64,000 nt of DNA from Desulfobulbaceae bacterium (GTDB lineage: Bacteria; Bacteroidota; Ignavibacteria; Kapaibacteriales; UBA2268). The stretch is taken from NCBI GenBank assembly GCA_018335795.1, contig JAGXRP010000021.1:86-64085 (forward strand), given 5' to 3'. The position numbers were made by a program, and so were the translations under genes. The notes under the pieces were generated by a model. The model worked only from the letters and a program-made list of their open reading frames with translations, made no database searches and was not told the origin of the DNA. Positions 1 through 64,000 of the stretch are shown here, in pieces. The number at the start of each line of letters is the position of its first letter. Within the stretch, counting starts at the first letter, position 1.

Positions 1-1530
1 ATCGGCTGTGGCGACGGAAGTCGGGAAACCGTATGAGTCATAACTGTCATATCCATAAGCATAAGCTACAAATGGGTCTTTTGCACGAAGTTTGTAAACA
101 CCGTCGTATAATAATTTGATAGTTTTGGAATAATATTTTCTGCCATCCACATCAAAATCATTAAATGCAGTTCCCGGATTGCCGGAAAAAGCTTCGAGTG
201 GAATCCATCTGAATTGTCCGTCAAGAACTTCGGCAATTTCAATATCCTGTGGCATACCACCATCTAATGTAGCTTTGTAAACTAAATTAATGAAATTATC
301 TTTAAAACCAAATCCACCACGAATACCCGGTGTATTGAATACAATTTCAGTTTGGTATTGTTGAATAGGAGAAAGTTGCAATTGGAACGGGTCATTTTCT
401 ACACCGTCATCTTGTTGACCCGGATTAAATTGTACTACGTTTATAGCTTCATTAGCTGAAACAACCACAGGACGTGGGTTAGCGTCAAAACCGGCTCGAG
501 TTTCCACCCAGCCTTTGCCCATTAATCCACCCGGATTTTGTATAGTTAAAGATGGTAAGCCATCAAAAAAAGTCTGGGTCATCGGCTTTTTGGCAAATAT
601 TTTTATAATTGTATAATTCTTACGTGCCTGAATTGGTGTTACGTGGTACTTTTTACCCCAGACATTTTCGGGTAATTCCTGCTCTATAATAAAGTCACAG
701 GCTGCTATGTGCGTTGGAATATAGGCGCAGAAATTGCCGGACAAGACATTAACAGGTTTAGTCGCACTGATTGTACTTCCCGTTAGGTCATTAAAAGGTC
801 CTATACCGGGAATTAACCAAACGTCGCCTTCATTCAATGTGGCTCTCATGACTTCGAGAGCTCTTAGTGTATCACCACTTAAAAGTGGGACCATCATGTT
901 TTCGAAGCCGCCAAGCCGGAATGTTACTTTTGTATTATCGTAAACACCAACAATACTTGTATATGAGGGTAGGAATTGTGATGTGTTATTAGTCGGGTCT
1001 GCGTAAGAGGCAACCTGATATTTTTGTCCTAAAGAACTAACAGGTAGTGCCAAATAACCGTCTGATGTATATTTATATCTTGTAACGCCATAAACAACAA
1101 TCGGATAATCCGCAGATAGTTTGATTGCTCTGCCTTCCCAAACTTGAGCAGGCTGCGGTCTTATGGGTAAGCCCCCACTACCTTTTGAATAGGCTTGACC
1201 TTCGGTTACCGGCAAAATAAACTCGATAACGTCATTTGGTACTGTAACTTTCTGTCTGAAAATTGCCAGACCCGGTATCTCTAATGTTACAGTAGTAGCA
1301 ACAGCAGATGATACATAAAGACGAAGTGAGTTGTTCGGACCCGGGTCTTCCCAACATGGGTGGAAAGTTACCCAGAACAATGTTCCGGCATTGTTTGAGC
1401 CTAACAATTGCGGCAAATTAGACTTGAAATCATCGACACCAGCTTCTCCTGATTGTGCCATCATATTCATCGTTCCTATCAGAACGAATACAAGCAGCAA
1501 GACTGCAAACTTGTTAAGTAAATTCTTCAT
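1..1530 (-). CDS. IgGFc-binding-domain secreted protein/adhesin (3' part runs off the window start; absent from ORF track)
   Basis: Manual translation from ATG at 1530 (GAGG upstream) is open to base 1: MKNLLNKFAVLLLVFVLIGTMNMMAQ...NAGTLFWVTFHPCWED...YGVTRYKYTSDGYLALPVSSLGQKY...YAYGYDSYDSYGFPT. Signal peptide plus IgGFc-binding-type motifs shared with 37329..39743. Confidence 0.8.
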   Translation of the reverse strand, partial: MKNLLNKFAVLLLVFVLIGTMNMMAQSGEAGVDDFKSNLPQLLGSNNAGTLFWVTFHPCWEDPGPNNSLRLYVSSAVATTVTLEIPGLAIFRQKVTVPNDVIEFILPVTEGQAYSKGSGGLPIRPQPAQVWEGRAIKLSADYPIVVYGVTRYKYTSDGYLALPVSSLGQKYQVASYADPTNNTSQFLPSYTSIVGVYDNTKVTFRLGGFENMMVPLLSGDTLRALEVMRATLNEGDVWLIPGIGPFNDLTGSTISATKPVNVLSGNFCAYIPTHIAACDFIIEQELPENVWGKKYHVTPIQARKNYTIIKIFAKKPMTQTFFDGLPSLTIQNPGGLMGKGWVETRAGFDANPRPVVVSANEAINVVQFNPGQQDDGVENDPFQLQLSPIQQYQTEIVFNTPGIRGGFGFKDNFINLVYKATLDGGMPQDIEIAEVLDGQFRWIPLEAFSGNPGTAFNDFDVDGRKYYSKTIKLLYDGVYKLRAKDPFVAYAYGYDSYDSYGFPTSVATAD

Positions 1531-1904
1531 TTGTACCTCATAAAAGTTAATTGTAAAAAACTATTTTTTGATTTCTATTTTTCTTAACTATTAAATTAAT
1601 AAACTATTGCGATATATTCAATTAAATTATATTCATAAATGCTTTTTTTTAACGAAACACATTTAAAATAATATCCTGAATATTTTGTTTCAAATAACAT
1701 TTTGTACCGCCCTTATATGTATAAACAATTCAAAATCGATTTTGTCACACATTTTTTATGAAAAATTTCATTTTTTTTTCAAATTTTTAGTCAAGCATAA
1801 CAATAAAATTTTATAAACTCTGATTAGGACAGTATTTTGAGCCAAAAAAAAAATGTCAACTTTTAAAAAAAAGTTGCCATTTTTTTTGAGAAATTCAAGT
1901 TTTA

Positions 1905-4556
1905 TTAATATTCGCCTTCATATTCTGTAAGTGGAGTTCTTACAATAACCTGAACGGTTCGATTGTAAAAACGTCCTTCGGGCAAATCGTTCGAATATAG
2001 TGGGTCTTCTTCACCAACACCATTACTACTCAGTGAAGAATATTTACCACCGGTTTGTTTGTTGATCCCTTGCTTAACAAAATCAGACCTTCTCCCTGAT
2101 AGTTTCTTGTTGTGGTCATACATTCCAACGATGTCTGTATGTCCTATTACTTCAATAACTGAAGAAGTACGGCATCTTTCGTAAACATATTCTTCCATGA
2201 TACGTGAGTTGATTGGTCCTGCGTTATCAGAGTCAAATGGGAAAAGAATCAAGTTGTAAGTTTCGCGTGTGGTATCAATCGTACCTTCGGTAACCATCCT
2301 TGTCGAAGATACTTGCATGACAGGAATAGTAACAGGGTCTGATTTACATTCGGCACCAGTTTGTGTTGTGATTACTAATTGAGCAGTGTAAGATAATTCG
2401 TCAGTTGGATATTCACGAGCCATGTTAGTCCAATTCCAATTAACTTTTTCATCAGTTAAGCCAACGTCAGTCAAAGTACGCCAGTTTTGGTTGTTTCTTG
2501 TAATTTCAATTCTCCTCTTAGCTACAAGTTGGTCTTCAATACCGTTTTTCATTTTCCAATTCATTGTACGTGGTTGTGGTTCTGTAATCGAACCGACGTC
2601 AAACACAGGCTTGACTACTTCCCAATCAGTACATCTGATTTCGACACGACGGTTTTCCTGAACGCCAATGCTGTCAATTCTAGTGCTTGTCGGGTGTTGT
2701 GGTTTGCCATGTTTACCGAGAGTCATGCGCGATTCGTCAATTTTCCATACATCTCTGAAGTAGTTATAAACTTTTTGAGCACGTGCTTCGGCAAGTTTAA
2801 CGTCTTTTTCAACTTCCATATCAATAGTTCCAACGATTTCGATTTTAGCATTTGGATTATTCGTAAGTCTATAACCATAAATGTTCATAACGTGGTAATA
2901 TTTATCGAGAGTACCGCCTAAAATAGTTGTGTCTGTAAATATTCCGGTTTGGTCATATGAGTCTAATAAGATGTATCTATCAGGGATAACCGAACTACCG
3001 GGCTCAAAGAAGACATAATTAAGTAGTGGATAAAGGTTCCAAGTCTTAGTTTCTTTCATTACAAGTCCTCTGAAAGAAGCTAATTTTGGTTGGGAAGCTT
3101 TAACCATACGGATGTATTCCGGTTCATCAATGTCAGCAACTAATTCGGGTCTCTGACCTAAAGTAATTGTTAAACGAACTTCGTCCGGGCGATTCACTTC
3201 GTCAGGGTCTTCAGTAGTACCCGGGCGTTCAATTCTTTGAACTACTGTTTTTGTACCGTATTTAGGATTGTAAGCAGTAACTTCAAGGTCAACGTATTTA
3301 AGCGAATCTTTTGGATTGCCATAATCTTGATTTGAAACTATTAGTTCGTGTTCTGTTTTTCTATTTGTAACGCTATCAATGACAGAGCGGCTGGTGTAAG
3401 GATTTTTTATGGTGATTGTTGCAGGAATAAATTCTTGAGAACATTCATCAACGACAGTTGTAATCAAATTTATTGCCTTGAAGAAAGAAGGTACAAAAGC
3501 CATGAATACATCAAGATTCCCTTGGAATCCTTTCAAATCTTCACGACGAGAAGAGAAATACAAAACGTCACCGGATGCAGGTAAAGAAATGAACATTTCA
3601 TCTTCTTTAGTATTAATCGGCTCGCCTAAGTTTTCGGGTTTACCAAATTTTCCTGATATTCCGTCCATCCGCGAGACATAAAAGTCCAACCCGCCAATCC
3701 TAGGTCTATGACCGTCTGAAGCAAAAAAGAGTGTCTGATTATCAGCGGCAATAAATGGAGAAAACTCAGTTCCGCTTGTATTAATTTCTTCTAAGTTCTT
3801 TGCAGGTTTCCATTCTTCGTTGTCATCATCCCATTCGCAATACCAGATATCCATGTTTTTCATCAAAGGAGTACCATTGCTGTTTGGACCTTTCCGTGCT
3901 GAAACAAAATATAATTTTCTTTGGTCGGGCGATATAGAAGGCTGTGAATCCCAGTTATCAGAATTCACATTTTTCCCCAAATTGACCGGACGCCCCCATT
4001 TATCGCCGTCAATTATCGAGCGGTAAATATCGCATGAACCTAATCCGTCAGGACGGTCACAAGCAGTGAAATAGAGTGTTTGTCTATCTGCGGCAATAGA
4101 AGCAGCACCTTCATGGAACTCAGTATTTACATTCAAATAACCAAGTCCTGTAAGAACGTCAATGTTATATGGTTCAAAAAACACAGTATCTAATCTGTCA
4201 TTTTTCTTTGCTGCCCAAAAGTCATGCGACGGATTATTATCTTCGCCAAGTTTACTTCCGGGTCTATTCGACACATAAAATAATGTTCTACCATCGGCAC
4301 TAATAGTTGGTGCATAATCAACACCTGAGTGATTAATTATTGGACCTAAGTTAATAATGCGAATTCTCTGATTATCAATGATGCCTCCTTGTTGAGATGG
4401 ACTGTTGACTATCTCAGCACTCATCAAATACGCTTCTGATGTATTGAAAGCCAATAATGACTCTTTAAATTCCATACTTTGGGATTTCAAAGTCATAGAA
4501 CCGATTAGAAAATAAGCCATAATAAACCATAAGGCTCTGTAGTTGAAACTTTGCAT
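1905..4556 (-). CDS. OmpA-family protein with PD40/WD40-like beta-propeller and two OmpA-like domains
   Basis: Repeated PD40 motifs (APTISADGRTLFYVS, QPSISPDQRKLYFVS, SPFIAADNQTLFFAS). C-terminal GHTDIVG...NKKLSGRR...NRTV and an internal YVFFEPGS...LAEARAQKV...NRRVEI. Confidence 0.85.
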   Translation of the reverse strand: MQSFNYRALWFIMAYFLIGSMTLKSQSMEFKESLLAFNTSEAYLMSAEIVNSPSQQGGIIDNQRIRIINLGPIINHSGVDYAPTISADGRTLFYVSNRPGSKLGEDNNPSHDFWAAKKNDRLDTVFFEPYNIDVLTGLGYLNVNTEFHEGAASIAADRQTLYFTACDRPDGLGSCDIYRSIIDGDKWGRPVNLGKNVNSDNWDSQPSISPDQRKLYFVSARKGPNSNGTPLMKNMDIWYCEWDDDNEEWKPAKNLEEINTSGTEFSPFIAADNQTLFFASDGHRPRIGGLDFYVSRMDGISGKFGKPENLGEPINTKEDEMFISLPASGDVLYFSSRREDLKGFQGNLDVFMAFVPSFFKAINLITTVVDECSQEFIPATITIKNPYTSRSVIDSVTNRKTEHELIVSNQDYGNPKDSLKYVDLEVTAYNPKYGTKTVVQRIERPGTTEDPDEVNRPDEVRLTITLGQRPELVADIDEPEYIRMVKASQPKLASFRGLVMKETKTWNLYPLLNYVFFEPGSSVIPDRYILLDSYDQTGIFTDTTILGGTLDKYYHVMNIYGYRLTNNPNAKIEIVGTIDMEVEKDVKLAEARAQKVYNYFRDVWKIDESRMTLGKHGKPQHPTSTRIDSIGVQENRRVEIRCTDWEVVKPVFDVGSITEPQPRTMNWKMKNGIEDQLVAKRRIEITRNNQNWRTLTDVGLTDEKVNWNWTNMAREYPTDELSYTAQLVITTQTGAECKSDPVTIPVMQVSSTRMVTEGTIDTTRETYNLILFPFDSDNAGPINSRIMEEYVYERCRTSSVIEVIGHTDIVGMYDHNKKLSGRRSDFVKQGINKQTGGKYSSLSSNGVGEEDPLYSNDLPEGRFYNRTVQVIVRTPLTEYEGEY

Positions 4557-4796
4557 AATACCTACCTTTTGTTAACTAATAAAATATTTTTTATCAAAAA
4601 TCAATTTCTTCTATCAACAAATCCGTATCAGTACGGCATTCTAATAAACTAATTTTTTCTTAATACAAATTTCAAGAAAAAATTTTAAGAATTTGCATTT
4701 AAAAAAGTATAAATTACAGCAATTGGAATTAATTCGCAAAGTTTTTCTTAAAAAAAATGAATTTTTCTTAAAAAAAGGGCGGTTTTGTTTCGGTTT

Positions 4797-5612
4797 TCAC
4801 AATTTCAAGCTTAATTCGAACATTATACGCCAAGAATTTATCATAAAATCCTCGCCTTTGTCAGAATAATTTGAGATTGGCAATCTGTACATGAAGAAAG
4901 GGCGCAGAAATATTTTTTTATTGACAATAAAATTGAGTCCTATCATAGGAACAATACTGAATTGGGGCTTATTTACTTCGGGAAATTCTTTATCTTCAAG
5001 AACTACTTTTGTTTCTTGTGTGCCTTCTATTCTAATGTCCACAATAGCACCATTACTAAGCCGAGCGGTGGTCTTAGTCAACTCTTTCTCGTGTTTTATA
5101 TTCGAGCTTAGGGGAATTCCCATACTAAAACCCAAGTCAAAGAAAACAAATTTTAGGGGATGGAACTTGATATGCGGCATAATCGAAAAGGCTGTAAACT
5201 TTGCTTCTGCTGTATGGCGAAATGGAACTGTTATGATTTCGTTGTACGAACCGTCATCAGAAGTTACGTTGAGTTTCTCGTTTTCAACAAACGAGTTCTT
5301 CAAACCGAAATCATCGAAAAGTCCCATTACTCCAATGTTAATCATGTTGCTTAAGTTGTACTCATAATTCAATCCGATTGTAAAACCGAATTTGACTCCA
5401 TCTTCAAATACGCAATCGTCGCAATCAACATAATATTTGCCGGATTGGAAATTTTGCCCAAAACCTATTACTAAACCAAGCTGATGGTAATTGTATAGTT
5501 GTTCGGGTTGAATAGGTGACGGCATAGTTTGTGACTCTGCTTGGTTGGCTGTTGAAAGTGATGCCACAATCACTATCATAAGGGTCTTTAACAATAAGTT
5601 CATATCTCTCAA
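4797..5612 (-). CDS. Outer-membrane beta-barrel protein (PorT/OMP_b-brl-like)
   Basis: Signal peptide, alternating hydrophobic strands, C-terminal SWRIMFELSLKL. The true start may be ATG at 5603. Confidence 0.65.
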   Translation of the reverse strand: MRDMNLLLKTLMIVIVASLSTANQAESQTMPSPIQPEQLYNYHQLGLVIGFGQNFQSGKYYVDCDDCVFEDGVKFGFTIGLNYEYNLSNMINIGVMGLFDDFGLKNSFVENEKLNVTSDDGSYNEIITVPFRHTAEAKFTAFSIMPHIKFHPLKFVFFDLGFSMGIPLSSNIKHEKELTKTTARLSNGAIVDIRIEGTQETKVVLEDKEFPEVNKPQFSIVPMIGLNFIVNKKIFLRPFFMYRLPISNYSDKGEDFMINSWRIMFELSLKL

Positions 5613-5662
5613 CGTAATTAAGTTTTAATATAATGTATTAACTATCTTATTATTTATTTATT

Positions 5663-7042
5663 ATGGAAAAAGTTACAGGCTCTATGGAAAAAATCGAAGA
5701 AAGGACAATACAAGACACCGCAAGATACCATGCAGTCAAGCTACTCAACCGATATGACAGAAGTGACTCATATATTGACAAGTTGTTATCACACGAATTA
5801 AGGAATGAATCTCTATCGAGCCAAGACAAAGCTTTAATGACCGAAATAATAAACGGAGTGATAAGATGGCGCGGAAAATTAGACTGGGTGCTGACCGGAT
5901 TCTATCATGGCGATTACCAAAAATGCTTAAATTTGGTCAAAAATGCAATGAGAATTGCTGTTTACCAAATTATGTTTTTGAACCGAATACCTATACCTGC
6001 TGCTATCAATGAGTCTGTCGAGATAGTCAAAACTATACAGGGCGAGAAAACAGCTGCAATTGTAAATGGCGTATTGCGAAATATTGCCCGTAACCTTGAT
6101 AATATTCGTTATCCTGAAAGAGGAGATGATGAAATTTATTTCATTTCTGTGATGTTTTCGCACCCAAAATGGATGACAAAACGCTGGATTGACCGTTATG
6201 GATTGCGTGAGGGCGAGAGATTGCTTGAAGCAAACAATCAACGTCCATACGTTGCTGTCAGAGTCAACAATCTGTTAAGTAATCCTGATGAAATCAAATC
6301 GATTTTTGAACAACATAATGTTGCGTTTCGTTTGTGCGAACATAATGAAAGTTCACTATTACTTGACTCCCCAAAGTACGATTTAACAGCATCGGACTTG
6401 TTCCGCTCAGGCAGAATAACTATACAAGACCCTGCGGCTGCTATTGTTGCGCAACTTGCTGATCCCAAACCCGGCGATTTTGTAATAGATTTGTGTGCTG
6501 CACCCGGAGGAAAATCTTTTATTCTTGCTGAATTGATGGAAAACGAAGGAAAGATAATTGCCTTAGATAAGCATGAATCAAAATTGCGTTTTATCAACGA
6601 AGGTGCTGAGAGACTTTCTATCAACATTATAAAATGCGATACGGCTGATGCGATTGAATACACTTCGGAAGAACAGGCAGATATGGTGCTTGCCGATGTC
6701 CCTTGTTCGGGTTTAGGAACAATCTCCAAAAAACCTGATATAAAATGGAAACGAGAACCTGAAGAAATTGCTAAGATGGTAATTCTACAGAGGAATATTC
6801 TGGAAAATGCAGGAAAGCTCGTAAAACCGGGCGGTGTTTTGGTTTATTCTACATGCACAATTGAACCTGAGGAAAATGAAGATAATATTCTTTGGTTTTT
6901 GGAGTCGCATCCGGAATTCACGCTTGATTATGCTGAAAACCACATTGATGCAAACCTTTGCAAAAACGGATTCTATGTATCATTGCCGCATCTGACAGGT
7001 ATGGATGGTGCTTTTGGGGCAAGACTTGTAAAAAAACAATGA
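5663..7042 (+). CDS. rsmB: 16S rRNA m5C967 methyltransferase RsmB/Sun
   Basis: N-terminal NusB-like domain (AAINESVEI), QDPAA, DLCAAPGGKS, DVPCSGLG, YSTCTIEPEEN motifs. Confidence 0.95.
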   Translation: MEKVTGSMEKIEERTIQDTARYHAVKLLNRYDRSDSYIDKLLSHELRNESLSSQDKALMTEIINGVIRWRGKLDWVLTGFYHGDYQKCLNLVKNAMRIAVYQIMFLNRIPIPAAINESVEIVKTIQGEKTAAIVNGVLRNIARNLDNIRYPERGDDEIYFISVMFSHPKWMTKRWIDRYGLREGERLLEANNQRPYVAVRVNNLLSNPDEIKSIFEQHNVAFRLCEHNESSLLLDSPKYDLTASDLFRSGRITIQDPAAAIVAQLADPKPGDFVIDLCAAPGGKSFILAELMENEGKIIALDKHESKLRFINEGAERLSINIIKCDTADAIEYTSEEQADMVLADVPCSGLGTISKKPDIKWKREPEEIAKMVILQRNILENAGKLVKPGGVLVYSTCTIEPEENEDNILWFLESHPEFTLDYAENHIDANLCKNGFYVSLPHLTGMDGAFGARLVKKQ

Positions 7043-7109
7043 TAAATAACGATATTTTCATTGTGCTATTTAAGAAATGTCTTACTTTGGACAAAAAACA
7101 GTACTAAAA

Positions 7110-8417
7110 ATGATAAATCTAAAATTATACTTGTTATTCCTGATTTTTGTGTCAATTGATGCATTTGGTCAAGTAACAGCCGCAAAGAACCAAGCGAATG
7201 ATAAATTCCATTTCGATGCTGTTGTTTTTCGAGATCCAGAGCTAAATTTGGGACGGGTGGACGTTTACACCATTTTGCCATACGAGAACCTTAATTTTAT
7301 AAAAAATGGTGCTGTATTTGGTGCTGCTTATGATATTGTAATCAATATCGTTGATGATGAAGGTATAAATATCACAACGTCTAAAAAAGAGCGAGTACTA
7401 AACGAAACAGACTATTTTATAACTCAAGGCGGCACTGCTGCATTTGATTTTACTCAAACTATTTTCACTCTACCAACCGGCAAATACAGGGTCAATGTCA
7501 TAATCATAGACAAATTCAATAATACGGAATATGAAAAATCACGAGTAGTGACAGTAATTGATTTTGATTCATTCGACTTTTCACTTAGCGGATTGCTATT
7601 AGTCAGTTCGATTGAAGAGATAGAAGGCAAATATAAAATTACACCTCATGTTTCCGACCATATTGGCAATTTAGAAGATGGTTTTTTTATTTTTTTTGAA
7701 ACGTACGATAGGATAGAAAGTCGTGAGAAAGTTGATTTTGTTTGGGAAGTGTTTGATGCAAAAGAGAAGAAAATCATCTATAGCGACCCCATACGACGGA
7801 ATATTCAAAGCGGGACGACTCGGCACTATATCAAGATTCCGGAAATCAAAGAGCTTGTATCCGGGACATATACTTTGCGATTAATTGCATTGAATGCTCT
7901 CGACAGTGCAGTGTATTCGGAGAATAATTATTTGGCGGTTACACAACGCTCTATCAGTTACATTCAATCGGTTGCGGGAACTGTTCTTGCAGATTTGAAT
8001 CTTGCTATCAAACAATTGAGATATGTAGCATATCAAAACGAGTTGGAATATATTAATTCTGGAGAAACAGAATCTGAACGCCAGAAAAGGTTTACCCAAT
8101 TTTGGGATGAGCGAGACCCTTCACCGGGTACTGTTCGGAATGAAGCATTTGATGAATACTACAATCGTATAAGTTTTGCCAATAATACCTTCAAATCTTA
8201 TACTGAAGGTTGGATGACTGATATGGGGATGGTTTATATTATTTTTGGTCCGCCAATGTCAGCAGATAGACAATCAGGATATGGAGACAACAAAAACTAC
8301 GAACGATGGATATATGGCAACAATAGAGACTTTTTATTTGTTGACAATAGTGGTTTTGGAGATTTCAGAATGGTACGTCCAATGTCAATTTCGGAAAAAT
8401 TCAAATATCAAAGATAG
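7110..8417 (+). CDS. GWxTD domain-containing protein
   Basis: FWDERDPSPGT...EYYNRISFAN...EGWMTDMGMVYIIFGPP. The signal peptide fits ATG at 7110 better than the ORF-track start at 7077. Confidence 0.9.
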   Translation: MINLKLYLLFLIFVSIDAFGQVTAAKNQANDKFHFDAVVFRDPELNLGRVDVYTILPYENLNFIKNGAVFGAAYDIVINIVDDEGINITTSKKERVLNETDYFITQGGTAAFDFTQTIFTLPTGKYRVNVIIIDKFNNTEYEKSRVVTVIDFDSFDFSLSGLLLVSSIEEIEGKYKITPHVSDHIGNLEDGFFIFFETYDRIESREKVDFVWEVFDAKEKKIIYSDPIRRNIQSGTTRHYIKIPEIKELVSGTYTLRLIALNALDSAVYSENNYLAVTQRSISYIQSVAGTVLADLNLAIKQLRYVAYQNELEYINSGETESERQKRFTQFWDERDPSPGTVRNEAFDEYYNRISFANNTFKSYTEGWMTDMGMVYIIFGPPMSADRQSGYGDNKNYERWIYGNNRDFLFVDNSGFGDFRMVRPMSISEKFKYQR

Positions 8418-8498
8418 AATTGAAAACGTTTTTTTGATGATTCTTACCTTAATCTTTCTTATTTTAGAAATTATTAAAAATCAAAATAGAAAAAAGTA

Positions 8499-9191
8499 TT
8501 GAAAACAACAGTAATAATACCTGCAGGTGGAATCGGAAAAAGATTCGGAGCAGACCGCCCAAAACAATTCATTGAATTTGTCGGAGCACCGATAATTGTC
8601 CAAACTATCAAATTATTCGATTCAATCGACGAAGTAGAATCAATAGTAATTCCTGTACATAATGAATGGTACACCTTCACAAAAGAATTGGTCGAAAAGT
8701 ATTCATTGAGCAAAGTCAAAGATATTATCATCGGTGGTACAGAAAGGCAGCATTCAGTACATAATGCCTTGCACACAAAATCTGTCGAATCAGCAGATTT
8801 GATACTTGTTCATGACGCAGTCAGACCATTTTGCTCGCCAAAGCTTGTGCGGACTATAATCGAGACCGCAGAAGAAACAGGTGCAGCTATACCGGCAACC
8901 GACGCGAGAGAAACTGTCAAAGAAGTTTCGAAAAAAGGTATGGTTGTGAAAACTTTAGACAGAAGCAAACTTGCATTGATTCAGACTCCACAAGGTTATT
9001 GGAATGACATTATCCGTAATGCTTATGACAATGCTTCAAAAGCTGGCTTTATCGGTAGCGATTCAGCGTCCTTAGTTGAATTCTTAGGTTATAAAGTGAC
9101 TGTTATTGAAGGCGAAGACAGCAATATCAAAATCACAACTCCATTCGATTACAAAGTCGGACAATTGATTTTCGAGAATAGCAAATCTTAG
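8499..9191 (+). CDS. ispD: 2-C-methyl-D-erythritol 4-phosphate cytidylyltransferase
   Basis: IIPAGGIGKRFGADRPKQF, GGTERQHSV, LVHDAVRP, QTPQ, NIKITTPFD. TTG start. Confidence 0.93.
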   Translation: MKTTVIIPAGGIGKRFGADRPKQFIEFVGAPIIVQTIKLFDSIDEVESIVIPVHNEWYTFTKELVEKYSLSKVKDIIIGGTERQHSVHNALHTKSVESADLILVHDAVRPFCSPKLVRTIIETAEETGAAIPATDARETVKEVSKKGMVVKTLDRSKLALIQTPQGYWNDIIRNAYDNASKAGFIGSDSASLVEFLGYKVTVIEGEDSNIKITTPFDYKVGQLIFENSKS

Positions 9192-9229
9192 ATAAACAGA
9201 TTTCTTTTTCAAAACAAAGCGGAGACATT

Positions 9230-9898
9230 ATGCAATTTGAAATTCTAGAAAAACCGACCTTTTCGGTACTAAAAATCATTCTCGAACCGGCTGAATCATA
9301 CAGAGCCGAGGCAGGAGCGATGATCGCAATGTCATCAAACATCGAACTACAAGCTAAGACATCGGGCAAAGGGCTACTTGGCTCAATCAAAGCAGCTGTA
9401 GGTGGCGAATCGTTTTTTGCTTCTTTATATGTATGCCATTCAAAACCCGGCGAATTATGGCTTGCCCCGGGCACAATTGGCGATATAATCCATACAAAAT
9501 TAAACGGACGAATTTTTGCCCAAGGTGGCGCTTATTTAGCTGGGACACCTGATTTGACAATTTCTACAAAAGGTTCATTTAAAGCTATGATTTCCGGCGA
9601 AGGATTGTTTTTGCAAGAAATCTCAGGTACGGGCGATGTATTTTTCGGTTCATATGGTACGGTTATAGAAAGAACACTCGGACATGGTGAAACTTTCATA
9701 GTGGACACAGGACATATTGTAGCATTCGAAGAATCTGTTCACTATTCCATCAAAAAAGCATCAAAAGGTATATTTTCGAGCATTGCATCCGGCGAAGGTT
9801 TAGTATGCGAATATACCGGTCCCGGCAAAATTTGGATGCAAACAAGGAATCTATCTGCGTTTGCTCAATTGCTTATGAGATTTATACCGACTAAGTAA
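9230..9898 (+). CDS. TIGR00266/AIM24 family protein
   Basis: AEAGAMIAMS, GGESFF, GEGLFLQ, VDTGHIVAF, SGEGLVCEYTGPGKIWMQTRN. Confidence 0.9.
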   Translation: MQFEILEKPTFSVLKIILEPAESYRAEAGAMIAMSSNIELQAKTSGKGLLGSIKAAVGGESFFASLYVCHSKPGELWLAPGTIGDIIHTKLNGRIFAQGGAYLAGTPDLTISTKGSFKAMISGEGLFLQEISGTGDVFFGSYGTVIERTLGHGETFIVDTGHIVAFEESVHYSIKKASKGIFSSIASGEGLVCEYTGPGKIWMQTRNLSAFAQLLMRFIPTK

Positions 9899-9942
9899 AC
9901 GGAAAAAAGGAAACAATTCATTAGTAAACTCGTCGGTATAAT

Positions 9943-10320
9943 ATGAATCAATTTTATATTATACTGGTATTGCTATTATTTGGAAGCTTGCTTCTGAATT
10001 CGCAAAACAACGATAAAATCGAAGAGAATGATAAAATTACATACTTTCAGCAAGACTCTACGGACACAGATGTGGTTGATAGTGTTCCTGACCCGATTGT
10101 TGTAAATAGTAAAATCGTGTTTAAGACATTTGATGATGATTTTCTGAAAATCACACTAAAAAAAATCGGTGCGGTAAACAAGATTTTAGTTCATGACGGA
10201 TTCCTTCGAAAAGGTACTCATGAATTAACTATAGATTCACGACTCATGAAACCGGGCTTCTACATCATAGAAATTAATTCAAGACGCTATATAGTCCGAA
10301 AAAGGCTGCAATTATTATAA
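9943..10320 (+). CDS. Small secreted protein with a T9SS-CTD-like C-terminus
   Basis: Signal peptide. The tail KGTHELTIDSRLMKPGFYIIEINSRRYIVRKRLQLL resembles a CTD end, but YPNP is absent. Confidence 0.5.
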   Translation: MNQFYIILVLLLFGSLLLNSQNNDKIEENDKITYFQQDSTDTDVVDSVPDPIVVNSKIVFKTFDDDFLKITLKKIGAVNKILVHDGFLRKGTHELTIDSRLMKPGFYIIEINSRRYIVRKRLQLL

Positions 10321-10440
10321 GATTTTGCTTTTTTCGAAATATTTGTAAATGTAAGTAATTTGATTCGTCATAGTAGTTGCTTATTGATATTACTCATTTT
10401 ATTGGTAATTTTGTACTTTGTATTTAATGAAATTTTGAAA

Positions 10441-11184
10441 ATGAATATACTAAAATATCTAATCAGTCTTACGATACTGATGCTTATTGTATCCTGTGGC
10501 TCGAACAGACCACCCGAATCAGGAACCGCTGAAGAGTTATATTCGAGAGCGATGGAATTATTCGACGATGAAGACTACCTTGACGCAGCCTCGCACTTCG
10601 AAATAATCAAATTACAATACCCTGCCAGCTTATATGCTGACGATGCACAGTTTCATATAGCAGAAATAAATTATCGCCGTAAAGAGTACATCATGGCGGC
10701 ATTTAATTTCAGTCTGCTCCGCAGAATTTATCCCGGTAGCGTTCATGTGAAAGACGCATTGATGAAAAATGCAATGTGCTTTTACGAACTTTCTCCTGCC
10801 TATGACCGAGACCAAGATTACACAATGAAAGCCATTGAGTCTTTTCAAGAGTTTCAATATCTCTATCCCGAAGATTCATTATATGCCGAAGCAACAAACA
10901 AAATCATCGAATTACGCAATAAGCTTGCTTATAGGGAATTTTTCACTGCACAACTATATACAAAGATGGACAGCCCGCTATCGGCAATGATATACTACGA
11001 AACTGTTATCAATAAGTATAGTGACACTTCTTACTTCGAGCCGGCATTCTTTGGCAAGATTCAAATGCTTGTTTGGATGAAACGTAACGAAGAAGCCGCC
11101 AGCATGATTGGTGCATACCGTAAAACATTCCCTAATGGACCGAATATCAATAATTTGCCAACTATTACAGTATCCTCCAAATAA
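10441..11184 (+). CDS. bamD: Outer membrane protein assembly factor BamD
   Basis: Lipobox LIVS-C, TPR-like helices, YP.S.YADDAQF, DRDQDYTMKAIESFQEF...YPEDS, LRNKLAYREF. Confidence 0.9.
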   Translation: MNILKYLISLTILMLIVSCGSNRPPESGTAEELYSRAMELFDDEDYLDAASHFEIIKLQYPASLYADDAQFHIAEINYRRKEYIMAAFNFSLLRRIYPGSVHVKDALMKNAMCFYELSPAYDRDQDYTMKAIESFQEFQYLYPEDSLYAEATNKIIELRNKLAYREFFTAQLYTKMDSPLSAMIYYETVINKYSDTSYFEPAFFGKIQMLVWMKRNEEAASMIGAYRKTFPNGPNINNLPTITVSSK

Positions 11185-11211
11185 TGGCATTTTATTTGCT
11201 CATATTTTGAT

Positions 11212-11868
11212 ATGAACAAATTCATAATTTATATATTGTTTCTAATTCCTGTGATGGGATTTGTATCCAAATCGCAGGAAAATTACCCTTTGTCAATGGG
11301 TATAAATGCCGGATTTCGTGCTGCTATAAGTGGTGTGGAAACTCCAATCGGCAGACAAAACGGCATCGCTTTCAGTCCAATCCCCGAAGGCGGTATCAAC
11401 ATTTACTACCCAATGTCTGAAACCACCGAGTTAGGAGTGAAATTCGGGTTGTTTTACTCGTCATATTCCTACAACATCAAGGACTTTAGCGACAATTCAA
11501 AATATTCACACAATATTTCATATTTCAAAATCAACTCCGAATTACATTTTGAGGGTTTGCTGTTTGGATTTTCATATTTAACGCCATTAGCCGGAGATTT
11601 AGACGGCGAATCTATCAATAATAGCCATTTATCAGGATTGACAGAATTTTCGATGGGATACGAATATCCACTTTTCAGCGACGAAACAGGCAGACTGAAT
11701 ATTCACATAAAAGCCGGCTACATGTTAGGCGGAATATTCAATGACTTTACTGACCATGACCCATTAAAAGACATTGTACCTTCGGATGCAACTTTTCCGG
11801 TCAACGATGGACATAATCCCCGAGCAGGATGGGTATTGATTGGATTCAACTATATGTTTAACTTTTGA
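11212..11868 (+). CDS. Outer-membrane beta-barrel protein
   Basis: Signal peptide, amphipathic strands, C-terminal Phe (GFNYMFNF). Confidence 0.6.
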   Translation: MNKFIIYILFLIPVMGFVSKSQENYPLSMGINAGFRAAISGVETPIGRQNGIAFSPIPEGGINIYYPMSETTELGVKFGLFYSSYSYNIKDFSDNSKYSHNISYFKINSELHFEGLLFGFSYLTPLAGDLDGESINNSHLSGLTEFSMGYEYPLFSDETGRLNIHIKAGYMLGGIFNDFTDHDPLKDIVPSDATFPVNDGHNPRAGWVLIGFNYMFNF

Positions 11869-11877
11869 TTCCCCCTC

Positions 11878-13041
11878 TCACCAACTAATTGCATTTGATG
11901 CCGAGCGAGCTCTGCCGATGGCTTCCGTTTGCGAATTGCCAACTGCAGTGATATGCCCCATTTTCCGTCCAATGCGGGATTTCTTCTTATTGTATAAATG
12001 TAACCAAATATTTGAATGTCCCAATAATTCACGAACATCTTCAGGAGTACCTTCTCCGTCTATTTGACCGAGCAAATTGACCATACATGCAGCCGGAACA
12101 ATCATCTTTGACGAACCCAAGGGCAAGTTACAAACTGCTCGGATGCAATTTTCGAATTGCGATGTTTGACAAGCTTCGATAGTGTAGTGCCCACTATTAT
12201 GCGGTCGTGGTGCGATTTCGTTCAATAATACATCACCGTCAGTCGTCAAAAACATTTCAACACCAAATACACCGATTCCATCAATAGATTCGACACTTTG
12301 CAAAGCAATCTGTTGAGCCTTTTTCATAATGCTTTCGCTTATTTCAGCAGGAGCAATCACTTCGTGGCAAATATGACGATATTGAACCGTTTCAACACAA
12401 GGATAGACCTCCTTATGTCCGTTGTAGTTTCGGGCAACAATGACAGCAAGTTCCTTAGTAAAATCAACGAAAGATTCTGCCATCAACGGTCGAGATACTT
12501 TGTCATTGTGGAATCGAGTCCACGCTTCTATTAGCGATTCCTTGTCAAAAACAGTAGCATTGCCGTAACCGTCATAGCCATACTTTCGGGCTTTGACCAC
12601 AAAGGGGAAACCGTTGCTTTCTCCGAAGCTGAGAGCTTGCTCGAGTGAATCAAGTTGAACAAAATTCGGTACCGGCAATCCCGCACTTTGGAAAGTTTGC
12701 TTTTGGATGAGCTTGTCTTGAACAAGTCTCATAGTTGCCGATGAGGGGTAAACCGTACGGCGAGCTTCAATATATTCGAGAATGTTGGGGTCAATGAACT
12801 CATTCTCGAGTGTAATGATATCTGATGCTTCGATGAAAGCGTCGAGTTCTTGCAAATTTTCCCATCCGTGCGAAAAATCAAGCTTTGTCATATCACCTGC
12901 CGGCGAAAAAGAGTGATTTTCTATCACAGCTACATTCAGCCCCATTCTATAAGCAGCTGAAGCGAGCATTTTAGCTAATTGTCCACCGCCGAGAATGCCC
13001 AAAGTGAGTGGCGAACCTTTTTTGATATTTGATTTCAACAT
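11878..13041 (-). CDS. purK: N5-carboxyaminoimidazole ribonucleotide synthase
   Basis: LGILGGGQLAKM, ITLENEF, GYDGYG, NEIAPRPHNSGHYT, SQFENCIRAV, RKMGHIT. The start is probably ATG at 13041 rather than 13119. Confidence 0.95.
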   Translation of the reverse strand: MLKSNIKKGSPLTLGILGGGQLAKMLASAAYRMGLNVAVIENHSFSPAGDMTKLDFSHGWENLQELDAFIEASDIITLENEFIDPNILEYIEARRTVYPSSATMRLVQDKLIQKQTFQSAGLPVPNFVQLDSLEQALSFGESNGFPFVVKARKYGYDGYGNATVFDKESLIEAWTRFHNDKVSRPLMAESFVDFTKELAVIVARNYNGHKEVYPCVETVQYRHICHEVIAPAEISESIMKKAQQIALQSVESIDGIGVFGVEMFLTTDGDVLLNEIAPRPHNSGHYTIEACQTSQFENCIRAVCNLPLGSSKMIVPAACMVNLLGQIDGEGTPEDVRELLGHSNIWLHLYNKKKSRIGRKMGHITAVGNSQTEAIGRARSASNAISW

Positions 13042-13164
13042 TTTATTTGTCTTAATTTCATTTTTGAATATAATATTTAACAGATTACAAGCAAAAATAT
13101 TACAATTTAACAAAAGCATAATTACGAATTAATCAAAAATTAAGAAATTTTTCGTATTTTGGAT

Positions 13165-13190
13165 GAAACTTTTTTGCAATACTTGTGTCT
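13165..13190 (+). promoter_or_regulatory. Putative ECF (sigmaE-type) promoter upstream of the HNH gene
   Basis: GAAACT-N16(T-rich)-GTCT. Confidence 0.5.
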
Positions 13191-13228
13191 TTATAGATAA
13201 AGTATATTTTTTGAAAATCTAATCATAG

Positions 13229-13822
13229 GAGAAAGTCTTCAGTCTCAGACTAAGCGAATACGAGTATCGGGTCACATATAAGCCCGACAAAGCACAAGAA
13301 TATCCTACCGCAAATGGGCTAAGCGGTAAAGTTCTTATTCTCAATCAGAGCTACGAGCCGATTACAGTTTGCTCAGCAAAAAAAGCTTTCCTACTCATTT
13401 ATCTTCTCAAAGCCGAATTAGTAGAAGTTCGATACAACAAAACAATCCGAACCATCAACCGAGCTTATCCGTATCCGAGCGTAATCAAATTACTCAGTTA
13501 TATAAACATGCCCTACAAAAGGATTGACTTGTCTCGCAAAAACATACTGAAACGAGACAATCACCGATGCCAATATTGCGGCAAGAAGTCTCTTGATATA
13601 ACTTTGGACCATATTATCCCCAAATCCCGTGGTGGCATGGACACTTGGGACAATCTCGTGGCAGCTTGCGTTCGGTGCAACAATCGCAAAGGCAACCGGA
13701 CACCGGATGAAGCCGGAATGAAATTACTCTCCAAGCCACGACGCCCTAATCACATCATGTTCCTAAAGCAATACATCGGACGCACCGAAGACAGTTGGAG
13801 ACAATTCTTGTTTATGGATTAG
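13229..13822 (+). CDS. HNH endonuclease (McrA-like); start codon unresolved
   Basis: The frame is open from 13229 and reads ...SGKVLILNQSYEPITVCSAKKA...PSVIKL...SRKNILKRDNHRCQYCG...TLDHIIPKSRGG...WDNLVAACVRCNNRKGNRTP. The ORF track starts internally at 13508. Confidence 0.85.
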   Translation, partial: EKVFSLRLSEYEYRVTYKPDKAQEYPTANGLSGKVLILNQSYEPITVCSAKKAFLLIYLLKAELVEVRYNKTIRTINRAYPYPSVIKLLSYINMPYKRIDLSRKNILKRDNHRCQYCGKKSLDITLDHIIPKSRGGMDTWDNLVAACVRCNNRKGNRTPDEAGMKLLSKPRRPNHIMFLKQYIGRTEDSWRQFLFMD

Positions 13823-13863
13823 AGGGGGCATTTCCCGCGTTTGCAAATCAAAACAATTTTGGT

Positions 13864-13871
13864 TATATTTG
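13864..13871 (+). promoter_or_regulatory. Bacteroidota-type -7 promoter box upstream of the TPR gene
   Basis: TATATTTG (TAnnTTTG) with TTTG about 20 nt upstream. Confidence 0.55.
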
Positions 13872-13996
13872 TGGGGGGAAGGTGTTTCTTTCTGAGTTTA
13901 ATCTAGTTTACAAGTTAAAGAATAATGTGGCATCTGTGACTTACGTTTTTTCAAATTAGCGACATCATTTAAATAAAAACTATTTGTGAGGTTATT

Positions 13997-15229
13997 TTGA
14001 GATTCTACATATCAATGTTGTTTGCTTTAACATTTGTAAATTGTGCACTTTTTGCTCAAAGTGCCCAATATTATTTTGAAAAAGGGGTTGCAAAAGCTGA
14101 AATTGGTGATTATAAAGGTGCAAATGAAGAATTGACAAAAGCCATTGAAATTGACCCAAATGTTGACATAATATTTTATAACAGAGGTTTGGTGAAATTT
14201 AAATTAGGTGATTATCGTGCAGCCATAAGGGATTATAATAGAGCTTTAGAAATTAATCCTATCTTTTATATGGCATGGGTGAACAGAGGTTCAGCTGAAA
14301 TGGAACTCAAAAATTATGAAATAGCAATTCATGATTTTAACAAAGCACTTGAGATTAATCCTAACTTAGTAGAAGCGTATTATAATAGAGCTATTGTAAA
14401 ACTTGCACTTGAGAATTATGAAGATGCAATCCAAGATTTGAATATAGCCATCGAGATTAGTCCAAATTTTGCTCTTGCATATTATAACAGAGGTACTACG
14501 AAATATCATTTAGGTAATCTTATGGATGCCATTAATGATTTTGATTACGCAATACTTAATGACCCAAAATTTTTTGAAGCATATTACAACAGAGGACGTG
14601 CAAGATTAGAACTTGGAAATATTCAAGAGGCATTAAACGATTTCAATAAAGCTATCGAATTAAATTCAAACTTTGCAGAAACATATACCAACAGAGCTTC
14701 TGTATATATTTCCTTAGGTAGCTATCAGAAAGCAATAGAAGATAATGACAAAGCAATACTGTTAAAGCCTCATTATGCCGAAGCATACAATAATAGAGGC
14801 CTAATAAAACTCATGATTAAGAATTATGATGGCGCAATGAAGGATTTGACTAAGGCTATTGAGCTAAATCCGGAATTAGTTCAGTCTCATCTTTACCGGG
14901 GGATAACTAAACACGAACTACAAGATTATAAAGGTGCCATTAAGGATTATGATAATGCACTTCGGATAAATCCCAAAGATTTTTACTCGTTTCTTCATAG
15001 AGGTATATCAAAGTTTAATTTGGGTGATTATGATAGAGCTATTGCGGACTTTAATATGGTTGATGAATTAAATCCCGCCGAAGAACCAAGGGTGTATTAT
15101 TATAGAGGATTAGCAAGATTGATAAAGGGAGATAAAAAGAAAGGTGGTCAAGACTTGCGAAAAGCGAAAGAATTTGAATTTGGTGATGTTGACATTTTGA
15201 TAGAACAGAATTGCAAAAAAAAAAAATAG
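13997..15229 (+). CDS. Secreted tetratricopeptide-repeat protein
   Basis: Signal peptide and about 11 tandem 34-aa TPRs (AYYNRG...AIxDFNKAxELNP). TTG start after GAGG. Confidence 0.92.
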   Translation: MRFYISMLFALTFVNCALFAQSAQYYFEKGVAKAEIGDYKGANEELTKAIEIDPNVDIIFYNRGLVKFKLGDYRAAIRDYNRALEINPIFYMAWVNRGSAEMELKNYEIAIHDFNKALEINPNLVEAYYNRAIVKLALENYEDAIQDLNIAIEISPNFALAYYNRGTTKYHLGNLMDAINDFDYAILNDPKFFEAYYNRGRARLELGNIQEALNDFNKAIELNSNFAETYTNRASVYISLGSYQKAIEDNDKAILLKPHYAEAYNNRGLIKLMIKNYDGAMKDLTKAIELNPELVQSHLYRGITKHELQDYKGAIKDYDNALRINPKDFYSFLHRGISKFNLGDYDRAIADFNMVDELNPAEEPRVYYYRGLARLIKGDKKKGGQDLRKAKEFEFGDVDILIEQNCKKKK

Positions 15230-15310
15230 CTGATCCATAATCCTCACATATTAACCTTCCCCCAAAAATGCCCGCCTTAGGTAAACGTCCAAAATAATTG
15301 CATTCATTGT

Positions 15311-15598
15311 TTAAAACAAAACCGGAGGTGGCTCCCCCACATGAAAAGACAACTTTTGGGCTAATTCAAAAACCTGCTTATTTAATTCTAAATCGTTGAA
15401 ATCTTTATTTTTGGTGACCTTCCAGACAAATGTAGGTCCATATCTTGGACCGACTTCACCAACGTAGCTAAACATATTACCGGATTGGTCAAAATAATCA
15501 CGTCCCGGAGGGTAATCTTTTATTTCTATCAATGTCCTATATATATTAAGACACATGAATGATGAAAAAATCTCAGGGGATTTGAAAAAACTTCTCAT
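15311..15598 (-). CDS. Small hypothetical protein
   Basis: 95-aa ORF filling an otherwise empty interval. No motif recognised. Confidence 0.4.
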   Translation of the reverse strand: MRSFFKSPEIFSSFMCLNIYRTLIEIKDYPPGRDYFDQSGNMFSYVGEVGPRYGPTFVWKVTKNKDFNDLELNKQVFELAQKLSFHVGEPPPVLF

Positions 15599-15665
15599 AT
15601 TTATAAAAATGAATATTCACATCACCAGGACGCTGCTCTGACGCTAGGAATTAAAATTATTAGAT

Positions 15666-15700
15666 AAAAAAAAGGGGACACAGAAATTCCGTGTCCCTTT
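15666..15700 (-). terminator. Rho-independent terminator of the ECF/DUF4252 operon
   Basis: Minus strand GGGACAC-ggaatttct-GTGTCCC followed by a T-run. Confidence 0.8.
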
Positions 15701-15743
15701 GATGATTCAAAGAGAAATGTGCTGAATTAAGTTCAACGTTCTC

Positions 15744-16268
15744 TTATTCCAAATCCTTAATCTTGTCTGCACCTTTGATATTGAGCAATCTGCCGATTGT
15801 CGAAATCTGTTTGAGATTGATAGTGCCGTCCATCCAGATAATGACAGCATCTTGTGGACTAGAAACAGTCATCACAAAATCTGAGATTTTTTCGCCCTGT
15901 TTTTTGACCATAACCTTGATGTTGCTTTCTTTGTCATTCATATTCATGATTGTACTAAAGCCTGCACCGGGCTCGAATTTGCGGACATCTTTGATAAATA
16001 AAAGTCCTTCGCCGGGATTTTTAGATTTCCCTTTGGCAAATGATAAGACTTTGAGATTTTCGACTCCTGCCAAAGCATTTTTGAGAGCACCTGCGTCTTT
16101 GACATCCGACATTTCTGAAAGCATTACTGCAGGGTCGCTCAAACTAACAGTAGTGAAGCCCTCTTTGGAGCCAAACTTCTCGATTAATTTATCCAACGAT
16201 TCGTTTTGAGCTTGGCTGAAGAGAGTCGCAAGAAGAAAGAAAAAAGCAATGTGTATTAATTTTGTCAT
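15744..16268 (-). CDS. DUF4252 domain protein
   Basis: Signal peptide, FTTVSLS, VLIWMDGTINLKQI-like tail. Typical position after an ECF sigma/anti-sigma pair. Confidence 0.8.
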   Translation of the reverse strand: MTKLIHIAFFFLLATLFSQAQNESLDKLIEKFGSKEGFTTVSLSDPAVMLSEMSDVKDAGALKNALAGVENLKVLSFAKGKSKNPGEGLLFIKDVRKFEPGAGFSTIMNMNDKESNIKVMVKKQGEKISDFVMTVSSPQDAVIIWMDGTINLKQISTIGRLLNIKGADKIKDLE

Positions 16269-16277
16269 GAAATACCC

Positions 16278-16814
16278 TTAATTATTATTGAAATCGTTAT
16301 TTTGTAAATTGATAAGCGAGAAAGTGCCCAGTCCACCGAGACCTTGCTCGACCATGTTTAATTTGTCAAGGTCGCTTGTAGCGGCATCCATACTTTCTGC
16401 TATTAGTTGCAAAGCTTTTACAGTTTCGTAATATACTTGTTCGGGGTCGCTTTCGTTGTGATAGACATTTTCCAAATCTTTGCTTTGCTGAAATACGGTA
16501 AAGAACAATGTAACGGCTATCAAAACAATAGCAGCGGCACTCGAATAGTACATATAGTTTCGAGATTTTACAATCTTGGCAGATGCTTCGTAACTATTAA
16601 TCGAGTTGATTAATCGTTTTTCGAAGTCATCTCCGGGGGCTACAATTGCAGATTCGGATTTATAGAATCTGAACTGCGCGGCTTCGGTCATAAGTTCTTT
16701 TGGAACTTCTGACTGTTCAAAAAATTCGTTGATGACGTTTTCTTCTTCCAAAGAGCTTTCGCCGTCGTAGAATTTTACAAGCAACAGCTTGATTTCATCA
16801 ATATTATGCTTCAT
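16278..16814 (-). CDS. Putative anti-sigma factor (single TM)
   Basis: LLVKFYDGESSLEEE N-terminus and TM YYSSAAAIVLIAVTLFF. Overlaps the sigma gene end. Confidence 0.7.
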   Translation of the reverse strand: MKHNIDEIKLLLVKFYDGESSLEEENVINEFFEQSEVPKELMTEAAQFRFYKSESAIVAPGDDFEKRLINSINSYEASAKIVKSRNYMYYSSAAAIVLIAVTLFFTVFQQSKDLENVYHNESDPEQVYYETVKALQLIAESMDAATSDLDKLNMVEQGLGGLGTFSLINLQNNDFNNN

Positions 16815-17331
16815 TGTAGTAATAATTATAATTGTTATTCAAAAATTCTCTTATTTTCTTTCTTGCTCTGGAAAGATTAACTTTCAATGTGTTGATATTC
16901 ATGTCCATTATCTCTGCAATTTCTTGGTAGCTTAGTCCTTCAATGTCTCTAAGTTGTACAATCATCTTCAGATTTTCCGGTAATTGTTCGACAACTTTCC
17001 CTACAATTTCTACTGCATCTGCTAATTCAGCCTTTCTGAGCGGCGAGATATCTCTTTCCATCAAATTTAACTCCTCAATATCTAAACCCGAGTGTACGGT
17101 CTGGAAATGCTTGCTTCTGAATCTGTCAATACATAAGTTCTTAGTCATAGCCATAGCAAACGCCTCCACGCTTTGTTTTTTTTCTAAAGATTCGCGGTTA
17201 ATCCATAATTTCATCATTACATCCTGGACCACGTCTTCAGCTTCGTCATGATTGTTCAGCATTCGCTTAGCAAATCTGAACAACCTGTCTTTTACCGGCA
17301 TAACCTTTGCCGTAAACTCGTTTATTTCCAT
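16804..17331 (-). CDS. ECF RNA polymerase sigma-70 factor
   Basis: LFRFAKRML...AEDVVQDVMMKLW (region 2) and LRDIEGLSYQEIAEIM...LSRARK (region 4). Confidence 0.93.
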   Translation of the reverse strand: MEINEFTAKVMPVKDRLFRFAKRMLNNHDEAEDVVQDVMMKLWINRESLEKKQSVEAFAMAMTKNLCIDRFRSKHFQTVHSGLDIEELNLMERDISPLRKAELADAVEIVGKVVEQLPENLKMIVQLRDIEGLSYQEIAEIMDMNINTLKVNLSRARKKIREFLNNNYNYYYNEA

Positions 17332-17339
17332 ATCAATTT

Positions 17340-17364
17340 GACGATTAATCCCAAAAAAGGTAAC
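17340..17364 (-). promoter_or_regulatory. Putative autoregulatory ECF promoter (near-leaderless)
   Basis: Minus strand GTTACC-N15-CGTC, 8 nt before the sigma ATG. Confidence 0.5.
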
Positions 17365-17455
17365 TAAAAAAGTAAAATATAAAAGAAAAAGAATACTTTT
17401 GTTATAGTAACGAAATAAGTAATAGTTTAGATATATTTTTTTTTGTGGATATGAA

Positions 17456-18178
17456 ATGGATACATTGAAAGACTTTTGGAAATTAGCGGGTTTACGCTAC
17501 AAATCTCATCCTTGGCATGGTATTAACATCGGCGAGGATGCGCCTGATATTGTGACTGTATTTGTCGAGGTAGTACCTTCGGATACTTTGAAGTATGAAT
17601 TAGACAAGGAAACGGGCTATTTGAAGCTCGACAGACCACAAAAATTTTCAAACATCATCCCGGCACCCTACGGTTTTGTTCCTCAGACTTATTGCTGGAA
17701 ATCTGTAGCTGATTATTGCAACTCCAAAACAGGGCGAACTGATATCGTCGGTGACGGCGACCCCTTGGATATTTGTGTTTTGACTGAACGCAACATCATG
17801 TACGGCAATATCATTCTTCAGGCTATACCAATCGGTGGTTTCAGAATGATAGACGGTGGGGAAGCTGATGATAAAATCATAGCCGTGCTTAAGCAGGATG
17901 AAGTCTATTCACAATGGAAAGATATTAGTGACGTTCCGGCATCGCTTGTGACGCGTTTGAAGCACTATTTTCTTACTTATAAGGATATGCCCGGACATCA
18001 GATGCAAAGATGCGAAATCACGCACACATACGGACGCGAAGAAGCTCTTCACGTCATTGATTTGAGCCGCAAAGATTACACAAAGAAATTCGGTAAATTG
18101 GAGAATAAACTGTCAATCGCCGCTATGGAAGCGATTTCATTTGGACAAGATTTGATACAAGCGAATAAGAAGAAGTAA
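17456..18178 (+). CDS. ppa: Inorganic pyrophosphatase (family I)
   Basis: SHPWHG, KYELDKETG...LDR, YGFVPQT, DGDPLDICV, DGGEADDKIIAV. Confidence 0.92.
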   Translation: MDTLKDFWKLAGLRYKSHPWHGINIGEDAPDIVTVFVEVVPSDTLKYELDKETGYLKLDRPQKFSNIIPAPYGFVPQTYCWKSVADYCNSKTGRTDIVGDGDPLDICVLTERNIMYGNIILQAIPIGGFRMIDGGEADDKIIAVLKQDEVYSQWKDISDVPASLVTRLKHYFLTYKDMPGHQMQRCEITHTYGREEALHVIDLSRKDYTKKFGKLENKLSIAAMEAISFGQDLIQANKKK

Positions 18179-18185
18179 AATTTTG

Positions 18186-18260
18186 TCGGGGTGGAGGGAT
18201 TCGAACCCCCGGCCCCCTGGTCCCAAACCAGGTGCGCTAACCGGACTGCGCTACACCCCG
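18186..18260 (-). tRNA. tRNA-Pro(TGG)
   Basis: CGGGGTGTAGCGCAGTCCGGTTAGCGCACCTGGT-TTGGGA-CCAGG...GGTTCGAATCCCTCCACCCCGA. CCA is not encoded. Confidence 0.97.
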
Positions 18261-18273
18261 AAAAAACAGATTA

Positions 18274-18281
18274 CAAAAGTA
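18274..18281 (-). promoter_or_regulatory. -7 promoter box for tRNA-Pro
   Basis: TACTTTTG on the minus strand, TTTG upstream. An identical box precedes tRNA-Ser (29163..29170). Confidence 0.6.
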
Positions 18282-18312
18282 CTGCTTTTTTCGGACAAAA
18301 CAAAATTAAAAA

Positions 18313-19344
18313 TTAGAATTTTGATGCAATTCTATTATCTCTTCGTTGTTTGGCGAGTAATCGCAAGTCAACAACTTTGTCCACTTCATCAACAATCTCT
18401 ACGCCGAGCATTGTTTCGACTACGTCTTCCATCGAGATAAGTCCTTCGACTCCACCGTATTCGTCCACTACAACAAATAAATGCTGGCGGCGATTCAGAA
18501 ATTTTTCGAGCGTAGTGTCCAATTCTGCATTTTCTGGAATAAAGTAAACTTCTCTGCAAAAATCTCTCAACTTAGTGGCTCCCTTGCCTTTGAGTGCAGC
18601 AAGTAAAATATCTTTGGACATGACATAACCTAAAACACCATCATCGAATGATTCGCCCTCCCATATCGGGAATCGAGAATACATCTGAATTTCGGGTAAA
18701 TGGACTACATCATCAACTGTTTTGTCTGCATCAAACGAAAACATAACTGTGCGTGGAGTCATCACATCGGATACGTAAACTTCGCTGAAATTCATTATAT
18801 TTTTTAGTATTCTATATTCACCGGCTTCGATTAATCCTTCTTCGTGAGCCGATTCTACCAATGCCGAAATTTCTTCACGACTTTCATCGCTTGTGCTTTT
18901 ACCACGAATCTTATCGTGAATTGCGGAAAATACCCAATAAAGCGGGAAACCTAAATAAAAATACAACTTTATGAGCGGTGTCATTGCAGGTCCGATAGAA
19001 TCTGCCGACACTGCACCGACAGCATAAACGATTGTTCTGGAAAACATCAAGATTAATGCAGTTGCAAGGAGCATTACAATCACATTTGCAAAAGCAAATC
19101 CGAATTCGGACATATAGAAGCCAAGGAATACAGAAGCAGATATATATATTCCGGTTTCGAATACCAACAAAGGGTTGAGGGTTTCATCATGCTCGAATTG
19201 CATGTATTGAAGGGATTGCGCTTTTTTGTAATTTTTTTCTATCAAGCTGTTTATTTCATCATTAGAAATGTATGTCAGTATAGCGGAACACAGCGATGCA
19301 GCTATGCCAATCACGTAAAGAAGCAAAATAAGAGGGACTTCCAT
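18313..19344 (-). CDS. CNNM/hemolysin-like DUF21 + CBS-pair protein
   Basis: N-terminal TM helices, VSDVMTPRT, YSRFPIW, VVVDEYGGVEGLISMEDVVETMLGVEIVDE. Confidence 0.9.
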   Translation of the reverse strand: MEVPLILLLYVIGIAASLCSAILTYISNDEINSLIEKNYKKAQSLQYMQFEHDETLNPLLVFETGIYISASVFLGFYMSEFGFAFANVIVMLLATALILMFSRTIVYAVGAVSADSIGPAMTPLIKLYFYLGFPLYWVFSAIHDKIRGKSTSDESREEISALVESAHEEGLIEAGEYRILKNIMNFSEVYVSDVMTPRTVMFSFDADKTVDDVVHLPEIQMYSRFPIWEGESFDDGVLGYVMSKDILLAALKGKGATKLRDFCREVYFIPENAELDTTLEKFLNRRQHLFVVVDEYGGVEGLISMEDVVETMLGVEIVDEVDKVVDLRLLAKQRRDNRIASKF

Positions 19345-19505
19345 TATAGCAGAGCTAACTCCACCTGATTATGTAACAAAATAATTATATAAAAATAAGA
19401 AATTATTGCTAATTTGAATTAAACTTTTATCTAAAGTGTAATCTTTTCAATTTTGTATTGTCTATACATATAGAGTATTGTTGAATTTTTAAAAGGAAAA
19501 TCTGT

Positions 19506-19949
19506 ATGAACAACAAAGTTAAATATTTGGTCTTTTCAATTCTTATTGCCTTGTCGTTTATAGTCGTGACTCAAGCAAGTTTCAGCCAGAGTGTGCATCC
19601 GGGCACAATTACGTCGGGTAAAAAGTTCTTTGTTTACTTTGGCGAAGATTCGACTCATATTACTCTTGAAGCAGCTGAAGTTTTAGACAAAATGGTCGCT
19701 CACGGCAAGAAAAATAAGGGACAAAGATTCCTCATTACAGGATTTTTCCACGAATATGAAATGGACGGATTAGCTGGAAAGCGTGCCGAAGCTGTCAAAG
19801 AATATTGTATAATGCTTGGAATGCCCGAATCGCAAATACTCACAAGACACTCAAAGCAAATTTTGGCTCAAAATGAGGATGGTATCTTTACAGACGAAGA
19901 GCGAATCAAAGCTCGCAGAGCCGAACTTATGTTTATTGACGCACCTTAA
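19506..19949 (+). CDS. OmpA-like domain protein
   Basis: Signal peptide, VYFGEDSTHI...LAGKRAEAVKEY...RRAEL. Confidence 0.7.
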   Translation: MNNKVKYLVFSILIALSFIVVTQASFSQSVHPGTITSGKKFFVYFGEDSTHITLEAAEVLDKMVAHGKKNKGQRFLITGFFHEYEMDGLAGKRAEAVKEYCIMLGMPESQILTRHSKQILAQNEDGIFTDEERIKARRAELMFIDAP

Positions 19950-22740
19950 GAGATTTGAAAAATTCCTTTAGTGCTTTGGCGGTATGCGAATGTTCTACTT
20001 TGCAAATTTCTTCAGGACTACCTTCTGCAACGATTAATCCTCCTTCATCGCCCGCTTCGGGACCTAAATCAATAACATAATCTGCAGATGCTATAACATG
20101 CAGATTATGTTCTATTATTATGAGTGTATTTCCGGCATCGGCGAGTTTATGAAAACATGTGTTTAATGTTGCAATATCATCCACATGCAATCCTGTTGTT
20201 GGTTCATCAAGTATGAACAGCGTTTTGCTGTCAACACTTGTGTCTAAATGGCTTGCGAGTTTGATTCGTTGGGCTTCGCCACCGGAAAGCATTGTAGAAG
20301 GTTGCCCCAATTTCAAATACCCAAGTCCGACTTCCTCCAAGATTTTTAATTTCTTCAATATTCGTGGTTTATCTTTGAAAAAGTTAATAGCAGTCTCGAC
20401 AGACATTTCAAGTACGTCCACGATATTTTTGCCTTCAAATCGGACTTCGAGTACTTCCTTTTTGAATCGAGTACCACGGCAAGATTCGCAAAGCAAGGAA
20501 ACATCTGACATGAATTGCATATCAATAGTTACAAATCCTTCACCTTCGCAAGTTTCGCAACGTCCACCGGCAACATTGAACGAAAAATGTCCTGCTTTCC
20601 ACCCCAATTGTTTCGATGCTTGGGTAGATGCATACAAATCTCGAATTATATCGAAAACTTTGACAAAAGTAGCAGGAGTTGAGCGAGAAGATTTGCCGAT
20701 TGGTGTTTGGTCAACCATTTCAACATGGTCAAAATTTTCAAATCCCAAAATTGATTCAAATTTACCCACATGGTCTTGAAAGCCTCCTCTGTGCTTTTTG
20801 ATTCCGGAATATATAATATCCTTGACTAATGTACTTTTACCCGAACCTGACACACCTGTGACGGCTGTTATGCACTCCACAGGAAATGAAACGGAATCTA
20901 TTTTTAGATTATTTTCTTTAGCTTTGGTAACAGTTACAAACTTACCGTTACTTTGCCGTCTTTTTTGGGGAATATCAAAGGCAATTTTGTTAGAAAAGTA
21001 TCTACCTGTCAGCGAAGTTTCAGAATTTAATAGTTCGGTATAATTACCGCTGAACACTACTTCCCCACCATGTTCGCCGGCTCCGGGACCCATGTCTATA
21101 ATATAATCGGCATATTTGATTACGTCGGGGTCGTGCTCTACAACGATTACTGTATTACCTAAGTTCCGAATTTTGAGCAAAATCTTAATCAATTTCATTG
21201 TATCTCGCGGGTGTAACCCAATGCTTGGCTCATCAAGTACATATAGAGTTCCTACTAATGCCGAACCCAAAGCAGTCGCAAGGCTGATTCGTTGCGATTC
21301 GCCACCTGACAAAGTGTGCGATAACCTTGCAAGATTAATATATTCCAACCCAATGTCATTGAGCAAAGTTAGCCGATGATTGATTTCATCGAGCAATCTT
21401 TCAGCGATTATGTAATCATAGTCATTCAATCTGATCGATTCGAAGTAGCTTTTCAAATCTTTTAAAGACATTGTGATTAGCTCAGGAATATTTTTGCCAT
21501 TGACATAAACCTGCCGAGCCGAAGTTCTAACTCGAGACCCGTTGCAGGCTTTGCATTTTGTATATCCTCTATATCGGCTCAAAATCACTCGGTAATGCAT
21601 CTTATAACTTTTCTCTTCGAGCATATTAAAAAAGCCGTTTATTCCTATGTAAGCGTCTTTCCCATTCCAAATTATCTCCAAATCCTCTTCGCTCAAATCT
21701 GCAATTGGTTTATCTAAGTCAATTCCGTATTTCGGAGCAATATGAATCAAATCTCGCAAATACTTAGATAAGGTTTCTCCTTTGAAAGGATGTATCGCAT
21801 TATTCATTATAGATTTTGCACGGTCAGGGAAAACTAAGTCTTCATCTATTCCTATTGTACGCCCAAATCCCTGGCATTTGGGGCATGCTCCGTGTGGATT
21901 ATTGAATGAAAAGAGTCGTGGGTCCGGTTCTTCGTACAAAATATCGCAATCAGGGCATTCATAAATGTTCGTGTATTTATAGCTATTATTCGTGCTGATG
22001 TCGTAAACGTGAATTTTCCCGTTGCCCAAAGTGAATGCTGACTCAAGCGAATCAGTCACACGGCTAACAAATTCTTCGTCATTACGCACTATTGTCCTAT
22101 CTACCAATACTGTCAAGCCTGTACTTGAATACGATGCGAATTCCTCAGTATTATCAATTTCCACGATTCCCAAATCATCAGACTTTACAAATCTAAAAAA
22201 TCCTAATTTTTTAAGTTTATCGAAATAATTTTCTGTCCCTTTAGAGGCATCTTCAGGCGGGAATGTAATATATAATTTTGTGCCTTCTGGCATTTTGGTC
22301 AATAATTTTGCCACTGATTGAGGCGTATCCTTATATATTTGATTGCCGCAACTATAGCATATAGTTTTGCCGATTCTGCCGAAAAGCAATCGGAAATAAT
22401 CATAAATTTCGGTCGAAGTGCCCACTGTAGAGCGCGGGTTTCTCGAGTGAGTATTTTGCTCGATAGCAATTGCAGGTGGTAAACCTGTAATAGTATCGCA
22501 ATCGGGCTTTTGCATTCTTTCCAAAAATTGCCGTGCGTAACTTGACAAGGATTCGACAAATCGCCTTTGACCTTCGGCATATATAGTATCGAAAGCTAGC
22601 GATGATTTGCCGGAGCCACTCACGCCTGTGATGACGGTCATTCTATTCCTCGGAATACTGACATCAACATTCTTCAGGTTGTGCAATTTTGCACCTGTCA
22701 CGTTCAAGAATCTCAATTTAGGATTTGGTTTGGCTTTCAT
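19933..22740 (-). CDS. uvrA: Excinuclease ABC subunit A (possibly the second paralog)
   Basis: [22 protein letters not shown], two ABC modules ([21 protein letters not shown]), zinc-finger CxxC pairs. Confidence 0.96.
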
Positions 22741-22918
22741 AATATTTTAAGCAGTATGCACAAATAAAACTTGTAATATAAAACATGAAAATGAAATGTA
22801 GGGTTAATTGTTGAAAATATATTTAAAAATAGCACTTAACACAAAAAAAATCATTGTTATTCGAATTGTTTTTGTTAATTTTATCTTTTGTGTTATATAT
22901 AAACTTAAATATAAAATA

Positions 22919-24124
22919 ATGAACTCTTTTGTTTTCTACATATTGAATGATTTGCTCTCTGAATCGGCGGCAATGGAGAAAATGATAATCGCCTATTTTC
23001 CAAATGCTATCGTAAAACGCTTCTCTGATGCGAAGTCATTTCTGTATGATATTGAAAATGAGGTTATGTCGCCTATTTCCTTAGTCGAATTTCAACTCAG
23101 TGGTATTGGTGGAGTCAGTCTAATGAAAAAAATTAAGAGTATGGACAAGTTCCGTAATTCGATTTTCATTATGATTCTCGACAGCTACGATAAGGAAAAC
23201 TATATCAAGGCAATACAAACCGGCGCTGATGATGTATTAATCAAGCCATTAGTCCCCGAGCAGCTTTTTATAAAATTGAAAAATTCTATTCGCTTGAATC
23301 AACAATATGAAACCAATGCAGCATTAAACCAGCAATTAAAATTGGCGCAAGAGCAGCACGATATTGAAGTCGGCAATACATACAAAATGCTTCGGAAAAT
23401 CTTGAGCATGAGATTGCCAAATAAAGACAGTGAACTTAATAGAATCCATGACGCATGCAAATATATCGCTATGCAAATTATTGATGAAAATAAAGAAATT
23501 GAAGACCTTTTGCTTGCTACACAGTTTTGTTATCTCGGGAAATTACCATTCAATGATAAAATCATACTTAACCCAGTAATGATAGAAGGTACTGTCCAAA
23601 ATGAAGCAATGCTCGAATATCCCAACAATGTTCAAGCTGTCATGCAGCTTATGCCTAATTCAACTGAAATAAAAACATTACTTTTCCACATTTACGAAAA
23701 TTTTGATGGAACGGGAATCCCCAAAAAGCTAAAATCTTGGGAAATTCCTTTGGGGTCAAGAGTCTTGAGAGTTGCCATAGATTTTGAATATCTCAATACT
23801 AAGAATTCCGGTAGAGAGTCAAAAGTCATTGACATTATGTTTGAGCAAATCAACCGATTGTATGATTTTAGAGTCTTAGCTTTCTATGACCAATATCTGG
23901 CATATAAAAATTCACGTCCGGGGCTAAGTGGCAGAGCATTAGAAGAATCAATCGCTCCAAGCGGATTGCGTGAAGATATGATTTTGTCCCGAAACATTAT
24001 TACAAGTTCGGGCCTGAAATTGTTAGCTTCGGGCACAAGGTTGACTGATGCCAATATTGAGAGAATAAAATCAATATTGTCAACCGACAGCATAATTGGT
24101 AAAATTTGGATAAAGGTTTTCTAA
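22919..24124 (+). CDS. Receiver + HD-GYP-like protein (both domains degenerate)
   Basis: REC features (GADDVLIKP) and HD-GYP-like ENFDGTGIPKKLKSWEIPLGSRVL. Probable start ATG at 22919. Confidence 0.8.
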   Translation: MNSFVFYILNDLLSESAAMEKMIIAYFPNAIVKRFSDAKSFLYDIENEVMSPISLVEFQLSGIGGVSLMKKIKSMDKFRNSIFIMILDSYDKENYIKAIQTGADDVLIKPLVPEQLFIKLKNSIRLNQQYETNAALNQQLKLAQEQHDIEVGNTYKMLRKILSMRLPNKDSELNRIHDACKYIAMQIIDENKEIEDLLLATQFCYLGKLPFNDKIILNPVMIEGTVQNEAMLEYPNNVQAVMQLMPNSTEIKTLLFHIYENFDGTGIPKKLKSWEIPLGSRVLRVAIDFEYLNTKNSGRESKVIDIMFEQINRLYDFRVLAFYDQYLAYKNSRPGLSGRALEESIAPSGLREDMILSRNIITSSGLKLLASGTRLTDANIERIKSILSTDSIIGKIWIKVF

Positions 24125-26268
24125 ACAATATGGATAATGACGTAAACTCGGATAATAATCTCGATGTCATTAGTGCTTTATTTAAGCAAATACAAAATTT
24201 GAGCGAAGCCGATAAAATCGGCATTGAAAATGTAATTGCTGAATTGAAGGACCATTTAGAAAACGCCGAAACACATGCAGCCAATCTTCGGCTTACACAA
24301 GAAGCACTCAACCAAAGTGAATTAAGCCTTAATAGTATAATTGAAAAAACTCCTGTAGGCATTTGTATTACAGACAAAAACGGCATATTTGAATATGCGA
24401 ACGAATCATATCAAAAAATATACAAATACTCGAGCGATGAACTAATCGGGAAGCATTTTACAATTGTAGTTCCACCTGAAAATCGTGAAAATCTTAGCCA
24501 ATTGCATGATAAATTCATTTTGGGTAGAGATGGTACAGAAGCTCGTGGCGAATGGACAGTGATTAACAAGTACGGCGATGAAATCAACATTATTGCAGAT
24601 GCTGCAAAAATCATAGGCTCTGACAACAGCCCCAAGAAAGTTACGTTCGTTATTGATATTACAGAAAGAATGAGAGCGGAAAAACTCCAAACAGGTATCA
24701 ACAAAGTCCTCGAAAGTGTAGTAGTGGGCAATGAACTCGAAGATATACTCCAAATGCTCGCTGATACTATCGAATCACAAGATAAAAACATTGAATGTGG
24801 AATAGTTATCACCGATATTGATGCTAGGAACATTTCTCTTGTTGTATCAAAAGTCGTTTATGATATTCGTTCCGTATTAATTGAACTCGAAACCAAAAAA
24901 TTTGGAATGGATTCTGAACAACTATTGCAACAAAATCCCATATTGACTACTTTTGATTCCGAAATATTTATCAATCCACTGATGGAAAGACTTGGCATAA
25001 GATATAAATCAATATTGGCAATTCCCATCATAATTTCTAATTCGAGATACTGTGGAAGTATTTATCTTCTCAACAAAGTTATACGCAAACCCGATGCAAT
25101 TACGAAGCGAATGATTGAATCAGTATCACACGTAGCCGGTATAGCATTAAATTTGAAGGAAACAAACAGCAAATTAATCAATGCCAAAGTCGAATCTGAA
25201 TTTGCTAATAGAGCCAAAAGTGAATTTTTGGCAAATATCAGTCACGAAATTCGTACTCCAATGAATTCGATACTTGGGTTTGCCGAATTACTCAAAGATA
25301 TAAGTCCTCAACACCCAAAATATCAAGATTATCTCGAAGGAATTTTAGTTGGAGGCAATAATTTACTTCAGCTAATCAACGATATTTTGGACATGTCGAA
25401 AATTGAAGCCGGAAGATTAGAAGTTCATCCTGAAATTGTTGAGATTCGGAAAATTTTTCGCGAAATCGAGTACATTTTTTCATTGATAATAAAAGAAAAG
25501 GGATTGGATTTTATCGTGCAGCTTTCTGATAATGTTCCGCAATTCATTTATATTGACGAAATTCGATTGCGTCAAGTGCTATTCAATTTGGTAGGCAATG
25601 CGGTCAAATTTACCGAAACAGGCACTATTAAAATTGAAATTGATAGCATACTTGAAGATGGAAATCATTGCGATTTGAAAATCTGCGTAGAAGACACAGG
25701 AATTGGAATCCCCGATTCACAACGCGGAATTATATTCGAGCCATTCAGACAACGCGAAGGTCAAAATGCCCGTAAATACGGCGGGACTGGATTGGGACTT
25801 ACAATCACCAAGAGATTGCTCGAAATGATGAACGGCAAAATCGAATTAGAAAGCGAAGAAGGAATCGGCTCTAAGTTTTCGGTGATAATTCACAATCTAT
25901 TTATTGGCATCGAGATGGACCCGCATGAAAATGCCGAAAAGGAGATACTTGATGAAAATCAAAGCATCACATCCGGTGAAATCAGCCAAATAATTGAAAA
26001 ATCACATATAATTTTGCCTAAAGAATACGAGACAACGCTCAAGAGCGAGGTATATCAGTTATGGATGTCGGCGCATAATACCTTCATTTTCGACAAAATA
26101 AATGCCTTTGCCGATAAACTGATTCAAGTTGCAAGTGATACGGGAAATCCGATTTTAATAAACTACAGCGAATTACTTTTGGAAGATGTCCGGAAACTTA
26201 ATATTGACAATATTATCAAAATACTGCCTTTGTATTTTACAATTATACAAAAAGCAAAATACGAATAG
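24106..26268 (+). CDS. PAS/GAF sensor histidine kinase
   Basis: PAS (PVGICITD...YAN), H-box ANISHEIRTPMN, N-box NLVGNAVKFT, G1 DTGIGI, G2 GGTGLGL. Start is TTG 24106 or ATG 24130. Confidence 0.93.
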   Translation: MDKGFLNNMDNDVNSDNNLDVISALFKQIQNLSEADKIGIENVIAELKDHLENAETHAANLRLTQEALNQSELSLNSIIEKTPVGICITDKNGIFEYANESYQKIYKYSSDELIGKHFTIVVPPENRENLSQLHDKFILGRDGTEARGEWTVINKYGDEINIIADAAKIIGSDNSPKKVTFVIDITERMRAEKLQTGINKVLESVVVGNELEDILQMLADTIESQDKNIECGIVITDIDARNISLVVSKVVYDIRSVLIELETKKFGMDSEQLLQQNPILTTFDSEIFINPLMERLGIRYKSILAIPIIISNSRYCGSIYLLNKVIRKPDAITKRMIESVSHVAGIALNLKETNSKLINAKVESEFANRAKSEFLANISHEIRTPMNSILGFAELLKDISPQHPKYQDYLEGILVGGNNLLQLINDILDMSKIEAGRLEVHPEIVEIRKIFREIEYIFSLIIKEKGLDFIVQLSDNVPQFIYIDEIRLRQVLFNLVGNAVKFTETGTIKIEIDSILEDGNHCDLKICVEDTGIGIPDSQRGIIFEPFRQREGQNARKYGGTGLGLTITKRLLEMMNGKIELESEEGIGSKFSVIIHNLFIGIEMDPHENAEKEILDENQSITSGEISQIIEKSHIILPKEYETTLKSEVYQLWMSAHNTFIFDKINAFADKLIQVASDTGNPILINYSELLLEDVRKLNIDNIIKILPLYFTIIQKAKYE

Positions 26269-26274
26269 TTTTAG

Positions 26275-27024
26275 CTACATTACATCCCATGGCAAAACAG
26301 TAGTTTCAACTACTCTGCCATCTTTGAATTTGAGAATCAACCCAACAAGCCCGAATTTGTGATTGCCAACGTAAATGATTTTTTCGAGTAGAGGGTCATC
26401 GGTAGTAACTTCTTCCACCTTAATAGTTTTGACTCGCCAGAATGATAAGTCCCAATCTTCATCAGGGTTCTTTTCAATTACAGTTCTGACGATTTTCTTG
26501 CCTTCGGAATTAGTAAATTCGTACTTATCGCCAACATTTGAAGAGTATTTTACTATTGTAAAAGGCTTCGACATATCGCCTTTGGCATGGAAATAATCTT
26601 GAATACCTTCCGAAGTAACTTTTGCTTTGAATTCAATATCTAGTCGCAAATTTTGATGGTCGCTCGTGTCAATGGTAGCACCATATTTTGCTAAATAAAT
26701 GTCCACAACTTGATGCTTAATTTCATCTGACAAATCTTGTGTTCCAAGCAAAGTGTCAATTGCTTTCAAATCATCCACATTCGAGAAAAAAGTCCCTTTG
26801 AACGTTACAATTCCGTTATCGTTTTTTGTAATGTAAACCGAATCGCGAATATTTTGTAACGCCGACGAAAAGACATCCTTGATTTTTATTGAAACGCCAA
26901 ATTCACTCCCGACTTTAGTGAGTTCGATATCGGTATTGCCACCAATATCGTTAGGTCCAGTTGCTGAATCGCAGGCAAACATAGCAAATACGACCATGCA
27001 TGCAAAGAGAGTTCTAATTTTCAT
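26275..27024 (-). CDS. Hypothetical lipoprotein
   Basis: Lipobox AMFA-C. Confidence 0.7.
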   Translation of the reverse strand: MKIRTLFACMVVFAMFACDSATGPNDIGGNTDIELTKVGSEFGVSIKIKDVFSSALQNIRDSVYITKNDNGIVTFKGTFFSNVDDLKAIDTLLGTQDLSDEIKHQVVDIYLAKYGATIDTSDHQNLRLDIEFKAKVTSEGIQDYFHAKGDMSKPFTIVKYSSNVGDKYEFTNSEGKKIVRTVIEKNPDEDWDLSFWRVKTIKVEEVTTDDPLLEKIIYVGNHKFGLVGLILKFKDGRVVETTVLPWDVM

Positions 27025-27292
27025 TTGAAAATCTCCAAATTAGTTAAACACAATCCAAAAGTACTGCAAATATTTATAGAATGCAAGAACTTTTTGTAAA
27101 AATAATTTGCAACTAAAATTTAGCAATGAAATCTAAGTATTAATCGGTATTTTTCTTTGCTTCAAATTGAAATATCATGAAAAATATTAAATTCTGATGC
27201 TTAATTTGATTTTTTGCTATATTTTTGAGAAATAAAATTAATAGGCTTATAAATAAAAATCTGAACTATATATAATAATTAGGAGTATTAAA

Positions 27293-28930
27293 ATGAAGAC
27301 TATTCTTGTGGCTATTTTCGTATTGTTCATGTTCGTTGCCAATCTCCATTCCACAGTATTAAAAGGTAAAATTACAGGTCATGACGGCAAGGCAATCGCG
27401 ATGTCCCACGTTTTTCGTTCGTGGAACTTTCGACAATTAGACATAGTGCAGGCAGACAAAAATGGAATGTTTGAAATTCCGCTTAAAGAGCAAGGCGAGG
27501 TTGAATATACTTTTTGCGGATTGAATCATTTGCCACATATTGTGAGGTTTGAAGTGCTTGATTCCACAAAGCCTATCGAAATCAATGTGCAATTGCAGCA
27601 TTATGTTTACGAGAAAGATGTCAAAGAGCTAAGCATCATCGGCGGATTTAATGACTATGACTTTGGAAATGCAGAAGCAATGACAAATATCGGCGATGGT
27701 AAATTCACTTACAAACTGAACAATTTTACTTCGGATACGCTCAAATATCAAGTTCTGGGAATGGTGAACAGACCTGAACAACGCAGTATAAACGGTACTC
27801 AAGCAGATTTTTACATACTTGACGGAGGAGGAGATTATTATTCCGTGCTTGTTTCGCCAAGCAGAAATTTTGAAATTACTTATGAGACATCGAAACTAAG
27901 TCACATAGAAAGCAAAGCAAAAGTCACATTTATTGACGAAATTTATAACAAGAAATATGCTTTGACATCAAAGCTTAATGAACTTGAACAATCTTCTCGT
28001 ATGCACTTTTCCAAAGCTTTGCAAACCCAATCTACCGATATAGTGCCCGAGCCATTTCTTGCTTTATCGACGCAATATTTAGATTTAATCGCCACCCAAG
28101 ACAAGATTGAGTCCAAAGATAAAGCAATCATGGCATATATGAGTTATTTGACTATCCTGAGCTATTTCGATGAACGCCCAAAAGTATCACTCGCACCGGC
28201 ACTTGATTTGATTAAAAGAACACCTCCCGAATCTGAGAAAGTTAAAGAATTCGGATACGATTTAGTCGGAATTGCAAAACATCAAGATATGGCTCCTCAC
28301 GAGTATAAGTATATTATGGATGTAATCGAAAAGAATCCTGATAAAGCATTTGCTGCGGAATTGTTGAGCACTGTGATTGGTTATACGATCCACAGAGACG
28401 AAGAAGCCGGCATTAAGCTATACAATCGAATTATCGCGGAGTTCCCTGATGAAGAAGCTACAAGTCGGGCACGTCTATCATATGACCCTAATCGTGCAAT
28501 TCAAGTTGGCAGGAAAGTCCCAAATTTCGAATTCAAATCCTTAGACAATCCCGACCAAATCATAAGCCCCGAAACACTGAAAGGCAAGTACGTTCTGATA
28601 GATTTGTGGGCTACTTGGTGCGGACCATGTATAATGGAAATGAAAAATTTGCACGAGACATACCAAGCCTACAAAGACAAGGGATTTGAAATATTGAGCA
28701 TATCGGTTGACCCAACTGCGTCGCCAGTAGTCGGATTCAGGAAGGGAAAATGGAAAATGCCATGGTTGAATGTATGGTCAGAGGGGCAATTCCAAAGCGA
28801 AGCTGCAAAAATGTTTGAAGTGATCGGAATACCCCGATTCGTGCTAATCAACCCCGATAGCGAAATCATAGCCGTTGACACCATCCGCGGAGAAGGGCTA
28901 AGAGCCAAATTAGCCGAACTATTGAATTAA
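27293..28930 (+). CDS. TlpA/ResA-like thiol-disulfide oxidoreductase with a long N-terminal region
   Basis: C-terminal KGKYVLIDLWATWCGPC...GFEILSIS...GIPRFVLINP, signal peptide, AGGAG RBS. Confidence 0.88.
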   Translation: MKTILVAIFVLFMFVANLHSTVLKGKITGHDGKAIAMSHVFRSWNFRQLDIVQADKNGMFEIPLKEQGEVEYTFCGLNHLPHIVRFEVLDSTKPIEINVQLQHYVYEKDVKELSIIGGFNDYDFGNAEAMTNIGDGKFTYKLNNFTSDTLKYQVLGMVNRPEQRSINGTQADFYILDGGGDYYSVLVSPSRNFEITYETSKLSHIESKAKVTFIDEIYNKKYALTSKLNELEQSSRMHFSKALQTQSTDIVPEPFLALSTQYLDLIATQDKIESKDKAIMAYMSYLTILSYFDERPKVSLAPALDLIKRTPPESEKVKEFGYDLVGIAKHQDMAPHEYKYIMDVIEKNPDKAFAAELLSTVIGYTIHRDEEAGIKLYNRIIAEFPDEEATSRARLSYDPNRAIQVGRKVPNFEFKSLDNPDQIISPETLKGKYVLIDLWATWCGPCIMEMKNLHETYQAYKDKGFEILSISVDPTASPVVGFRKGKWKMPWLNVWSEGQFQSEAAKMFEVIGIPRFVLINPDSEIIAVDTIRGEGLRAKLAELLN

Positions 28931-28991
28931 TTTATTAAAGAGATAGCTGATAATTCAAGTCCAAATCGACAAGAACATAGGTAGAAAAAAC

Positions 28992-29024
28992 AAGCCCTTG
29001 TAACATATTTTATTACAAGGGCTT
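28992..29024. terminator. Terminator hairpin between convergent tlpA-like gene and tRNA-Ser
   Basis: AAGCCCTTGTAA-9 nt-TTACAAGGGCTT perfect 12-bp stem. The A-run on the left gives a U-tract for the minus strand. Confidence 0.8.
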
Positions 29025-29038
29025 ATGATTTCACTCAG

Positions 29039-29128
29039 CGGAGAGGGAGGGATTCGAACCCTCGGTAGCGGTTGTACCACTACGTCGGTTTAGCAAACCG
29101 GTGCATTCAGCCTCTCTGCCACCTCTCC
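29039..29128 (-). tRNA. tRNA-Ser(GCT)
   Basis: GGAGAGGTGGCAGAGAGGCTGAATGCACCGGT-TTGCTAA-ACCG, long variable arm, GGTTCGAATCCCTCCCTCTCCG. Confidence 0.97.
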
Positions 29129-29202
29129 GTTTCTATAGAAACATTGGCTTAAATGCAGTTAGCAAAAGTATAACATATTCTTGTTATTTCCAAATGATAT
29201 TT

Positions 29203-29973
29203 TTATACGCCCGTTCTATTTACAATCTGTGCACTTGCTTGCGAGATTGCTGTTACCATAATATCCTGAATGTTGACGTGTGGCGGTCTGCTAGCAGCAA
29301 AGAGTGCAATTTGGGCAACATCATCTCCGCTTAAAGGTTTGAAGCTTTTGTAAACTTGCTCTGCTTTGGGTGCATCGCCGCGAAATCGTACAAGCGAAAA
29401 TTCGGTTTCTACCATACCCGGGTCAATGTTGCAAGTGCGTACATTTGTGCCGTTTAAATCTATTACCATTGACTGAGAGATAGCTCTGACAGCGTGTTTT
29501 GTGGCGCAATAAACATTCCCTTTGGGATACACTTCCCTGCCGGCTATCGAACCAATATTGACTACCATCCCGCTGTCGCGTGCTACCATTCCGGGCAAAA
29601 TCAATTTCGACACATACAGCAAACCCTTTAGATTGGTGTCAATCATTTCTTCCCAATCATCCAGACTGCCATCTTGGATTTTGTCCAATCCCCGGGCTAA
29701 TCCGGCGTTATTGATTAAAATGTCAACGTTCTGCCATTTTTCGGGCAAATTCCCCAAACGGTCGGCAACTTCGTCGTATTTTCTGACATCAAGCTGGATG
29801 GCAATACATTCGACTCCGTATTTTTCTCTCAAATTGCTAGCTAATTTTTCTGCCAATTCTATTCTACGGGCAATTAAAATAAGATTGGAACCCGCTTCGG
29901 CGAATGCTTCGGCACATGATTTACCTATTCCTGCTGATGCACCTGTGATTAATGTGATTTTGTTTTTTAACAT
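29203..29973 (-). CDS. SDR-family NAD(P)-dependent oxidoreductase (YdfG-like)
   Basis: ITGASAGIG, NNAG, YPKGNVYCATK (YxxxK), DPGMVETEFS. Confidence 0.92.
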   Translation of the reverse strand: MLKNKITLITGASAGIGKSCAEAFAEAGSNLILIARRIELAEKLASNLREKYGVECIAIQLDVRKYDEVADRLGNLPEKWQNVDILINNAGLARGLDKIQDGSLDDWEEMIDTNLKGLLYVSKLILPGMVARDSGMVVNIGSIAGREVYPKGNVYCATKHAVRAISQSMVIDLNGTNVRTCNIDPGMVETEFSLVRFRGDAPKAEQVYKSFKPLSGDDVAQIALFAASRPPHVNIQDIMVTAISQASAQIVNRTGV

Positions 29974-29986
29974 ATAGAATTTCTCT

Positions 29987-30862
29987 TTATAGTTGTTTGA
30001 TTTTATATTTATTTTTGCTTTCCAAAAGCTGTACTATTCCGCGTTCACCTAATAAATGCAGCGAGCCGACCACTATAAAATGTTTATCACCGGAGGCTAT
30101 ATACTCTTCAATTTTTTTGGTCATGCTGATATTTCTTGAAAAATTCAAATCTTCCATCACTTGCTCGAAACCTTCATATTGATTCCCTTCTTGCGAAATT
30201 TCATATATTCTGTCCGAATCGCCTTGCTTCCAAGCATCAATTAGCTCTTTGACATATTTTTTGGTATCATCAAGTTCGGTTAATGTATAATCCAAATATT
30301 CGCCTGTGTAAGCGTTCAATCTATTCATCATAGACATCTGAAATTCTAATGATTCGAGTTCTTTTACCATTTTACCGGACGATTTTGCTCTTTCGAGGAA
30401 GTGCAAATCAATGCCTTCGTGTTGTGAAAATCCATTACTTAGCATTTCCAATGATTGCAAAGTCATAACAGCAGCCCATGGTTTGAAAGTGCTGAAAGCC
30501 ATCTCAGGCACATTGTGTTTGTCCATATATTCTTTGATTTGCGCATATTGCTCGGTTGTAATCATATCTTTAAGCAAAGTATCGCCTTCATAGGACATAT
30601 ACTTATAAATATCAAGTGCGTTATGAGCGCTTGGGTCTAACTCCAGAACGAGATATTCACATTCCTCGAAAGATTCGATTATTACAGTATCCAAGGGGTA
30701 CAAGCTTTCATCGGCGATGTGAATTGAGCCAAGCAGGTAAACAACATTGCCGCCGGATTCGACCTTCCAAAGCAAATTCTTCTTTTGCGAGCCCGAATCA
30801 ACCGATGAACACGCTATAAAAGCTATAATCAGAGGCAAAAAGGCATATTTTGTAAATTTCAT
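29987..30862 (-). CDS. TraB/GumN family lipoprotein
   Basis: Lipobox FIA-C, LLWKV...YLLGSIHI, LESLEFQ, RN..M...FIVVGSLHL. Confidence 0.88.
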   Translation of the reverse strand: MKFTKYAFLPLIIAFIACSSVDSGSQKKNLLWKVESGGNVVYLLGSIHIADESLYPLDTVIIESFEECEYLVLELDPSAHNALDIYKYMSYEGDTLLKDMITTEQYAQIKEYMDKHNVPEMAFSTFKPWAAVMTLQSLEMLSNGFSQHEGIDLHFLERAKSSGKMVKELESLEFQMSMMNRLNAYTGEYLDYTLTELDDTKKYVKELIDAWKQGDSDRIYEISQEGNQYEGFEQVMEDLNFSRNISMTKKIEEYIASGDKHFIVVGSLHLLGERGIVQLLESKNKYKIKQL

Positions 30863-31004
30863 ACTAACTTTAATAAATTATAAACTACATGCAACTTTTT
30901 ACGGAATTGTACCACTTATATTATTTAGAAAGAGAAATTATGGTAAATAAGTCCGATTTGAACATGTTTTACAAATTTAGATAAAATAAACCGATAAAGG
31001 TCTA

Positions 31005-32543
31005 ATGATGAAATATATATTATTCACACTCTACATAATACTAATTCAAACAGAAATATCTGCTCAGAGCAATAATATTTCATATCTTTCTTATAACAAG
31101 GCAAATGAAATTTTGAATTCCAGCATTCGTGCAAACGGCAATTTTTTAGATATACAGTGTATGCAATTCAAGATTCAAGGAAGGGATATGTTGTTGTCGC
31201 ACATCAGAAAACCTTGGGCGACAGTTGAATACCCATTTCAAGGCAATTTTACAATGGATGAAAATTACGAGAATAAAATGATTTCTCGCACTCTCAAGAA
31301 AAGCGGGCATATTGGTATGGTGATGAGCAAGAAGGATGAAGTCTATGTAAAGTATTATTCTTCTAACGACACTGTTAATGTTAGCGGCGAATTAGCTAAA
31401 TACTTCATTAATTCATTAACTCAGATGCTCCCGCATTTGATTCTGGCTGAAGCTGTTCGAAATCGTGAGACTCTCACTTACATAGGAGATGAGAAAATTG
31501 GTGAATTTGCTTATAATGTAATTTCATTCAATAATCAACAAGGTAAAAGAAGATTAATTTATGTAGATAGTCAAAGCGGATTGGTATTCAAAGTCCAAAA
31601 CTTATTCTTTGACAAACAGTGGCCCCACGGAGATGTAATCGAAGAAACAATATATACAGAATATAAATTAATAAATGGCATCCCAATTCCTACTTTTAAG
31701 ATAGTCAAAAGTAGCGATGTAATCATTCAAAGCTATGAATTTAGTGATTTCATGATAAATGTACTCTCAGATTCCTCGGCTTTTGAAATCCCGAATTCAA
31801 CAGAAAAAGGGGAAGTAAAATCAACACAGAACGATGACGCAATAGACATTTCGAATTTACTCATTGAGGAAGTCGGCGAACATTTATATACATTGTATTT
31901 GCCTCCATTGGATTGCAAATCAATGATTATGGAATTCAAGGATTCAATATTAGTAATTGAATCTGCAACAAATTCTGAATATGGCACATTGATAATTGAC
32001 AAAATTCACGACTATTTCCCTAACAAGGTAATCAGTACAGTTGTTTTGAGTCATTATCATCCTTATAGCATGGGTGGAATTAGAGCTTTTGTACACGCTG
32101 GTGCCAATGTAGTTACTACAAAGGGCAACGAGGATTATGCGAAATTCATTATCAATGCTCCTTACAGTTTGCAAGCTGATAGTCTTCAGCTGAATCCCAA
32201 AATAGCTAATATCATTATAGTAAATGACAAGAAAATCGTATTTTCGGAGAATAATTTAAAAGTTGAAATATATGACATAGGCATAAAATCCAATCATACA
32301 GATGAATTCCTTATCAGCTATTTCCCACATGAGAAACTATTATTCACCGGAGATATTTGCTTTGTACCTAAAAACTATGATGATAAAACGCAGGTTAGCA
32401 GTCGGACAAGGGGATTGTACGAAAGTATCGTTGAATTAGGGATTGATGTAGATACTATTATCCCAAATTGGCCCTCGAAAGCATCATCATATAAGGAAAT
32501 GGTTTCTTTTGAAGAACTTGAAAAATTTGTTCTGAAGAAATGA
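31005..32543 (+). CDS. Secreted protein with a C-terminal MBL-fold-like domain
   Basis: Signal peptide, VVLSHYHPYSMGGIR, HTDEFLISYFPHEKLLFTGD. Confidence 0.7.
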   Translation: MMKYILFTLYIILIQTEISAQSNNISYLSYNKANEILNSSIRANGNFLDIQCMQFKIQGRDMLLSHIRKPWATVEYPFQGNFTMDENYENKMISRTLKKSGHIGMVMSKKDEVYVKYYSSNDTVNVSGELAKYFINSLTQMLPHLILAEAVRNRETLTYIGDEKIGEFAYNVISFNNQQGKRRLIYVDSQSGLVFKVQNLFFDKQWPHGDVIEETIYTEYKLINGIPIPTFKIVKSSDVIIQSYEFSDFMINVLSDSSAFEIPNSTEKGEVKSTQNDDAIDISNLLIEEVGEHLYTLYLPPLDCKSMIMEFKDSILVIESATNSEYGTLIIDKIHDYFPNKVISTVVLSHYHPYSMGGIRAFVHAGANVVTTKGNEDYAKFIINAPYSLQADSLQLNPKIANIIIVNDKKIVFSENNLKVEIYDIGIKSNHTDEFLISYFPHEKLLFTGDICFVPKNYDDKTQVSSRTRGLYESIVELGIDVDTIIPNWPSKASSYKEMVSFEELEKFVLKK

Positions 32544-32609
32544 GTCTAATGATTTTATGTTGGAAATTTGATAGAATTTTTCTCAATTTCTGTTATTTTC
32601 CTCTTGTGT

Positions 32610-32634
32610 GAAACCTTTTTTGGATTTGTGGCAC
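32610..32634 (+). promoter_or_regulatory. Putative autoregulatory ECF promoter (near-leaderless)
   Basis: GAAACC-N15-GCAC, 7 nt before the sigma ATG. Confidence 0.5.
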
Positions 32635-32641
32635 TTATATT

Positions 32642-33250
32642 ATGAGTAGAGAACATAATTTGGAAATAGGATTGAAAGATAGTAAACAAAATGAATTCAT
32701 GATTTATTATGACCGAGTGAAATTCAAACTCTCGGGATTTGCGAGAGCAATCACTCGCAATACCGAGAATGCAAGAGACTTGGTTAGCGATACTGTGTTG
32801 GCAGCTTACGAAAATTTTGATAAGATTAAAAATAAAGAGTCCTTCAGCAGTTATATTTTTACCATAGCGGTCAGATTGAATCGTAAGCGTAAGTCAAAAA
32901 TGAAGAACTTTGAAGAAATGGATGATATGGCATTGGAGAATTTGATAAATCACGACCCGATGCCCGATATTTCTCACGACATAAAAGTGCTTTACAACAC
33001 ATTGGACAAATTGCCTGAAAAGATGAAGGAAGCAATCATTTTGTACGAAATTTCAGGATTTACAATCGAAGAAATCAAAGAAATTCAAGGTGGAACAATT
33101 TCGGGTGTGAAATCGAGATTGAAAAGAGGACGAGAAAAATTAAGCGAATTGATGAGTGATAAATTTACATACAAAATGAATAACAATTATTCAGCTGAAC
33201 AGAATGAGTTTTCAAAAAAAAATGAAAAATTAATGAAAGTAGGGATATAA
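32642..33250 (+). CDS. ECF RNA polymerase sigma-70 factor
   Basis: ARDLVSDTVLAAYENF, SFSSYIFTIA, LPEKMKEAIILYEISGFTIEEI...VKSRLKRGREKL. Confidence 0.92.
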   Translation: MSREHNLEIGLKDSKQNEFMIYYDRVKFKLSGFARAITRNTENARDLVSDTVLAAYENFDKIKNKESFSSYIFTIAVRLNRKRKSKMKNFEEMDDMALENLINHDPMPDISHDIKVLYNTLDKLPEKMKEAIILYEISGFTIEEIKEIQGGTISGVKSRLKRGREKLSELMSDKFTYKMNNNYSAEQNEFSKKNEKLMKVGI

Positions 33251-33251
33251 A

Positions 33252-34949
33252 ATGAATAATAAACATACGAATATTGATAATATTTTTGATAAAGCTCGAA
33301 ATCTGGAGCCGGTTTTGAATGATAGTGAGGTTCGCGAACTCATTAGCACAAGTACCGTCAATCCGGTGAGTACAGGTATTTTTAATTACGGAGTAAATAA
33401 AATGACTATATTAAGTTCAATGACAGCTCTTGTCGTATCAGGATTGCTACTATTCAATGTAATTGATTCTGATAAACAAGAACCTACAAATAACAAGGCT
33501 ACTGTTGAATTTTCAACTGCAAAATCGAACCCCGTTGCAAAAGAAGAATTACCAAATGACGATGAGAAAGACATGAATAAAAGTAGAATTAAGCCTAATG
33601 AGCTTGCTATGACTACATACGACATTAATGATGACATCGAATTACCCAAAAAAACTGACAAAATTAACGGAATAAATACAATTACATTACCATATAAAGA
33701 TTTAGATTTATACAATATCAAATTCGACACGAAAACTAAAAATTATGAAGTAATTAGTGGGAAGATGCGAATTGCTATTAGTCCGGATATAAAAACACAA
33801 TTTATTGCGAACTCAGAAGATATTGATCTCGATAAAACAATAGTTCCAAAATTAATTACCTCAGCAAATGGTAACGTAAAAATTGCTTTTTTGACTAATA
33901 ATAATGACATTAGCCCTGAGTGGGAGGAAAATAATCCTAATCAAGTGCTTTATACTGAAAGAGTTGATGACCTTTCATTATTAAGTGATGTAAGCCTTGA
34001 TGATTTATTGCCACTAGAACAAATTAATCCATATACTCTTGATTCACTAATTTCAGCTTGGGGAAATTCCGATAACTTGGGTAAATTCGAAATTGATAGA
34101 AGTAAATTATCAGTGCATATGAACAAATTTAATTTAAATGATAACCTGAATTTAGATTCATCTAATTTTGAAAATTTCGAGTTTGAATTTGATTTTAGTA
34201 ACTTTGATAGTAGTTTGAATAAAATTATGATTTTCCAAAGCGATTCATTGCGATTCAACTCAAGTAATATACAAATTGATTTGAATAATTTGGACAGCAT
34301 AATCAACAAGAAAATAGAGCAAAAAATAGTAATTAAACGCCAAAATAACGAATCAAATATTGACTCATTAGGTGAGTCGAAAATGGATAAAATTCACAGA
34401 ATGATGCCCAAAGACAAATTTTCGCATCTTGATAATCGCCTTAAAATGATGACTGAATTGACTGTCAATAAATTAATTCCTGTCCGATTTGATGTTCCGG
34501 ATGGCGGCGCAGACTTAATCTTCTGGTTTGAACCGACAGATGAACTACTCGAAGTCGTGCCGGATAACATCAAATCACAGGTCGCAGCCGAGATTGAAGC
34601 GATTAACAGCAGCGAAGATATTTGCAAAGCGGCACCTGAGACAGGTTCCGAGACTATAATGGACGTTTGGCGTTCGTGTAGTGGTGCAGTCGAAAACATG
34701 ATGGTTTATCCAAATCCTACAAATGGTCCGGTTTCTGTCAATTTCCAATTGAAAGAGGACAGAAAAGTGAAACTTTCGATTCATGACCTTACAGGGAAAT
34801 TATTGATGACACTATCACCGGAAACACTAATTCGCAAAGGCGAATTCCGCGAGAATTTCAATTTGAACAAGTTAACTCCCGGAATGTATTTGCTCGTAGC
34901 CCAAACACACTACGGCGAACAAACTTTGCAACGCATAGTTATTGAATAA
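33252..34949 (+). CDS. Single-pass anti-sigma-like protein with a C-terminal T9SS sorting domain
   Basis: About 50-aa soluble N-terminus, then TM MTILSSMTALVVSGLLLFNVI. C-terminus VYPNPTNGPVSVNF...KLSIHDLTGK...LTPGMYLLVAQT...RIVIE. Starts 1 nt after the sigma stop. Confidence 0.8.
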   Translation: MNNKHTNIDNIFDKARNLEPVLNDSEVRELISTSTVNPVSTGIFNYGVNKMTILSSMTALVVSGLLLFNVIDSDKQEPTNNKATVEFSTAKSNPVAKEELPNDDEKDMNKSRIKPNELAMTTYDINDDIELPKKTDKINGINTITLPYKDLDLYNIKFDTKTKNYEVISGKMRIAISPDIKTQFIANSEDIDLDKTIVPKLITSANGNVKIAFLTNNNDISPEWEENNPNQVLYTERVDDLSLLSDVSLDDLLPLEQINPYTLDSLISAWGNSDNLGKFEIDRSKLSVHMNKFNLNDNLNLDSSNFENFEFEFDFSNFDSSLNKIMIFQSDSLRFNSSNIQIDLNNLDSIINKKIEQKIVIKRQNNESNIDSLGESKMDKIHRMMPKDKFSHLDNRLKMMTELTVNKLIPVRFDVPDGGADLIFWFEPTDELLEVVPDNIKSQVAAEIEAINSSEDICKAAPETGSETIMDVWRSCSGAVENMMVYPNPTNGPVSVNFQLKEDRKVKLSIHDLTGKLLMTLSPETLIRKGEFRENFNLNKLTPGMYLLVAQTHYGEQTLQRIVIE

Positions 34950-34978
34950 TTACGATTCATAATTACAAAATCAACAAG

Positions 34979-35004
34979 AATGGAGGGCTCATGCTCTCCA
35001 TTTT
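34979..35004 (+). terminator. Rho-independent terminator after the sigma/anti-sigma operon
   Basis: AATGGAGGGC-tcat-GCTCTCCATT followed by TT. Confidence 0.65.
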
Positions 35005-35164
35005 CATTATATAATTGCAAAGAACGCTGTTAAGCCTATACAATTTAATTTTTTTTCCGATGGAGATGATTCAGATTCAAAAAAAGTAACATATCTGTGT
35101 GACGCTTAGAATTTTCAATCGTCATAAACGTTAAGTAAGTGGTGGTAAGTAAAATTTATATAGA

Positions 35165-36436
35165 ATGATGACTATTTTAAAAATTAAGAATATAGTATTG
35201 ATTTGCCTTTTCATGTTGCCTTCTTTGATGAGGGCTGACAGATTGATTATACCGATGGATTTGGCTCAAACTGACCATCTCAAAGCTTATGGTGTGACAT
35301 TTTGGATACTCGAAAACGGTGGCACAGCCGATTGGCTGCTCAACTATCGTGGTGGGTCTTTCTTAGTTGATTATACTGATAAGTTTGCAGCTGAATGTCG
35401 AATTCGCGGTGTTTCTTTTGAGCGACTAAGCGAATCACAAGCTCTATCAATTATAGATGAGGTCAGCCAAGAAAACGTAAATATGGAAGTGGTCAAACTC
35501 GAAAAGCCACCAAAGATTGCCGTTTACGCCCCTCCCGGCGCCCAACCTTGGGACGATGCTGTACGTATTGCACTTGAATATGCCGAAGTTAAGCATGATT
35601 TAATTTGGGATGAAGAAGTAATGGGCGACAAACTCAAGGAATACGATTGGCTACACCTCCATCATGAAGACTTTACAGGGCAGCACGGCAAATTTTGGGT
35701 TGCTTATAGGAACACTCCTTGGTATATTCAGCAGGTCGCTTTAAATGAAAGTATGGCAAAGAAGCTCGGTTTCCCTGATGTTTGCGAGCTTAAAAAGGCA
35801 GTAGCCCGCCAAATTCGCGAATATACTGCTTCGGGTGGATTTTTATTTGCTATGTGTACAGCTACAGATTCTTACGATATTGCTTTGTCAGTAGAGCATG
35901 TGGACATGTGCGATGTTATGTTCGACGGCACTCCGCATGACCATGGTGCCAATTCCAAGTTGAATTTTGAAGAGACTTTCGCTTTTGAGAATTTCCGTTT
36001 GATTTTAGACCCGATGGAAGTGGAATTTTCGGATATTGATGTAGGGCATCACAATGTCAACAATCCCGATGCCGATTGGTTCACTTTGTTCGATTTTTCG
36101 GCTAAATATGACCCTGTACCGTCAATGCTGACACAAAATCACGTAAATGTTATCAAAGGTTTCATGGGGCAAACGACATCTTTCAACAAGGATTTGCTCA
36201 AAAATACGGTAACGATTTTGGCTATGAAAGAAGGCACAAATGAGGTCAAATACATTCACGGAAATGTTGGCAGGGGAACTTATACCTGGCTTGGCGGTCA
36301 CGACCCTGAAGATTATGTGCATAGAGTTGGCGATCCACCGACGGATTTGAATTTGTTCAAAAATTCTCCCGGATACAGACTGATTCTGAATAATATCTTG
36401 TTCCCTGCTGCAAAAAAGAAAAAACAGAAAACTTAA
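35165..36436 (+). CDS. Conserved Bacteroidota exported protein (often labelled asparagine synthetase B); function unknown
   Basis: LIIPMD..QTDHLKAYG, WLLNYRGGSF, YDWLHLHHEDFTGQHGKF, FAMCTATDSYDIAL, GHDPED, SPGYRLILNN. Confidence 0.8.
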   Translation: MMTILKIKNIVLICLFMLPSLMRADRLIIPMDLAQTDHLKAYGVTFWILENGGTADWLLNYRGGSFLVDYTDKFAAECRIRGVSFERLSESQALSIIDEVSQENVNMEVVKLEKPPKIAVYAPPGAQPWDDAVRIALEYAEVKHDLIWDEEVMGDKLKEYDWLHLHHEDFTGQHGKFWVAYRNTPWYIQQVALNESMAKKLGFPDVCELKKAVARQIREYTASGGFLFAMCTATDSYDIALSVEHVDMCDVMFDGTPHDHGANSKLNFEETFAFENFRLILDPMEVEFSDIDVGHHNVNNPDADWFTLFDFSAKYDPVPSMLTQNHVNVIKGFMGQTTSFNKDLLKNTVTILAMKEGTNEVKYIHGNVGRGTYTWLGGHDPEDYVHRVGDPPTDLNLFKNSPGYRLILNNILFPAAKKKKQKT

Positions 36437-36472
36437 TCATGAATTATAGTGAAATGTATTTGAATATATATT

Positions 36473-36480
36473 TATATTTG
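36473..36480 (+). promoter_or_regulatory. -7 promoter box for the 36507 operon
   Basis: TATATTTG 26 nt before the ATG. Confidence 0.5.
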
Positions 36481-36506
36481 TAAATTATTAATTTTAACGG
36501 TAAAAA

Positions 36507-37328
36507 ATGTATCGGATATTAGCGACATTTTTAATTATTCTGGCATCGGTAATACTCTCGGCTCCAACTTCTGAGGCTGCGATCTCAGTTGGGTTACGAG
36601 ACACGAGCATTGCGCGTGGCACAACGAACTTAATCCCCATATATGGAGAAATCCCTTCAAACTCTGTTGGAAATTTTGAACTTTCTGTCCGTTTCAATGC
36701 CTATGTGATAGACATCAAAAGAATTGTTACAGATGCAAGTACCTGCCTTGATGAACAAAATACATTCTCGGTAGATTTAACAAAAATCGAATCTGCTTCT
36801 TTTGAGGTTTCTTCAGATAATTTCAAAATGCCATTTACCGGCATACTATTCTATCTCGAAGTCGAAGGTTTGGCAGGTCCTGATACAGCTACTTTGGTAG
36901 CACCGATTATAATAAAAATCGGGGGTGTCGAGCAGCAAGCTGATTTTGGTTCAGGAACGATTTCGGTACAATCAATACCGGTTGGACCAAAGTTAACAGA
37001 AGGATTAGGGCAAAATTTCCCCAACCCATTTAATGTATATACCGAAATATTTTTCAGTGTTGACAGCGAAACTAAAGTCAGTTTCAAAGTTTTCTCTCTT
37101 AATGGAAGAAATGTTTTCAGCTCAGCACTAAATGACGACTCGTTTGTAACAGAAATATACGATGATGCAGGCAATGAGATTGATGATTATACCGAGCACG
37201 TATTCGTAGCCGGACGATATAAAATGAGACTTACACCTGCTTCTTGGAACATTTCTGCAGGTGCATATTACTTAGTAATGGCAGTACAAGACCAAGTCTA
37301 TAAAACAAATTTCATGTACTTCAAGTAA
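36507..37328 (+). CDS. Cohesin-like domain + T9SS CTD protein
   Basis: Signal peptide, beta-rich cohesin-like N-terminal half, LGQNFPNPFN...ISAGAYYLVM tail. Confidence 0.65.
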   Translation: MYRILATFLIILASVILSAPTSEAAISVGLRDTSIARGTTNLIPIYGEIPSNSVGNFELSVRFNAYVIDIKRIVTDASTCLDEQNTFSVDLTKIESASFEVSSDNFKMPFTGILFYLEVEGLAGPDTATLVAPIIIKIGGVEQQADFGSGTISVQSIPVGPKLTEGLGQNFPNPFNVYTEIFFSVDSETKVSFKVFSLNGRNVFSSALNDDSFVTEIYDDAGNEIDDYTEHVFVAGRYKMRLTPASWNISAGAYYLVMAVQDQVYKTNFMYFK

Positions 37329-39743
37329 ATGAGAAATAAATTGAAAACAAAAATTATACTTATTTTAATTCTGATGATTGTCGGATTGCCCAATTTATCA
37401 GCACAAGATGAAATTGACCCAAAATTAGCATTTATTGCAAAAAAACCTATCGGTACTGAATTCTGGCTTTGTTTCATGACAAATTTCAAAGAAGAACCGG
37501 GCAATGTCAAAAATGCTCTTTTGCTTGAGCTTTTTATCACCGGCGACCACGATGCAACGGTCAGCATAAGTATTCCGATAATCAATTATAAACAGACAAT
37601 GTTTGTTCCGGCAGGAACTGTAAGGAGCATAGTTGTCGACCCATTGGCTCAAATTCGTAGCTATGAAGTGGTTGAAAGAGGATTAGGAGTCAACGTAATG
37701 TCCGATAATCCAATTTCTGTTTATGGATTGAATCGCCGCCACCAAACGACTGACACTTATCTCGGACTCCCTATCAATGTGCTTGGCACCGAATATCGTG
37801 CTATGTGCTATCACGTAGCTGAAAAATTATCGCCAATTTTTGCAATAGTCGCTACAGAGAATAATACAATTGTGGAAATAACACCTTCTACAATCACTTA
37901 TACCGGCAAACCTCGAAGCGAAAAATATACAGTCACTTTAAACAAAGGTGATGTTTATCAAGTTGGAGCAGAAACAGAATCTCGGATTCTGCGTAAATTC
38001 AACATACGTGATATTGAAGTTGATTTGACAGGTTCGCTGATTAAATCGAATAAGAAAATAGCAGTATTTAGCGGGCATGAATGTACATACATACCTGTAG
38101 GTCCTCCACGTATCAAGGCGTGTAATCATTTAGTGGAGCAATTACCTCCTGTCAATTCGTGGGGAAAGCATTTTTACCTTGGCAGACTCAAAGGCAGGTC
38201 TTTTTATACTTATCGAGTATTGGCTCATGAAGCAAATACGAAGGTGTTTGAAAATTCAAAATTAATTGCTACTTTGAAAGCAGGACAATTTATTGAAAAA
38301 AATTCTAACCAAGATTTGCAAGTAACGGCAGATAAGCCTGTTCTGGTATCACAATATTCTCAAGGATATGAAAACGGCGACCAAATCGGCGACCCAATGA
38401 TGCTTTTGATTAGTCCGACACAACAATTCTTGAACGAATATAGATTTGCAACGCCCATCAATGGCAGTTGGAATCACCATATTAATGTTGTGGTGCCAAC
38501 GAATTCAATTGCAACTATGGAATTGAATGACAGAAAGATGGATACAAAGGATTTTACTCAACTTGGAATGACAAGATATTCAATCGCATTCATTGATGTA
38601 CCTTTCGGGACGCATTATATACGTGGCAAAGAACCATTTGGGATGTATTCTTACGGATTTGGCTTCGGTGATATTGATGCTTATGATGCTTATGGCAACA
38701 TGGGCGGTCAATCTTTCCTTGAGTACGTTCCTAAAAAAGATACAATTCCACCAATGGCAGAAATGACGGAAGTTGATGGTAATTTAATGATAATTGTCAG
38801 AGATGATAGGGTTGACGACCTTGGTTTGAGCAAAATATCTGTTGTTGATAGTGCAGGAATAAGTGCTACAATTCCCCGAATTGCTGATGGGATGCCTCAG
38901 GCTCAATTTGCCATCAAGGTTCAAAATCCTTCTTTCGAGGGTTCGTTGATTTTAGAATTGATGGATGTCGCCCAAAATATTTCTCTTTATACATTATGCT
39001 ATTCTTACGAACCAAGTACAGGAACTTTGGGATATTCATTAATAGAAGGCATCAGCAAAACTTGTATATCCAATCCGGGATACACAGTCGGGATTTTTGG
39101 TCAATATTCGCTCTCTACACATGCTGCAAGTTTTGCTCGAACCGGCGACCTCAGTTTTCCGGGTACCTTTTCTTCAGCAGCCGGCAGTGGCGGGTGGTTT
39201 GGAATTTATGCTTCAAAACGCTTTTTGCCAAAGATGAATATCGCAGCAACTTTGTCATTGGAAAGCATCGGTGGAGAATTAAATGCCCCCGACAGCATTT
39301 TATCAAGTCGTCGTGACCCCACTACAGGTCAGCTTTTGCCATTCCAAGAATCTCATCTAATAAAACTTGAAAATTTATATGCTAACCTTTCATTTGGAGT
39401 TGAATATTTCATTAATCGCTTGATGTATTTAAACTGCGGTATAAATGTCGGGATGGCGCTCGGAAAATCAGCCGAAATAAGAAAGAGAATTAATATACCC
39501 GATAATTTTGTTTACGAAAACGGTTCCCGATATTTGTCACTTGACGTTGCCGAACTCGAATCACTCAATAGTCTCAGACTTGGTTTTTACGTAGGAATTG
39601 GAGCTAGCGTGCCAATAATTGACAGATTTTCTGGTTTCTTCGAATCGAGCATGAATTTCTCACCATTTGATATTGCCGAAGATACTGATTGGCAGGTTCA
39701 GATGTTGAAAATAAGACTCGGCGCTAAATATTTGGTAAAGTGA
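37329..39743 (+). CDS. IgGFc-binding-domain protein fused to a C-terminal beta-barrel
   Basis: GTEFWLCFMTN, SDNPISVYGLN...DTYLGLPINVLGTEY, DAYDAYGNMGG. The last ~220 aa are amphipathic strands ending MLKIRLGAKYLVK. Confidence 0.8.
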   Translation: MRNKLKTKIILILILMIVGLPNLSAQDEIDPKLAFIAKKPIGTEFWLCFMTNFKEEPGNVKNALLLELFITGDHDATVSISIPIINYKQTMFVPAGTVRSIVVDPLAQIRSYEVVERGLGVNVMSDNPISVYGLNRRHQTTDTYLGLPINVLGTEYRAMCYHVAEKLSPIFAIVATENNTIVEITPSTITYTGKPRSEKYTVTLNKGDVYQVGAETESRILRKFNIRDIEVDLTGSLIKSNKKIAVFSGHECTYIPVGPPRIKACNHLVEQLPPVNSWGKHFYLGRLKGRSFYTYRVLAHEANTKVFENSKLIATLKAGQFIEKNSNQDLQVTADKPVLVSQYSQGYENGDQIGDPMMLLISPTQQFLNEYRFATPINGSWNHHINVVVPTNSIATMELNDRKMDTKDFTQLGMTRYSIAFIDVPFGTHYIRGKEPFGMYSYGFGFGDIDAYDAYGNMGGQSFLEYVPKKDTIPPMAEMTEVDGNLMIIVRDDRVDDLGLSKISVVDSAGISATIPRIADGMPQAQFAIKVQNPSFEGSLILELMDVAQNISLYTLCYSYEPSTGTLGYSLIEGISKTCISNPGYTVGIFGQYSLSTHAASFARTGDLSFPGTFSSAAGSGGWFGIYASKRFLPKMNIAATLSLESIGGELNAPDSILSSRRDPTTGQLLPFQESHLIKLENLYANLSFGVEYFINRLMYLNCGINVGMALGKSAEIRKRINIPDNFVYENGSRYLSLDVAELESLNSLRLGFYVGIGASVPIIDRFSGFFESSMNFSPFDIAEDTDWQVQMLKIRLGAKYLVK

Positions 39744-39747
39744 AAAT

Positions 39748-40422
39748 ATGGGCATTAATTACCTCAGAATCTCAGCAGTTTTAACAAAAGAACTAAAAAG
39801 CGAATTCCGGACACGCTATGCTATTTCCGCTGTTTTGCTTTTTGTGCTGACTACAATCACAATGATAATGTTTGCCACTGCGGGTGAAACTATTACTCCG
39901 ATGATTGCAGCAGGCATTTTGTGGGTAATTATGTTTTTTGCTTCCATGACTGGATTATCCAAAGTATTCGTGAGCGAAGAAGAGCGGGGTACTTATATTT
40001 TACTCCAACTCAGCTCCACTCCTTATGCAATCTATTTTGGGAAACTATTATTCAATGTGCTATTGAGCGCTTCGCTTAATTTTTTCGCCGTTGTATTGTT
40101 TTTCTTGTTTTTAGGCGATATAGAAGTAAAAAATCTAACCTTGTTTATTTCAACAATTGCCATAGGTAGTCTTTCGGTGGCTTCAGCTACTACAATAATT
40201 TCAGCATTAATTGCCAAAGCAAACAGCAAAAACGCACTTTTCCCGGTACTTTCATTTCCGATTCTACTCCCGATAATAATATTAGGGGTAGGTCTTACAA
40301 AAATGTCATTCGAAGGGATTGCATTTGAAGATGCAATGAAGGATTTGCAAATGATGGTAGCATATAGCGGATTGATGATAGTAGCTTCGTATTTCTTATT
40401 TGATTTTGTAAATAAAGATTAA
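39748..40422 (+). CDS. ccmB: Heme exporter protein B
   Basis: Multi-pass; KELKSEFRTR, GILWV..FFASMTGLSKVFVSEEERGT, LFPVLSFPILLP. Confidence 0.88.
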   Translation: MGINYLRISAVLTKELKSEFRTRYAISAVLLFVLTTITMIMFATAGETITPMIAAGILWVIMFFASMTGLSKVFVSEEERGTYILLQLSSTPYAIYFGKLLFNVLLSASLNFFAVVLFFLFLGDIEVKNLTLFISTIAIGSLSVASATTIISALIAKANSKNALFPVLSFPILLPIIILGVGLTKMSFEGIAFEDAMKDLQMMVAYSGLMIVASYFLFDFVNKD

Positions 40423-40511
40423 TTTCGTGTTAATGTCACCTCAAATTTCATTGTGACATCAGCATTTCATATATTTGTATGATATAAAATTTATAACTAA
40501 GGTATTTATTT

Positions 40512-42434
40512 ATGGTTAAGATAACATTTCCTGATGGCAATGAACGAGAATATCCCAACGGAATCAGCGGTTTGGAAATCGCAAAATCTATTTCCGAAGG
40601 TTTGGCTCGTAACGCAGTTGGGGTAGTAGTTAATGGTGAGTATTACGAATTGAATCGTCCGATTGAAAGCGACGCTACATTGAAAATTGCAACTTTCGAC
40701 GATGATGACGGCAAGCAAATGTATTGGCATTCCTCTGCCCACCTTATGGCTGAAGCAATACAGGAATTATATCCGGGTACAAAATTTGGCATTGGTCCAT
40801 CAATCGAAACTGGATTTTACTACGATGTTTTGCCACCGGAAGGAGTAAAGCTATCAACAGAAAATTTGCCTGAAATTGAAGCTAAAATGCGTGAATTATC
40901 TAAGAAAGCATCAACATACGATATGTATGAGTCAACTTGGGACGAGGCATATCAATATTACACGAGTGTCGGCAATGAATTCAAACTCGATTTGCTTGAT
41001 GGGCTAAAAGGTGAGCGAATTACATTTTGCAAGCAAGGCAACTTTACCGACCTTTGCCGTGGTGGGCACATTCCCTCAACGGCACACATCAAATCGGTTA
41101 AATTGCTTTCGGTAGCCGGTGCATATTGGCGAGGAGATTCGACAAAAACGATGATGACACGCATATACGGCATAACTTTTCCGAAGCAAAAGCTCTTAGA
41201 TGAGTTTATTCACTTGCGCGAAGAAGCTGAAAAACGCGACCATCGCAAACTTGGCAAAGAGCTTGAATTATATATGATAACACCTGAAATTGGTGGTGGG
41301 CTACCTGTTTGGTTGCCAAACGGCGCCTTCATCCGTCGCAAACTCGAAGCATTTATCAAAGAAGAACTTATCAAACGCGGATATTTAGAGGTAATTACTC
41401 CGCATATCGGTAATTTGAATTTGTACAAAACTTCGGGGCATTACCCTTATTACAAAGATTCGCAATTCGCGCCTATTACGGTCGAAGAGGAGGAATACCT
41501 CCTGAAGCCGATGAACTGTCCTCATCATCATCAGATTTATGCTCTAAAACCTCGTTCATATCGTGATTTGCCTTTACGATTAGCTGAATTTGGCACGGTT
41601 TATCGCTACGAACAATCGGGCGAGTTGAGCGGATTATCTCGAGTACGAGGATTTACACAAGACGACGCACATATTTATTGCACTGATGACCAACTCAAAG
41701 ACGAATTAGTCAATGCTATCGAATTGACTCAACTTGTATTCAAAACTTTCGATATGAAAGTATCAACAAGATTATCATTCCGTGATGATGATTCATCAAA
41801 ATATGCCGGCGAACTTGATATGTGGGAAAAAGCTGAGCGTGAAATCAAGGAAGTTGCCGATATGATGAATCTTGATTATTTCATCGGATTGGGCGAAGCA
41901 TCATTCTACGGACCTAAGGTGGACTTCATCGTTCGTGATGCAATTGGAAGAAAATGGCAACTCGGCACCGTCCAAGTTGACTATGTAATGCCCGAAAGGT
42001 TCGAACTCGAATATACTGGCTCAGACAATCAAAAGCATCGCCCGGTTATTATTCATAGGGCACCATTTGGTTCTATGGAGCGTTTTATGTCAATTTTAAT
42101 TGAACACTATGCGGGAAATTTCCCGTTTTGGTTGGCTCCGGTGCAGGTATCAGTTCTACCTATAAGCCAAAATCAAAATGATTATGCCCAATCTTTAGTT
42201 GATTTCTTTAAGGAGCTGGGTTTCAGAGCAGAACCTGATTTCCGCTCAGAAAAAGTAAATCGTAAAATCGCCGAATCGGAACAAAAGAAAATTCCTTTTG
42301 CAATAGTTGTCGGTCAAAAGGAAGAAGACCACAAAACAATTTCGCTTAGAGAGCACGGCAAAGGCGATTTGGGGACAAAAACTCTTGATGAAGCAGCGCA
42401 TTTGTTTTCAACTCTTAATTTACCCGGAGCATGA
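40512..42434 (+). CDS. thrS: Threonine--tRNA ligase
   Basis: TGS domain, WHSSAHLMAEA, DLCRGGH, RDHRKLG, KPMNCPHH, RGFTQDDAH, WQLGTVQVD, IHRAPFGSMERF. TATATTTG at 40470..40477. Confidence 0.98.
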   Translation: MVKITFPDGNEREYPNGISGLEIAKSISEGLARNAVGVVVNGEYYELNRPIESDATLKIATFDDDDGKQMYWHSSAHLMAEAIQELYPGTKFGIGPSIETGFYYDVLPPEGVKLSTENLPEIEAKMRELSKKASTYDMYESTWDEAYQYYTSVGNEFKLDLLDGLKGERITFCKQGNFTDLCRGGHIPSTAHIKSVKLLSVAGAYWRGDSTKTMMTRIYGITFPKQKLLDEFIHLREEAEKRDHRKLGKELELYMITPEIGGGLPVWLPNGAFIRRKLEAFIKEELIKRGYLEVITPHIGNLNLYKTSGHYPYYKDSQFAPITVEEEEYLLKPMNCPHHHQIYALKPRSYRDLPLRLAEFGTVYRYEQSGELSGLSRVRGFTQDDAHIYCTDDQLKDELVNAIELTQLVFKTFDMKVSTRLSFRDDDSSKYAGELDMWEKAEREIKEVADMMNLDYFIGLGEASFYGPKVDFIVRDAIGRKWQLGTVQVDYVMPERFELEYTGSDNQKHRPVIIHRAPFGSMERFMSILIEHYAGNFPFWLAPVQVSVLPISQNQNDYAQSLVDFFKELGFRAEPDFRSEKVNRKIAESEQKKIPFAIVVGQKEEDHKTISLREHGKGDLGTKTLDEAAHLFSTLNLPGA

Positions 42435-43669
42435 TTAAAAGGTTTTACATAAAAATATCTAAGAGGGCAACTAATATTGCTCTCTTTGTTTTTTTGTTTT
42501 TTGCATTTAACAATTTCATTCTATCACAAAATCAACCGACAACGATACTCGTTTCGCTTGATGGATTCAGATGGGATTATTTGCAACGAAGTGAAAGTGC
42601 TTACTTGAATTCGATTGCAGATGTAGGCGTTAGAGCCTTGTCGCTCAAATCGGTTTTCCCTACATCTACATTTCCTTGTCATTATTCGATAATCACAGGT
42701 CGCCACCCTGATAACCACGGAATTATAGCGAATTCTTTTCATGATTTGTTTTCAGGTGAGAAATTTTCAATAGGTTCGGCGGCAATGTACGAAAGTAAAT
42801 GGTGGAGAGGTGAAGCCTTTTGGGAAACGGCAAAGTTAAATGGTATCAAAACCGCATCATATTTTTGGCCCGGCTCGGAAATTAGCGATGTTGATAGACG
42901 CCCTGATTTTTACGAGAAATACGAACATACACGCCCATATGAAGTAAGGGTAGAAGGCGTTTTGCGTTGGCTGACGCTGCCGGAAAATATTCGCCCGAAA
43001 TTCATTACACTTTATTTTGATGCAGCAGATTCTCGTGCACATTCACATGGAATTGATTCACCCGAGTTAAATGAGGCTATAACATTGTTGGATAGAACTA
43101 TACGCAATCTTGACCTCGGTCTCAAAAAGCACGGTATTAAGGATAGCGTTAATTTAATAATCGTGTCTGACCATGGAATGACAACAATTGATTCAACGCG
43201 CATCTTCAATGTTCGTGAACTAATTCCTGACGATGATGTATATATAAATGCAATGGGTCCATTTGCATTAATTCAAGCACCGAAATATAAATCCGGGACA
43301 ATTTTCACCTTATTAAAACAAAAAGAAAAGGGCTATAAAGCCTATTTTCGGAACGAAATGCCAGAAAACTTCAATTTATTTTCAAATCCTTTGTTGACCG
43401 ATATTATTTTAGTTGCTGATATTGGGTGGCTTATCCAAACTGACTATAATTGGTCGAGTACATATTTGGCTACTCACGGATATGACAATAGTCATATGGA
43501 TATGCACGGAATTTTTATTGCTCGCGGTCCATCGTTTAAATCAGAATATAGAACAGGTACATTGAATTCAATAGATATTTACCCTATGCTTTGTAAAATT
43601 TTCGGTATCAGACCTGCTCCTGGGATTGACGGCAGATTGTCGGACATTCTTCAAATATTAAAAGATTAA
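42431..43669 (+). CDS. Ectonucleotide pyrophosphatase/phosphodiesterase (alkaline phosphatase superfamily)
   Basis: LVSLDGFRWDY, FPTSTFPCHYSIITG, VSDHGM, THGYD. Confidence 0.92.
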   Translation: MIKRFYIKISKRATNIALFVFLFFAFNNFILSQNQPTTILVSLDGFRWDYLQRSESAYLNSIADVGVRALSLKSVFPTSTFPCHYSIITGRHPDNHGIIANSFHDLFSGEKFSIGSAAMYESKWWRGEAFWETAKLNGIKTASYFWPGSEISDVDRRPDFYEKYEHTRPYEVRVEGVLRWLTLPENIRPKFITLYFDAADSRAHSHGIDSPELNEAITLLDRTIRNLDLGLKKHGIKDSVNLIIVSDHGMTTIDSTRIFNVRELIPDDDVYINAMGPFALIQAPKYKSGTIFTLLKQKEKGYKAYFRNEMPENFNLFSNPLLTDIILVADIGWLIQTDYNWSSTYLATHGYDNSHMDMHGIFIARGPSFKSEYRTGTLNSIDIYPMLCKIFGIRPAPGIDGRLSDILQILKD

Positions 43670-46360
43670 GTGTATTATATGAAATCGTTCAGAAATTTAT
43701 TAATTTTCATACTTATTTTATTTTCAATTGAGCAATCTTCAGCTCAAACGAAATACACGGATGGTATTGATACTTTAAAATTCAGAAATACAATGAGTTA
43801 TAGAGATATTATTTTACCTCGAGATTATTATAATATCGAAACAAATAAATCTCGATTTAGCGAAAGATTATTCGAGAACCCACTCTACGGATTCGATATA
43901 GTTTCGTTTTATTCCAACGAAATCAACAATCTCAATGTTAACTCATTCGAACCTTTTCTTGGTCACGTTTTCGCCGATTTGGGAATCAGCAAGCCTGATA
44001 TTTCGGAACTGAATGCTATGATGCCACGATTAATGCTAAATGATATGCTGGGAGTCAATCTTGATTCTGTATTTGGTTCATTGGGTGGGATTATAATGAG
44101 CAAATATATTACTATTTATATAGTTGGGAGAACGATTCTTGAAAAACGTCTTAATTCAATTGATTTCAATACATTAGCTTTCATGATGAATTATGCAGAT
44201 TCGATAATATACAATCCTACTTTAGATGCTGATGATTTGTTTGAATATAAGAAGAAAAATGCGGCATTTCGAGAGATTGCAGCTCAATTTTATAAAAATA
44301 AATGGGTGCTTGATAGCCTTCAAACGATGTCCGCAGGGATTTCAATTTTACGCGAAATAATTAAAACAAATGATGTTGTAAAAAGCAATTTTGTTGGAGC
44401 TGATAACCAAATAAAATCGGCTATTATTGATACAAAATATGGCAAATTCGCTCTCGGAGGCACAGGTAAAGATACATACAAAGGAGATTTTGCATTAATT
44501 GTGGATTTGGGTGGCGATGATAATTATGAGCTGGAAGTTAAAGATAAGTTATCAAACATAACAAATCCTTTGAGATTGATAATTGATTTTAACGGTAATG
44601 ATAATTATAAAAGTGGAGATTTTGGCTTAGGATGCGGATATTTTGGTGTTAATGCGGTTTTTGATTTGAATGGGAATGATAAATATCAAGCAGGAAATTA
44701 TAGTCTCGGATGCGGAATATTCGGATTGGGTGCAGTTTTTGATTATTCGGGAGATGATGTATATAAATCAGGTTCATTTTCACAAGCGTCAGCATTTTTT
44801 GGGCTTGGCTTTATGAAGGATGATTCGGGCAATGATACTTACAATGCTCAACACTTTTCGCAAGCCTTTGCCGGACCAAAAGCCTTCGCATTTTTGAATG
44901 ATAAATCCGGAAATGACAAATATATTTCAAACGTAAAAGCAGACGAAGCCTCATATTCCCAAGCAGTTGCTCTTGGTATGCCAAGATTTACAGGTGGCGG
45001 ACTTGCATTTCTTGTTGACATCAAAGGCGATGATACGTATAAGAGTACATCTTGCTCGCAAGCCTTTTCGTCATGGTATTCAGTCGCGGCATTGATTGAT
45101 TCGGAGGGTGATGACAATTATTCGGCTGAAACTTTCTCCCAATCTGTTGCAGTCAATACGTCCCACGCGATTTTGATAGACAATGGTGGCGACAATGAGT
45201 TCAATTCTAAATCCCAATCTCAAGCGTTTGCTTATGATTTGTCATTCTCTGCACTAATCGCCAATGGTAATTCTATATTAAAATCATCTCGCAGAATAGA
45301 AGATTCCGTATTTGGGGTTTCCCTTTTGCTAAATAACAGCAATTCAAGCGATAGCACCATTTATACTTTTACAAAACATAATAAAGCTGAAAATATGCAT
45401 TCCCAAGTGCTTTCTTCAGGTATTACTTGTAAATTGGAATATGACAATAATAATACTTCTCACATGCCTAAGATTGAATTAATGTCATTACCAATTATGA
45501 GTTTTAAATTAAAACAGAGAAACTTTAAAGAACCAAAATTAAATAATAATTTAAGTGATTTGATTTCCATTGCAACAAACGAAAGATTACCGACACAGAT
45601 GAGAGAATCCGCAATTGATGCAATGATTGATGATACAACGATTACTTTGAAGGCGTTCGGGCTGCTACTTGCGGATAATTCTGAAAATTCAATACCTTTA
45701 TTACAACGCTTTACAAATCAATTTGATGCTAAATTGTTTATTTCGTTATTAGAAGATTCTCTCCATTCTGTTAATCAAAACACAGTTATCAATTCTGCAA
45801 AAATGATTGTCGAACTTAATAATTCAAAATCATTCGATAAAATCGCTGAGCAACATAGTAATGTTAATTGGATTGTTAGAATTCATATAGCCGAAAATAT
45901 AGGGAAATTTAATAGTGGTAATTATTCGATAATTTTACGATTATTACTTGAAGATTACCAACCTTATGTTCGAGCAGCAGCAGCCAAGTCCTTAGCGATT
46001 TCTGACCCAAAACCCGAGAATTTGGCCGGGGCGCTCAATGATTCGATTTTTATCGTAAGAAAAGCAGTAATTAATGGATTAAATTCACATCCCAAATTAG
46101 ATATTAAATTGTTCAATCAACTACTTCCATTGTGCCAATCTTATAATTCGGCTGCTTTATTGGCAAATATATTTCCTAAAATTGAGTTGAAAAAGAAAGA
46201 TTTGAAAATTATCGAAAAAACAATTGCTGAAGCTCCACATAATTTCATCAAAGCATTGTACTATAATCCGGGGCTTGTGCCTGATGAAAAAGTTTATGCG
46301 ATAGTAAGCAAAAGAATTGCCGAGATAAATAATAGCACGGAGGCACCCAATGCCGAATAA
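43670..46360 (+). CDS. Secreted protein with DxxGxDxY repeats and C-terminal HEAT-like repeats
   Basis: GTG start, signal peptide, nine xxDxxG(D/N)DxY units, helical tail (DYQPYVRAAAAKSL, DSIFIVRKAV). Confidence 0.7.
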   Translation: MYYMKSFRNLLIFILILFSIEQSSAQTKYTDGIDTLKFRNTMSYRDIILPRDYYNIETNKSRFSERLFENPLYGFDIVSFYSNEINNLNVNSFEPFLGHVFADLGISKPDISELNAMMPRLMLNDMLGVNLDSVFGSLGGIIMSKYITIYIVGRTILEKRLNSIDFNTLAFMMNYADSIIYNPTLDADDLFEYKKKNAAFREIAAQFYKNKWVLDSLQTMSAGISILREIIKTNDVVKSNFVGADNQIKSAIIDTKYGKFALGGTGKDTYKGDFALIVDLGGDDNYELEVKDKLSNITNPLRLIIDFNGNDNYKSGDFGLGCGYFGVNAVFDLNGNDKYQAGNYSLGCGIFGLGAVFDYSGDDVYKSGSFSQASAFFGLGFMKDDSGNDTYNAQHFSQAFAGPKAFAFLNDKSGNDKYISNVKADEASYSQAVALGMPRFTGGGLAFLVDIKGDDTYKSTSCSQAFSSWYSVAALIDSEGDDNYSAETFSQSVAVNTSHAILIDNGGDNEFNSKSQSQAFAYDLSFSALIANGNSILKSSRRIEDSVFGVSLLLNNSNSSDSTIYTFTKHNKAENMHSQVLSSGITCKLEYDNNNTSHMPKIELMSLPIMSFKLKQRNFKEPKLNNNLSDLISIATNERLPTQMRESAIDAMIDDTTITLKAFGLLLADNSENSIPLLQRFTNQFDAKLFISLLEDSLHSVNQNTVINSAKMIVELNNSKSFDKIAEQHSNVNWIVRIHIAENIGKFNSGNYSIILRLLLEDYQPYVRAAAAKSLAISDPKPENLAGALNDSIFIVRKAVINGLNSHPKLDIKLFNQLLPLCQSYNSAALLANIFPKIELKKKDLKIIEKTIAEAPHNFIKALYYNPGLVPDEKVYAIVSKRIAEINNSTEAPNAE

Positions 46361-46928
46361 TAAGCGATTAATTGTGCTGTCCTCGCCCAGCGGTGGCGGG
46401 AAAACGACTGTTGCACGATTTTTGATGCAGCAATATCCAAGTATTAGGTTCTCAATCTCAGCTACTACGCGGTCTAAACGTCCGAACGAGAAGGATGGAA
46501 TTGATTATTATTTTCTTTCCAGAGAGGAATTTGAATCATCAATAAATGCGCATGATTTTGTCGAATATGAACAAATATTCGATAATTATTATGGCACATT
46601 GAAAAGTGAAGTTGAAAAAGCTTTTGGCAATAATGAATTATTGATTTTCGATATTGACGTAAAGGGTGCTTTTTCGATAAGGCAGAATTATCCCAAAGAT
46701 GCATTGCTAATTTTTTTGGCTCCACCAAGTCTCGAAGTACTCGAAGAGCGTTTACGAGGCAGAAGTACTGAAAGCGAAACACAGATTCAAATTCGATTGG
46801 CAAGAGCAAAAATGGAGCTTGATACGGCTGGTGATTTCGATTATGTGGTAGTAAACAATGTTTTGAATGATACAATCAATGAAGTGGAGCGAATTGTCTC
46901 CGAAAATTGCTTCAACGAAAAATTATAA
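46350..46928 (+). CDS. gmk: Guanylate kinase
   Basis: SSPSGGGKTT, SISATTRSKRPNEKDGIDYYF, YYGT, DIDVKGA, LEERLRGR. Confidence 0.97.
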   Translation: MPNNKRLIVLSSPSGGGKTTVARFLMQQYPSIRFSISATTRSKRPNEKDGIDYYFLSREEFESSINAHDFVEYEQIFDNYYGTLKSEVEKAFGNNELLIFDIDVKGAFSIRQNYPKDALLIFLAPPSLEVLEERLRGRSTESETQIQIRLARAKMELDTAGDFDYVVVNNVLNDTINEVERIVSENCFNEKL

Positions 46929-47807
46929 TTTAAGACTAATTACAATTTTGAAGGAATCAAAATTAAAAGTCCCTTCTCCACTGAAAGGATAAAAGGCTTG
47001 TTGACGGCGGAGTTCATACATTACCCAAGATAGAAGGTTTTTGTATGTGAATTTCATCCAAGGATAATTCCTACCGAATTCCTCGAATAATTCGGGTTCC
47101 CAAATTTCGATAAATCGTTGAGTGACATTATCGAACAGCCACATTCCTACCCATTCTGCAGGCAGGAAATTCTTGTAATAAAGCGAATGTTCGTAAATTA
47201 AATCAACATTTAAAGATTTATAGATTTGCATTCTAACTCCGGCGCTCCACTGTCCACCGAATTTGAATGTTTCATCGAATGAATTGATTAATGAATCGTC
47301 GAAAGTTAGCGATAAACGGTCAATAAAGTCAGTCCTCGTCCATGTAAATGCCGAATTGTGCATAAGCCAGAAATTCGAGTTATTACCAAAATTGTAGCCA
47401 TAGCCATCATTCAACCCGAAACCGAATCGCCATGTATCGCTCACCACTCCATCGCTTTGGATATTGAAAGTCTTGAAATTTGTAGAAATATTGCCTATAA
47501 ATAGATACTCTGATTGGTGCTTGAACAAATCTTCAAATGTCTCATCTTCAATCAATCTGACAAATCCATAGCAGAATTCGAGATTGAAAGTATTTGCCAA
47601 TTCAGTATTAAATTTATCGAATCCGAACGAAGGGAAAGTCAATCCGTAATGTGACGAAAGGTAAGTTTGGTTCTGTATATGCCCCGGTTTGGAATAAAAC
47701 TCTTTGAAAAAACGAACAAGCCTCGGCTCTTCATCAATCTGAGCCGAAGCCGTGTAAGTCAATAAAAACATCAAAACTAATAACTTTTGCAAAAATGTCC
47801 TCGTCAA
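46923..47807 (-). CDS. Hypothetical outer-membrane beta-barrel-like protein
   Basis: Signal peptide, aromatic-rich strands, C-terminal FDSFKIVISLKL. Paralog of the next gene. Confidence 0.6.
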   Translation of the reverse strand: MTRTFLQKLLVLMFLLTYTASAQIDEEPRLVRFFKEFYSKPGHIQNQTYLSSHYGLTFPSFGFDKFNTELANTFNLEFCYGFVRLIEDETFEDLFKHQSEYLFIGNISTNFKTFNIQSDGVVSDTWRFGFGLNDGYGYNFGNNSNFWLMHNSAFTWTRTDFIDRLSLTFDDSLINSFDETFKFGGQWSAGVRMQIYKSLNVDLIYEHSLYYKNFLPAEWVGMWLFDNVTQRFIEIWEPELFEEFGRNYPWMKFTYKNLLSWVMYELRRQQAFYPFSGEGTFNFDSFKIVISLKL

Positions 47808-47844
47808 AATTTAAGTGTTAGACGGCTTAAAGCTAACGAAGTTG

Positions 47845-48744
47845 TTAGAATTTGAACGTCAGTCCAACTTTGAACGAATCATACATGAAGGGCGGAACTG
47901 TTTCAAGGGGCCAATTCATGTTTTTCTTCCGCAATTCAAAGAATCCGTAATTAACGGCATTTTCGAGCACAAAGTACATAATAGCACCTGCCACGGGGCT
48001 TTTCTCGATTACAGCTTTTGAGAACCATCCGGTTAAGCCCTGAGCCGCTCCTTGAATTATTCCGCTGGCTGCCCAATACCAAAACATATGACGAGGGTAA
48101 ACCATTGCCCGTTCGTATCCGACATTTAACCCTACATTTTCAATCGGGTAGAATGTCATTGATGCTTCAAACATATTACCAAATCTAAGTTGGCTACCAA
48201 AGACATCAAGGTTAGTCTGTTGAATTGTGTCGCTTGTTTTGTCTTCAAAATCCAGACTTGTCCATGTAATACCGGAAATAGAATTGAAAAATAGTTTTTG
48301 GGAAGATTTCCCAATTCCATAACCACTATTTCGTTGAAGTCCGAAACTCCACGCAGAAGTTCTGATTCCATCGGCGATTTCTGTTTTTGAGCCTAAATCC
48401 TGCGAATAATATGATACTGCTAACATATTATTTTCATGCTTGAATACACTTGAGTTCAGTTTGCTCATTTCGTCAATATAGCTAATTCCGAATTGAACAT
48501 TGATGCTATTCAGTATTGCAAAATCATCTGTTACAGCATCTTCGTGGTAGAATGGAGTAACAATTCCGTAATTGAGGGCAAATGTCGGATGTTCAAAAGA
48601 GCTTTTAAACCTTAATCTGAACATTTCAAAATCATCTTCAACACCTGCAGTGTCAAGCACTTGGTTTTCATCAGCTTTAAGAATATTAAAATTTGCATTA
48701 GAAATTAAAATGACGAACAGTATAAAATGCATAAACTTAAACAT
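47845..48744 (-). CDS. Hypothetical outer-membrane beta-barrel-like protein (paralog of 46923..47807)
   Basis: Start ATG at 48744 after GAGG. C-terminal YDSFKVGLTFKF. Confidence 0.6.
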   Translation of the reverse strand: MFKFMHFILFVILISNANFNILKADENQVLDTAGVEDDFEMFRLRFKSSFEHPTFALNYGIVTPFYHEDAVTDDFAILNSINVQFGISYIDEMSKLNSSVFKHENNMLAVSYYSQDLGSKTEIADGIRTSAWSFGLQRNSGYGIGKSSQKLFFNSISGITWTSLDFEDKTSDTIQQTNLDVFGSQLRFGNMFEASMTFYPIENVGLNVGYERAMVYPRHMFWYWAASGIIQGAAQGLTGWFSKAVIEKSPVAGAIMYFVLENAVNYGFFELRKKNMNWPLETVPPFMYDSFKVGLTFKF

Positions 48745-48751
48745 ATTAACC

Positions 48752-50155
48752 TCATTTTTTGTTTGAACGAACTCTAAATACTTGCACATTAATACCGTAC
48801 TTACGAATTTTGTTATGCAATGTTTCACGACTAATTGCTAAAGCTGCGGCAGATTTGCTAACGTTACCATTGTTTTTCTCGAGAGTGGCTTCGATTTTGC
48901 GTTTGTCAACTTGTGCGATGTCTTCTTTTAGCGTTGAATTCCCTGTTATGAATTGGTCAGGAGTTTCGGAGCTATGATGACTTTTCATTCCGCTATTCAT
49001 GATTTTGTACAAATCATTGACTTCGACTTTTTCGGTACGTGTGGTTTGCATAGCAACTCTGATAACGCTGGCTAATTCACGCACATTTCCGGGCCATTTT
49101 TGCTCTGCTAAAAATTCAAGAGCCGACGGAGATAAAAACTTGGTTTCGGAGTAATCTTCGTTATGCTTTTGGATGTAAAATTCGGCAATATTAGGCACAT
49201 CTTCTTGCCTTTGAGCCAAATTCGGCATATTGATTTCACATTCGCGTAAACGGTGGTATAGCTGTTCTCTGAATCTTGATTCTCGCATTGAAAGTACTAA
49301 ATCCTTATCAGTTGCGGAGATGAAACGAATGTCCACTTCTTCACTATTAACTGAGCCAACTTTTCGGACAACTTTCTCTTCAATTGGGATAAATAAATTC
49401 GATTGCAAATCCAAAGTCATTTCGCCGATTTCATCTAAAAATAGAGTTCCTTTGTTAGCTTCGTGGAATAGACCTTTCTTGGTATCGGTTGCACCTGAAA
49501 AAGAGCCTTTGATATGACCAAAAAGTTCGCTTTGGAATAGTTCTCGCGGAATATTCGGAATATCAACGGTTATGAATGGATGCTTCCCTCTACGACTTAT
49601 GGCATGAATAGCTTTAGCTGCAAGTTTTTTCCCTGTCCCTGTTTCACCAGTTATTAATACATTCAAATCAGTCCTACCGTATCGCAGAATACTGTCGCCA
49701 ACGTCCAAAAGTGCTTTACTCCGTCCCATTAAACCGTGACTTTCCAAGAATCGTCTGATTTCCTCAATTTCCGGAGCTGATTCGGTATAAATGCTGCTTT
49801 GCAAAACTTGCTTGATTTGTTCTTTATTTATTGTACTCTTTTCGATAAAATTCACAGCGCCAAGCTTTGTGGCTCTTACTGCCGATTCTATTGTACCTTT
49901 TCCGGATATCATAACTACCGGAATGTAAGGATGATTGCGTCGGAAAAGTTCGAGCAAGTCAAGACCGTCATATTGTTCGTCCGGACCAAACTCGATGTCG
50001 AGCAATATCAAACTGATTTGCTTGAAAAAACGTTCAACTCGGCTAATTGCCTCAGTCGGATTGGTAACTACTTGAGTCTGAAATCCGTTAGATTCGACAA
50101 TTTCAGCAATTGTTGTCGCAAAATCAACATTATCATCTACGATTAATACTCTCAT
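48752..50155 (-). CDS. NtrC-family sigma-54-type response regulator (REC-AAA+-HTH Fis)
   Basis: LIVDD, LLD, GETGTGK, SELFGH.KGSFSGA, LFLDEIG, WPGNVREL, GNVSKSAAALAISRETL. Confidence 0.93.
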   Translation of the reverse strand: MRVLIVDDNVDFATTIAEIVESNGFQTQVVTNPTEAISRVERFFKQISLILLDIEFGPDEQYDGLDLLELFRRNHPYIPVVMISGKGTIESAVRATKLGAVNFIEKSTINKEQIKQVLQSSIYTESAPEIEEIRRFLESHGLMGRSKALLDVGDSILRYGRTDLNVLITGETGTGKKLAAKAIHAISRRGKHPFITVDIPNIPRELFQSELFGHIKGSFSGATDTKKGLFHEANKGTLFLDEIGEMTLDLQSNLFIPIEEKVVRKVGSVNSEEVDIRFISATDKDLVLSMRESRFREQLYHRLRECEINMPNLAQRQEDVPNIAEFYIQKHNEDYSETKFLSPSALEFLAEQKWPGNVRELASVIRVAMQTTRTEKVEVNDLYKIMNSGMKSHHSSETPDQFITGNSTLKEDIAQVDKRKIEATLEKNNGNVSKSAAALAISRETLHNKIRKYGINVQVFRVRSNKK

Positions 50156-50156
50156 T

Positions 50157-50621
50157 TTAATTCGTGCTTTGGTTTACAGTAATTAATTCTTCTAATCTTT
50201 TGTACATCACACTGAAATCCCTATTGCCTTTATTGTCATGATTCGGATTCCACAAAGCCCTAAACCTGTAATTCATGCCCGGATTGATAAATTCGATAAA
50301 ATGATTTGTATCTGCCGGTACGTGTAGCGATTGGGTTCGAAGCATTATATTCATCAAATCTGAGTATAAACTACAAAAAGATTTCGTATCTTGAATTGTA
50401 GTAATATACTCGCCTGCGCCATCTTTGCTTTGGTAAGCATTATTGTGAATTTTTCTGTCGCTTGTCAAAGTGTAATTATTTCCGTGTATATCGCCATTAA
50501 TGATTCTGCCCCAATTTATCTTAAAATCCCTGTCTCTATCACCCAAGCAGTCAGTACTTTTTTGGGTAGAACTGCAAGAAATAAGGATTGTTAATATTGA
50601 TAGTAACAGTATTTTTATCAT
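50157..50621 (-). CDS. Hypothetical lipoprotein
   Basis: Lipobox ILIS-C. Confidence 0.7.
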   Translation of the reverse strand: MIKILLLSILTILISCSSTQKSTDCLGDRDRDFKINWGRIINGDIHGNNYTLTSDRKIHNNAYQSKDGAGEYITTIQDTKSFCSLYSDLMNIMLRTQSLHVPADTNHFIEFINPGMNYRFRALWNPNHDNKGNRDFSVMYKRLEELITVNQSTN

Positions 50622-50624
50622 AAA

Positions 50625-52076
50625 TTATATTCCGTATTTTGATATAAATTCATCAAATCTTTTCATACATCTTTCTTTGCCGATTAACTGCATTGTGTCG
50701 AACATTCCGGCACCATTTGGCTTTCCTGTCAAAATCAATCTCAATGGGTGAATTATTTCTCCCATCTTTTTATTTGACGTTTTAGAATAATCTTTCGTAA
50801 CAGCCGCAATTTCATCGTGAGTAAAACTTTCCAAATTACTGTATATTTCAATCAAGGGCACAACTAAATTCCGAGTTTCTAAATTCCAATGTTTAGCTAA
50901 GTATTCCTCATCAATTGAATATTCGTCAGCAAACATATAGCTTGCAAAAGTCGGAATTTCGCTCACGAAAATGACCCGTTCGCGGAATAAATGTGCAATC
51001 GCCGCCGTTGTTGTGCTATCTGCGGACTTAAAGCCTTGTTTAGACAATTCTGTTTCGAGCATGATGCCGAGCGTTTCTGCGGGCAAATCCTTCAAATATT
51101 GCTGCTGCATCCAATCCAATTTAGCCGTATCGAAAACTGCGCCACCTTTGTTTACTTTTTCGAGATTGAACAAGTCAATTAACTCCTCAATGGCATAAAT
51201 TTCGCGGTCGGCGGTCGGATTCCACCCTAATAGAGCGATGAAATTGACAAAAGCATCGCGGAGATAGCCCTTGTCACGGAAATCTTCAACCGCAACTGAA
51301 CCTTGTCGTTTGCTGAGTTTGCTCTTATCGTGATTGAGCAAAAGCGGCAAATGTGCAAATTGGGGAGTCTGCCAACCGAAAAAATTATACAGCAAAACAT
51401 GCTTCGGCGTTGATGGCAACCATTCCTCGCCACGAATGACGTGAGTAATACTCATTGTGTAATCATCAACGACGTTTGCCAGATGATAAGTCGGGAATCC
51501 ATCTGATTTGAGCAAGATTTGGTCATCAATATCATTCGTATTGACTGACACATCGCCACGAATCAAATCTTGAAAGCGTACTTCCTGATTTTCGGGAACT
51601 TTCAGCCTAACGACGTATTCAGCGCCACCATCAAGCAATTCTTGAGTTTTTTCAGCACCCAGAGTGAATTGATTTTTCATCACTTTGCGGTCGTACTTTG
51701 TGTCGAAAGAATCCGTTTTACTTTCTCGCATCACTGCAATTTCATCTTGAGTATCAAAGGCATAGTAGGCATGACCGCTGCCAATCAACTCTGCAACGTA
51801 TTTTTGGTAAATCGCCAAACGCTCAGATTGGACATAAGGACCGAAATCGCCGCCAACATGAGGTCCTTCGTCATATTCAACACCTGCCCATTTGAGCGAG
51901 TCAATCAGCTTTTCGGTAGCATTTTCGACCAATCTTGTCCTGTCGGTATCTTCAATTCTCAATATCATCGCGCCACCATGCTTGCGTGCAAACAAATAGT
52001 TGTACAATGCCGTTCGTAAGCCGCCTACGTGCAAATAACCCGTTGGTGATGGTGCAAATCTGACTCTAACTTTCAT
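50625..52076 (-). CDS. gltX: Glutamate--tRNA ligase
   Basis: VRVRFAPSPTGYLHVGG, RIEDTD, YVQSER, YHLANVVDD, HVIRGEEW, KLSKR. Start ATG at 52076. Confidence 0.97.
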   Translation of the reverse strand: MKVRVRFAPSPTGYLHVGGLRTALYNYLFARKHGGAMILRIEDTDRTRLVENATEKLIDSLKWAGVEYDEGPHVGGDFGPYVQSERLAIYQKYVAELIGSGHAYYAFDTQDEIAVMRESKTDSFDTKYDRKVMKNQFTLGAEKTQELLDGGAEYVVRLKVPENQEVRFQDLIRGDVSVNTNDIDDQILLKSDGFPTYHLANVVDDYTMSITHVIRGEEWLPSTPKHVLLYNFFGWQTPQFAHLPLLLNHDKSKLSKRQGSVAVEDFRDKGYLRDAFVNFIALLGWNPTADREIYAIEELIDLFNLEKVNKGGAVFDTAKLDWMQQQYLKDLPAETLGIMLETELSKQGFKSADSTTTAAIAHLFRERVIFVSEIPTFASYMFADEYSIDEEYLAKHWNLETRNLVVPLIEIYSNLESFTHDEIAAVTKDYSKTSNKKMGEIIHPLRLILTGKPNGAGMFDTMQLIGKERCMKRFDEFISKYGI

Positions 52077-52220
52077 CAATTTTAATTTTCTTAATTTTAC
52101 ATTTAAACGAATATGCAAAATAACTAAATTTTTCCATATTGCTTATGAAATCAATCAGATTAGAGCAGATTTAAGAGTGAATAAATTTAAATATTCTATA
52201 CATGAGAGCACTGTCTGAAC

Positions 52221-52256
52221 TGTGATTTGTATGATTATGGTGATTGTTGTGATTAT
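52221..52256. repeat. Four imperfect 9-bp tandem repeats (TGATT core)
   Basis: tgtgatttg tatgattat ggtgattgt tgtgattat. Confidence 0.6.
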
Positions 52257-52272
52257 GAAATGTTTAATATTC

Positions 52273-52305
52273 AGATGGACTCCACCTCGCAGGTGGAGTC
52301 CATCT
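52273..52305. repeat. REP-like perfect palindrome, family A (intergenic)
   Basis: AGATGGACTCCACCT-cgc-AGGTGGAGTCCATCT: 15-bp stem, 3-nt loop, no U-tract. Confidence 0.8.
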
Positions 52306-52313
52306 AAGTCAGG

Positions 52314-53912
52314 CTACATCTTCACAAACATCTGCGTCCTATTGCCGAGTCGCAGATAATACACACCACGATGAAGATGGGAAATATCAATGCGTTGTAG
52401 ATGTCCAACATCTCCAAGATGTTGGACATCTGCTAATTCAAGCACGCATTCGCCAAGAGTATTGAAGATTTGGACAGCGGAACCTTCCGAAGGCTCGAAA
52501 CCTTCGGAAGGTTTCGAAATTGTAATATATTCGCTTGCGGGGTTAGGGCTAATTATTGCGCTGATTTGCACTGATTCGGTGATGCTTGTTGGTTGATTGC
52601 AAATACTGCCGGTGCGGTGAATATTGTTCTGGAACATTGTCCAGTCGGGTCCTTGTCCGGTTCCTGCCGAAATTGCGTATGCTCTGCCGTAATTGCTTTG
52701 CCAATTGGGGTATTCGACAAAACCCCCAATGATGAAAACATCGAGTATTCCGTCGGCGTCAAAATCAGCAACTACCGGAGCATGGTCTATCGAAAACTCT
52801 TTCCCGATGTGGGCAGCAAGGTCAAGAGTCCAAATTTCTGAGCCGTCAATTCCACTAAGCGCTATTACTTGTCCGCCCGTGGTGCCGAAAATCACATCGG
52901 GCAATCCGTCGTCGTCAATATCGGAAAGTGCCGCTCCACGAAAAGATTGCTTGAAATCGGGGATATCATATTCCCACATTACAGTTCCATCAAATTTGAG
53001 TGCATAATAGCGATAGTAGCTCGAAAACACCATTTCGCATTTTCCGTCGCCATCTAAATCTCCGGCAACGACAGGCGAGCCGACATAGGAAATGGCTCTA
53101 AATTTCCAAATCTGCGCACCATCTCCGGCATTTATCGCATACAAATTGCCGTCGTAATCGCCAATTATCAAATCCAATTTACCGTCTTCGTTTACATCGA
53201 GCAATGTTGTGCCATGATAAACCACATCTGCCAAATCGAATGTCCACATTAGTACTTGGTCGTAACCGCGATATGCATAAACTTTGCTTTGATTATTTTC
53301 CTTATTAAATTCCCACGACGCTACTACGAAATCTAATTTTCCGTCACCGTCAAGGTCAACAATTGTCGGGGCAGTTTGAATCCATGAGTTTGTATCCACT
53401 TTTAAGTCCCATTTTTTAATGCCATCGCTTGCGTTGATACATATTACATATCCGCCGAATTGCCCGTGTAAAATCTCCAATTTCCCATCGGTGTCAATAT
53501 CGGCAATTGTAGGAGGTGAATCGCTGCCGCGCGTGAGAGTTTTCCATTTTACTTCGCCTGTTGCTCCATCGAAACAATAGGTGTAGGGATTGCAAGAACT
53601 TGCGACGATAACGTCCAGCAAGCCATCGCCGTCAACGTCGTAAATAAGCGGGGCGGTGTCATTGCAACCCTCCTGCCAATCAGTAGTATTGTACTTCCAG
53701 AGCAATGTGCCATCATCCAAATTGAGAGCATAAACCATGCTATCGTTGCGATAACACCCGAACACTACTTCCAATTTACCGTCATGGTCAAAGTCGGCGA
53801 GTGTGGATTGCCCGTAGGAATTGTCGTTCAGGTCGTACCACCACTTAATTTCAGGTACTTCTGCAACAGAATGGATTGCAATCAACATAAAAATTAGAAT
53901 CAAAATTTTCAT
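52314..53912 (-). CDS. FG-GAP/VCBS-repeat beta-propeller protein with T9SS CTD
   Basis: Signal peptide, eight D(F/V/I/L)DxDGxxD/E motifs, ISPNPASEYITI...IFNTLGECV...ISHLHRGVYYLR...MFVKM. Confidence 0.9.
   Translation of the reverse strand: MKILILIFMLIAIHSVAEVPEIKWWYDLNDNSYGQSTLADFDHDGKLEVVFGCYRNDSMVYALNLDDGTLLWKYNTTDWQEGCNDTAPLIYDVDGDGLLDVIVASSCNPYTYCFDGATGEVKWKTLTRGSDSPPTIADIDTDGKLEILHGQFGGYVICINASDGIKKWDLKVDTNSWIQTAPTIVDLDGDGKLDFVVASWEFNKENNQSKVYAYRGYDQVLMWTFDLADVVYHGTTLLDVNEDGKLDLIIGDYDGNLYAINAGDGAQIWKFRAISYVGSPVVAGDLDGDGKCEMVFSSYYRYYALKFDGTVMWEYDIPDFKQSFRGAALSDIDDDGLPDVIFGTTGGQVIALSGIDGSEIWTLDLAAHIGKEFSIDHAPVVADFDADGILDVFIIGGFVEYPNWQSNYGRAYAISAGTGQGPDWTMFQNNIHRTGSICNQPTSITESVQISAIISPNPASEYITISKPSEGFEPSEGSAVQIFNTLGECVLELADVQHLGDVGHLQRIDISHLHRGVYYLRLGNRTQMFVKM
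52399..52431. repeat. REP-like perfect palindrome, family A, in frame within the CTD
   Basis: AGATGTCCAACATCT-cca-AGATGTTGGACATCT, encoding DVQHLGDVGHL. Confidence 0.8.
52481..52513. repeat. REP-like perfect palindrome, family B, in frame within the CTD
   Basis: AACCTTCCGAAGG-ctcgaaa-CCTTCGGAAGGTT, encoding KPSEGFEPSEG. Confidence 0.8.
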
Positions 53913-54207
53913 ACATTTACCCTTGATATTGATTTTACAAACATAATAAAAGACTGTGAATAAGTTGTCGAAATAGGTGAATATTTTAATTAGTGAATTT
54001 CCAAATTAACAATATTGACTACCCTATTGCTTATAAACAATTCATATTCACACCAAACGTGATAAATTAATATTCAAAACCAATGTATTGATTGGATTTC
54101 TTTAAAGTTTGTAGATTTTTTTCAAATGAAAGCTTGATAAAAATTAGCTTTGACTAAAAATTAATTTTCAATTGTTAAAATCTAAGTGAAATTATTTATA
54201 TTCGCAT

Positions 54208-55974
54208 ATGGAACAAATTATAGTTTTTGCAACACTTTTTATAGTTTTGGTGCTATTTGCATGGGGACGAATTCGTCATGATTTCGTCGCCTTGATTGCT
54301 TTGTTTATTCTTGTCATAGCGGGCATCGTAGCTCCGGCAGACGCCTTCCTCGGATTTGGTCACCCTGCTGTCATTACTGTTGCTGCTGTGCTTATTATCG
54401 GAAAGGGAATCGAATACTCGGGTTTGATGGATTTGCTCGGCAAATGGATGATGAAAATTGGTAATAATGTTACACTCCAAGTGTTAGGATTGACTGCTAT
54501 GACGGGGATTGCATCTGCGTTCATGAACAACGTCGGTGCTTTGGCAATTATGATGCCGATTGCGATACATTTAGCTCGCAAAAGTAGCAATCCACCATCA
54601 TATTTTTTGATGCCGATAGCTTTTGCATCATTGCTTGGTGGTATGACAACGTTGATAGGTACTCCGCCTAACATTATTGCATCATCTTTTCGAATGAATG
54701 AATTTGGTACACCATTTCAATTGTTCGATTTCGCTCCTGTTGGCGTCATAGTTCTTGTTGCAGGAATTTTATTCATAAGTTTGATTGGCTGGAGATTGTT
54801 ACCAAAACGCTCTGCAGAAAAGTCAGAAAAAGACTTATTCAATATTGATGATTATATCACGGAAGTCAGAGTTACAGCCCGCTCTAAAATGGAAAATTCA
54901 CTTATAGAGAATTTGAAAAAAAGCACTAAAACCGATATCCAAATTCTTGGATTAATACGGCATAACGAAAGAATTCATGCTCCCGACCCAAAGGAAGAGT
55001 TGAAAGTTGACGATATTATTATCATTGAAACAGATGCCGACGAATTGAGTAATTTTCTCGATTCGACCGGTTTTGAACTTGTCGGCGGCAAAACACTCTA
55101 CAAAGAAGCCGGTGGCTCGGAATACATTACGACAACCGAAGCCATTGTCATGGCTGATTCACCTATCGTCGGGCAAACAGCAACAAGTTCGCAAATGCGT
55201 ACTCGTTTTGAAGTTAATCTTCTTGCAGTTGCTCGCCGAGAAACAAAAATTCATCGCCGATTAGACCAAATAATTTTCCGTACAGGAGATGTGCTATTGC
55301 TACAAGGAAAAGCAAACACAGTTGACGAGGTAATTAAAACTATTGGATGCTTGCCTCTGGCACGTCGCGGATTGAGATTGGGCTATCAGAAAAAAATATT
55401 GTTGACTATGAGCATTTTCATTGCTTCAATATTGCTTGTTGTTTTTGATTTACTCGAAGTACAAGTGGCATTTTCCTTAGCAGCAGTTACAATGATTTTG
55501 AGCGGAATACTGCCCCTCAAAGACGTTTACACAAGTATTGATTGGCCCGTAATAGTTTTGCTCGGTGCAATGATGCCGGTGGGTTTTGCACTCGAGACTT
55601 CCGGTGGAGCCGCCGCTATCGGGTCGCAAATTCTGCACATAGGCACTTCATTCCCAACGTGGGCAATGATAGCGATTGTATTAATCATCACGATGACTTT
55701 ATCGGATGTGATTAATAATGCAGCGACCGTTGTGTTAATGGCGCCAATAGCCTTGAACGTCGCACATGGGCTGGGTGTAAACTCGGATGCCTTTATTATG
55801 GCTGTTGCAATAGGTGCATCTTGCGCATTCTTAACTCCTATCGGTCACCAATCAAACACTCTCGTCATGGGTCCCGGCGGTTATCGCTTTACCGATTATT
55901 GGAGAATGGGATTGCCTCTTGAAATCATTATCATAATAATTAGTGTACCATTGATAATGTTTTTCTGGTTATGA
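54208..55974 (+). CDS. SLC13-family permease with TrkA-C domains
   Basis: SAFMNNVGA, LGGMTTLIGTPPNII, two central TrkA-C-like repeats, AFLTPIGHQSNTLVMGPGGYRFTDYWRMGLPL. Confidence 0.92.
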   Translation: MEQIIVFATLFIVLVLFAWGRIRHDFVALIALFILVIAGIVAPADAFLGFGHPAVITVAAVLIIGKGIEYSGLMDLLGKWMMKIGNNVTLQVLGLTAMTGIASAFMNNVGALAIMMPIAIHLARKSSNPPSYFLMPIAFASLLGGMTTLIGTPPNIIASSFRMNEFGTPFQLFDFAPVGVIVLVAGILFISLIGWRLLPKRSAEKSEKDLFNIDDYITEVRVTARSKMENSLIENLKKSTKTDIQILGLIRHNERIHAPDPKEELKVDDIIIIETDADELSNFLDSTGFELVGGKTLYKEAGGSEYITTTEAIVMADSPIVGQTATSSQMRTRFEVNLLAVARRETKIHRRLDQIIFRTGDVLLLQGKANTVDEVIKTIGCLPLARRGLRLGYQKKILLTMSIFIASILLVVFDLLEVQVAFSLAAVTMILSGILPLKDVYTSIDWPVIVLLGAMMPVGFALETSGGAAAIGSQILHIGTSFPTWAMIAIVLIITMTLSDVINNAATVVLMAPIALNVAHGLGVNSDAFIMAVAIGASCAFLTPIGHQSNTLVMGPGGYRFTDYWRMGLPLEIIIIIISVPLIMFFWL

Positions 55975-56084
55975 TAAGTCGTAGTTTAAGACTAATTGTA
56001 CAATTATTCAACGCACCTTGTCTCTAATCGAAAAAAGGTGAAAGATAGACTAGAATAGCCCGAAAGCCGCTCCTACCAATTGTA

Positions 56085-56277
56085 AGAATGGATTAGGCGA
56101 TGTACTATTTTTTTTTACCTGGAATAATTCTAGTAAATGAGTGAAAAACTTGATTTGGAAAATCAATGCTTGATTTACCACAAAACTGCCTGAGTCGTAC
56201 AGAACCGCCGTATGATAAACGGTGCTTGCGGTGTTGCGAGAGGACATTGTGTATCTATACCATAACTCCTACTCGAT
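56085..56277 (+). mobile_element. Degenerate 3' remnant of a bacterial class C group II intron (maturase scrap + D5/D6)
   Basis: GAACCGCCGTAT...CGGT...GAGAGGAC...CTCCTACTCGAT (56202..56277) matches the IIC D5/D6 end. Upstream GAATGGATTAGGCGA encodes EWIRR, as in maturase domain X. Confidence 0.75.
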
Positions 56278-56330
56278 TATAGTGTTTAATAAATATTTTT
56301 TTTTGTTTTTTTTTTGTATATTTGTATTAG

Positions 56331-56369
56331 TTTAATGAGGATTATATTTGGGTTCTAATCCTCATTAAA
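56331..56369. promoter_or_regulatory. 14-bp perfect inverted repeat at the cytochrome promoter
   Basis: TTTAATGAGGATTA-11 nt-TAATCCTCATTAAA. TATATTTG boxes at 56317 and 56343. Confidence 0.6.
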
Positions 56370-56411
56370 TTAATATAAATTCAATGTATAGAACCCACAT
56401 TAGGAGTTGTT

Positions 56412-57908
56412 ATGTTAAAAATTTTACTACTCTCAATTTTTGTATTATTTTTGGGTTATCAAAGTATGATAGCTCAAGAATTTGCCGGCAGTGAATCATG
56501 CAAAGGTTGCCACCCTGCAGCTTATGCAAATTGGAAACAATCCGGACATCCGTATAAAATACAAAAGCTTGATGGGACCAATGGTCCAACTTATCCTGTC
56601 CTATCTTCCCAAAAGACAATAGGAACAGTAATAAACTACACTTTGCATACCGGAGTACCTGAACCTCCTGAAGGTTTGCAATGGAGTGAAATTAGCTTTG
56701 TTCTTGGTGGCTATTGGTCAAATGCTCGCTTCTTAGACAAAGAAGGGTACTTAATCTGGGGAGCAAAACGCCAATATAACCTTGCTACTAGAAAGTGGGT
56801 AAATTATACACAAGCCGATCCCGGGAAAGGGTCATATTCTTACAGTTGCTATCGTTGCCATACAACGGGACCAAGCAAAGAAAAAACACCCGCATTTGAA
56901 GCATATCCCGGTATACAAGGAAGTTGGGCTGAGGCTGGCATTGGATGTGAAGGTTGTCACGGACCAGCAAAATCTCATGTTTCAAATCCTGGTCAGAAAC
57001 CAAGCATAAATCGCGAATGTCTTCCTTGCCATGCTCGTGACAGAGACTTCGAAACAACTACTTATACATGGAATAAAAGAGTTGAATGGCAATCAAGAAC
57101 AGTCAGCGATGTAGCAACCGGTTTTATTCGTCACCGTGAGCAAGGCGATATGATGCTTGCTTCAAAACATGGTGAAATGGGCTTCAATTGTGCAACTTGC
57201 CATGACCCACATAAAGGCGTTTATTTCAATTTAGGTGGAATTAAACCAAGTGCAAGTTGTGAAAATTGCCACACAAATAAAACTATAGTGGGACATGAAT
57301 TTTCAAAAACAAACGCTTCATGTATTGATTGCCACATGCCAAAAGCGGCAAGAAATGGTGACCAATTATCGCCATATGTATCGGAACAAAGCGCACACTA
57401 TTGGAAAATAATTACTGACCCAATAACTATGTTTGAAAATCTGGAGGATATTTCTAATACTGCCACACCTCCTGCTACTTTCAAGTTCATCAAAGTTGAT
57501 GATAATGGAATATCAGGAACAACTTTGGAATACTCATGTTTGCAATGCCATACTGCAAAAGATGTTCAGTGGGCTTCTATTTATGCCAAAGGAATTCACA
57601 AAAACGGTATTACACATATAAATACTCAACCTGGAACTTCATCTGCTTATTCTTTAGGTCAAAACTACCCTAATCCATTCCAACATAGTACTACTATTAG
57701 CTTTATTTTACCAAAAGCATCAAATGTTACTTTAAATGTTTATAATGCTTTAGGTCAACAGGTAGCTGTACTTATTGACAATGTGTGGATGAATGGAGGT
57801 ACGCATAAAATTGATTTCCATGCAAAAGGATTACCTAACGGAGCTTATATATACAGCATTCAAGCTAATAATTTTGGATTTTCACGTAAAATGATTTTGA
57901 GTCAATAA
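56412..57908 (+). CDS. Octaheme c-type cytochrome with T9SS C-terminal sorting domain
   Basis: Signal peptide. Eight CXXCH motifs: CKGCH, CYRCH, CEGCH, CLPCH, CATCH, CENCH, CIDCH, CLQCH. Tail LGQNYPNPF...VYNALGQQV...LPNGAYIYSIQ...KMILSQ. AGGAG RBS. Confidence 0.92.
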   Translation: MLKILLLSIFVLFLGYQSMIAQEFAGSESCKGCHPAAYANWKQSGHPYKIQKLDGTNGPTYPVLSSQKTIGTVINYTLHTGVPEPPEGLQWSEISFVLGGYWSNARFLDKEGYLIWGAKRQYNLATRKWVNYTQADPGKGSYSYSCYRCHTTGPSKEKTPAFEAYPGIQGSWAEAGIGCEGCHGPAKSHVSNPGQKPSINRECLPCHARDRDFETTTYTWNKRVEWQSRTVSDVATGFIRHREQGDMMLASKHGEMGFNCATCHDPHKGVYFNLGGIKPSASCENCHTNKTIVGHEFSKTNASCIDCHMPKAARNGDQLSPYVSEQSAHYWKIITDPITMFENLEDISNTATPPATFKFIKVDDNGISGTTLEYSCLQCHTAKDVQWASIYAKGIHKNGITHINTQPGTSSAYSLGQNYPNPFQHSTTISFILPKASNVTLNVYNALGQQVAVLIDNVWMNGGTHKIDFHAKGLPNGAYIYSIQANNFGFSRKMILSQ

Positions 57909-57932
57909 AAGTTATTGTTCCAAATAAATTTG

Positions 57933-57954
57933 ATTAGGAACTACTCCTAATTTG
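57933..57954 (+). terminator. Weak terminator-like hairpin after the cytochrome
   Basis: ATTAGGA-actac-TCCTAAT followed by TT. Confidence 0.45.
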
Positions 57955-58089
57955 TTAATTGGATACAATATGTCTGAAATTTATAAGTGAAGAATTCTAA
58001 TATTTCAATTAATTTGAAATATTTGAATCCTTCACTTTTTTTATACCATCAGAATTTTTCGATAATCTCTTCTTAATGACATTTTAACA

Positions 58090-58179
58090 CCTAATCATCG
58101 GATGAGAATATCGCATTTGGAGCGTGGAGTGTATTACATCCGTGTAGTCAGCTAATCGAGGATGTTTGTGAAAGTATGA
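58090..58179 (+). pseudogene. Orphan remnant of a T9SS CTD 3' end
   Basis: Translates NHRMRISHLERGVYYIRVVS*SRMFVKV*. Aligns with the 52314 CTD tail ISHLHRGVYYLRLGNRTQMFVKM. Confidence 0.7.
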
Positions 58180-58212
58180 ACTTTGAGGTCTGAACTATAT
58201 GATGTCTGAAAT

Positions 58213-59034
58213 TCAATATCTTTTCATTGTCGAAGCTTGACCGATAAATAAGCCTATGCCGTTGCCATGCACATTCCACTGTACGTTTAAACCATCTGAG
58301 CCAAAGATTCCGCTGTTGCTACTTCCATTATGCCTCGAGTTGAAATAACTATAATATTGCTCATCATAAGAGTAAAGGAAAAATATATATTCTTTAATAT
58401 AATTTTCAATAAACTCTTCACTCATGCTTACATCATAGGAAAATCGAAGAAATTCACTACGGATTTTACCTTCCGAATTCCTGTTATTATAGCTATAAAT
58501 ATCATAACTGTAAAACAAGCTTTTACCTTGGTCGAAATAGGCCGTCTGATATACAGCACCGGGCTTTGGAGCAAATTCGCTATATACTATAACTTCTTTA
58601 TATTTGAAATTTTCGTATTCATATTCAGATTCGACTATTTCGTAGTAAATATCATCCAATTCAACGCGTTCGGGGATAGTTGTTTGCGCTGTAGCAATTT
58701 TCCCTTTCCATTCAGCACGCAAATAATATGTTTTGCCAACTTCGACTAATATATCATCATTTCCATAATATGCGCCGTCGTAAGTCAACTCATAATCATT
58801 GGTACCGTCTGAAATAGTTAATTTTGCATCACTGACAATTGCATTATCCTTGACGTATTCTTCAAGTGGCGGTAAAGTGCGTTCAACTGTAATATATTTG
58901 ATTCCTTGCCCGGGACCAATAACTGCACGAATTACTAATTGTTCCACATATGGCAAAGTGACATCCGAAACTGTTTCTTCGCAAGAGTTTAGGGCGACGC
59001 TGAATATAATTGCTATTATTAATAAATATTTCAT
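58213..59034 (-). CDS. DUF4249 family lipoprotein
   Basis: Lipobox ALNS-C, QLVIRAVI, tail NVHGNGIGLFIG. Directly follows a TonB-dependent receptor. Confidence 0.8.
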   Translation of the reverse strand: MKYLLIIAIIFSVALNSCEETVSDVTLPYVEQLVIRAVIGPGQGIKYITVERTLPPLEEYVKDNAIVSDAKLTISDGTNDYELTYDGAYYGNDDILVEVGKTYYLRAEWKGKIATAQTTIPERVELDDIYYEIVESEYEYENFKYKEVIVYSEFAPKPGAVYQTAYFDQGKSLFYSYDIYSYNNRNSEGKIRSEFLRFSYDVSMSEEFIENYIKEYIFFLYSYDEQYYSYFNSRHNGSSNSGIFGSDGLNVQWNVHGNGIGLFIGQASTMKRY

Positions 59035-59049
59035 TTTATTTTCTCCGAA

Positions 59050-61368
59050 TTAAAATTTGAAACTAAGTCCGAGTGTCGGAATAATTGGAAATAGGGTAAC
59101 TTGTCGAACAGTCTTTTTGTATTCGCCTGTATCTTCGTCCCAATCACTAATATACCAAGCGAAAGGATTTTTGCGATTGTAAACATTGTATATATTCATC
59201 GAGAGTTGGAAAGGTAAATCGAACCACGAGAATTTATACATGAAATTCAAATCCATTTTGTGAAATGCGGGCAATCTGGCGCCGTTTCTGTCTGTATATT
59301 GGTATCTCTCGTAACCGCCGTAATACTGTTCCCCTACATCCGGGAAGGAATACACACCTGTCGGCATTGTAAAAGCTTGACCTGTTCCGTAAACCCACGA
59401 AGCACCAAGTTCCCAGTTTTCGCCGAGTTTGTAAGTCAATACTAAATTTATATCATGTCGTCTGTCGTAACGCGGTGAAAACCATCTGCCACCATTAGTT
59501 TCGTCAAATTGGCGTTTAGTCCAAGCAAGAGTGTAGCCAATCCAACCAGTGAACGAGCCGATTTGCTTGTTCAAAAACAGTTCCAATCCATATGCAACGC
59601 CTCTGCCCGATGTGAATTGTTCTTCAATCGGGATTCCGAGAGAAAAATACGAGCCTTCCTTGTACTCATACAAATTTTTCATATCCTTATAATAGACTTC
59701 AGCTGAAAATAGGTATTCCCCTTCTGCAAAAATATGCTCTACACCCAAAACTCCTTGCCAAGATTTGCTTGGTTGGATTTTTTCAGTTGAAGGGAACCAC
59801 AAATCGGTCGGCAAAGTAATGTCATTTCGGACAATCAAATGCAAGAACTGATGTGCCAAAGCAAGCGAGCCTGTCATCGAAGTTTTGTCTGTCAGCTTGT
59901 ATGATGCAGAGAGTCGAGGCTCGAAAGCAAAGTAATCGCCTCCCTGAAAATAATACATCCTCGCACCAAGGTTGGCGTTCATCAAATCGGAAATTTTCCA
60001 TTCATCTTGAAAATACAAAGAGGCTTCGAGTGATTGCAGTTCTTTACTCGTAAATTCATTGGGAACTTCATCGAACATATCGAAACCTAATTCGGAGCGG
60101 AAATTATGCCATATAGTTTCCAAGCCTGTTTTGATAGTATGATTTTGAGCAGGGAAATACTGTGCTTCGGCTCTCAACATAATGTCCTTGATGTGTGAAC
60201 CGGAATTGAAATTTTCGCTCGGTCTTTCATTATTGTAGATTTCAGTATTAAAAGTGTAATCTGTATATATTAAAGAGAAATTAGTAAATATTTGAGGTGA
60301 CAAAATATGCATCCAACGGATATTGGCTGTGCTATTACCCCAACTGATTCCAAAATTCTCATTAGATGATTCGGGTTCTTTAAGTACGTCTCTACCAAAA
60401 AATCCACTGACAAAAAGTCTGTCCGAATCTGATAATTGATAATTCAATTTTGCATTCAAATCATAGAAGTAATAAATCGGGACTTCGTCATTTGTGCCAC
60501 CGCCTGCTAACCAAGTCAGAACATCGAGATACATTCTTCTACCTGACACCATAAATGTGGAGTTATCGTTAATCGGACCTTCGAGTGTAAGCCGTGAACT
60601 AATCATACTCACGCCACCGGAACCCGAAAATTTTTCTTTTGTGCCCTCTTTCATCGTCATATCAAGCACGCTCGACAACCTTCCGCCATATTCAGCCGGA
60701 AAGGCGCCTTTGATTAGCTTAATATCGCGAAGAGCATCGGCATTAAAAACGCTCAAAAATCCACCCAAATGCGATGGATTATAAACAATAACACCATCAA
60801 GCAGATTCAAATTTTGGTCCGGCGAGCCCCCACGAACATATAAACCGCTCGAAAGCTCACTTGCTTGTTGCACACCGGGCAATAGTTGCAGAACTCTGAA
60901 TAAGTCAACTTCGCCGCCAAGTGATGGCATTTTGCTGACAAAATCCGGAGTGACTGTAACGGTAGAAATACGTGCTACCGAAGGCTCGTCACGTTGAGCT
61001 TCGACGGTTATTTCCTGCATCCGCACATCTTCTACTTTCATTTTGATATTTCGACGTACTGACTCATTTGAGCCGATAGAGATTTTTTCGATATAAGTGG
61101 CATAACCCACTCCCCGAGCAACTAAATAATAGCTGCCGGGTTTGATTCCCGGAACCGAATAGTAGCCAAATTTGTTTGAGACCGCTCCGGCGATAGGTTT
61201 TGAGCTTGTTACATTGGAATCGGGGAATATCGCGATTGTCAGCGAAATGACACTCTCGCCCGATAACTCTTCGGTTACAGAGCCCGATAATGAGCCGAGA
61301 CCGTCTTCCTGAGCAAGAAGCATCATACTTGAAAACATCAGAAATATCAAAGCAAATATTTTTTTCAT
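59050..61368 (-). CDS. TonB-dependent receptor with N-terminal carboxypeptidase-like domain
   Basis: SNKFGYYS, GEVDLFRVLQLLPGV, LYVRGGSPDQNLNLLDG, GAFPAEYGGRLSSVLD, C-terminal PTLGLSFKF. Confidence 0.93.
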   Translation of the reverse strand: MKKIFALIFLMFSSMMLLAQEDGLGSLSGSVTEELSGESVISLTIAIFPDSNVTSSKPIAGAVSNKFGYYSVPGIKPGSYYLVARGVGYATYIEKISIGSNESVRRNIKMKVEDVRMQEITVEAQRDEPSVARISTVTVTPDFVSKMPSLGGEVDLFRVLQLLPGVQQASELSSGLYVRGGSPDQNLNLLDGVIVYNPSHLGGFLSVFNADALRDIKLIKGAFPAEYGGRLSSVLDMTMKEGTKEKFSGSGGVSMISSRLTLEGPINDNSTFMVSGRRMYLDVLTWLAGGGTNDEVPIYYFYDLNAKLNYQLSDSDRLFVSGFFGRDVLKEPESSNENFGISWGNSTANIRWMHILSPQIFTNFSLIYTDYTFNTEIYNNERPSENFNSGSHIKDIMLRAEAQYFPAQNHTIKTGLETIWHNFRSELGFDMFDEVPNEFTSKELQSLEASLYFQDEWKISDLMNANLGARMYYFQGGDYFAFEPRLSASYKLTDKTSMTGSLALAHQFLHLIVRNDITLPTDLWFPSTEKIQPSKSWQGVLGVEHIFAEGEYLFSAEVYYKDMKNLYEYKEGSYFSLGIPIEEQFTSGRGVAYGLELFLNKQIGSFTGWIGYTLAWTKRQFDETNGGRWFSPRYDRRHDINLVLTYKLGENWELGASWVYGTGQAFTMPTGVYSFPDVGEQYYGGYERYQYTDRNGARLPAFHKMDLNFMYKFSWFDLPFQLSMNIYNVYNRKNPFAWYISDWDEDTGEYKKTVRQVTLFPIIPTLGLSFKF

Positions 61369-61400
61369 AATTTCCGTTTCTTAATAAAATACTGAAATGA

Positions 61401-61425
61401 TACGAGTCATTTAATTAAAGGTTAC
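61401..61425 (-). promoter_or_regulatory. Putative ECF-type promoter of the TBDR operon
   Basis: Minus strand GTAACC-N15-CGTA. Confidence 0.45.
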
Positions 61426-61474
61426 ACAAATTCAATCTCAGCATACTTTTTTTTTTAATAGAAAAATATCCTAT

Positions 61475-63016
61475 TCAACTTTCCGGCAAATTGATCAAAT
61501 TTTGTTTAATTTCATCAATTCCGACAAAAGCTACAAAATTTATAATTCCAAAAACTCTTTCTTGCAATTTACTATTAGGCAAAATCAGATTTCTAATTTG
61601 CATAAACCTATCAATAAACTCTTCGTTTGACTTTTTCTGAGACGATATTGCTTTCTTTCTAATGTGAATAAGTTGCTCTACAGATTTCGTAAAAGCCGAT
61701 GCCACACTTTTTTCAAGATTTTTGTCAATTTTAATGATATGCCCGGACAATTCATTGTAAATTTGCTTTAGTGTCAGTTCAGCATTCAAGAATGCTAATT
61801 CAGCTTCGTCGCTAAATATATATTTAGGAATTATTTGCATAAATTCATCTTGGTGCGATTTGAATATTTCGGGGTTAATATCATATTTTTCCATAAAACG
61901 AAGACTGCGATTATCTAAGATTGTTACGCTGTGCCGAAGTATAATTCTTGGCATAATAATATTATAATAATTATATAATTTATTTAATTGCGCCAAATAT
62001 GCTAATTCGCCCGGACCTGCAATATATGCCGCAGTCGGCAATACAGCATCTTGCATCAATGGACGTAATAATACTTTCGGGGAAAATGAAATAGGATTTT
62101 CGCTAAATAATTGCTTATAATCATCAAGATTATCTGAATTAATATTTTCGCGAATATTATTTCGGTGATAAAATAAATTAATATCGGAAATTTGTGCTTG
62201 CAAATGATAGCCGAGCGATAATAATTCATCATTTGTTTGATTAACAATTTCAGAAGTTTGCCCGGTATTGTTGAGTTCTTTTTCAGTGAATTTGGCAAAA
62301 AGACCATGCTCTCGAAATTTTTCAGCCGAAATAAATATAAATCCACAATCCGCAATAAAATAGTTAATGAACGTAACAAATGCTTCAGACCACGATTTGC
62401 CGACAGCATAAGAATCATCTAACACCTTCATGATTTCATCGGCATATTGAGTATTTTTTATTGCAACTGCCACTTGCTCTTTTAACCCGGTGATATCATC
62501 GCCAAAGAATCGGTTTGCAATGCTTACGTTTTCCGAATCATAAACTGCACTTAGATTTACAAGCGATAAATTGCTATCGAATAGGTTAATATTGCCGGCT
62601 TCAACAGCGTCGTGGTCGTTATCAGCTACCCAAAATACAGGGACAAAGTCGAATTCGGCGTGTTTAATCTTCATTTTTCGTGCGTAATCAAATGCCGAAA
62701 ATGCCTTTGTCAGGCTATAAATCGGACCACCGAAAAGTCCGGGTTGCTGACCTGTCACAATTGCTAAAGCTTTCCCCGAGCATAATTTTTCGAGATTTTC
62801 GGATTGCAATTCATTCAAGTGCAAATAATGCATTGTGTTCTTGCAAACCTCACGAAGCCTTGAATAGTCGTCTTTACTCTTTAAAATTGCATCAAAAAAG
62901 TGCTTGTCATCGTGACGAGTATTATTGGATAAAAAGCGAGCAGCAAATTCGTCAGAGCGGATAAAATCCCGCACTAACTTCGATGAGCCGCCCAATTCGT
63001 TTGCAATAAGTTTCAT
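61475..63016 (-). CDS. bshC: Bacillithiol biosynthesis cysteine-adding enzyme
   Basis: IVTGQQPGLFGGPIYSLTK, VPVFWVADNDHD, FSPKVLLRPLMQDAVLPTAAYIAGPGELAYLAQL, LQERV. Confidence 0.9.
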   Translation of the reverse strand: MKLIANELGGSSKLVRDFIRSDEFAARFLSNNTRHDDKHFFDAILKSKDDYSRLREVCKNTMHYLHLNELQSENLEKLCSGKALAIVTGQQPGLFGGPIYSLTKAFSAFDYARKMKIKHAEFDFVPVFWVADNDHDAVEAGNINLFDSNLSLVNLSAVYDSENVSIANRFFGDDITGLKEQVAVAIKNTQYADEIMKVLDDSYAVGKSWSEAFVTFINYFIADCGFIFISAEKFREHGLFAKFTEKELNNTGQTSEIVNQTNDELLSLGYHLQAQISDINLFYHRNNIRENINSDNLDDYKQLFSENPISFSPKVLLRPLMQDAVLPTAAYIAGPGELAYLAQLNKLYNYYNIIMPRIILRHSVTILDNRSLRFMEKYDINPEIFKSHQDEFMQIIPKYIFSDEAELAFLNAELTLKQIYNELSGHIIKIDKNLEKSVASAFTKSVEQLIHIRKKAISSQKKSNEEFIDRFMQIRNLILPNSKLQERVFGIINFVAFVGIDEIKQNLINLPES

Positions 63017-63118
63017 ATTTCAAATCAAAATTTATACTAACTCAAAATGAACCAAATTATTGCTTTGGAAGAATTCATGATTTCACCTTAGTTGTCACAA
63101 CTGACAGGACAAGAGGTA

Positions 63119-63167
63119 GGGGTTCGGGGCTTGGGGCTTGGGGTTTGGGGCTTGGGGTTCGGGGTTT
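63119..63167 (+). repeat. Seven tandem 7-bp repeats GGGGYTY
   Basis: ggggttc ggggctt ggggctt ggggttt ggggctt ggggttc ggggttt. Confidence 0.9.
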
Positions 63168-63206
63168 AATACAACGAAGTGGTTAAATTTCTATAGAAAA
63201 CATTCA

Positions 63207-63237
63207 ACCTTCCGAAGTTTCCAAAGCTTCGGAAGGT
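63207..63237. repeat. REP-like palindrome, family B (intergenic)
   Basis: ACCTTCCGAAG-9 nt-CTTCGGAAGGT. Arms and spacing are identical to the in-frame copy at 52482..52512. Confidence 0.8.
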
Positions 63238-63495
63238 ATTTTTTTTATCTCTGAAATTAGCCATGTATAAAGACATCACAATAATAAAAACGATCCATTA
63301 TGTATGTAATTATCATAAATGAATAAAATATAATTTGTTAATATCATAATTGTTGCTTAAATTAGTATTGTGTTACAATGATTTGCTTTAAATATGTTTT
63401 CATGAGTGTTGATTTTCTCTATTCTAAACAATCTTCCATGCTCAAACAAAATAAAAAATTGAAAACTTTATTTTTTTTTAAATAGGAGTGTATTT

Positions 63496-64000
63496 ATGAA
63501 GAGAATTATTCAGGCTGTATTTTTTGTATTGATGTTTTTGTTTGTAACTGATTACATTCAAGCTCAAACAACATATTTTGTAAAGCATGATGCAGCAGGA
63601 GCTAACAACGGCTCAAGCTGGGGCGACGCCTTTACGTCATTCCAATCGGCTCTAGATGTAGCAACGTTAGGCGATGAAATCTGGGTAGCTGCAGGGACTT
63701 ACAAACCAAGTTATGATTATGGATTAGGAGGCGGGTCTAGATATAATCATTTCAGAATGATAGAAGGTGTAGAAATCTATGGTGGCTTTGCCGGGACAGA
63801 AAGTAATGTCTCAGAAAGGACAGATTTTGGTGACGGAGGTGCTAATGAAACTATATTAAGTGGGGACATTGGCTCAATAGGAGACCATACTGATAACTGC
63901 TACCACGTTTTATATCATCCAAGCGGATGGGGACTAACAAGTGCTGCAGTTCTAGACGGCTTTACCATCCAACATGGTTATGCAGACGGAGTTGCAGAAC
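63496..64000 (+). CDS. Secreted pectin-lyase-like/parallel beta-helix protein (runs off the window end; absent from ORF track)
   Basis: AGGAG RBS. MKRIIQAVFFVLMFLFVTDYIQAQTTYFVKHDAAGANNGSSWGDAFTSFQSAL...GDEIWVAAGTYKP...IYGGFAGTE...TILSGDIG...VLDGFTIQHG. Confidence 0.85.
   Translation, partial: MKRIIQAVFFVLMFLFVTDYIQAQTTYFVKHDAAGANNGSSWGDAFTSFQSALDVATLGDEIWVAAGTYKPSYDYGLGGGSRYNHFRMIEGVEIYGGFAGTESNVSERTDFGDGGANETILSGDIGSIGDHTDNCYHVLYHPSGWGLTSAAVLDGFTIQHGYADGVAE

Follow-up and report, generated by a model that had tools for sequence, protein, structure and literature searches.

A probable sigma/anti-sigma gene pair carrying a T9SS sorting domain suggests gene control wired to the T9SS

What is the role of a membrane-anchored protein that is encoded directly behind an ECF sigma factor and ends in a T9SS C-terminal sorting domain (CTD)? 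A two-gene unit within a 64-kb stretch of DNA (the whole stretch analysed, hereafter the window) raises this question. The two genes very probably form a sigma/anti-sigma module, as follows from the conserved N-terminus of the second protein (the partner), the invariable pairing, the promoter and the transcription of both genes as one unit. We lean slightly towards an autoregulated ECF sigma/anti-sigma operon, in which the partner would be the anti-sigma factor and the release of the sigma factor would be set by the fate of the CTD-bearing ectodomain.

Table 1. Features of the two-gene unit and its upstream neighbour (positions in the window).
Feature	Positions	Strand	Description
Second ECF-type promoter copy, CAACTTTTTACGGAATTGTACCACTTAT	30892..30919	+	86 nt 5' of the MBL-fold gene
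Signal-peptide protein, 512 aa, MBL-fold domain aa ~300-460	31005..32543	+	Pfam Lactamase_B 27.3 bits, cutoff 22.7
ECF-type promoter of the operon	32609..32638	+	TGAAAC (-35-like), 17-nt spacer, CACTTAT (-10-like)
ECF (group 4) sigma gene, 202 aa	32642..33250	+	Sigma70_r2 and r4_2, TIGR02937 above cutoff
Partner ORF, 565 aa	33252..34949	+	1-nt gap to the sigma gene
Cytoplasmic N-terminal domain, aa 1-33	33252..33350	+	two short helices, family motif NIDNIFDKARNLEPVLNDSEVRELI; proposed sigma-binding region
Single transmembrane helix, N-in, aa 48-71	33393..33464	+	Kyte-Doolittle, AF2, charge bias
Disordered periplasmic tether, aa 72-135	33465..33656	+	pLDDT <50 over 67-113, low to ~135; poorly conserved
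Beta-rich periplasmic module, aa 136-216	33657..33899	+	motifs GINxIxL, PKLITSANGN; pLDDT 73-94
Variable low-complexity spacer, aa 217-395	33900..34436	+	mostly pLDDT <50; holds the N/D/S/F/L stretch
Family-specific pre-CTD module, aa 396-484	34437..34703	+	VNKLIPV...IFWFEPT...LP...C..P.TG.E..DVWRSCSGA.EN; pLDDT 77-93
T9SS type A CTD, aa 485-565, and stop codon	34704..34949	+	PF18962, TIGR04183, pLDDT 90-97
Terminator-like hairpin	34977..35004	+	3' of the stop codon, 12 bp, weak U tract after

The first gene encodes a sigma factor with regions 2 and 4 only, which match Pfam Sigma70_r2 (PF04542) and Sigma70_r4_2 (PF08281). It scores 65.5 bits against TIGR02937 (sigma70-ECF; cutoff 42.9), and the ECF identity assigned in the earlier note is thus borne out. 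None of the curated equivalog or subfamily models reaches its cutoff, so the protein is assigned to no named ECF group. Of 8000 candidates scored with a profile built on the sigma factor, 1638 are relatives at E<=1e-10. The partner ORF follows after the 1-nt gap described previously. The operon promoter consists of TGAAAC (32609-32614) and CACTTAT (32632-32638) and has the consensus form AAC-N17-CACTTAT; the promoter GAAAC noted earlier at 32610 belongs to the -35-like element of this motif, which is kept in relatives. The four closest loci are identical in this promoter (4/4), and a strict regular expression finds the AAC-TTTT...C[AT]CTTA architecture 5' of the sigma gene at 18 fetched loci, about 15 of them non-redundant. 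As the promoter ends 3 nt before the ATG, the operon mRNA probably has no leader or hardly any. At the other end of the unit, the terminator claimed earlier corresponds to a 12-bp hairpin that a simple scan missed and whose dG of -17.5 kcal/mol lies far below that of shuffled sequences (mean -6.6, sd 2.6). Metatranscriptome contigs start at 32658, shortly 3' of the promoter, and cover the unit up to 34988, with none on its flanks. One of these contigs bridges the sigma/partner junction. The contig end at 34988 falls within the hairpin, and RNA is absent past 35062.

The partner belongs to a large and undescribed family that comprises 454 or more clusters at 50 % identity, with members in Kapabacteria, Ignavibacteria and Bacteroidota MAGs. 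The earlier note had proposed a search for conserved pairs of an ECF sigma gene with a TM-CTD gene, and the pair is kept at every locus examined. Upstream DNA is available for 23 loci (about 22 pairs after removal of redundancy, including two tandem doubles), and at each of them an ECF sigma gene of the same subfamily lies directly 5' on the same strand. These upstream sigma factors score 130-280 bits against the sigma profile, and those ahead of distant partner-family members are 32-43 % identical to the sigma factor studied here. The reverse search, starting from the sigma factor, finds a Por_Secre_tail protein encoded behind it in both matches (2/2). Half of the pairs share a 4-nt overlap (ATGA), which points to translational coupling; in another pair (L022b), sigma factor and partner are in frame, separated by a TAA and a 6-nt gap. 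No other anti-sigma candidate occurs beside these sigma genes at the loci examined.

The promoter sequence also points to a candidate target. The strict promoter expression matches twice in the window, compared to 0.12 matches in shuffled sequence, and the second copy is retained in two relatives (L006 and L007). This copy precedes the MBL-fold gene, which makes that gene a candidate member of the sigma regulon. In the same two relatives the MBL-fold gene is mostly deleted with its 3' end left, and no RNA contigs map to it in the metatranscriptome. Two observations on the regulon count against the reading that we favour. The MBL-fold protein, the sole candidate regulon gene found, has no obvious link to secretion, and in the genomes of seven relatives the exact promoter pattern occurs at the sigma gene only. 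A search of GTDB genomes for GCAACTTTTT-N11-13-CACTTATA gave 79 matches, which are mostly due to chance; four Bacteroidota matches were rejected as promoters because they fall within a ~287-aa ORF whose coding sequence is conserved.

The C-terminus of the partner is a T9SS type A CTD. Por_Secre_tail (PF18962) matches aa 485-564 with 42 bits (cutoff 27) and TIGR04183 scores 35.7 bits (cutoff 23), so that the domain previously placed from aa ~486 passes both curated cutoffs. PF18962 matches in 64/64 aligned family members. Foldseek matches of the full model include the CTD of RemA (8gl6_D) and PorU (6za2_B), and the fold search of the full model gives just generic Ig-like sandwich matches, all via the CTD. 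Further CTD proteins are encoded in the window; T9SS component genes are absent from it, a point against the reading that we favour. Conservation in the family is highest in the N-terminus and in the family-specific module ahead of the CTD; the Cys pair of this module is missing from some members. The mid module (aa 136-216) reaches a pLDDT of 78 and a pTM of 0.64 when predicted alone and has conserved residues G140, N142, P199 and G207; its fold has no significant match in the PDB (best E 0.28). The spacer between the two modules (aa 217-395) lacks a portion in two relatives (P0004 and P0005). The N/D/S/F/L low-complexity stretch seen earlier maps to aa ~290-350, inside a region of pLDDT <50 (aa 306-387).

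The CTD, which has a strongly conserved family-specific module ahead of it, seems to pack with the mid module, as judged from the predicted pTM, and this arrangement would suit a sensor assembly. The partner might be a cognate anti-sigma factor whose CTD-like domain never enters the T9SS but works in the periplasm as an Ig-like domain, either as a sensor or as a ligand. Binding partners of such a domain could reside in the periplasm or the outer membrane, or the domain could compete with the CTDs of cargo proteins for a carrier, and ordinary regulated proteolysis would pass on the signal. We consider this unlikely, because all hallmarks of secreted type A CTDs are kept and the curated cutoffs are passed, with matches in every aligned member. 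Furthermore, the TM helix and the CTD are 456 aa apart in the family median and never closer than 265 aa, and a tether of at least this length fits a reach to the outer membrane.

At the opposite end of the partner, AF2 predicts helices at aa 8-17 and 24-33 (pLDDT ~85). Residues M1, N7, I8, N10, F12, A15, R28, L30 and I31 are invariant in a family alignment that extends to 29 % identity. The motif NLDxYFxKARNxEPxxSxDEARxLI is kept in relatives down to 20-29 % identity, and the N-terminal motif is found in most of the 150 family representatives listed. Searches of this N-terminus against Pfam and NCBIfam give zero matches at E<=10, and known anti-sigma domains (zf-HC2, RskA etc.) are found neither in the N-terminus nor in the middle region of 64 members at E<=1. 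The lack of an N-terminal match to a known anti-sigma domain family counts against the sigma/anti-sigma-T9SS reading, and the cytoplasmic part of ~35-47 aa is short compared to the ~80-90 aa of a class I anti-sigma domain. The partner has a single hydrophobic segment, with a Kyte-Doolittle peak of 2.11 at aa 53-71 and an AF2 helix at aa 48-68, in agreement with the TM helix (aa ~52-70, after ~50 soluble residues) of the earlier note. Basic residues are concentrated N-terminal of this helix, with a mean of 2.87 K+R in the 12 aa before compared to 0.75 after it, and 108 members have more K+R before the helix while five have more after it. According to the positive-inside rule, the topology is thus N-in. 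All known T9SS effectors have an N-terminal cleavable Sec signal peptide (PMC10202324), whereas the partner sequence predicts a conserved soluble N-terminus of 47 aa followed by a TM-length helix. The uniformity of known cargo in this respect also counts against the reading that we favour.

Might the 565-aa protein be a target of the sigma factor rather than its inhibitor? It would then be a co-transcribed surface protein or T9SS cargo whose N-terminal signal-anchor is unusually long, the N-terminus serving in targeting or processing and not in sigma binding. The missing match to anti-sigma domain families suits this idea, an I-D-S/D sequence after the helix is readable as a weak signal-peptidase site, and other secretion systems offer examples of extended signal peptides whose N-terminal extensions are conserved. 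However, few parts of this very large family are as well conserved as the soluble N-terminal motif of ~35 aa, and the gene always takes the position of an anti-sigma gene, frequently with the 4-nt overlap, next to sigma genes that have no other anti-sigma candidate. Moreover, the hydrophobic segment is of TM length, with an uncharged run of 19 aa (family median) compared to 9-16 aa in the ordinary signal peptides of the window. A target of this kind is therefore improbable. An ordinary T9SS cargo with a cleaved signal peptide and a true start at Met51, a residue that is nearly invariant in the family and immediately precedes the hydrophobic segment, can be dismissed as highly improbable, since the 50 codons before Met51 are kept as protein in relatives down to 20-29 % identity (aa 1-35 being conserved family-wide), close relatives differ most often at third codon positions (36/30/66), the ATG at 33252 keeps an identical 1-nt gap to the sigma stop codon in L006-L008, and a signal peptide from Met51 would have no basic n-region. 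In addition, the hydrophobic run is of TM length and the basic residues are N-terminal of it. Judging from these sequence comparisons, the partner starts at Met1; a start at Met51 would have refuted the idea of the earlier note, as would a lack of conservation of the pair.

How does the partner compare to known systems? Searches of the literature returned no publication on an anti-sigma factor that ends in a T9SS CTD. RseA (with DegS and RseP), RsiW and RsiV are single-pass ECF anti-sigma factors that are removed by regulated intramembrane proteolysis. The partner resembles them in being N-in, single-pass and encoded in an operon with its sigma factor, with autoregulation as proposed here, but differs in the absence of a recognizable class I domain (zf-HC2, RskA). 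FlgM is a precedent for sigma release coupled to a secretion apparatus; it is soluble and exported whole, whereas the partner is membrane-anchored. The closest parallels in architecture are found with Dma1, which spans both membranes through a disordered tether and whose N-terminal 40 aa, Dma1(1-40), pull down its ECF21 sigma factor (PMC10927553). Like the partner, Dma1 is encoded directly 3' of an ECF sigma gene and has a short cytoplasmic N-terminus (~40 aa, sigma-binding in Dma1) and a single TM helix, with a long disordered tether in the periplasm that leads to a distal module destined for the outer membrane, and both families are limited to the Bacteroidota/FCB lineage. In the partner, however, the distal part is a T9SS type A CTD with two family-specific modules instead of an 8-stranded OMP_b-brl_2 barrel: PF13568 matches 0/64 family members, all of which end in Por_Secre_tail. 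Delivery to the outer membrane would accordingly use the T9SS and not BAM. An hhalign comparison of the partner N-terminus with one barrel-type, Dma-like family of Saprospiraceae (L056, P0285-P0311) gives a weak match of 14 columns (P 0.0015, probability 17 %), in which NLDxxF aligns with NLExFF; the weakness of this similarity speaks against the reading that we favour. The barrel-type pair at L056 has the same promoter pattern 8 nt 5' of its sigma gene, a hint that the sigma factor studied here may belong to ECF21.

A second parallel concerns the CTD itself. In Porphyromonas gingivalis, the CTD of PorA acts in the periplasm as a regulatory ligand, with the ECF sigma factor SigP downstream of it (PMC12152298). 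PorA retains activity when tethered to the inner membrane, and its authors propose that CTD accumulation reports T9SS function (PMC7712824, PMC12152298). The scheme proposed here resembles the PorA-PorXY-SigP pathway in that the regulatory signal is a T9SS type A CTD and the endpoint an ECF sigma factor. PorA is a cargo protein of its own with a signal peptide and acts via a PorY/PorX two-component system, which binds SigP; the partner, in contrast, combines the CTD and a putative sigma-binding domain on one polypeptide with no kinase.

The earlier note had suggested that engagement or clipping by the T9SS triggers regulated proteolysis and thereby releases the sigma factor. This idea is drawn from the architecture and gains plausibility from the Dma1 (PMC10927553) and PorA (PMC12152298) precedents. 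The arrangement of the domains leads us to infer the following scheme for sigma binding, T9SS engagement, proteolysis and signal direction. The conserved two-helix cytoplasmic N-terminus of ~35 aa would retain the sigma factor at the inner membrane, with the single TM helix as the N-in anchor of the anti-sigma factor. A largely disordered tether of at least 265 residues would put a conserved beta-rich assembly of mid module, pre-CTD module and CTD at outer-membrane distance. The fate of the CTD-bearing ectodomain, which might be capture and pulling by the T9SS, cleavage by a PorU-type sortase or failed uptake, would then set the stability of the anti-sigma factor. Site-1 and site-2 proteolysis would come next and free the sigma factor, which could transcribe, via AAC-N17-CACTTAT promoters, the operon that encodes it and, as a minimum, the neighbouring MBL-fold gene. 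A more specific version holds that the anti-sigma factor is an inner-membrane-tethered client of the T9SS, and that pulling on the CTD by the pmf-driven T9SS or PorU-type clipping removes the ectodomain and thus initiates site-1/site-2 proteolysis and sigma release. We put this version forward as a tentative possibility.

To our knowledge, transcription matched to T9SS capacity is known solely for Porphyromonas (PorA-PorXY-SigP), and all T9SS substrates that we know of are soluble periplasmic intermediates. In the family described here, hundreds of members join a T9SS sorting domain to a probable sigma-binding domain by a tether that would span the periplasm. The compact pair, with two genes and a defined promoter, makes the hypothesis directly testable. 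If it holds true, a single protein would link an outer-membrane secretion machine to RNA polymerase, and the pair would constitute a checkpoint at which transcription responds directly to secretion activity, a T9SS counterpart of FlgM export. Among T9SS substrates, the partner would also be the first that lacks a cleaved signal peptide, and the recently discovered principle of anti-sigma factors spanning both membranes would reach past beta-barrels.

The ECF sigma factor gene and the ORF of its partner protein make up a genuine two-gene module that is both conserved and transcribed. The two ORFs are co-oriented with a spacing of one base. The sigma factor scores 65.5 bits against TIGR02937 (cutoff 42.9), and none of the curated ECF subfamily models matches it at cutoff. 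A conserved ECF-type motif, [GC][ACG]AAC-TTTTT-N12-C[AT]CTTAT, precedes the sigma genes, and the operon copy in the window ends 3 nt short of the sigma ATG. The GAAAC at 32610, which the earlier note had taken for a promoter, belongs to this motif. Together with the hairpin after the partner gene, the putative terminator, whose folding energy lies far below that of shuffled sequences, every element of the promoter-sigma-ORF-terminator unit with its 1-nt gap was thus recovered. Two metatranscriptomes of anaerobic digesters supplied contigs with 97-100% identity to the window; these are confined to 32658-34988, and one (33216-33534) crosses the sigma/partner junction; none lies on 30800-32563 or past 35062. 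This agrees with a bicistronic promoter-to-terminator transcript, whose ends the contigs leave unfixed and for which DNA carry-over is possible. Directly downstream of the operon, a 423-aa ORF (35165-36436) has a signal-peptide-like N-terminus and zero Pfam or NCBIfam matches.

Features of the sigma/partner operon, its upstream neighbor and the AlphaFold2 model of the partner protein
Feature	Position	Strand	Evidence
Second promoter-motif copy	30892-30919	+	86 nt upstream of MBL-fold gene
Signal-peptide, MBL-fold protein gene, 512 aa	31005-32543	+	preceded by second motif copy
Operon promoter motif	TGAAAC 32609-32614, CACTTAT 32632-32638	+	conserved upstream of sigma genes
ECF sigma factor, 202 aa	32642-33250	+	Sigma70_r2 + Sigma70_r4_2; TIGR02937
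Partner protein, 565 aa	33252-34949	+	single hydrophobic segment; PF18962 + TIGR04183 at C-terminus
Terminator-like 12-bp hairpin	34977-35004	+	dG -17.5 kcal/mol vs -6.6 +/- 2.6 in shuffles
Two helices	aa 8-17, 24-33		pLDDT ~85
TM helix	aa 48-68		pLDDT low (~45-50)
Disordered stretch	after TM helix to ~aa 135		pLDDT mostly <50
Beta-rich (mid) module	aa 140-215		pLDDT 73-94
Mostly disordered spacer	aa 217-390		pLDDT mostly <50
Pre-CTD module + CTD	aa 400-565		pLDDT 77-97

Under a strict regular expression, the motif precedes the sigma gene in 18 retrieved loci (~15 non-redundant) and occurs twice in the 64-kb window (0.12 copies expected). Because the second copy precedes the MBL-fold gene, this gene is a candidate member of the sigma regulon. 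Both copies are kept in L006 and L007, close relatives of the window locus (second copy at 4213-4239 and 4175-4201, respectively), where the MBL-fold gene is mostly deleted and its 3' end (GAAAAATTTGTTCTGAAGAAATGA) alone is left before the sigma promoter. An exact-pattern scan of GTDB genomes revealed no further regulon targets, and in seven family genomes the sigma's own promoter was the only exact-pattern match. Four further loci (L059, L089, L095 and L102, from Maribacter, Pedobacter, Chitinophaga and a Bacteroidota MAG) match the pattern in a conserved stretch, GCAACTTTTTAATCGWTATGCCACTTATA. We rejected these matches as promoters since they sit within the coding sequence of a ~287-aa ORF, 5' of an internal start; they look like conserved coding sequence.

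The pairing is conserved well beyond the window. A 15-member family profile scored against 1.84 billion representatives yielded, at E<=1e-30, at least 454 clusters (50% identity), of which many aligned over full length. [quoted passage not shown] The named sources are all MAGs, assigned to Kapabacteria/Kapaibacterium, Ignavibacteria, Chlorobiota or Bacteroidota, a few of them obviously mis-binned. Three pair-bearing contigs (L013, L022, L025) come from MAGs labeled Hyphomicrobiales or Patescibacteria, probably through binning errors. Among 25 loci retrieved via the partner protein, two end at a contig edge; each of the 23 with upstream DNA (~22 non-redundant pairs) has a same-strand ECF sigma gene immediately 5' of the partner gene, and these sigmas all belong to one subfamily, scoring 130-280 bits on a profile built from six partner-linked sigmas. 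Searching from the sigma side, a Por_Secre_tail protein follows the sigma in two of two matches examined (contigs of 4.2-4.5 Mb). The pairing of ECF sigma and TM-CTD protein described in the earlier note is hence a conserved one, and as the flanking genes vary among loci, the conserved unit is the pair itself. An ATGA overlap joins the two genes in half of the pairs; the clade of the window retains the 1-nt gap. Tandem double pairs occur in L003 (3369-8415) and L022 (1526-5661); in the second pair of L022 the partner is in frame with the sigma, separated by a TAA stop and a 6-nt gap. In L013 (1094-3501) the family gene is broken into two ORFs, 1094-2623 and 2620-3501, by either a frameshift or a MAG assembly error. 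HtrA/DegP-type proteases are of the sort that performs site-1 cleavage on anti-sigma factors. In L008, a close relative of the window locus, a gene for one with Trypsin_2 and PDZ domains follows closely behind the pair in opposite orientation (3361-4866, minus strand); this neighbor is not conserved at other loci.

Translation of the partner from Met51, which would give an ordinary cleaved signal peptide and which the earlier note named as a refuting case, is countered by several lines of evidence. The first 35 residues are kept in homologs from 92% down to 29% identity, and M1, N7, I8, N10, F12, A15, R28, L30 and I31 are invariant in the alignment. The motif NLDxYFxKARNxEPxxSxDEARxLIEN opens most of the 150 family representatives listed in the profile search, and is followed by the hydrophobic segment at about residue 45-57. 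Among the four closest loci, differences at codon positions 1/2/3 in the first 150 nt number 36/30/66, favoring third positions. The uncharged run has a family median of 19 residues, compared with 9-16 in ordinary signal peptides of the window. Moreover, mean K+R in 12 residues is 2.87 before and 0.75 after the helix, the basic excess lying before it in 108 members and after it in 5. Translation thus starts at Met1, and the partner is predicted to cross the membrane once with its N-terminus inside (N-in), leaving a conserved ~47-aa part in the cytoplasm, with cleavage after the helix a less likely outcome.

The proposed layout, with one TM segment, an N/D/S/F/L stretch and a terminal CTD, is borne out by the hydrophobicity plot (sole Kyte-Doolittle peak at aa 53-71), by the low-complexity stretch at ~aa 290-350 and by both CTD models, which place a type A CTD at aa 485-564 (PF18962, 42 bits, cutoff 27; TIGR04183, 35.7 bits, cutoff 23). 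Por_Secre_tail is the only Pfam match, in 64/64 family members. In the AlphaFold2 model (64-sequence alignment), only ~45% of the chain is ordered yet pTM is 0.56, which suggests that mid module, pre-CTD module and CTD might pack as one body. The N-terminus and the pre-CTD module (VNKLIPV...IFWFEPT...DVWRSCSGA.EN) are best conserved, whereas the spacer is variable and partly missing in two homologs (P0004 and P0005). Fold searches found nothing for the mid module and generic Ig-like sandwiches alone for the CTD, RemA CTD and PorU among them.

In B. thetaiotaomicron, Dma1 is encoded downstream of the ECF21 sigma Das1, which the first 40 residues of Dma1 pull down; Dma1 further combines a single TM helix with a tether that is long and disordered, and ends in an 8-stranded outer-membrane barrel (PMC10927553). 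The partner family has every architectural feature of Dma but the barrel, in place of which it carries a T9SS CTD. As this defining feature is absent, we do not assign the family to Dma; very probably it works like Dma. The Saprospiraceae contig L056 carries a Dma-like pair whose promoter is of the type found at sigma/partner pairs: the pattern GCAACTTTTT...CACTTATA (1645-1674) ends 8 nt upstream of an ECF sigma gene (173 aa), after which comes a protein of 480 aa that begins with a ~45-aa N-terminus (MEDNNNLEKFFRDKFNQ...) and continues with a TM helix, a linker and an OMP_b-brl_2-type barrel, the latter seen in its homologs. With this barrel-type family substituting for Dma1, profile-profile comparison of the N-termini aligned the first-helix motif alone (NLDxxF vs NLExFF; P 0.0015, probability 17%), and common ancestry is possible. 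A second precedent is PorA of P. gingivalis: its CTD serves as a secretion signal and also, in the periplasm, as a ligand of PorY, in a pathway that leads to the ECF sigma SigP (PMC12152298). According to a current review, all T9SS effectors carry a Sec signal peptide (PMC10202324), which makes a CTD protein anchored in the membrane atypical; full-text literature searches turned up no anti-sigma factor bearing a T9SS CTD.

The interpretation offered in the earlier note is supported in part, an anti-sigma role of the partner being strongly indicated. Its constant anti-sigma position and frequent translational coupling, its N-in single-pass topology, its strongly conserved small cytoplasmic domain and the absence of another nearby regulator all match the expectation for a cognate anti-sigma factor, and we predict with good confidence that it acts by binding to, and inhibiting, the sigma encoded next to it. 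The type A CTD retains all secretion-signal features, and the tether is long enough for crossing the periplasm (TM-to-CTD distance in the family at least 265 residues, median 456). A trans-envelope anti-sigma factor is the reading with the best support: the fate of its CTD-bearing ectodomain at the T9SS or outer membrane would set partner stability, and regulated proteolysis would then free the sigma. Release may follow successful T9SS engagement or clipping of the CTD, as a secretion checkpoint, or failed CTD uptake, as a jam sensor; alternatively, the CTD may act as a periplasmic ligand only. The partner is thus probably a variant of the trans-envelope, Dma-like design of ECF anti-sigma factors, set apart by its T9SS CTD, and a coupling of sigma control to the T9SS is plausible.

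Follow-up and report, generated by a model that had tools for sequence, protein, structure and literature searches.

The window, by which we mean the whole 64,000-nt stretch of DNA that was analysed, contains a gene, P0001, whose 3' end is rich in perfect palindromes. At residues 454-530 of its product the Por_Secre_tail domain (PF18962) scores 39.2-42.5 bits (cut-off 27), and the CTD is modelled as a 7-strand beta-sandwich. The features considered are the following.

52314..53912, minus strand: host gene P0001, 532 aa, FG-GAP beta-propeller plus type A T9SS CTD (CTD at about 52317-52553)
52481..52513, minus strand: family B palindrome, built from a pair of inverted 15-nt units (AACCTTC[C/G]GAAGGTT) around a 3-nt centre
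52495..52517 (C21:52580-52602), no strand assigned: nested 23-nt perfect palindrome TCGAAACCTTCGGAAGGTTTCGA
52399..52431, minus strand: family A palindrome AGATGTCCAACATCT-NNN-AGATGTTGGACATCT, encoding DVQHLGDVGHL in frame within loop 2 of the P0001 CTD
52273..52305, minus strand: third 33-nt perfect palindrome AGATGGACTCCACCT-CGC-AGGTGGAGTCCATCT, 8 nt beyond the stop codon, from a 3-copy family
63136..63250, plus strand: repeated module of about 115 nt, with GGGGYTY heptamer repeats, a conserved spacer, a B palindrome and a T-run
63206..63246, plus strand: intergenic family B copy (63207-63237) with T-run, intrinsic-terminator-like score

An earlier note on this DNA had described a perfect 33-nt hairpin translated as KPSEGFEPSEG just past the PNP...YITI strand. 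We found it at 52481-52513 (AACCTTCCGAAGGCTCGAAACCTTCGGAAGGTT); its in-frame translation, on the minus (coding) strand of the open reading frame, occupies loop 1 of the CTD, immediately past ..PNPASEYITI. The DNA arms are perfect over 13 bp, the RNA folds with 15 pairs (one of them G-U) at -22.9 kcal/mol, and an RNA contig spans the palindrome. The 15-nt arms are near-palindromic in their own right (AACCTTC-S-GAAGGTT), each a self-complementary 15-mer in which the central base alone sets the orientation, and the 33-nt hairpin consists of two inverted units 18 nt apart. Because its arms are near-palindromic, the element doubles as an 18-nt direct repeat and hence encodes the peptide repeat PSEGFE/PSEGSA; the nested palindrome at 52495-52517 reveals the same 18-nt periodicity. 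Family B starts with AACC and finishes with GGTT, lacks the GTAG/CGTC tag of the Di Nocera superfamilies, and is free of stop codons in all six frames. Its motif was matched 0 times in 100 dinucleotide shuffles vs 2 observed occurrences.

Family A resides within CTDs in all eight of its genome copies. In an AlphaFold model, both palindrome-encoded peptides of the P0001 CTD are low-pLDDT coil flanked by confident strands: the family B peptide lies in the coil at residues 33-45 of the 98-aa query (AF2) and the family A peptide has a pLDDT below 50. With the palindrome beyond the stop codon (-26.7 kcal/mol), the 3' end of P0001 comprises three perfect 15-bp hairpins inside 240 nt. The two other CTDs of the window (34704-34943 and 57666-57896) contain no perfect inverted repeat. 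A GTAG start is seen in other palindromes of the CTD loops (GTAGAGACAATTCAT.. and GTAGGGGCAAAT..).

The second copy of the motif was also present where it had been placed, between genes: ACCTTCCGAAG-N9-CTTCGGAAGGT at 63207-63237 is followed by ATTTTTTTT and lies between the divergent bshC (61475..63016, minus strand) and an open reading frame starting at 63496. A copy of the surrounding module, about 90% identical, lies 5.2 kb beyond it and outside the window (C21:68400-68495), where it comes after the stop codon of a gene whose end is IPTL-CTERM-like. A scan for the intrinsic-terminator consensus was positive for the intergenic copy, and RNA contigs, few and of low depth, run 100-160 nt beyond its T-run. 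Neither B copy nor the 115-nt module had a match in Rfam.

Copies of family B and the RAYT-like genes linked to it

Family B extends beyond these two copies: 7 strict (exact-core) and 14 loose copies of the 33-nt palindromic unit occur in this genome, far above chance. Among 31 related genomes searched with the strict pattern CTTCCGAAG-N9-15-CTTCGGAAG, the distribution was patchy: six carried 5-29 copies (7, 10, 29, 16, 10 and 5), two a single copy and 23, including a congener, none. The top count, 29, was that of G003, a genome of the same genus (G numbers designate the relatives), and a reversed-pattern control gave 0-1 in the survey. With 7-29 copies, family B is small by REP standards, which weighs against a REP reading.

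The enrichment in CTD-coding DNA that the earlier note had proposed to look for was observed: of 108 perfect inverted repeats whose arms reach at least 12 nt, 18 fall in this DNA, which makes up 1.26% of the genome. Four of the 14 loose B copies lie within CTDs and four just 3' of CTD genes, some of them clustered; many palindromes stand 8-60 nt past the stop codons of CTD genes. At least 9 of the 29 copies of G003 are within CTD coding DNA. The copies sampled in G009 and G018 were all intergenic, none being in a CTD, and the G009 palindrome is embedded within a longer conserved repeat present in both orientations.

A RAYT gene bracketed by these palindromes, for which the earlier note had also proposed to look, is missing from this genome but has RAYT-like counterparts in relatives. 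A search with PF01797, and tblastn with four congeneric RAYTs and the RAYT-like protein of G003, disclosed no intact RAYT here; the sole trace is a 43-aa remnant (C43:75974-76102) of a different REP type (CCCACGGTT..AACCGTGGG). The B copies of this genome therefore cannot now be mobile via a RAYT. In G018, a RAYT-like gene that spans a scaffold gap is bracketed by identical units, AACCTTC[CG]GAAGGTT, at 1427/1445/1474 and 2287/2331/2349. The RAYT-like genes of G003 and G014 are bracketed by covarying sister units of B, AGACTTCSGAAGTCT and AACTTTCSGAAAGTT, respectively; two TGA codons interrupt the frame of the G014 gene, and the identical variant of its unit is found in loop 1 of a G014 CTD. 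The HUH and catalytic Tyr motifs of the RAYT family are represented by HFHFLV and YIHQNP. Compared with NF047646 (REP_Tyr_transposase), the G003 protein gave an E-value of 9e-18 and 64.5 bits, under the NCBIfam cut-off of 80 bits; with PF01797 it gave 27 bits, above the 23-bit cut-off. Close homologues (at least 59% identity) are limited to G003, G009, G018 and G008, each of which has at least 5 B copies. These findings link the RAYT-like clade to family B and, at the level of sequence, suggest that B was mobilized by RAYT catalysis. The RAYTs of G001 and G002 were rejected as partners of family B, since their flanks are other short REPs.

The RAYT reading frame of G018 itself holds an in-frame B palindrome (SSEGFKPSEDS) and is 22 aa longer there than its G003 homologue; this appears to be an independent in-frame insertion. 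Among 20 distinct 33-mers, pre-selected for at least 13 of 15 pairs, 97% of cells pair and 5 of the 15 pairs were changed on both sides, a level of covariation reached in 0 of 500 shuffles.

Palindrome cassettes in two loops of one CTD subfamily

The palindrome-bearing CTDs form one subfamily, with about 22 members among 198 CTDs, marked by the signature ..IFNTLGECV..RIDISHLPRGVYYLRIGNRTQMFVKM. Several unrelated palindrome families occupy two fixed loops in it, both coil in the AlphaFold model and both lengthened by the encoded peptides. We rejected the idea that hairpins are a general property of CTDs, since the strong ones are confined to the NTLGECV/GVYYLRIG subfamily: for the strongest 45-nt hairpin the median is -21 kcal/mol there, as against -10.3 for the remaining CTDs and -11.4 for coding DNA taken at random.

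When CTDs with and without the insert were compared, the loops of cassette-free relatives proved 8-11 residues shorter, and in the orthologues of G003 (84% identity) and G002 (81%) loop flanks that are about 85-90% alike enclose unrelated palindromes. Divergence in situ of a single ancestral palindrome was rejected for the main cassettes, as the loops cannot be aligned while the orthologue flanks are 85-90% identical. We saw no empty-site or alternative-cassette alleles in Logan contigs of eight public runs, which break at the palindromes. As regards the multiple-of-3 length, which the earlier note saw as preserving the frame, divisibility by three reflects survivorship; the remaining loop cassettes are palindromes of 24-30 nt with odd flanks. 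Decayed cassettes also exist (NKALQPIVNNE at -3.5 kcal/mol, INHMLKSGVEAV at -5.4 kcal/mol) in apparently intact genes, as expected for passengers.

We considered the possibility that the hairpins are functional RNA elements of T9SS-cargo genes, protecting 3' ends from exonucleases or pausing ribosomes or polymerases, with selection keeping the stems perfect whatever their repeat origin. The three hairpins at the 3' end of P0001, the palindromes that follow CTD stop codons, the terminator score of the intergenic copy and the presence of the CTD hairpin in RNA would all fit such a role. Yet hairpins of this kind are found in only about 22 of 198 CTDs, decay leaves the genes seemingly intact, unrelated sequences are swapped between orthologues, and RNA contigs pass through the intergenic copy and its T-run. 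The palindrome cores are more conserved than the surrounding coding DNA (0.94 vs 0.68-0.74 for family B, 0.98 vs 0.83-0.88 for family A), which could be explained equally well by selection on the hairpin or by recent spread. Similarly, the compensatory changes that keep the stem across sister families track the RAYT lineages, and REP-RAYT co-evolution alone accounts for them. On balance, a function in RNA seems unlikely.

It is even harder to credit that the peptide is what matters, tandem PSEG(F/S)E acting as a flexible or modified CTD linker and the palindromy of the DNA being incidental. The unit is indeed a direct repeat of 18 nt, i.e. 6 codons, one-unit and two-unit versions (KPSEG vs KPSEGFEPSEG) are found in MAG ELA738, and one frame is used throughout the CTDs and also in the G018 RAYT. 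However, identical DNA is non-coding in several genomes and beside transposase genes, the same loop is filled by unrelated peptides that share only palindromic DNA, and the region is predicted to be disordered. Furthermore, substitutions in the CTD copies are few and non-synonymous, the synonymous sites of the arms being frozen, and all examined homologues bearing the peptide have palindromic DNA. Taken together, these observations make this explanation very improbable.

Every CTD copy of family B has a single common site and frame, so that direct transposition into a CTD can be inferred from one event only. As judged from the sequences, this points to one colonization followed by spread among paralogous tails rather than to repeated transposition. 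The strand-coding segments of the P0001 CTD are closer to those of B-bearing paralogues (0.85-0.90) than to those of orthologues (0.73-0.82), and the pairings of loop-1 and loop-2 cassettes make a four-gamete cycle (B-I, N-I, N-V, B-V).

Both of these observations would also be expected if the palindromes were recombination-active boundaries, the segment from loop cassette to post-stop REP being a REPIN-like cassette that moves or grafts CTD tails onto other genes through RAYT- or hairpin-stimulated recombination. In agreement with this, CTD tail and 3' UTR are common to unrelated cargo genes, and two orphan tails start exactly at cassettes: one (C6:134487-134666) opens with a single B unit in an intergenic REP cluster and the other (C77:92586-92729) at the loop-2 cassette, directly behind the terminator of another gene. 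The orphan tails can equally be deletion remnants ending at hairpins, though, and for the mosaics it is enough to invoke plain homologous recombination between some 22 similar tails; this genome is without a RAYT, and we identified no target duplication or precise junction signature. We consequently regard boundaries of this type as quite improbable. The related proposal, that loop REPs and post-stop REP make the CTD tail a REP-bounded mobile cassette, cut, copied and grafted between genes by RAYT- or hairpin-driven reactions, with the orphan tails as its footprints, would be rather unlikely as well.

Proposed origin and implications

We consider it probable that family B is a REP-type repeat of a RAYT clade that entered a CTD loop in frame and was spread by recombination among tails. 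According to this scheme, the transposases to which family B would belong form a REP-associated tyrosine (HUH/Y1) clade characterized by HFHFLV and YIHQNP; this clade is present in related Kapabacteria-like genomes and was presumably lost from this one. A single B copy would have gone in frame into the first surface loop of a T9SS CTD, where it would have been tolerated because the loop is unstructured and the element open in six frames, leaving the protein's function unaffected. From this first CTD it may have passed to paralogous and orthologous tails, probably by homologous recombination or gene conversion via the conserved strand-coding DNA on both sides. Other REP families would have followed the same course at loop 1 and at the second loop, so that both loops now act as exchangeable palindrome cassettes. 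The intergenic B copies would be ordinary extragenic members, in 3' UTRs, terminator-like modules and REP clusters. The earlier interpretation, a REP-like element in tolerant CTD loops, is thus supported as regards an in-frame element in a coil loop, but family B seems to have colonized CTDs only once.

Since both REP elements and palindromic inserts in frame are familiar from textbooks, the element itself is unsurprising. What is new is that several REP families are concentrated in two loops of one secretion-signal domain, to which they are nearly restricted in the coding DNA of this genome, that whole palindrome cassettes differ between close orthologues at these loops, and that in each of three lineages the RAYT-like gene is paired with a lineage-specific, covarying form of a fully self-complementary 15-mer. 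We found no literature linking T9SS CTDs to palindromic repeats. In practical terms, short-read assemblies break at palindrome-bearing CTD tails, which also make proteins look more diverse than they are. Peptides like KPSEGFEPSEG, DVQHLGDVGHL and VETIHELSLQ, when met in T9SS cargo of Kapabacteria/Ignavibacteriota, are best taken as repeat-encoded sequences rather than functional motifs. At the loops the T9SS signal seems to accommodate insertions of about 11 residues, which would make these sites useful for tagging. If tails did move as REP-bounded cassettes, secretion tags would have a means of dissemination, a selfish repeat system shuffling T9SS export tags and aiding the recruitment of new cargo.

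Comparison with known systems

REP/BIME sequences with their RAYT (TnpA_REP), forming REPtrons, are known in E. coli, Pseudomonas and Stenotrophomonas (Di Nocera et al. 2013, PMC3733652). The present elements resemble REPtrons (PMC3733652) in being short hairpin repeats, many of them 3' of genes and some clustered, with several families per genome and occasional copies within ORFs; in both cases a single-copy gene for a HUH/Y1 transposase, here RAYT-like, is bracketed by its own repeats, and repeat and transposase lineage covary. Unlike classical REPs, family B has no GTAG/CGTC tag, its copy number is low, its host genome has lost the transposase, and its intragenic copies here are concentrated in one protein domain. 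Its transposase clade (HFHFLV/YIHQNP) also differs from that of classical systems in scoring under the NCBIfam equivalog cut-off. Moreover, since the unit of family B is a fully self-complementary 15-mer, again unlike that of classical REPs, the 33-mer is both an inverted and a direct repeat.

Rickettsia palindromic elements (RPE), which Ogata et al. (cited in PMC3733652) reportedly described in 2000, are said to be inserted in frame in protein-coding genes. By analogy, both kinds of element are in-frame palindromic repeats in surface-exposed protein parts that add a short peptide and leave the fold intact. RPE, however, are 100-150 bp long and scattered over many unrelated genes, whereas the elements described here are 24-33 nt long and sit in two fixed loops of one domain, where, unlike RPE, several families replace one another between orthologues. 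The small dispersed repeats (SDR) of cyanobacteria (Elhai et al. 2008) are reportedly hairpins of about 20-30 nt. They too are tiny, occur between genes and inside conserved coding regions and preserve the frame, but, in contrast to the present elements, they are not known to have a linked transposase or a preference for a particular domain.

The P0001 domain is an ordinary type A T9SS CTD (PF18962/TIGR04183) in having the PNP..YI strand, the G.Y motif and the final strands. It differs from others of this type, as does the rest of its subfamily, in its two loops, which are extended by palindrome-encoded peptides.

Family B in a sorting domain and in intergenic DNA

The earlier note had described a 33-nt hairpin lying within a coding sequence, with a second copy in intergenic DNA. 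Both copies of this palindrome (family B) are present, and 100 dinucleotide shuffles yielded no match to the motif.

Window 52481-52513: family B copy 1, inside the minus-strand ORF 52314..53912; AACCTTCCGAAGGCTCGAAACCTTCGGAAGGTT
Window 63207-63237: family B copy 2, intergenic, between the divergent bshC and an unassigned ORF, followed by a T-run; ACCTTCCGAAG-N9-CTTCGGAAGGT

The host ORF (P0001) encodes a 532-aa FG-GAP beta-propeller that ends in a type A sorting domain of the type IX secretion system (T9SS), the C-terminal domain (CTD). As had been claimed, the palindrome is translated as KPSEGFEPSEG directly past the PNP strand of the CTD (..PNPASEYITI). Since each 15-nt arm itself reads AACCTTC-S-GAAGGTT, the 33-mer is at once an inverted repeat and an 18-nt direct repeat; a six-frame check found it open in all frames, with zero stop codons. 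The RNA folding energy was -22.9 kcal/mol for the copy in the CTD and -20.6 kcal/mol for the intergenic copy. A metatranscriptome contig spans window 52442-52636, indicating that the CTD hairpin is present in mRNA. RNA contigs likewise extend across the intergenic copy with its T-run, and this copy was scored as terminator-like in a consensus scan. That the hairpins are kept for a role at the RNA level seems unlikely to us.

Seven tandem GGGGYTY heptamers (window 63117-63166) lie upstream of the intergenic copy; such a G-rich tract is also found before the copy at C21:68457, and in a repeat of the related genome G009 a GGGG-rich stretch lies ahead of B. Several family B copies adjoin a recurrent CGTC-type palindrome, CCGTCAGTTGT-N-ACAACTGACGG, found at the following sites:

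Window 63093-63107
G000 (the genome holding the window) C53:4700-4830, C8:86452-86476, C43:34040 and C66:148730

The gene preceding a second copy of the 115-nt B module (C21:68250-68400, 5 kb past the window end) finishes in ..PTLGEWGLIALGLLFASFGGWYVMRRLV, which looks from its sequence like an IPTL-CTERM-type sorting signal rather than a T9SS CTD.

Palindromes in two loops of one CTD subfamily

Family B proved to be a repeat of more than two copies. In G000 (3.53 Mb, 37% GC, 99.9% complete; the window is C21:86-64085), a loose search found 14 B-like copies: four within CTDs (C21, C8, C9, C38), with site and frame identical each time, four 30-240 nt downstream of CTD genes, and the remainder in other intergenic DNA. 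Perfect inverted repeats with arms of at least 10 nt numbered 288, versus 49 in a shuffle, and 24 of them fall in the DNA coding for the 198 CTDs, which makes up 1.26% of the genome. With arms of at least 12 nt the share was 18 of 108, bearing out an enrichment in CTD-coding DNA. Perfect repeats in other long ORFs were nearly all 10-11-nt AT-rich singletons, at the frequency expected by chance.

The palindromes in CTDs belong to a single subfamily, some 22 members strong, with the layout ..PNPA[ST]EYI[ET]I-[loop 1]-IKIFNTLGECV-[loop 2]-RIDISHLPRGVYYLRIGNRTQMFVK[MV]. Loop 1 contains B (KPSEGFEPSEG), AACAAGGGGTTGCAACCCCTTGTT (NKGLQPLVNNE), ATCAACCCTACGGTTAACCGTAGGGTTGAT (INPTVNRRVDEG) or others; loop 2 contains AGATGTCCAACATCT-NNN-AGATGTTGGACATCT (DVQHLGDVGHL; family A), all eight copies of which lie in CTDs, GTAGAGACAATTCATGAATTGTCTCTAC (VETIHELSLQ), ATTCATCCGATGACT-NNN-AGTCATCGGATGAAT (IHPMTPSHRM) or others. 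The strongest 45-nt hairpin had a median of -21 kcal/mol in subfamily CTDs (71% at or below -15), -10.3 kcal/mol in the 174 CTDs outside it (5%) and -11.4 kcal/mol in random coding windows (11%). Cassettes in decay are present too, with hairpins at -3.5 and -5.4 kcal/mol. When CTDs with and without the insert were compared, as the earlier note had proposed, the palindrome-free ones (the shortest CTDs of G000 and a cassette-free relative in G008) had loops shorter by 8-11 residues. In an AlphaFold2 model (pLDDT 73.6), both palindrome peptides of the P0001 CTD are low-confidence coil flanked by confident strands.

Palindromic DNA underlies the peptide in every CTD examined that carries it: four in G000, loci L009 and L010 (G003 and G002) and L016 (MAG ELA738); L017 has a one-unit version (KPSEG). 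The peptide conserved on non-palindromic DNA, which the earlier note had named as grounds for refutation, was thus not found. Identity among the CTD copies is 94% in the 33-nt core versus 68-74% in the flanks, and both arm substitutions are non-synonymous. We regard selection acting on the peptide as highly improbable.

Two further 33-nt perfect palindromes, at window 52399-52431 (loop 2 of the P0001 CTD) and 52273-52305 (8 nt past the stop), share AGATG...CATCT ends, and a third AGATG family (AGATGTGCCACAC..) follows other CTD genes; all have these ends in common, with the inner bases covarying. At G000 C43:34060-34160, the IHPMT palindrome arms (ATTCATCCGATGACT / AGTCATCGGATGAAT) lie about 66 nt apart, not 3, an arrangement resembling either a miniature inverted-repeat element or a palindrome whose loop has taken up an insert.

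Distribution in relatives and link to RAYT-like genes

The family B core pattern occurs 7 times in G000, 10 in G002, 29 in G003, 16 in G009, 10 in G018 and 5 in G008; two genomes have a single copy and 23 others, including the congener G001, have none. At least 9 of the 29 copies in G003 are in CTD loop 1. The copies sampled in G009 and G018 are intergenic, those of G009 being embedded in a longer conserved repeat present in both orientations. In a set of 20 distinct 33-mers, pairing holds in 97% of cells and 5 of 15 pairs are changed on both sides, a level reached by 0 of 500 shuffles; this count is weakened by the prior selection of the set for pairing.

The earlier note had suggested looking for a gene for a REP-associated tyrosine transposase (RAYT) flanked by the same palindromes; none was found in G000, and a RAYT-like one was found in G018. 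G000 has no PF01797 match (23 of 31 relatives do), and its sole RAYT trace is a 43-aa remnant whose REPs belong to another type. In G003, a weakly scoring product with HFHFLV and YIHQNP motifs (NF047646 REP_Tyr_transposase, E 9e-18, below cut-off) is encoded between six AGACTTC[CG]GAAGTCT units. Its close homologues are found only in G009 (60% identity), G018 (59-72%) and G008 (a fragment, 63%), all of which also carry family B. The G018 gene has three true family B units on each side, and merging a 55-nt overlap across a 100-N scaffold gap yields an unbroken ORF of 194 aa; it holds an in-frame family B palindrome (SSEGFKPSEDS; L060, G018:C67 1836-1868), a 22-aa insertion relative to G003. The G014 homologue, with two in-frame TGA codons, is bracketed by AACTTTC[CG]GAAAGTT units, and the same variant occupies loop 1 of a G014 CTD (KLSESSKLSES). 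AAACTTC[CG]GAAGTTT, a third sister family, is found between genes in G000 and lies in loop 1 of a G003 CTD (TSEVLETSEV).

The G000 remnant (C43:75950-76110) is 91% identical to the G002:C6 RAYT and is preceded by its ATAGCCCACGAATTTATTCGTGGG hairpin; the remaining gene body is replaced by unrelated sequence.

Probable cassette exchange and comparison with known elements

Orthologues of P0001 were identified in the congeners G003 (84% identity; Ignavibacteriae bacterium HGW-Ignavibacteriae-1) and G002 (81%). At the 3' ends, the sequences to either side of each loop align at about 85-90%, and the loops themselves are not alignable: in G003, loop 1 carries the NKGLQP palindrome and loop 2 family A, and in G002 the two loops carry the INPTVN palindrome and the imperfect palindrome CCCGCTCACCCTTCGACAGGCTCAGGGAGCGGG, respectively. 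Remoter orthologues (G016, G010, G029) have ordinary CTDs. The strand-coding segments of the P0001 CTD score 0.85-0.90 to B-bearing paralogues versus 0.73-0.82 to orthologues, and the loop 1 and loop 2 combinations B+IHPMT, INPTVN+IHPMT, INPTVN+VET.. and B+VET.. form a closed four-gamete cycle. Together, these sequence comparisons point to CTD tails swapping cassettes through recombination.

Two orphan CTD tails were found, one in an intergenic REP cluster, its 5' edge a single B unit (C6:134487-134666), the other, also in intergenic DNA, starting at a loop-2 cassette right after the terminator of an unrelated gene (C77:92586-92729). These could be deletion remnants or signs of tails moving as REP-bounded units. 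That the palindromes are boundaries of mobile CTD tails appears rather improbable. We favour, as the likely explanation, that family B belongs, as a REP-type repeat, to a RAYT clade since lost from G000. It would have entered CTD loop 1 a single time, in frame, and the disorder of that loop, together with the lack of stops in any frame of the element, would explain why it was tolerated; it would then have spread among CTD tails via recombination, other REP families doing likewise at both loops.

Also present in the C6:134380-135100 cluster, outside the window, are a AGATGGGCTCCACCT palindrome, a pair of GTAGGGACAGCAAC REPs and, as a free copy, the loop-2 cassette that elsewhere encodes PSAGASTPQEGNL. 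Another truncated tail, intergenic, adjoins a CCCACAATCGAAACCGTGGG REP (C36:89941-90057). Several G000 contigs begin or finish in subfamily CTD tails (C8, C39, C62, C38, C53). Logan contigs of eight public runs all end within window 52270-52540, where summed depth rises 5-10 fold, so that these tails are a systematic source of contig ends; no empty-site allele was seen in the DNA contigs of these runs, which break at the palindromes.

Our literature search found no paper tying palindromic elements of the REP or Rickettsia type to T9SS CTDs. REPs within genes, and Rickettsia palindromic elements inserted in frame, are already documented (PMC3733652). In contrast to these, the family B unit is tag-less and fully self-complementary, its coding copies are confined to two loops of one secretion-signal domain, cassettes turn over between close orthologues, and a palindrome also sits within a RAYT-like gene (G018).

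What the first reader, a model, noticed from the sequence alone, without database searches (positions are those of the whole stretch)
56412..57908. Octaheme cytochrome c carrying a T9SS export tag
Seen: signal peptide (cleavage before Q), eight CXXCH motifs, no CXXCK, and a complete T9SS type A CTD. Established: c-hemes are attached in the periplasm (Ccm), and T9SS moves folded CTD-tagged proteins across the outer membrane. Inference: a holo-octaheme protein is delivered to the cell surface or medium by T9SS. That would be an extracellular electron-transfer or surface-redox route distinct from porin-cytochrome (Mtr/Pcc) conduits. No porin or quinol-oxidase partner is adjacent, and the gene looks monocistronic. 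I cannot confirm novelty without a search.
Basis: partly seen in the sequence, partly recalled or inferred. Interest (0 to 1): 0.85.

Follow-up and report, generated by a model that had tools for sequence, protein, structure and literature searches.

The report
Eight-heme cytochrome with T9SS export tail
An uncultured Kapabacteria-like sludge bacterium transcribes a gene for an eight-heme electron-carrying protein that ends in the type IX secretion (T9SS) export tag, which suggests an undescribed way for this bacterial group to place redox proteins outside the cell; secretion itself has not been shown.

Summary
ORF 56412-57908 (+) encodes 498 aa: a Sec signal peptide cut before Gln22, an octaheme c-type cytochrome domain, a short disordered linker and a T9SS type A C-terminal domain (CTD). 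There are eight CXXCH motifs, which hold all 16 cysteines, and no CXXCK. The CTD scores above both curated cut-offs and resembles solved CTDs.

The heme domain has the MccA/OcwA fold. It lacks MccA's copper-binding cysteines and the C-terminal helix bundle.

The heme-plus-CTD fusion is conserved. Of the 120 best homologues, 97 are eight-heme proteins with a CTD. They come from Ignavibacteria, Kapabacteria, Bacteroidia and Calditrichia. Some relatives carry a tandem 16-heme form with a CTD. More distant relatives of the module often carry a lipoprotein signal instead.

The gene has its own promoter-like element and terminator. Four sludge or digester metatranscriptomes cover it, while its direct neighbours are not covered. 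Seven of nine orthologous loci in other organisms have a two-component regulator next to the gene; this window has none.

Best reading (about 0.55): Sec export, Ccm heme attachment, T9SS export, then work as a surface or released extracellular oxidoreductase like OcwA. Secretion, the electron supply and the substrate are all inferred. Nine literature searches found no paper linking T9SS with multiheme cytochromes. I rate it a new variant of a known kind.

The parts
56317..56324 (+). TATATTTG, a match to the Bacteroidota-type -7 promoter element TAnnTTTG
   Evidence: Read from the sequence. The consensus is from my own knowledge. No transcription start site was mapped. The sigma-70 scan found no more sites than in shuffles.
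56328..56372 (+). 17-bp stem hairpin in the presumed 5' leader (wider inverted repeat 56320-56380). Its loop can also pair with 56389-56400, just upstream of the RBS.
   Evidence: RNA fold -22.8 kcal/mol, z -3.3, 0 of 200 shuffles as stable. Inverted repeats I1 and I3. Function unknown.
56402..56406 (+). AGGAG ribosome-binding site, 5 nt before the ATG
   Evidence: Read from the sequence.
56412..57908 (+). CDS of the octaheme cytochrome-CTD pre-protein (498 aa plus stop)
   Evidence: The identical protein occurs on 7 contigs from several metagenomes.
56412..56474 (+). Sec signal peptide, aa 1-21, predicted cleavage MIA|Q
   Evidence: Hydrophobic core followed by small residues. Gln22 is at least 90% conserved. 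There is no lipobox cysteine.
56475..57626 (+). Octaheme cytochrome c domain, aa 22-405, MccA/OcwA fold. The heme motifs lie at 56499-56513, 56847-56861, 56946-56960, 57018-57032, 57189-57203, 57258-57272, 57321-57335 and 57537-57551.
   Evidence: AF2 domain model: pLDDT 88.8, pTM 0.85. Foldseek: MccA E 3e-12, OcwA E 6e-11. Profile against PDB sequences: OcwA 1.3e-19, OmhA 3.8e-16, MccA 2e-15. The 8 CXXCH and 7 further histidines are invariant.
57615..57638 (+). Flexible linker, aa 402-409 (TQPGTSSA). Expected region of CTD removal.
   Evidence: pLDDT below 50 at aa 402-409 in the full-length model. The cleavage itself is an inference.
57639..57905 (+). T9SS type A C-terminal sorting domain, aa 410-498
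   Evidence: PF18962 37.1 bits (cut-off 27) and TIGR04183 39 bits (cut-off 23). Beta-sandwich fold that matches 8qb1, 8glk_D and 8glj_D. Invariant N418, PNPF 420-423, G448, G463, G477 and Y479.
57985..58044 (+). Intrinsic-terminator-like hairpin (57985-58037) followed by TTTTTTT
   Evidence: RNA fold -24.8 kcal/mol, z -4.7. RNA contigs stop by 57884.
39748..40422 (+). CcmB homologue (System I cytochrome c maturation), an accessory gene elsewhere in the window
   Evidence: PF03379 78.7 bits, cut-off 24.9.

Best explanation
The gene encodes a secreted octaheme c-type cytochrome.

Proposed path:
1. The Sec system exports the pre-protein, and signal peptidase I cuts before Gln22.
2. The System I (Ccm) machinery attaches eight hemes in the periplasm.
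3. The folded, roughly 43-kDa heme domain (MccA/OcwA fold) is recognised through its type A C-terminal domain and moved across the outer membrane by the type IX secretion system.
4. The tail is cut off in the disordered linker.
5. The cytochrome stays bound to the cell surface or is released.

Outside the cell it would act as a terminal oxidoreductase that exchanges electrons with extracellular partners such as metal oxides, humic substances, shuttles or other cells. This is what OcwA does on the wall of the Gram-positive Thermincola potens.

Shown here: the architecture, conservation of the fusion, the fold, transcription in situ, and the presence of a Ccm component.

Inferred: heme loading, secretion, the final location, the source of electrons and the substrate.
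For: - CTD: it scores above both curated cut-offs over nearly the whole model. It has the fold of solved CTDs, including ones caught in the T9SS translocon.
- Conserved fusion: 97 of the 120 best homologues are eight-heme proteins with a CTD, and 9 more are 16-heme proteins with a CTD. The CTD motifs are invariant across sequences that share only 37-40% identity.
- T9SS use in this organism: at least two other proteins in the window have Pfam-significant CTDs, at 33252-34949 and 52314-53912.
- Fold: only MccA and OcwA match the domain model. The best profile hits are OcwA and OmhA. OcwA is a cell-surface terminal reductase of a metal reducer (PMC6703420); I recall the same role for OmhA.
- Anchors in relatives: members of the same module in other lineages carry lipoprotein signals (42 of 122) or C-terminal membrane anchors. 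The CTD label changes at least 5 to 8 times on the tree. This fits interchangeable devices for placing the module at the envelope.
- Heme attachment: CcmB is in the window, and ccmCDEF lies directly beside the orthologues in L007 and L092.
- Transcription: 99-100% identical RNA contigs cover 56613-57884 in four sludge or digester metatranscriptomes, while both flanking genes have none. Coverage is comparable to the better-expressed genes of the window.
Against: - No T9SS core gene was identified in the window. A PorE-like ORF reaches only 137 bits against a cut-off of 600.
- No trans-outer-membrane electron path or quinol dehydrogenase is linked to the gene here.
- The best structural match, MccA, is (from my own knowledge) a periplasmic enzyme.
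- One orthologue nested in the CTD clade, P0087, has no CTD.
- Most distant relatives of the module lack a CTD.
- I found no experimental precedent for a c-type cytochrome as T9SS cargo.
- The tight link of most orthologues to a sensor kinase and response regulator fits an inducible stress or detoxification enzyme as well as it fits respiration.
Confidence: 0.55

Rival explanations
1. It is a secreted or surface enzyme rather than a simple electron conduit. One heme, by homology heme 2 (C146-H150), would have an open coordination site and turn over a small soluble substrate such as nitrite, hydroxylamine, sulfite, another oxyanion or peroxide. Expression would be induced by the adjacent two-component system in most lineages.
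For: - The closest fold is the sulfite reductase MccA.
- There are only seven invariant non-motif histidines for eight hemes. In MccA, OcwA and c554, heme 2 is five-coordinate, and OcwA reduces nitrite and hydroxylamine (PMC6703420).
- By my count from the alignment, invariant His241 aligns with the MccA copper-ligand cysteine at the heme 2 pocket.
- R106, N123, R209 and E243 are invariant.
- Seven of nine orthologous loci in other organisms have an adjacent two-component system.
Against: - There are no free cysteines, so an MccA-type copper site is impossible.
- There is no CXXCK.
- An extracellular enzyme still needs an electron donor.
- I could not read the model coordinates, so the open heme site is not demonstrated.
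- OcwA combines such sites with a conduit role, so the two readings overlap.
Confidence: 0.17
2. It works in iron handling or electron uptake rather than respiration. It could be a surface ferric reductase that solubilises Fe(III) for uptake. Alternatively it could be an oxidase that takes electrons from Fe(II) or from partner cells, as in interspecies electron transfer in digesters.
For: - In the window the gene lies convergent with a TonB-dependent receptor/DUF4249 pair.
- It is transcribed in anaerobic digester and sludge communities.
- The best named family for the linked kinases is the heavy-metal sensor kinases, although below the cut-off.
Against: - The TonB receptor neighbourhood is not conserved in the other loci.
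- The kinase hit is below the curated cut-off and only reflects a generic architecture.
- The direction of electron flow cannot be read from sequence.
Confidence: 0.13
3. The protein stays in the periplasm. The tail would be a non-functional or repurposed Ig-like domain, and the cytochrome would serve periplasmic electron transfer.
For: - The related MccA and NrfA enzymes are periplasmic (my own knowledge).
- A CTD-less orthologue exists (P0087).
- No T9SS machinery was seen in the window.
Against: - The CTD motifs are invariant across about 60% sequence divergence, and the domain scores above the curated cut-offs. A decaying tag would not do this.
- The same tag sits on other proteins in the window.
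- The fusion persists through the tandem duplication, which kept a single CTD at the very C-terminus.
Confidence: 0.1

Closest known systems
OcwA, nonaheme outer-cell-wall cytochrome of Thermincola potens (PDB 6i5b)
   Same: It is the best profile hit (E 1.3e-19) and a significant fold match (E 6e-11, TMq 0.53). It shares the N-terminal c554-like heme 1-4 block, the extra beta-sheet domain, and conserved distal histidines after heme 1 and heme 3. It is an extracellular terminal reductase (PMC6703420).
   Different: OcwA has nine hemes, a C-terminal three-helix bundle and forms a dimer. It sits on a Gram-positive wall and has no T9SS tail. Here there are eight hemes, no helix bundle, and a CTD. 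Identity is only 16-17%.
MccA, octaheme sulfite reductase of Wolinella succinogenes (PDB 4rkm/4rkn)
   Same: It is the best fold match (E 3e-12, TMq 0.56-0.58). It has eight hemes. Hemes 3-7 and several distal histidines align in sequence.
   Different: MccA is periplasmic, about 660 aa, and has a Cu(I) site made by two cysteines. From memory, one of its hemes is bound by a CX15CH motif. Here all eight motifs are CXXCH and there is no free cysteine. There is also no helix bundle, and a secretion tail is present.
MtrC/OmcA/UndA outer-surface decaheme cytochromes of Shewanella
   Same: The proposed role is the same: a multiheme cytochrome displayed on the outer face of a Gram-negative cell. There is a partial Pfam hit to PF22113 (41.9 bits, cut-off 30).
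   Different: Those proteins are lipoproteins exported by the type II system, with ten hemes in a staggered cross and two beta-barrel domains, and they dock on MtrAB. Here there is no lipobox, no MtrC-type fold hit, no adjacent porin, and export would go through T9SS.
Type A T9SS cargo (for example Flavobacterium johnsoniae NucA, Tannerella forsythia mirolase)
   Same: Sec signal peptide, a cargo domain, then a roughly 80-aa C-terminal beta-sandwich that matches TIGR04183/PF18962 and solved CTDs.
   Different: Known cargo consists of hydrolases, adhesins and motility proteins. I found no described cargo with covalently bound heme.
OmhA, surface multiheme cytochrome of Carboxydothermus ferrireducens (PDB 6qvm)
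   Same: Profile hit E 3.8e-16 over the heme 2-4 region. It is a surface-located cytochrome of a metal reducer (my own knowledge).
   Different: It is a larger protein of a Gram-positive organism, has no CTD, and only a partial region aligns.

Membership tests
T9SS type A CTD cargo (TIGR04183 / PF18962) | A C-terminal domain that scores above the curated cut-off and lies at the very C-terminus | tested here: met
   PF18962 37.1 bits against 27; TIGR04183 39 bits against 23; aa 419-495 of 498.
T9SS type A CTD cargo (TIGR04183 / PF18962) | Beta-sandwich fold like solved CTDs | tested here: met
   Foldseek hits 8qb1_A (TMt 0.61), 8glk_D (TMt 0.73) and 8glj_D (TMt 0.56). pLDDT is 84-96 over aa 411-498.
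T9SS type A CTD cargo (TIGR04183 / PF18962) | N-terminal Sec signal peptide | tested here: met
   Read from the sequence: hydrophobic core, MIA|Q, and Gln22 at least 90% conserved. No dedicated predictor was available.
T9SS type A CTD cargo (TIGR04183 / PF18962) | The host encodes the T9SS machinery (SprA, PorV, PorU, PorK-N) | not testable with these tools
Indirect support only: at least two further Pfam-significant CTD proteins in the window, and a PorE-like ORF below its cut-off.
T9SS type A CTD cargo (TIGR04183 / PF18962) | T9SS-dependent secretion with removal of the CTD | not testable with these tools
   This needs an experiment.
MccA-type octaheme sulfite reductase | Overall fold and eight hemes | tested here: met
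   Foldseek E 3e-12, TMq 0.56-0.58; eight heme motifs.
MccA-type octaheme sulfite reductase | Two cysteines that form the Cu(I) site at heme 2 | tested here: not met
   All 16 cysteines lie in CXXCH motifs. His241 occupies the position of one copper-ligand cysteine in the alignment (my own count).
MccA-type octaheme sulfite reductase | A non-canonical long heme motif (CX15CH) for the last heme | tested here: not met
   All eight motifs are CXXCH, and there is no spare cysteine for a longer motif such as CX15CH. That this feature belongs to MccA is recalled from memory.
NrfA/OcwA/MccA group | C-terminal long three-helix bundle | tested here: not met
   After heme 8 the models show only short helices, at most one 14-residue helix, and then the linker. 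The feature is described in PMC6703420.
NrfA pentaheme nitrite reductase | CXXCK catalytic heme motif | tested here: not met
   No CXXCK. PF02335 scores below its cut-off. Foldseek to NrfA gives E above 1.
MtrC/OmcA decaheme family | Lipoprotein signal, ten hemes, four-domain staggered-cross fold | tested here: not met
   No lipobox and eight hemes. TIGR03507 scores 21.6 bits against a cut-off of 209. There is no MtrC fold hit.
Porin-cytochrome conduit (MtrAB / OmbB-OmaB-OmcB type) | An adjacent gene for a large outer-membrane beta-barrel and a periplasmic multiheme partner | tested here: not met
   The neighbours are a permease, DUF4249, a TonB receptor and BshC. No other CXXCH ORF exists in the 64 kb.

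The most novel reading that the evidence does not exclude
Type IX secretion would be a general, so far undescribed route by which bacteria of the Fibrobacterota-Chlorobiota-Bacteroidota (FCB) group (Kapabacteria, Ignavibacteria, Calditrichia, some Bacteroidia) export fully heme-loaded multiheme cytochromes. This MccA/OcwA-type octaheme module would be their outer-surface or released terminal reductase. That would be a third way to display extracellular electron-transfer cytochromes, beside type II-secreted lipoproteins such as MtrC/OmcA and the Gram-positive wall cytochromes. It would have arisen by swapping a lipoprotein signal for a CTD several times.
Probability: 0.4. Interest if true: 0.8.

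Novelty: new variant of a known kind. Interest (0 to 1): 0.65.

Why it matters
Ignavibacteria and their relatives are regularly enriched on anodes and in iron-reducing and digester communities (PMC7399161, PMC11495043). How their cytochromes reach the outside of the cell is not known.

If T9SS carries holo-multiheme cytochromes, three things follow:
- The known cargo range of T9SS would extend to proteins with covalently bound cofactors.
- There would be a simple sequence marker (multiheme plus CTD) for predicting extracellular redox capacity in FCB genomes.
- The idea could be tested in a tractable host, Flavobacterium johnsoniae wild type against T9SS mutants.

The family is large: 521 clusters at 90% identity. 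The octaheme module matches 1,715 representative clusters.

Tried and rejected
Co-occurrence with sprA, porV, porU, the rest of ccm, or porin-cytochrome genes could therefore not be tested.
- The single genome-contig scan was dominated by the generic CTD pattern N[YF]PNPFNP. It returned almost only unrelated CTD proteins. Only L012, and weakly L018, matched the cytochrome part, so it gave no taxonomic survey.
- I looked for a conserved downstream partner. The roughly 200-aa ORFs after the gene in L006, L007 and L011 are unrelated to one another, and none has a homologue in the window. Only L007 and L092 share one, and it matches no family.
- I looked in the window for the orthologue-linked OmpR-type two-component system. 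Only generic kinase and NtrC-type similarity turned up.
- NCBIfam scans of the window ORFs that lack a Pfam hit found no T9SS core component.
- Model coordinates are not exposed to scripts. I could not assign the distal ligand of each heme or show an open site at heme 2.
- Cluster names for lipobox-bearing relatives were nearly all missing. Only Armatimonadota and Fidelibacterota labels appeared, so I could not test whether anchor type tracks host lineage.
- Nine literature searches that combined T9SS or type IX secretion with multiheme, cytochrome or extracellular electron transfer found nothing relevant. Targeted reading of Ignavibacteria, Calditrichota and sludge genome papers was also negative.
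Full report
**Observation.** ORF 56412-57908 (+) is open and gives a 498-aa protein. It has eight CXXCH motifs, starting at aa 30, 146, 179, 203, 260, 283, 304 and 376. All 16 cysteines of the protein lie in these motifs, and there is no CXXCK. In 200,000 composition-preserving shuffles no sequence had more than two motifs. No other ORF of at least 80 aa in the 64-kb window has a single CXXCH. The N-terminus (MLKILLLSIFVLFLGYQSMIA|QE) reads as a Sec signal peptide without a lipobox. Gln22 is at least 90% conserved among 46 homologues. From my own knowledge, this fits the Bacteroidota habit of a glutamine right after the signal-peptidase I site.

**The tail.** It matches Pfam PF18962 at 37.1 bits (cut-off 27) and TIGR04183 at 39 bits (cut-off 23), over almost the whole model, and it ends 3 residues before the C-terminus.

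**Structure.** The full-length AlphaFold2 model has pLDDT 87.1. It shows a compact heme domain, a disordered stretch at aa 402-409, and a seven-strand beta-sandwich tail. In Foldseek the tail matches solved T9SS CTDs, including the NucA and FspA CTDs caught in the T9SS translocon complex (8glk_D, 8glj_D) and the mirolase CTD (8qb1). A model of the heme domain alone (aa 22-405, pLDDT 88.8, pTM 0.85) has only two significant structural relatives in the PDB:
- MccA, the octaheme sulfite reductase (E 3e-12, TMq 0.56-0.58).
- OcwA, the surface terminal reductase of Thermincola potens (E 6e-11, TMq 0.53).

NrfA is not significant. A family profile against PDB sequences ranks OcwA (1.3e-19), OmhA (3.8e-16), MccA (2e-15), MtrA (2.6e-11) and NrfA (1e-5).

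**How it differs from those relatives.** The domain therefore belongs to the MccA/OcwA branch of the c554/NrfA superfamily described in PMC6703420, with three differences:
- All eight heme sites are canonical CXXCH.
- No free cysteine exists, so MccA's copper site is impossible.
- The long C-terminal helix bundle of NrfA, MccA and OcwA is absent.

**Heme coordination.** Besides the motifs, seven histidines are invariant (H46, 189, 241, 253, 267, 329, 396). That is one short of what eight bis-His hemes need. In MccA, OcwA and c554 heme 2 is five-coordinate, so an open heme 2 is a reasonable inference. I could not verify it because the model coordinates are not readable. By my count from the alignment, His241 aligns with one of MccA's copper-ligand cysteines, which places it near the heme 2 pocket.

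**Family.** The word-indexed search found 521 clusters. Among the 120 best:
- 97 have eight hemes plus a CTD.
- 9 have 16 hemes plus a CTD.
- A few have 7 or 9 hemes.
- Seven lack a CTD. Most of these have 14-16 hemes, and one of them is labelled Zixibacteria.

The names given by the sources place the CTD-bearing forms in Kapabacteria (79% identity, the closest), Ignavibacteria, Melioribacteraceae, Bacteroidia and Calditrichia. The 16-heme form is a tandem duplication of the whole module that keeps a single CTD at the end. The CTD motifs (N418, PNPF 420-423, G448, G463, G477, Y479) are invariant across members that share only 37-40% identity. This argues for a functional tag.

**The wider module.** An exhaustive search with the heme domain alone found 1,715 representative clusters at E of 1e-3 or better and 119 at 1e-30 or better. 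Only 18 of the 144 new representatives have a CTD. Many of the others have an obvious lipoprotein signal, and a few have a C-terminal hydrophobic anchor with a basic tail. I built a FastTree of 122 single-module members. On it the CTD label needs 8 changes, of which at least 5 are forced by well-supported branches. CTD forms are interleaved with lipobox forms. The window's protein sits in a well-supported 12-member clade (support 100) with 11 CTD forms and one CTD-less form (P0087). The tree is quick, and my lipobox test is a crude pattern. With that caveat, the picture is one heme module fitted repeatedly with different envelope-targeting devices.

**Context and expression.** In the window the gene stands alone. 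Upstream is a CitMHS/TrkA_C permease. Downstream, on the opposite strand, are DUF4249, a TonB-dependent receptor and BshC. A TAnnTTTG-type -7 element lies at 56317-56324. A strong hairpin lies at 56328-56372 in the presumed leader, followed by an AGGAG ribosome-binding site. A terminator-like hairpin with a T-run lies at 57985-58044.

The same sequence occurs in subsurface, sludge, aquatic and groundwater metagenomes. Four metatranscriptomes from anaerobic digesters and sludge contain contigs that are 99-100% identical and cover 56613-57884. None falls on the flanking genes between 53900 and 59300. Other genes of the window are also represented in those runs, and the cytochrome is among the better covered. 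So the gene is transcribed in situ as its own unit. Contig depth is only a rough measure of expression.

**Maturation and secretion capacity.** The window holds a CcmB homologue. In two orthologous loci ccmCDEF lies directly beside the gene. Two other proteins in the window have Pfam-significant CTDs (33252-34949 and 52314-53912). My family-specific CTD model also scores two more. No T9SS core component could be identified in the window. ORF 1905-4556 resembles PorE, but at 137 bits it is far below the cut-off of 600. The presence of the machinery is therefore inferred, not shown.

**A new point: regulation.** I examined nine orthologous loci from other organisms.
- Five have an OmpR-type response regulator and a CusS-like sensor kinase directly upstream, either divergent or co-directional: L006, L007, L010, L092 and L093. 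L094 (next group) has such a pair as well.
- Three have a single-domain receiver gene abutting the cytochrome gene: L011, L094 and L095. L011 and L095 also have a kinase and a sigma-54 activator just downstream.
- Two loci have none: L009 (the closest relative, Kapabacteria) and L012 (its upstream flank is short). The window itself also has none.

The kinases score best against the heavy-metal sensor family but fall below its cut-off, so the signal is unknown. One 16-heme locus also has a NapC/NirT-type membrane cytochrome 430 nt upstream. This is the only adjacent candidate for electron input that I found.

**Interpretation.** The most economical reading has five steps: Sec export, Ccm heme attachment, folding, T9SS translocation through the CTD, and removal of the tail in the linker. 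The cytochrome would then work at the surface or in the medium, like OcwA. From my own knowledge, T9SS carries folded cargo through a wide SprA channel.

Three problems remain:
- How electrons would cross the outer membrane.
- Whether the protein stays attached after secretion.
- What it reduces or oxidises.

Because a conduit is still needed, T9SS is better seen as the supplier of the outer component than as an alternative to porin-cytochrome complexes.

Rival readings, with my confidence in each:
- An extracellular enzyme that uses an open heme 2 (0.17).
- Iron acquisition or electron uptake (0.13).
- A periplasmic protein with an inert tail (0.10). The conservation of the tag argues against this one.

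**Novelty.** Nine full-text searches and five targeted readings found no paper that connects T9SS with multiheme cytochromes. A sludge secretome study predicts extracellular multiheme cytochromes in Bacteroidota but never mentions T9SS in its text. Databases already label these proteins 'T9SS type A sorting domain-containing protein' or 'multiheme c-type cytochrome'. Earlier notes of this scan report the same kind of fusion in at least 32 other genomes. Those are unchecked AI notes and not independent evidence, but they show that the theme recurs. I class the finding as a new variant of known kinds: a surface multiheme cytochrome and a T9SS cargo, combined. It is not categorically new.

Noticed in passing
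L006, L007, L010, L092, L093, L094 (OmpR-type RR + kinase beside the gene); L011, L094, L095 (single receiver gene abutting it): Most orthologues of the cytochrome sit next to a dedicated two-component system. It is either an OmpR-type regulator with a CusS-like kinase, or a lone receiver with a kinase and a sigma-54 activator. The window and its closest relative (L009) have lost or never had this link.
   Followed up: partly
P0075, P0078, P0080, P0081, P0083, P0085, P0086, P0088, P0089 (about 840 aa); P0121 (1398 aa, 32 CXXCH): Tandem duplications of the octaheme module occur. There are 16-heme forms that keep a single T9SS CTD, and a 32-heme lipobox form without a CTD.
   Followed up: partly
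L095:5670-7178: A membrane-anchored six-heme NapC/NirT-type cytochrome (PF03264, 34.4 bits against a cut-off of 24.1) lies 430 nt upstream of the receiver and 16-heme-CTD genes. It may be the quinol-side electron input for that variant.
   Followed up: no
L007:11748-12389 and L092:9681-10319: A conserved 212-213-aa protein (63% identical) directly follows the cytochrome in two Melioribacteraceae-like genomes. It has a signal peptide and a C-terminal aromatic residue, so it looks like a small outer-membrane barrel. It matches no Pfam or NCBIfam family.
   Followed up: partly
window 56320-56400: The leader hairpin (25-nt arms, 92% complementary) has an alternative pairing between its loop (56346-56357) and 56389-56400, just before the RBS. 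The Kapabacteria relative also has an inverted repeat, of different sequence, about 50-90 nt upstream of its start (L009:9907-9949).
   Followed up: partly
window 1905-4556 (-): An 883-aa protein with PD40 beta-propeller repeats and an OmpA domain. Its best NCBIfam hit is the T9SS component PorE, at 137 bits, far below the cut-off of 600.
   Followed up: no
window 39748-40422 (+): CcmB stands alone between an IgGFc-binding-domain surface protein gene and thrS. The other ccm genes are not in the window, so the System I genes appear scattered in this genome.
   Followed up: no
window 1-1530 (-) and 15700-17330 (-): These loci have the highest RNA contig depth of the window in the same metatranscriptomes. 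They are an IgGFc-binding-domain protein and a run of three small ORFs of about 175 aa.
   Followed up: no
L012 (CAYUZZ010000002.1): A 73% identical full-length homologue with a CTD lies on a contig of a metagenome-assembled genome (MAG) labelled 'uncultured Hyphomicrobiales'. This is probably a mis-binned contig, since the family is otherwise confined to FCB-type lineages.
   Followed up: no
P0087 (395 aa, labelled Ignavibacteriaceae, on a 285-kb contig): A natural CTD-less orthologue ends right after the heme domain. It is nested inside the CTD-bearing clade, so it is a possible secondary loss of the tag and a useful natural control.
   Followed up: partly
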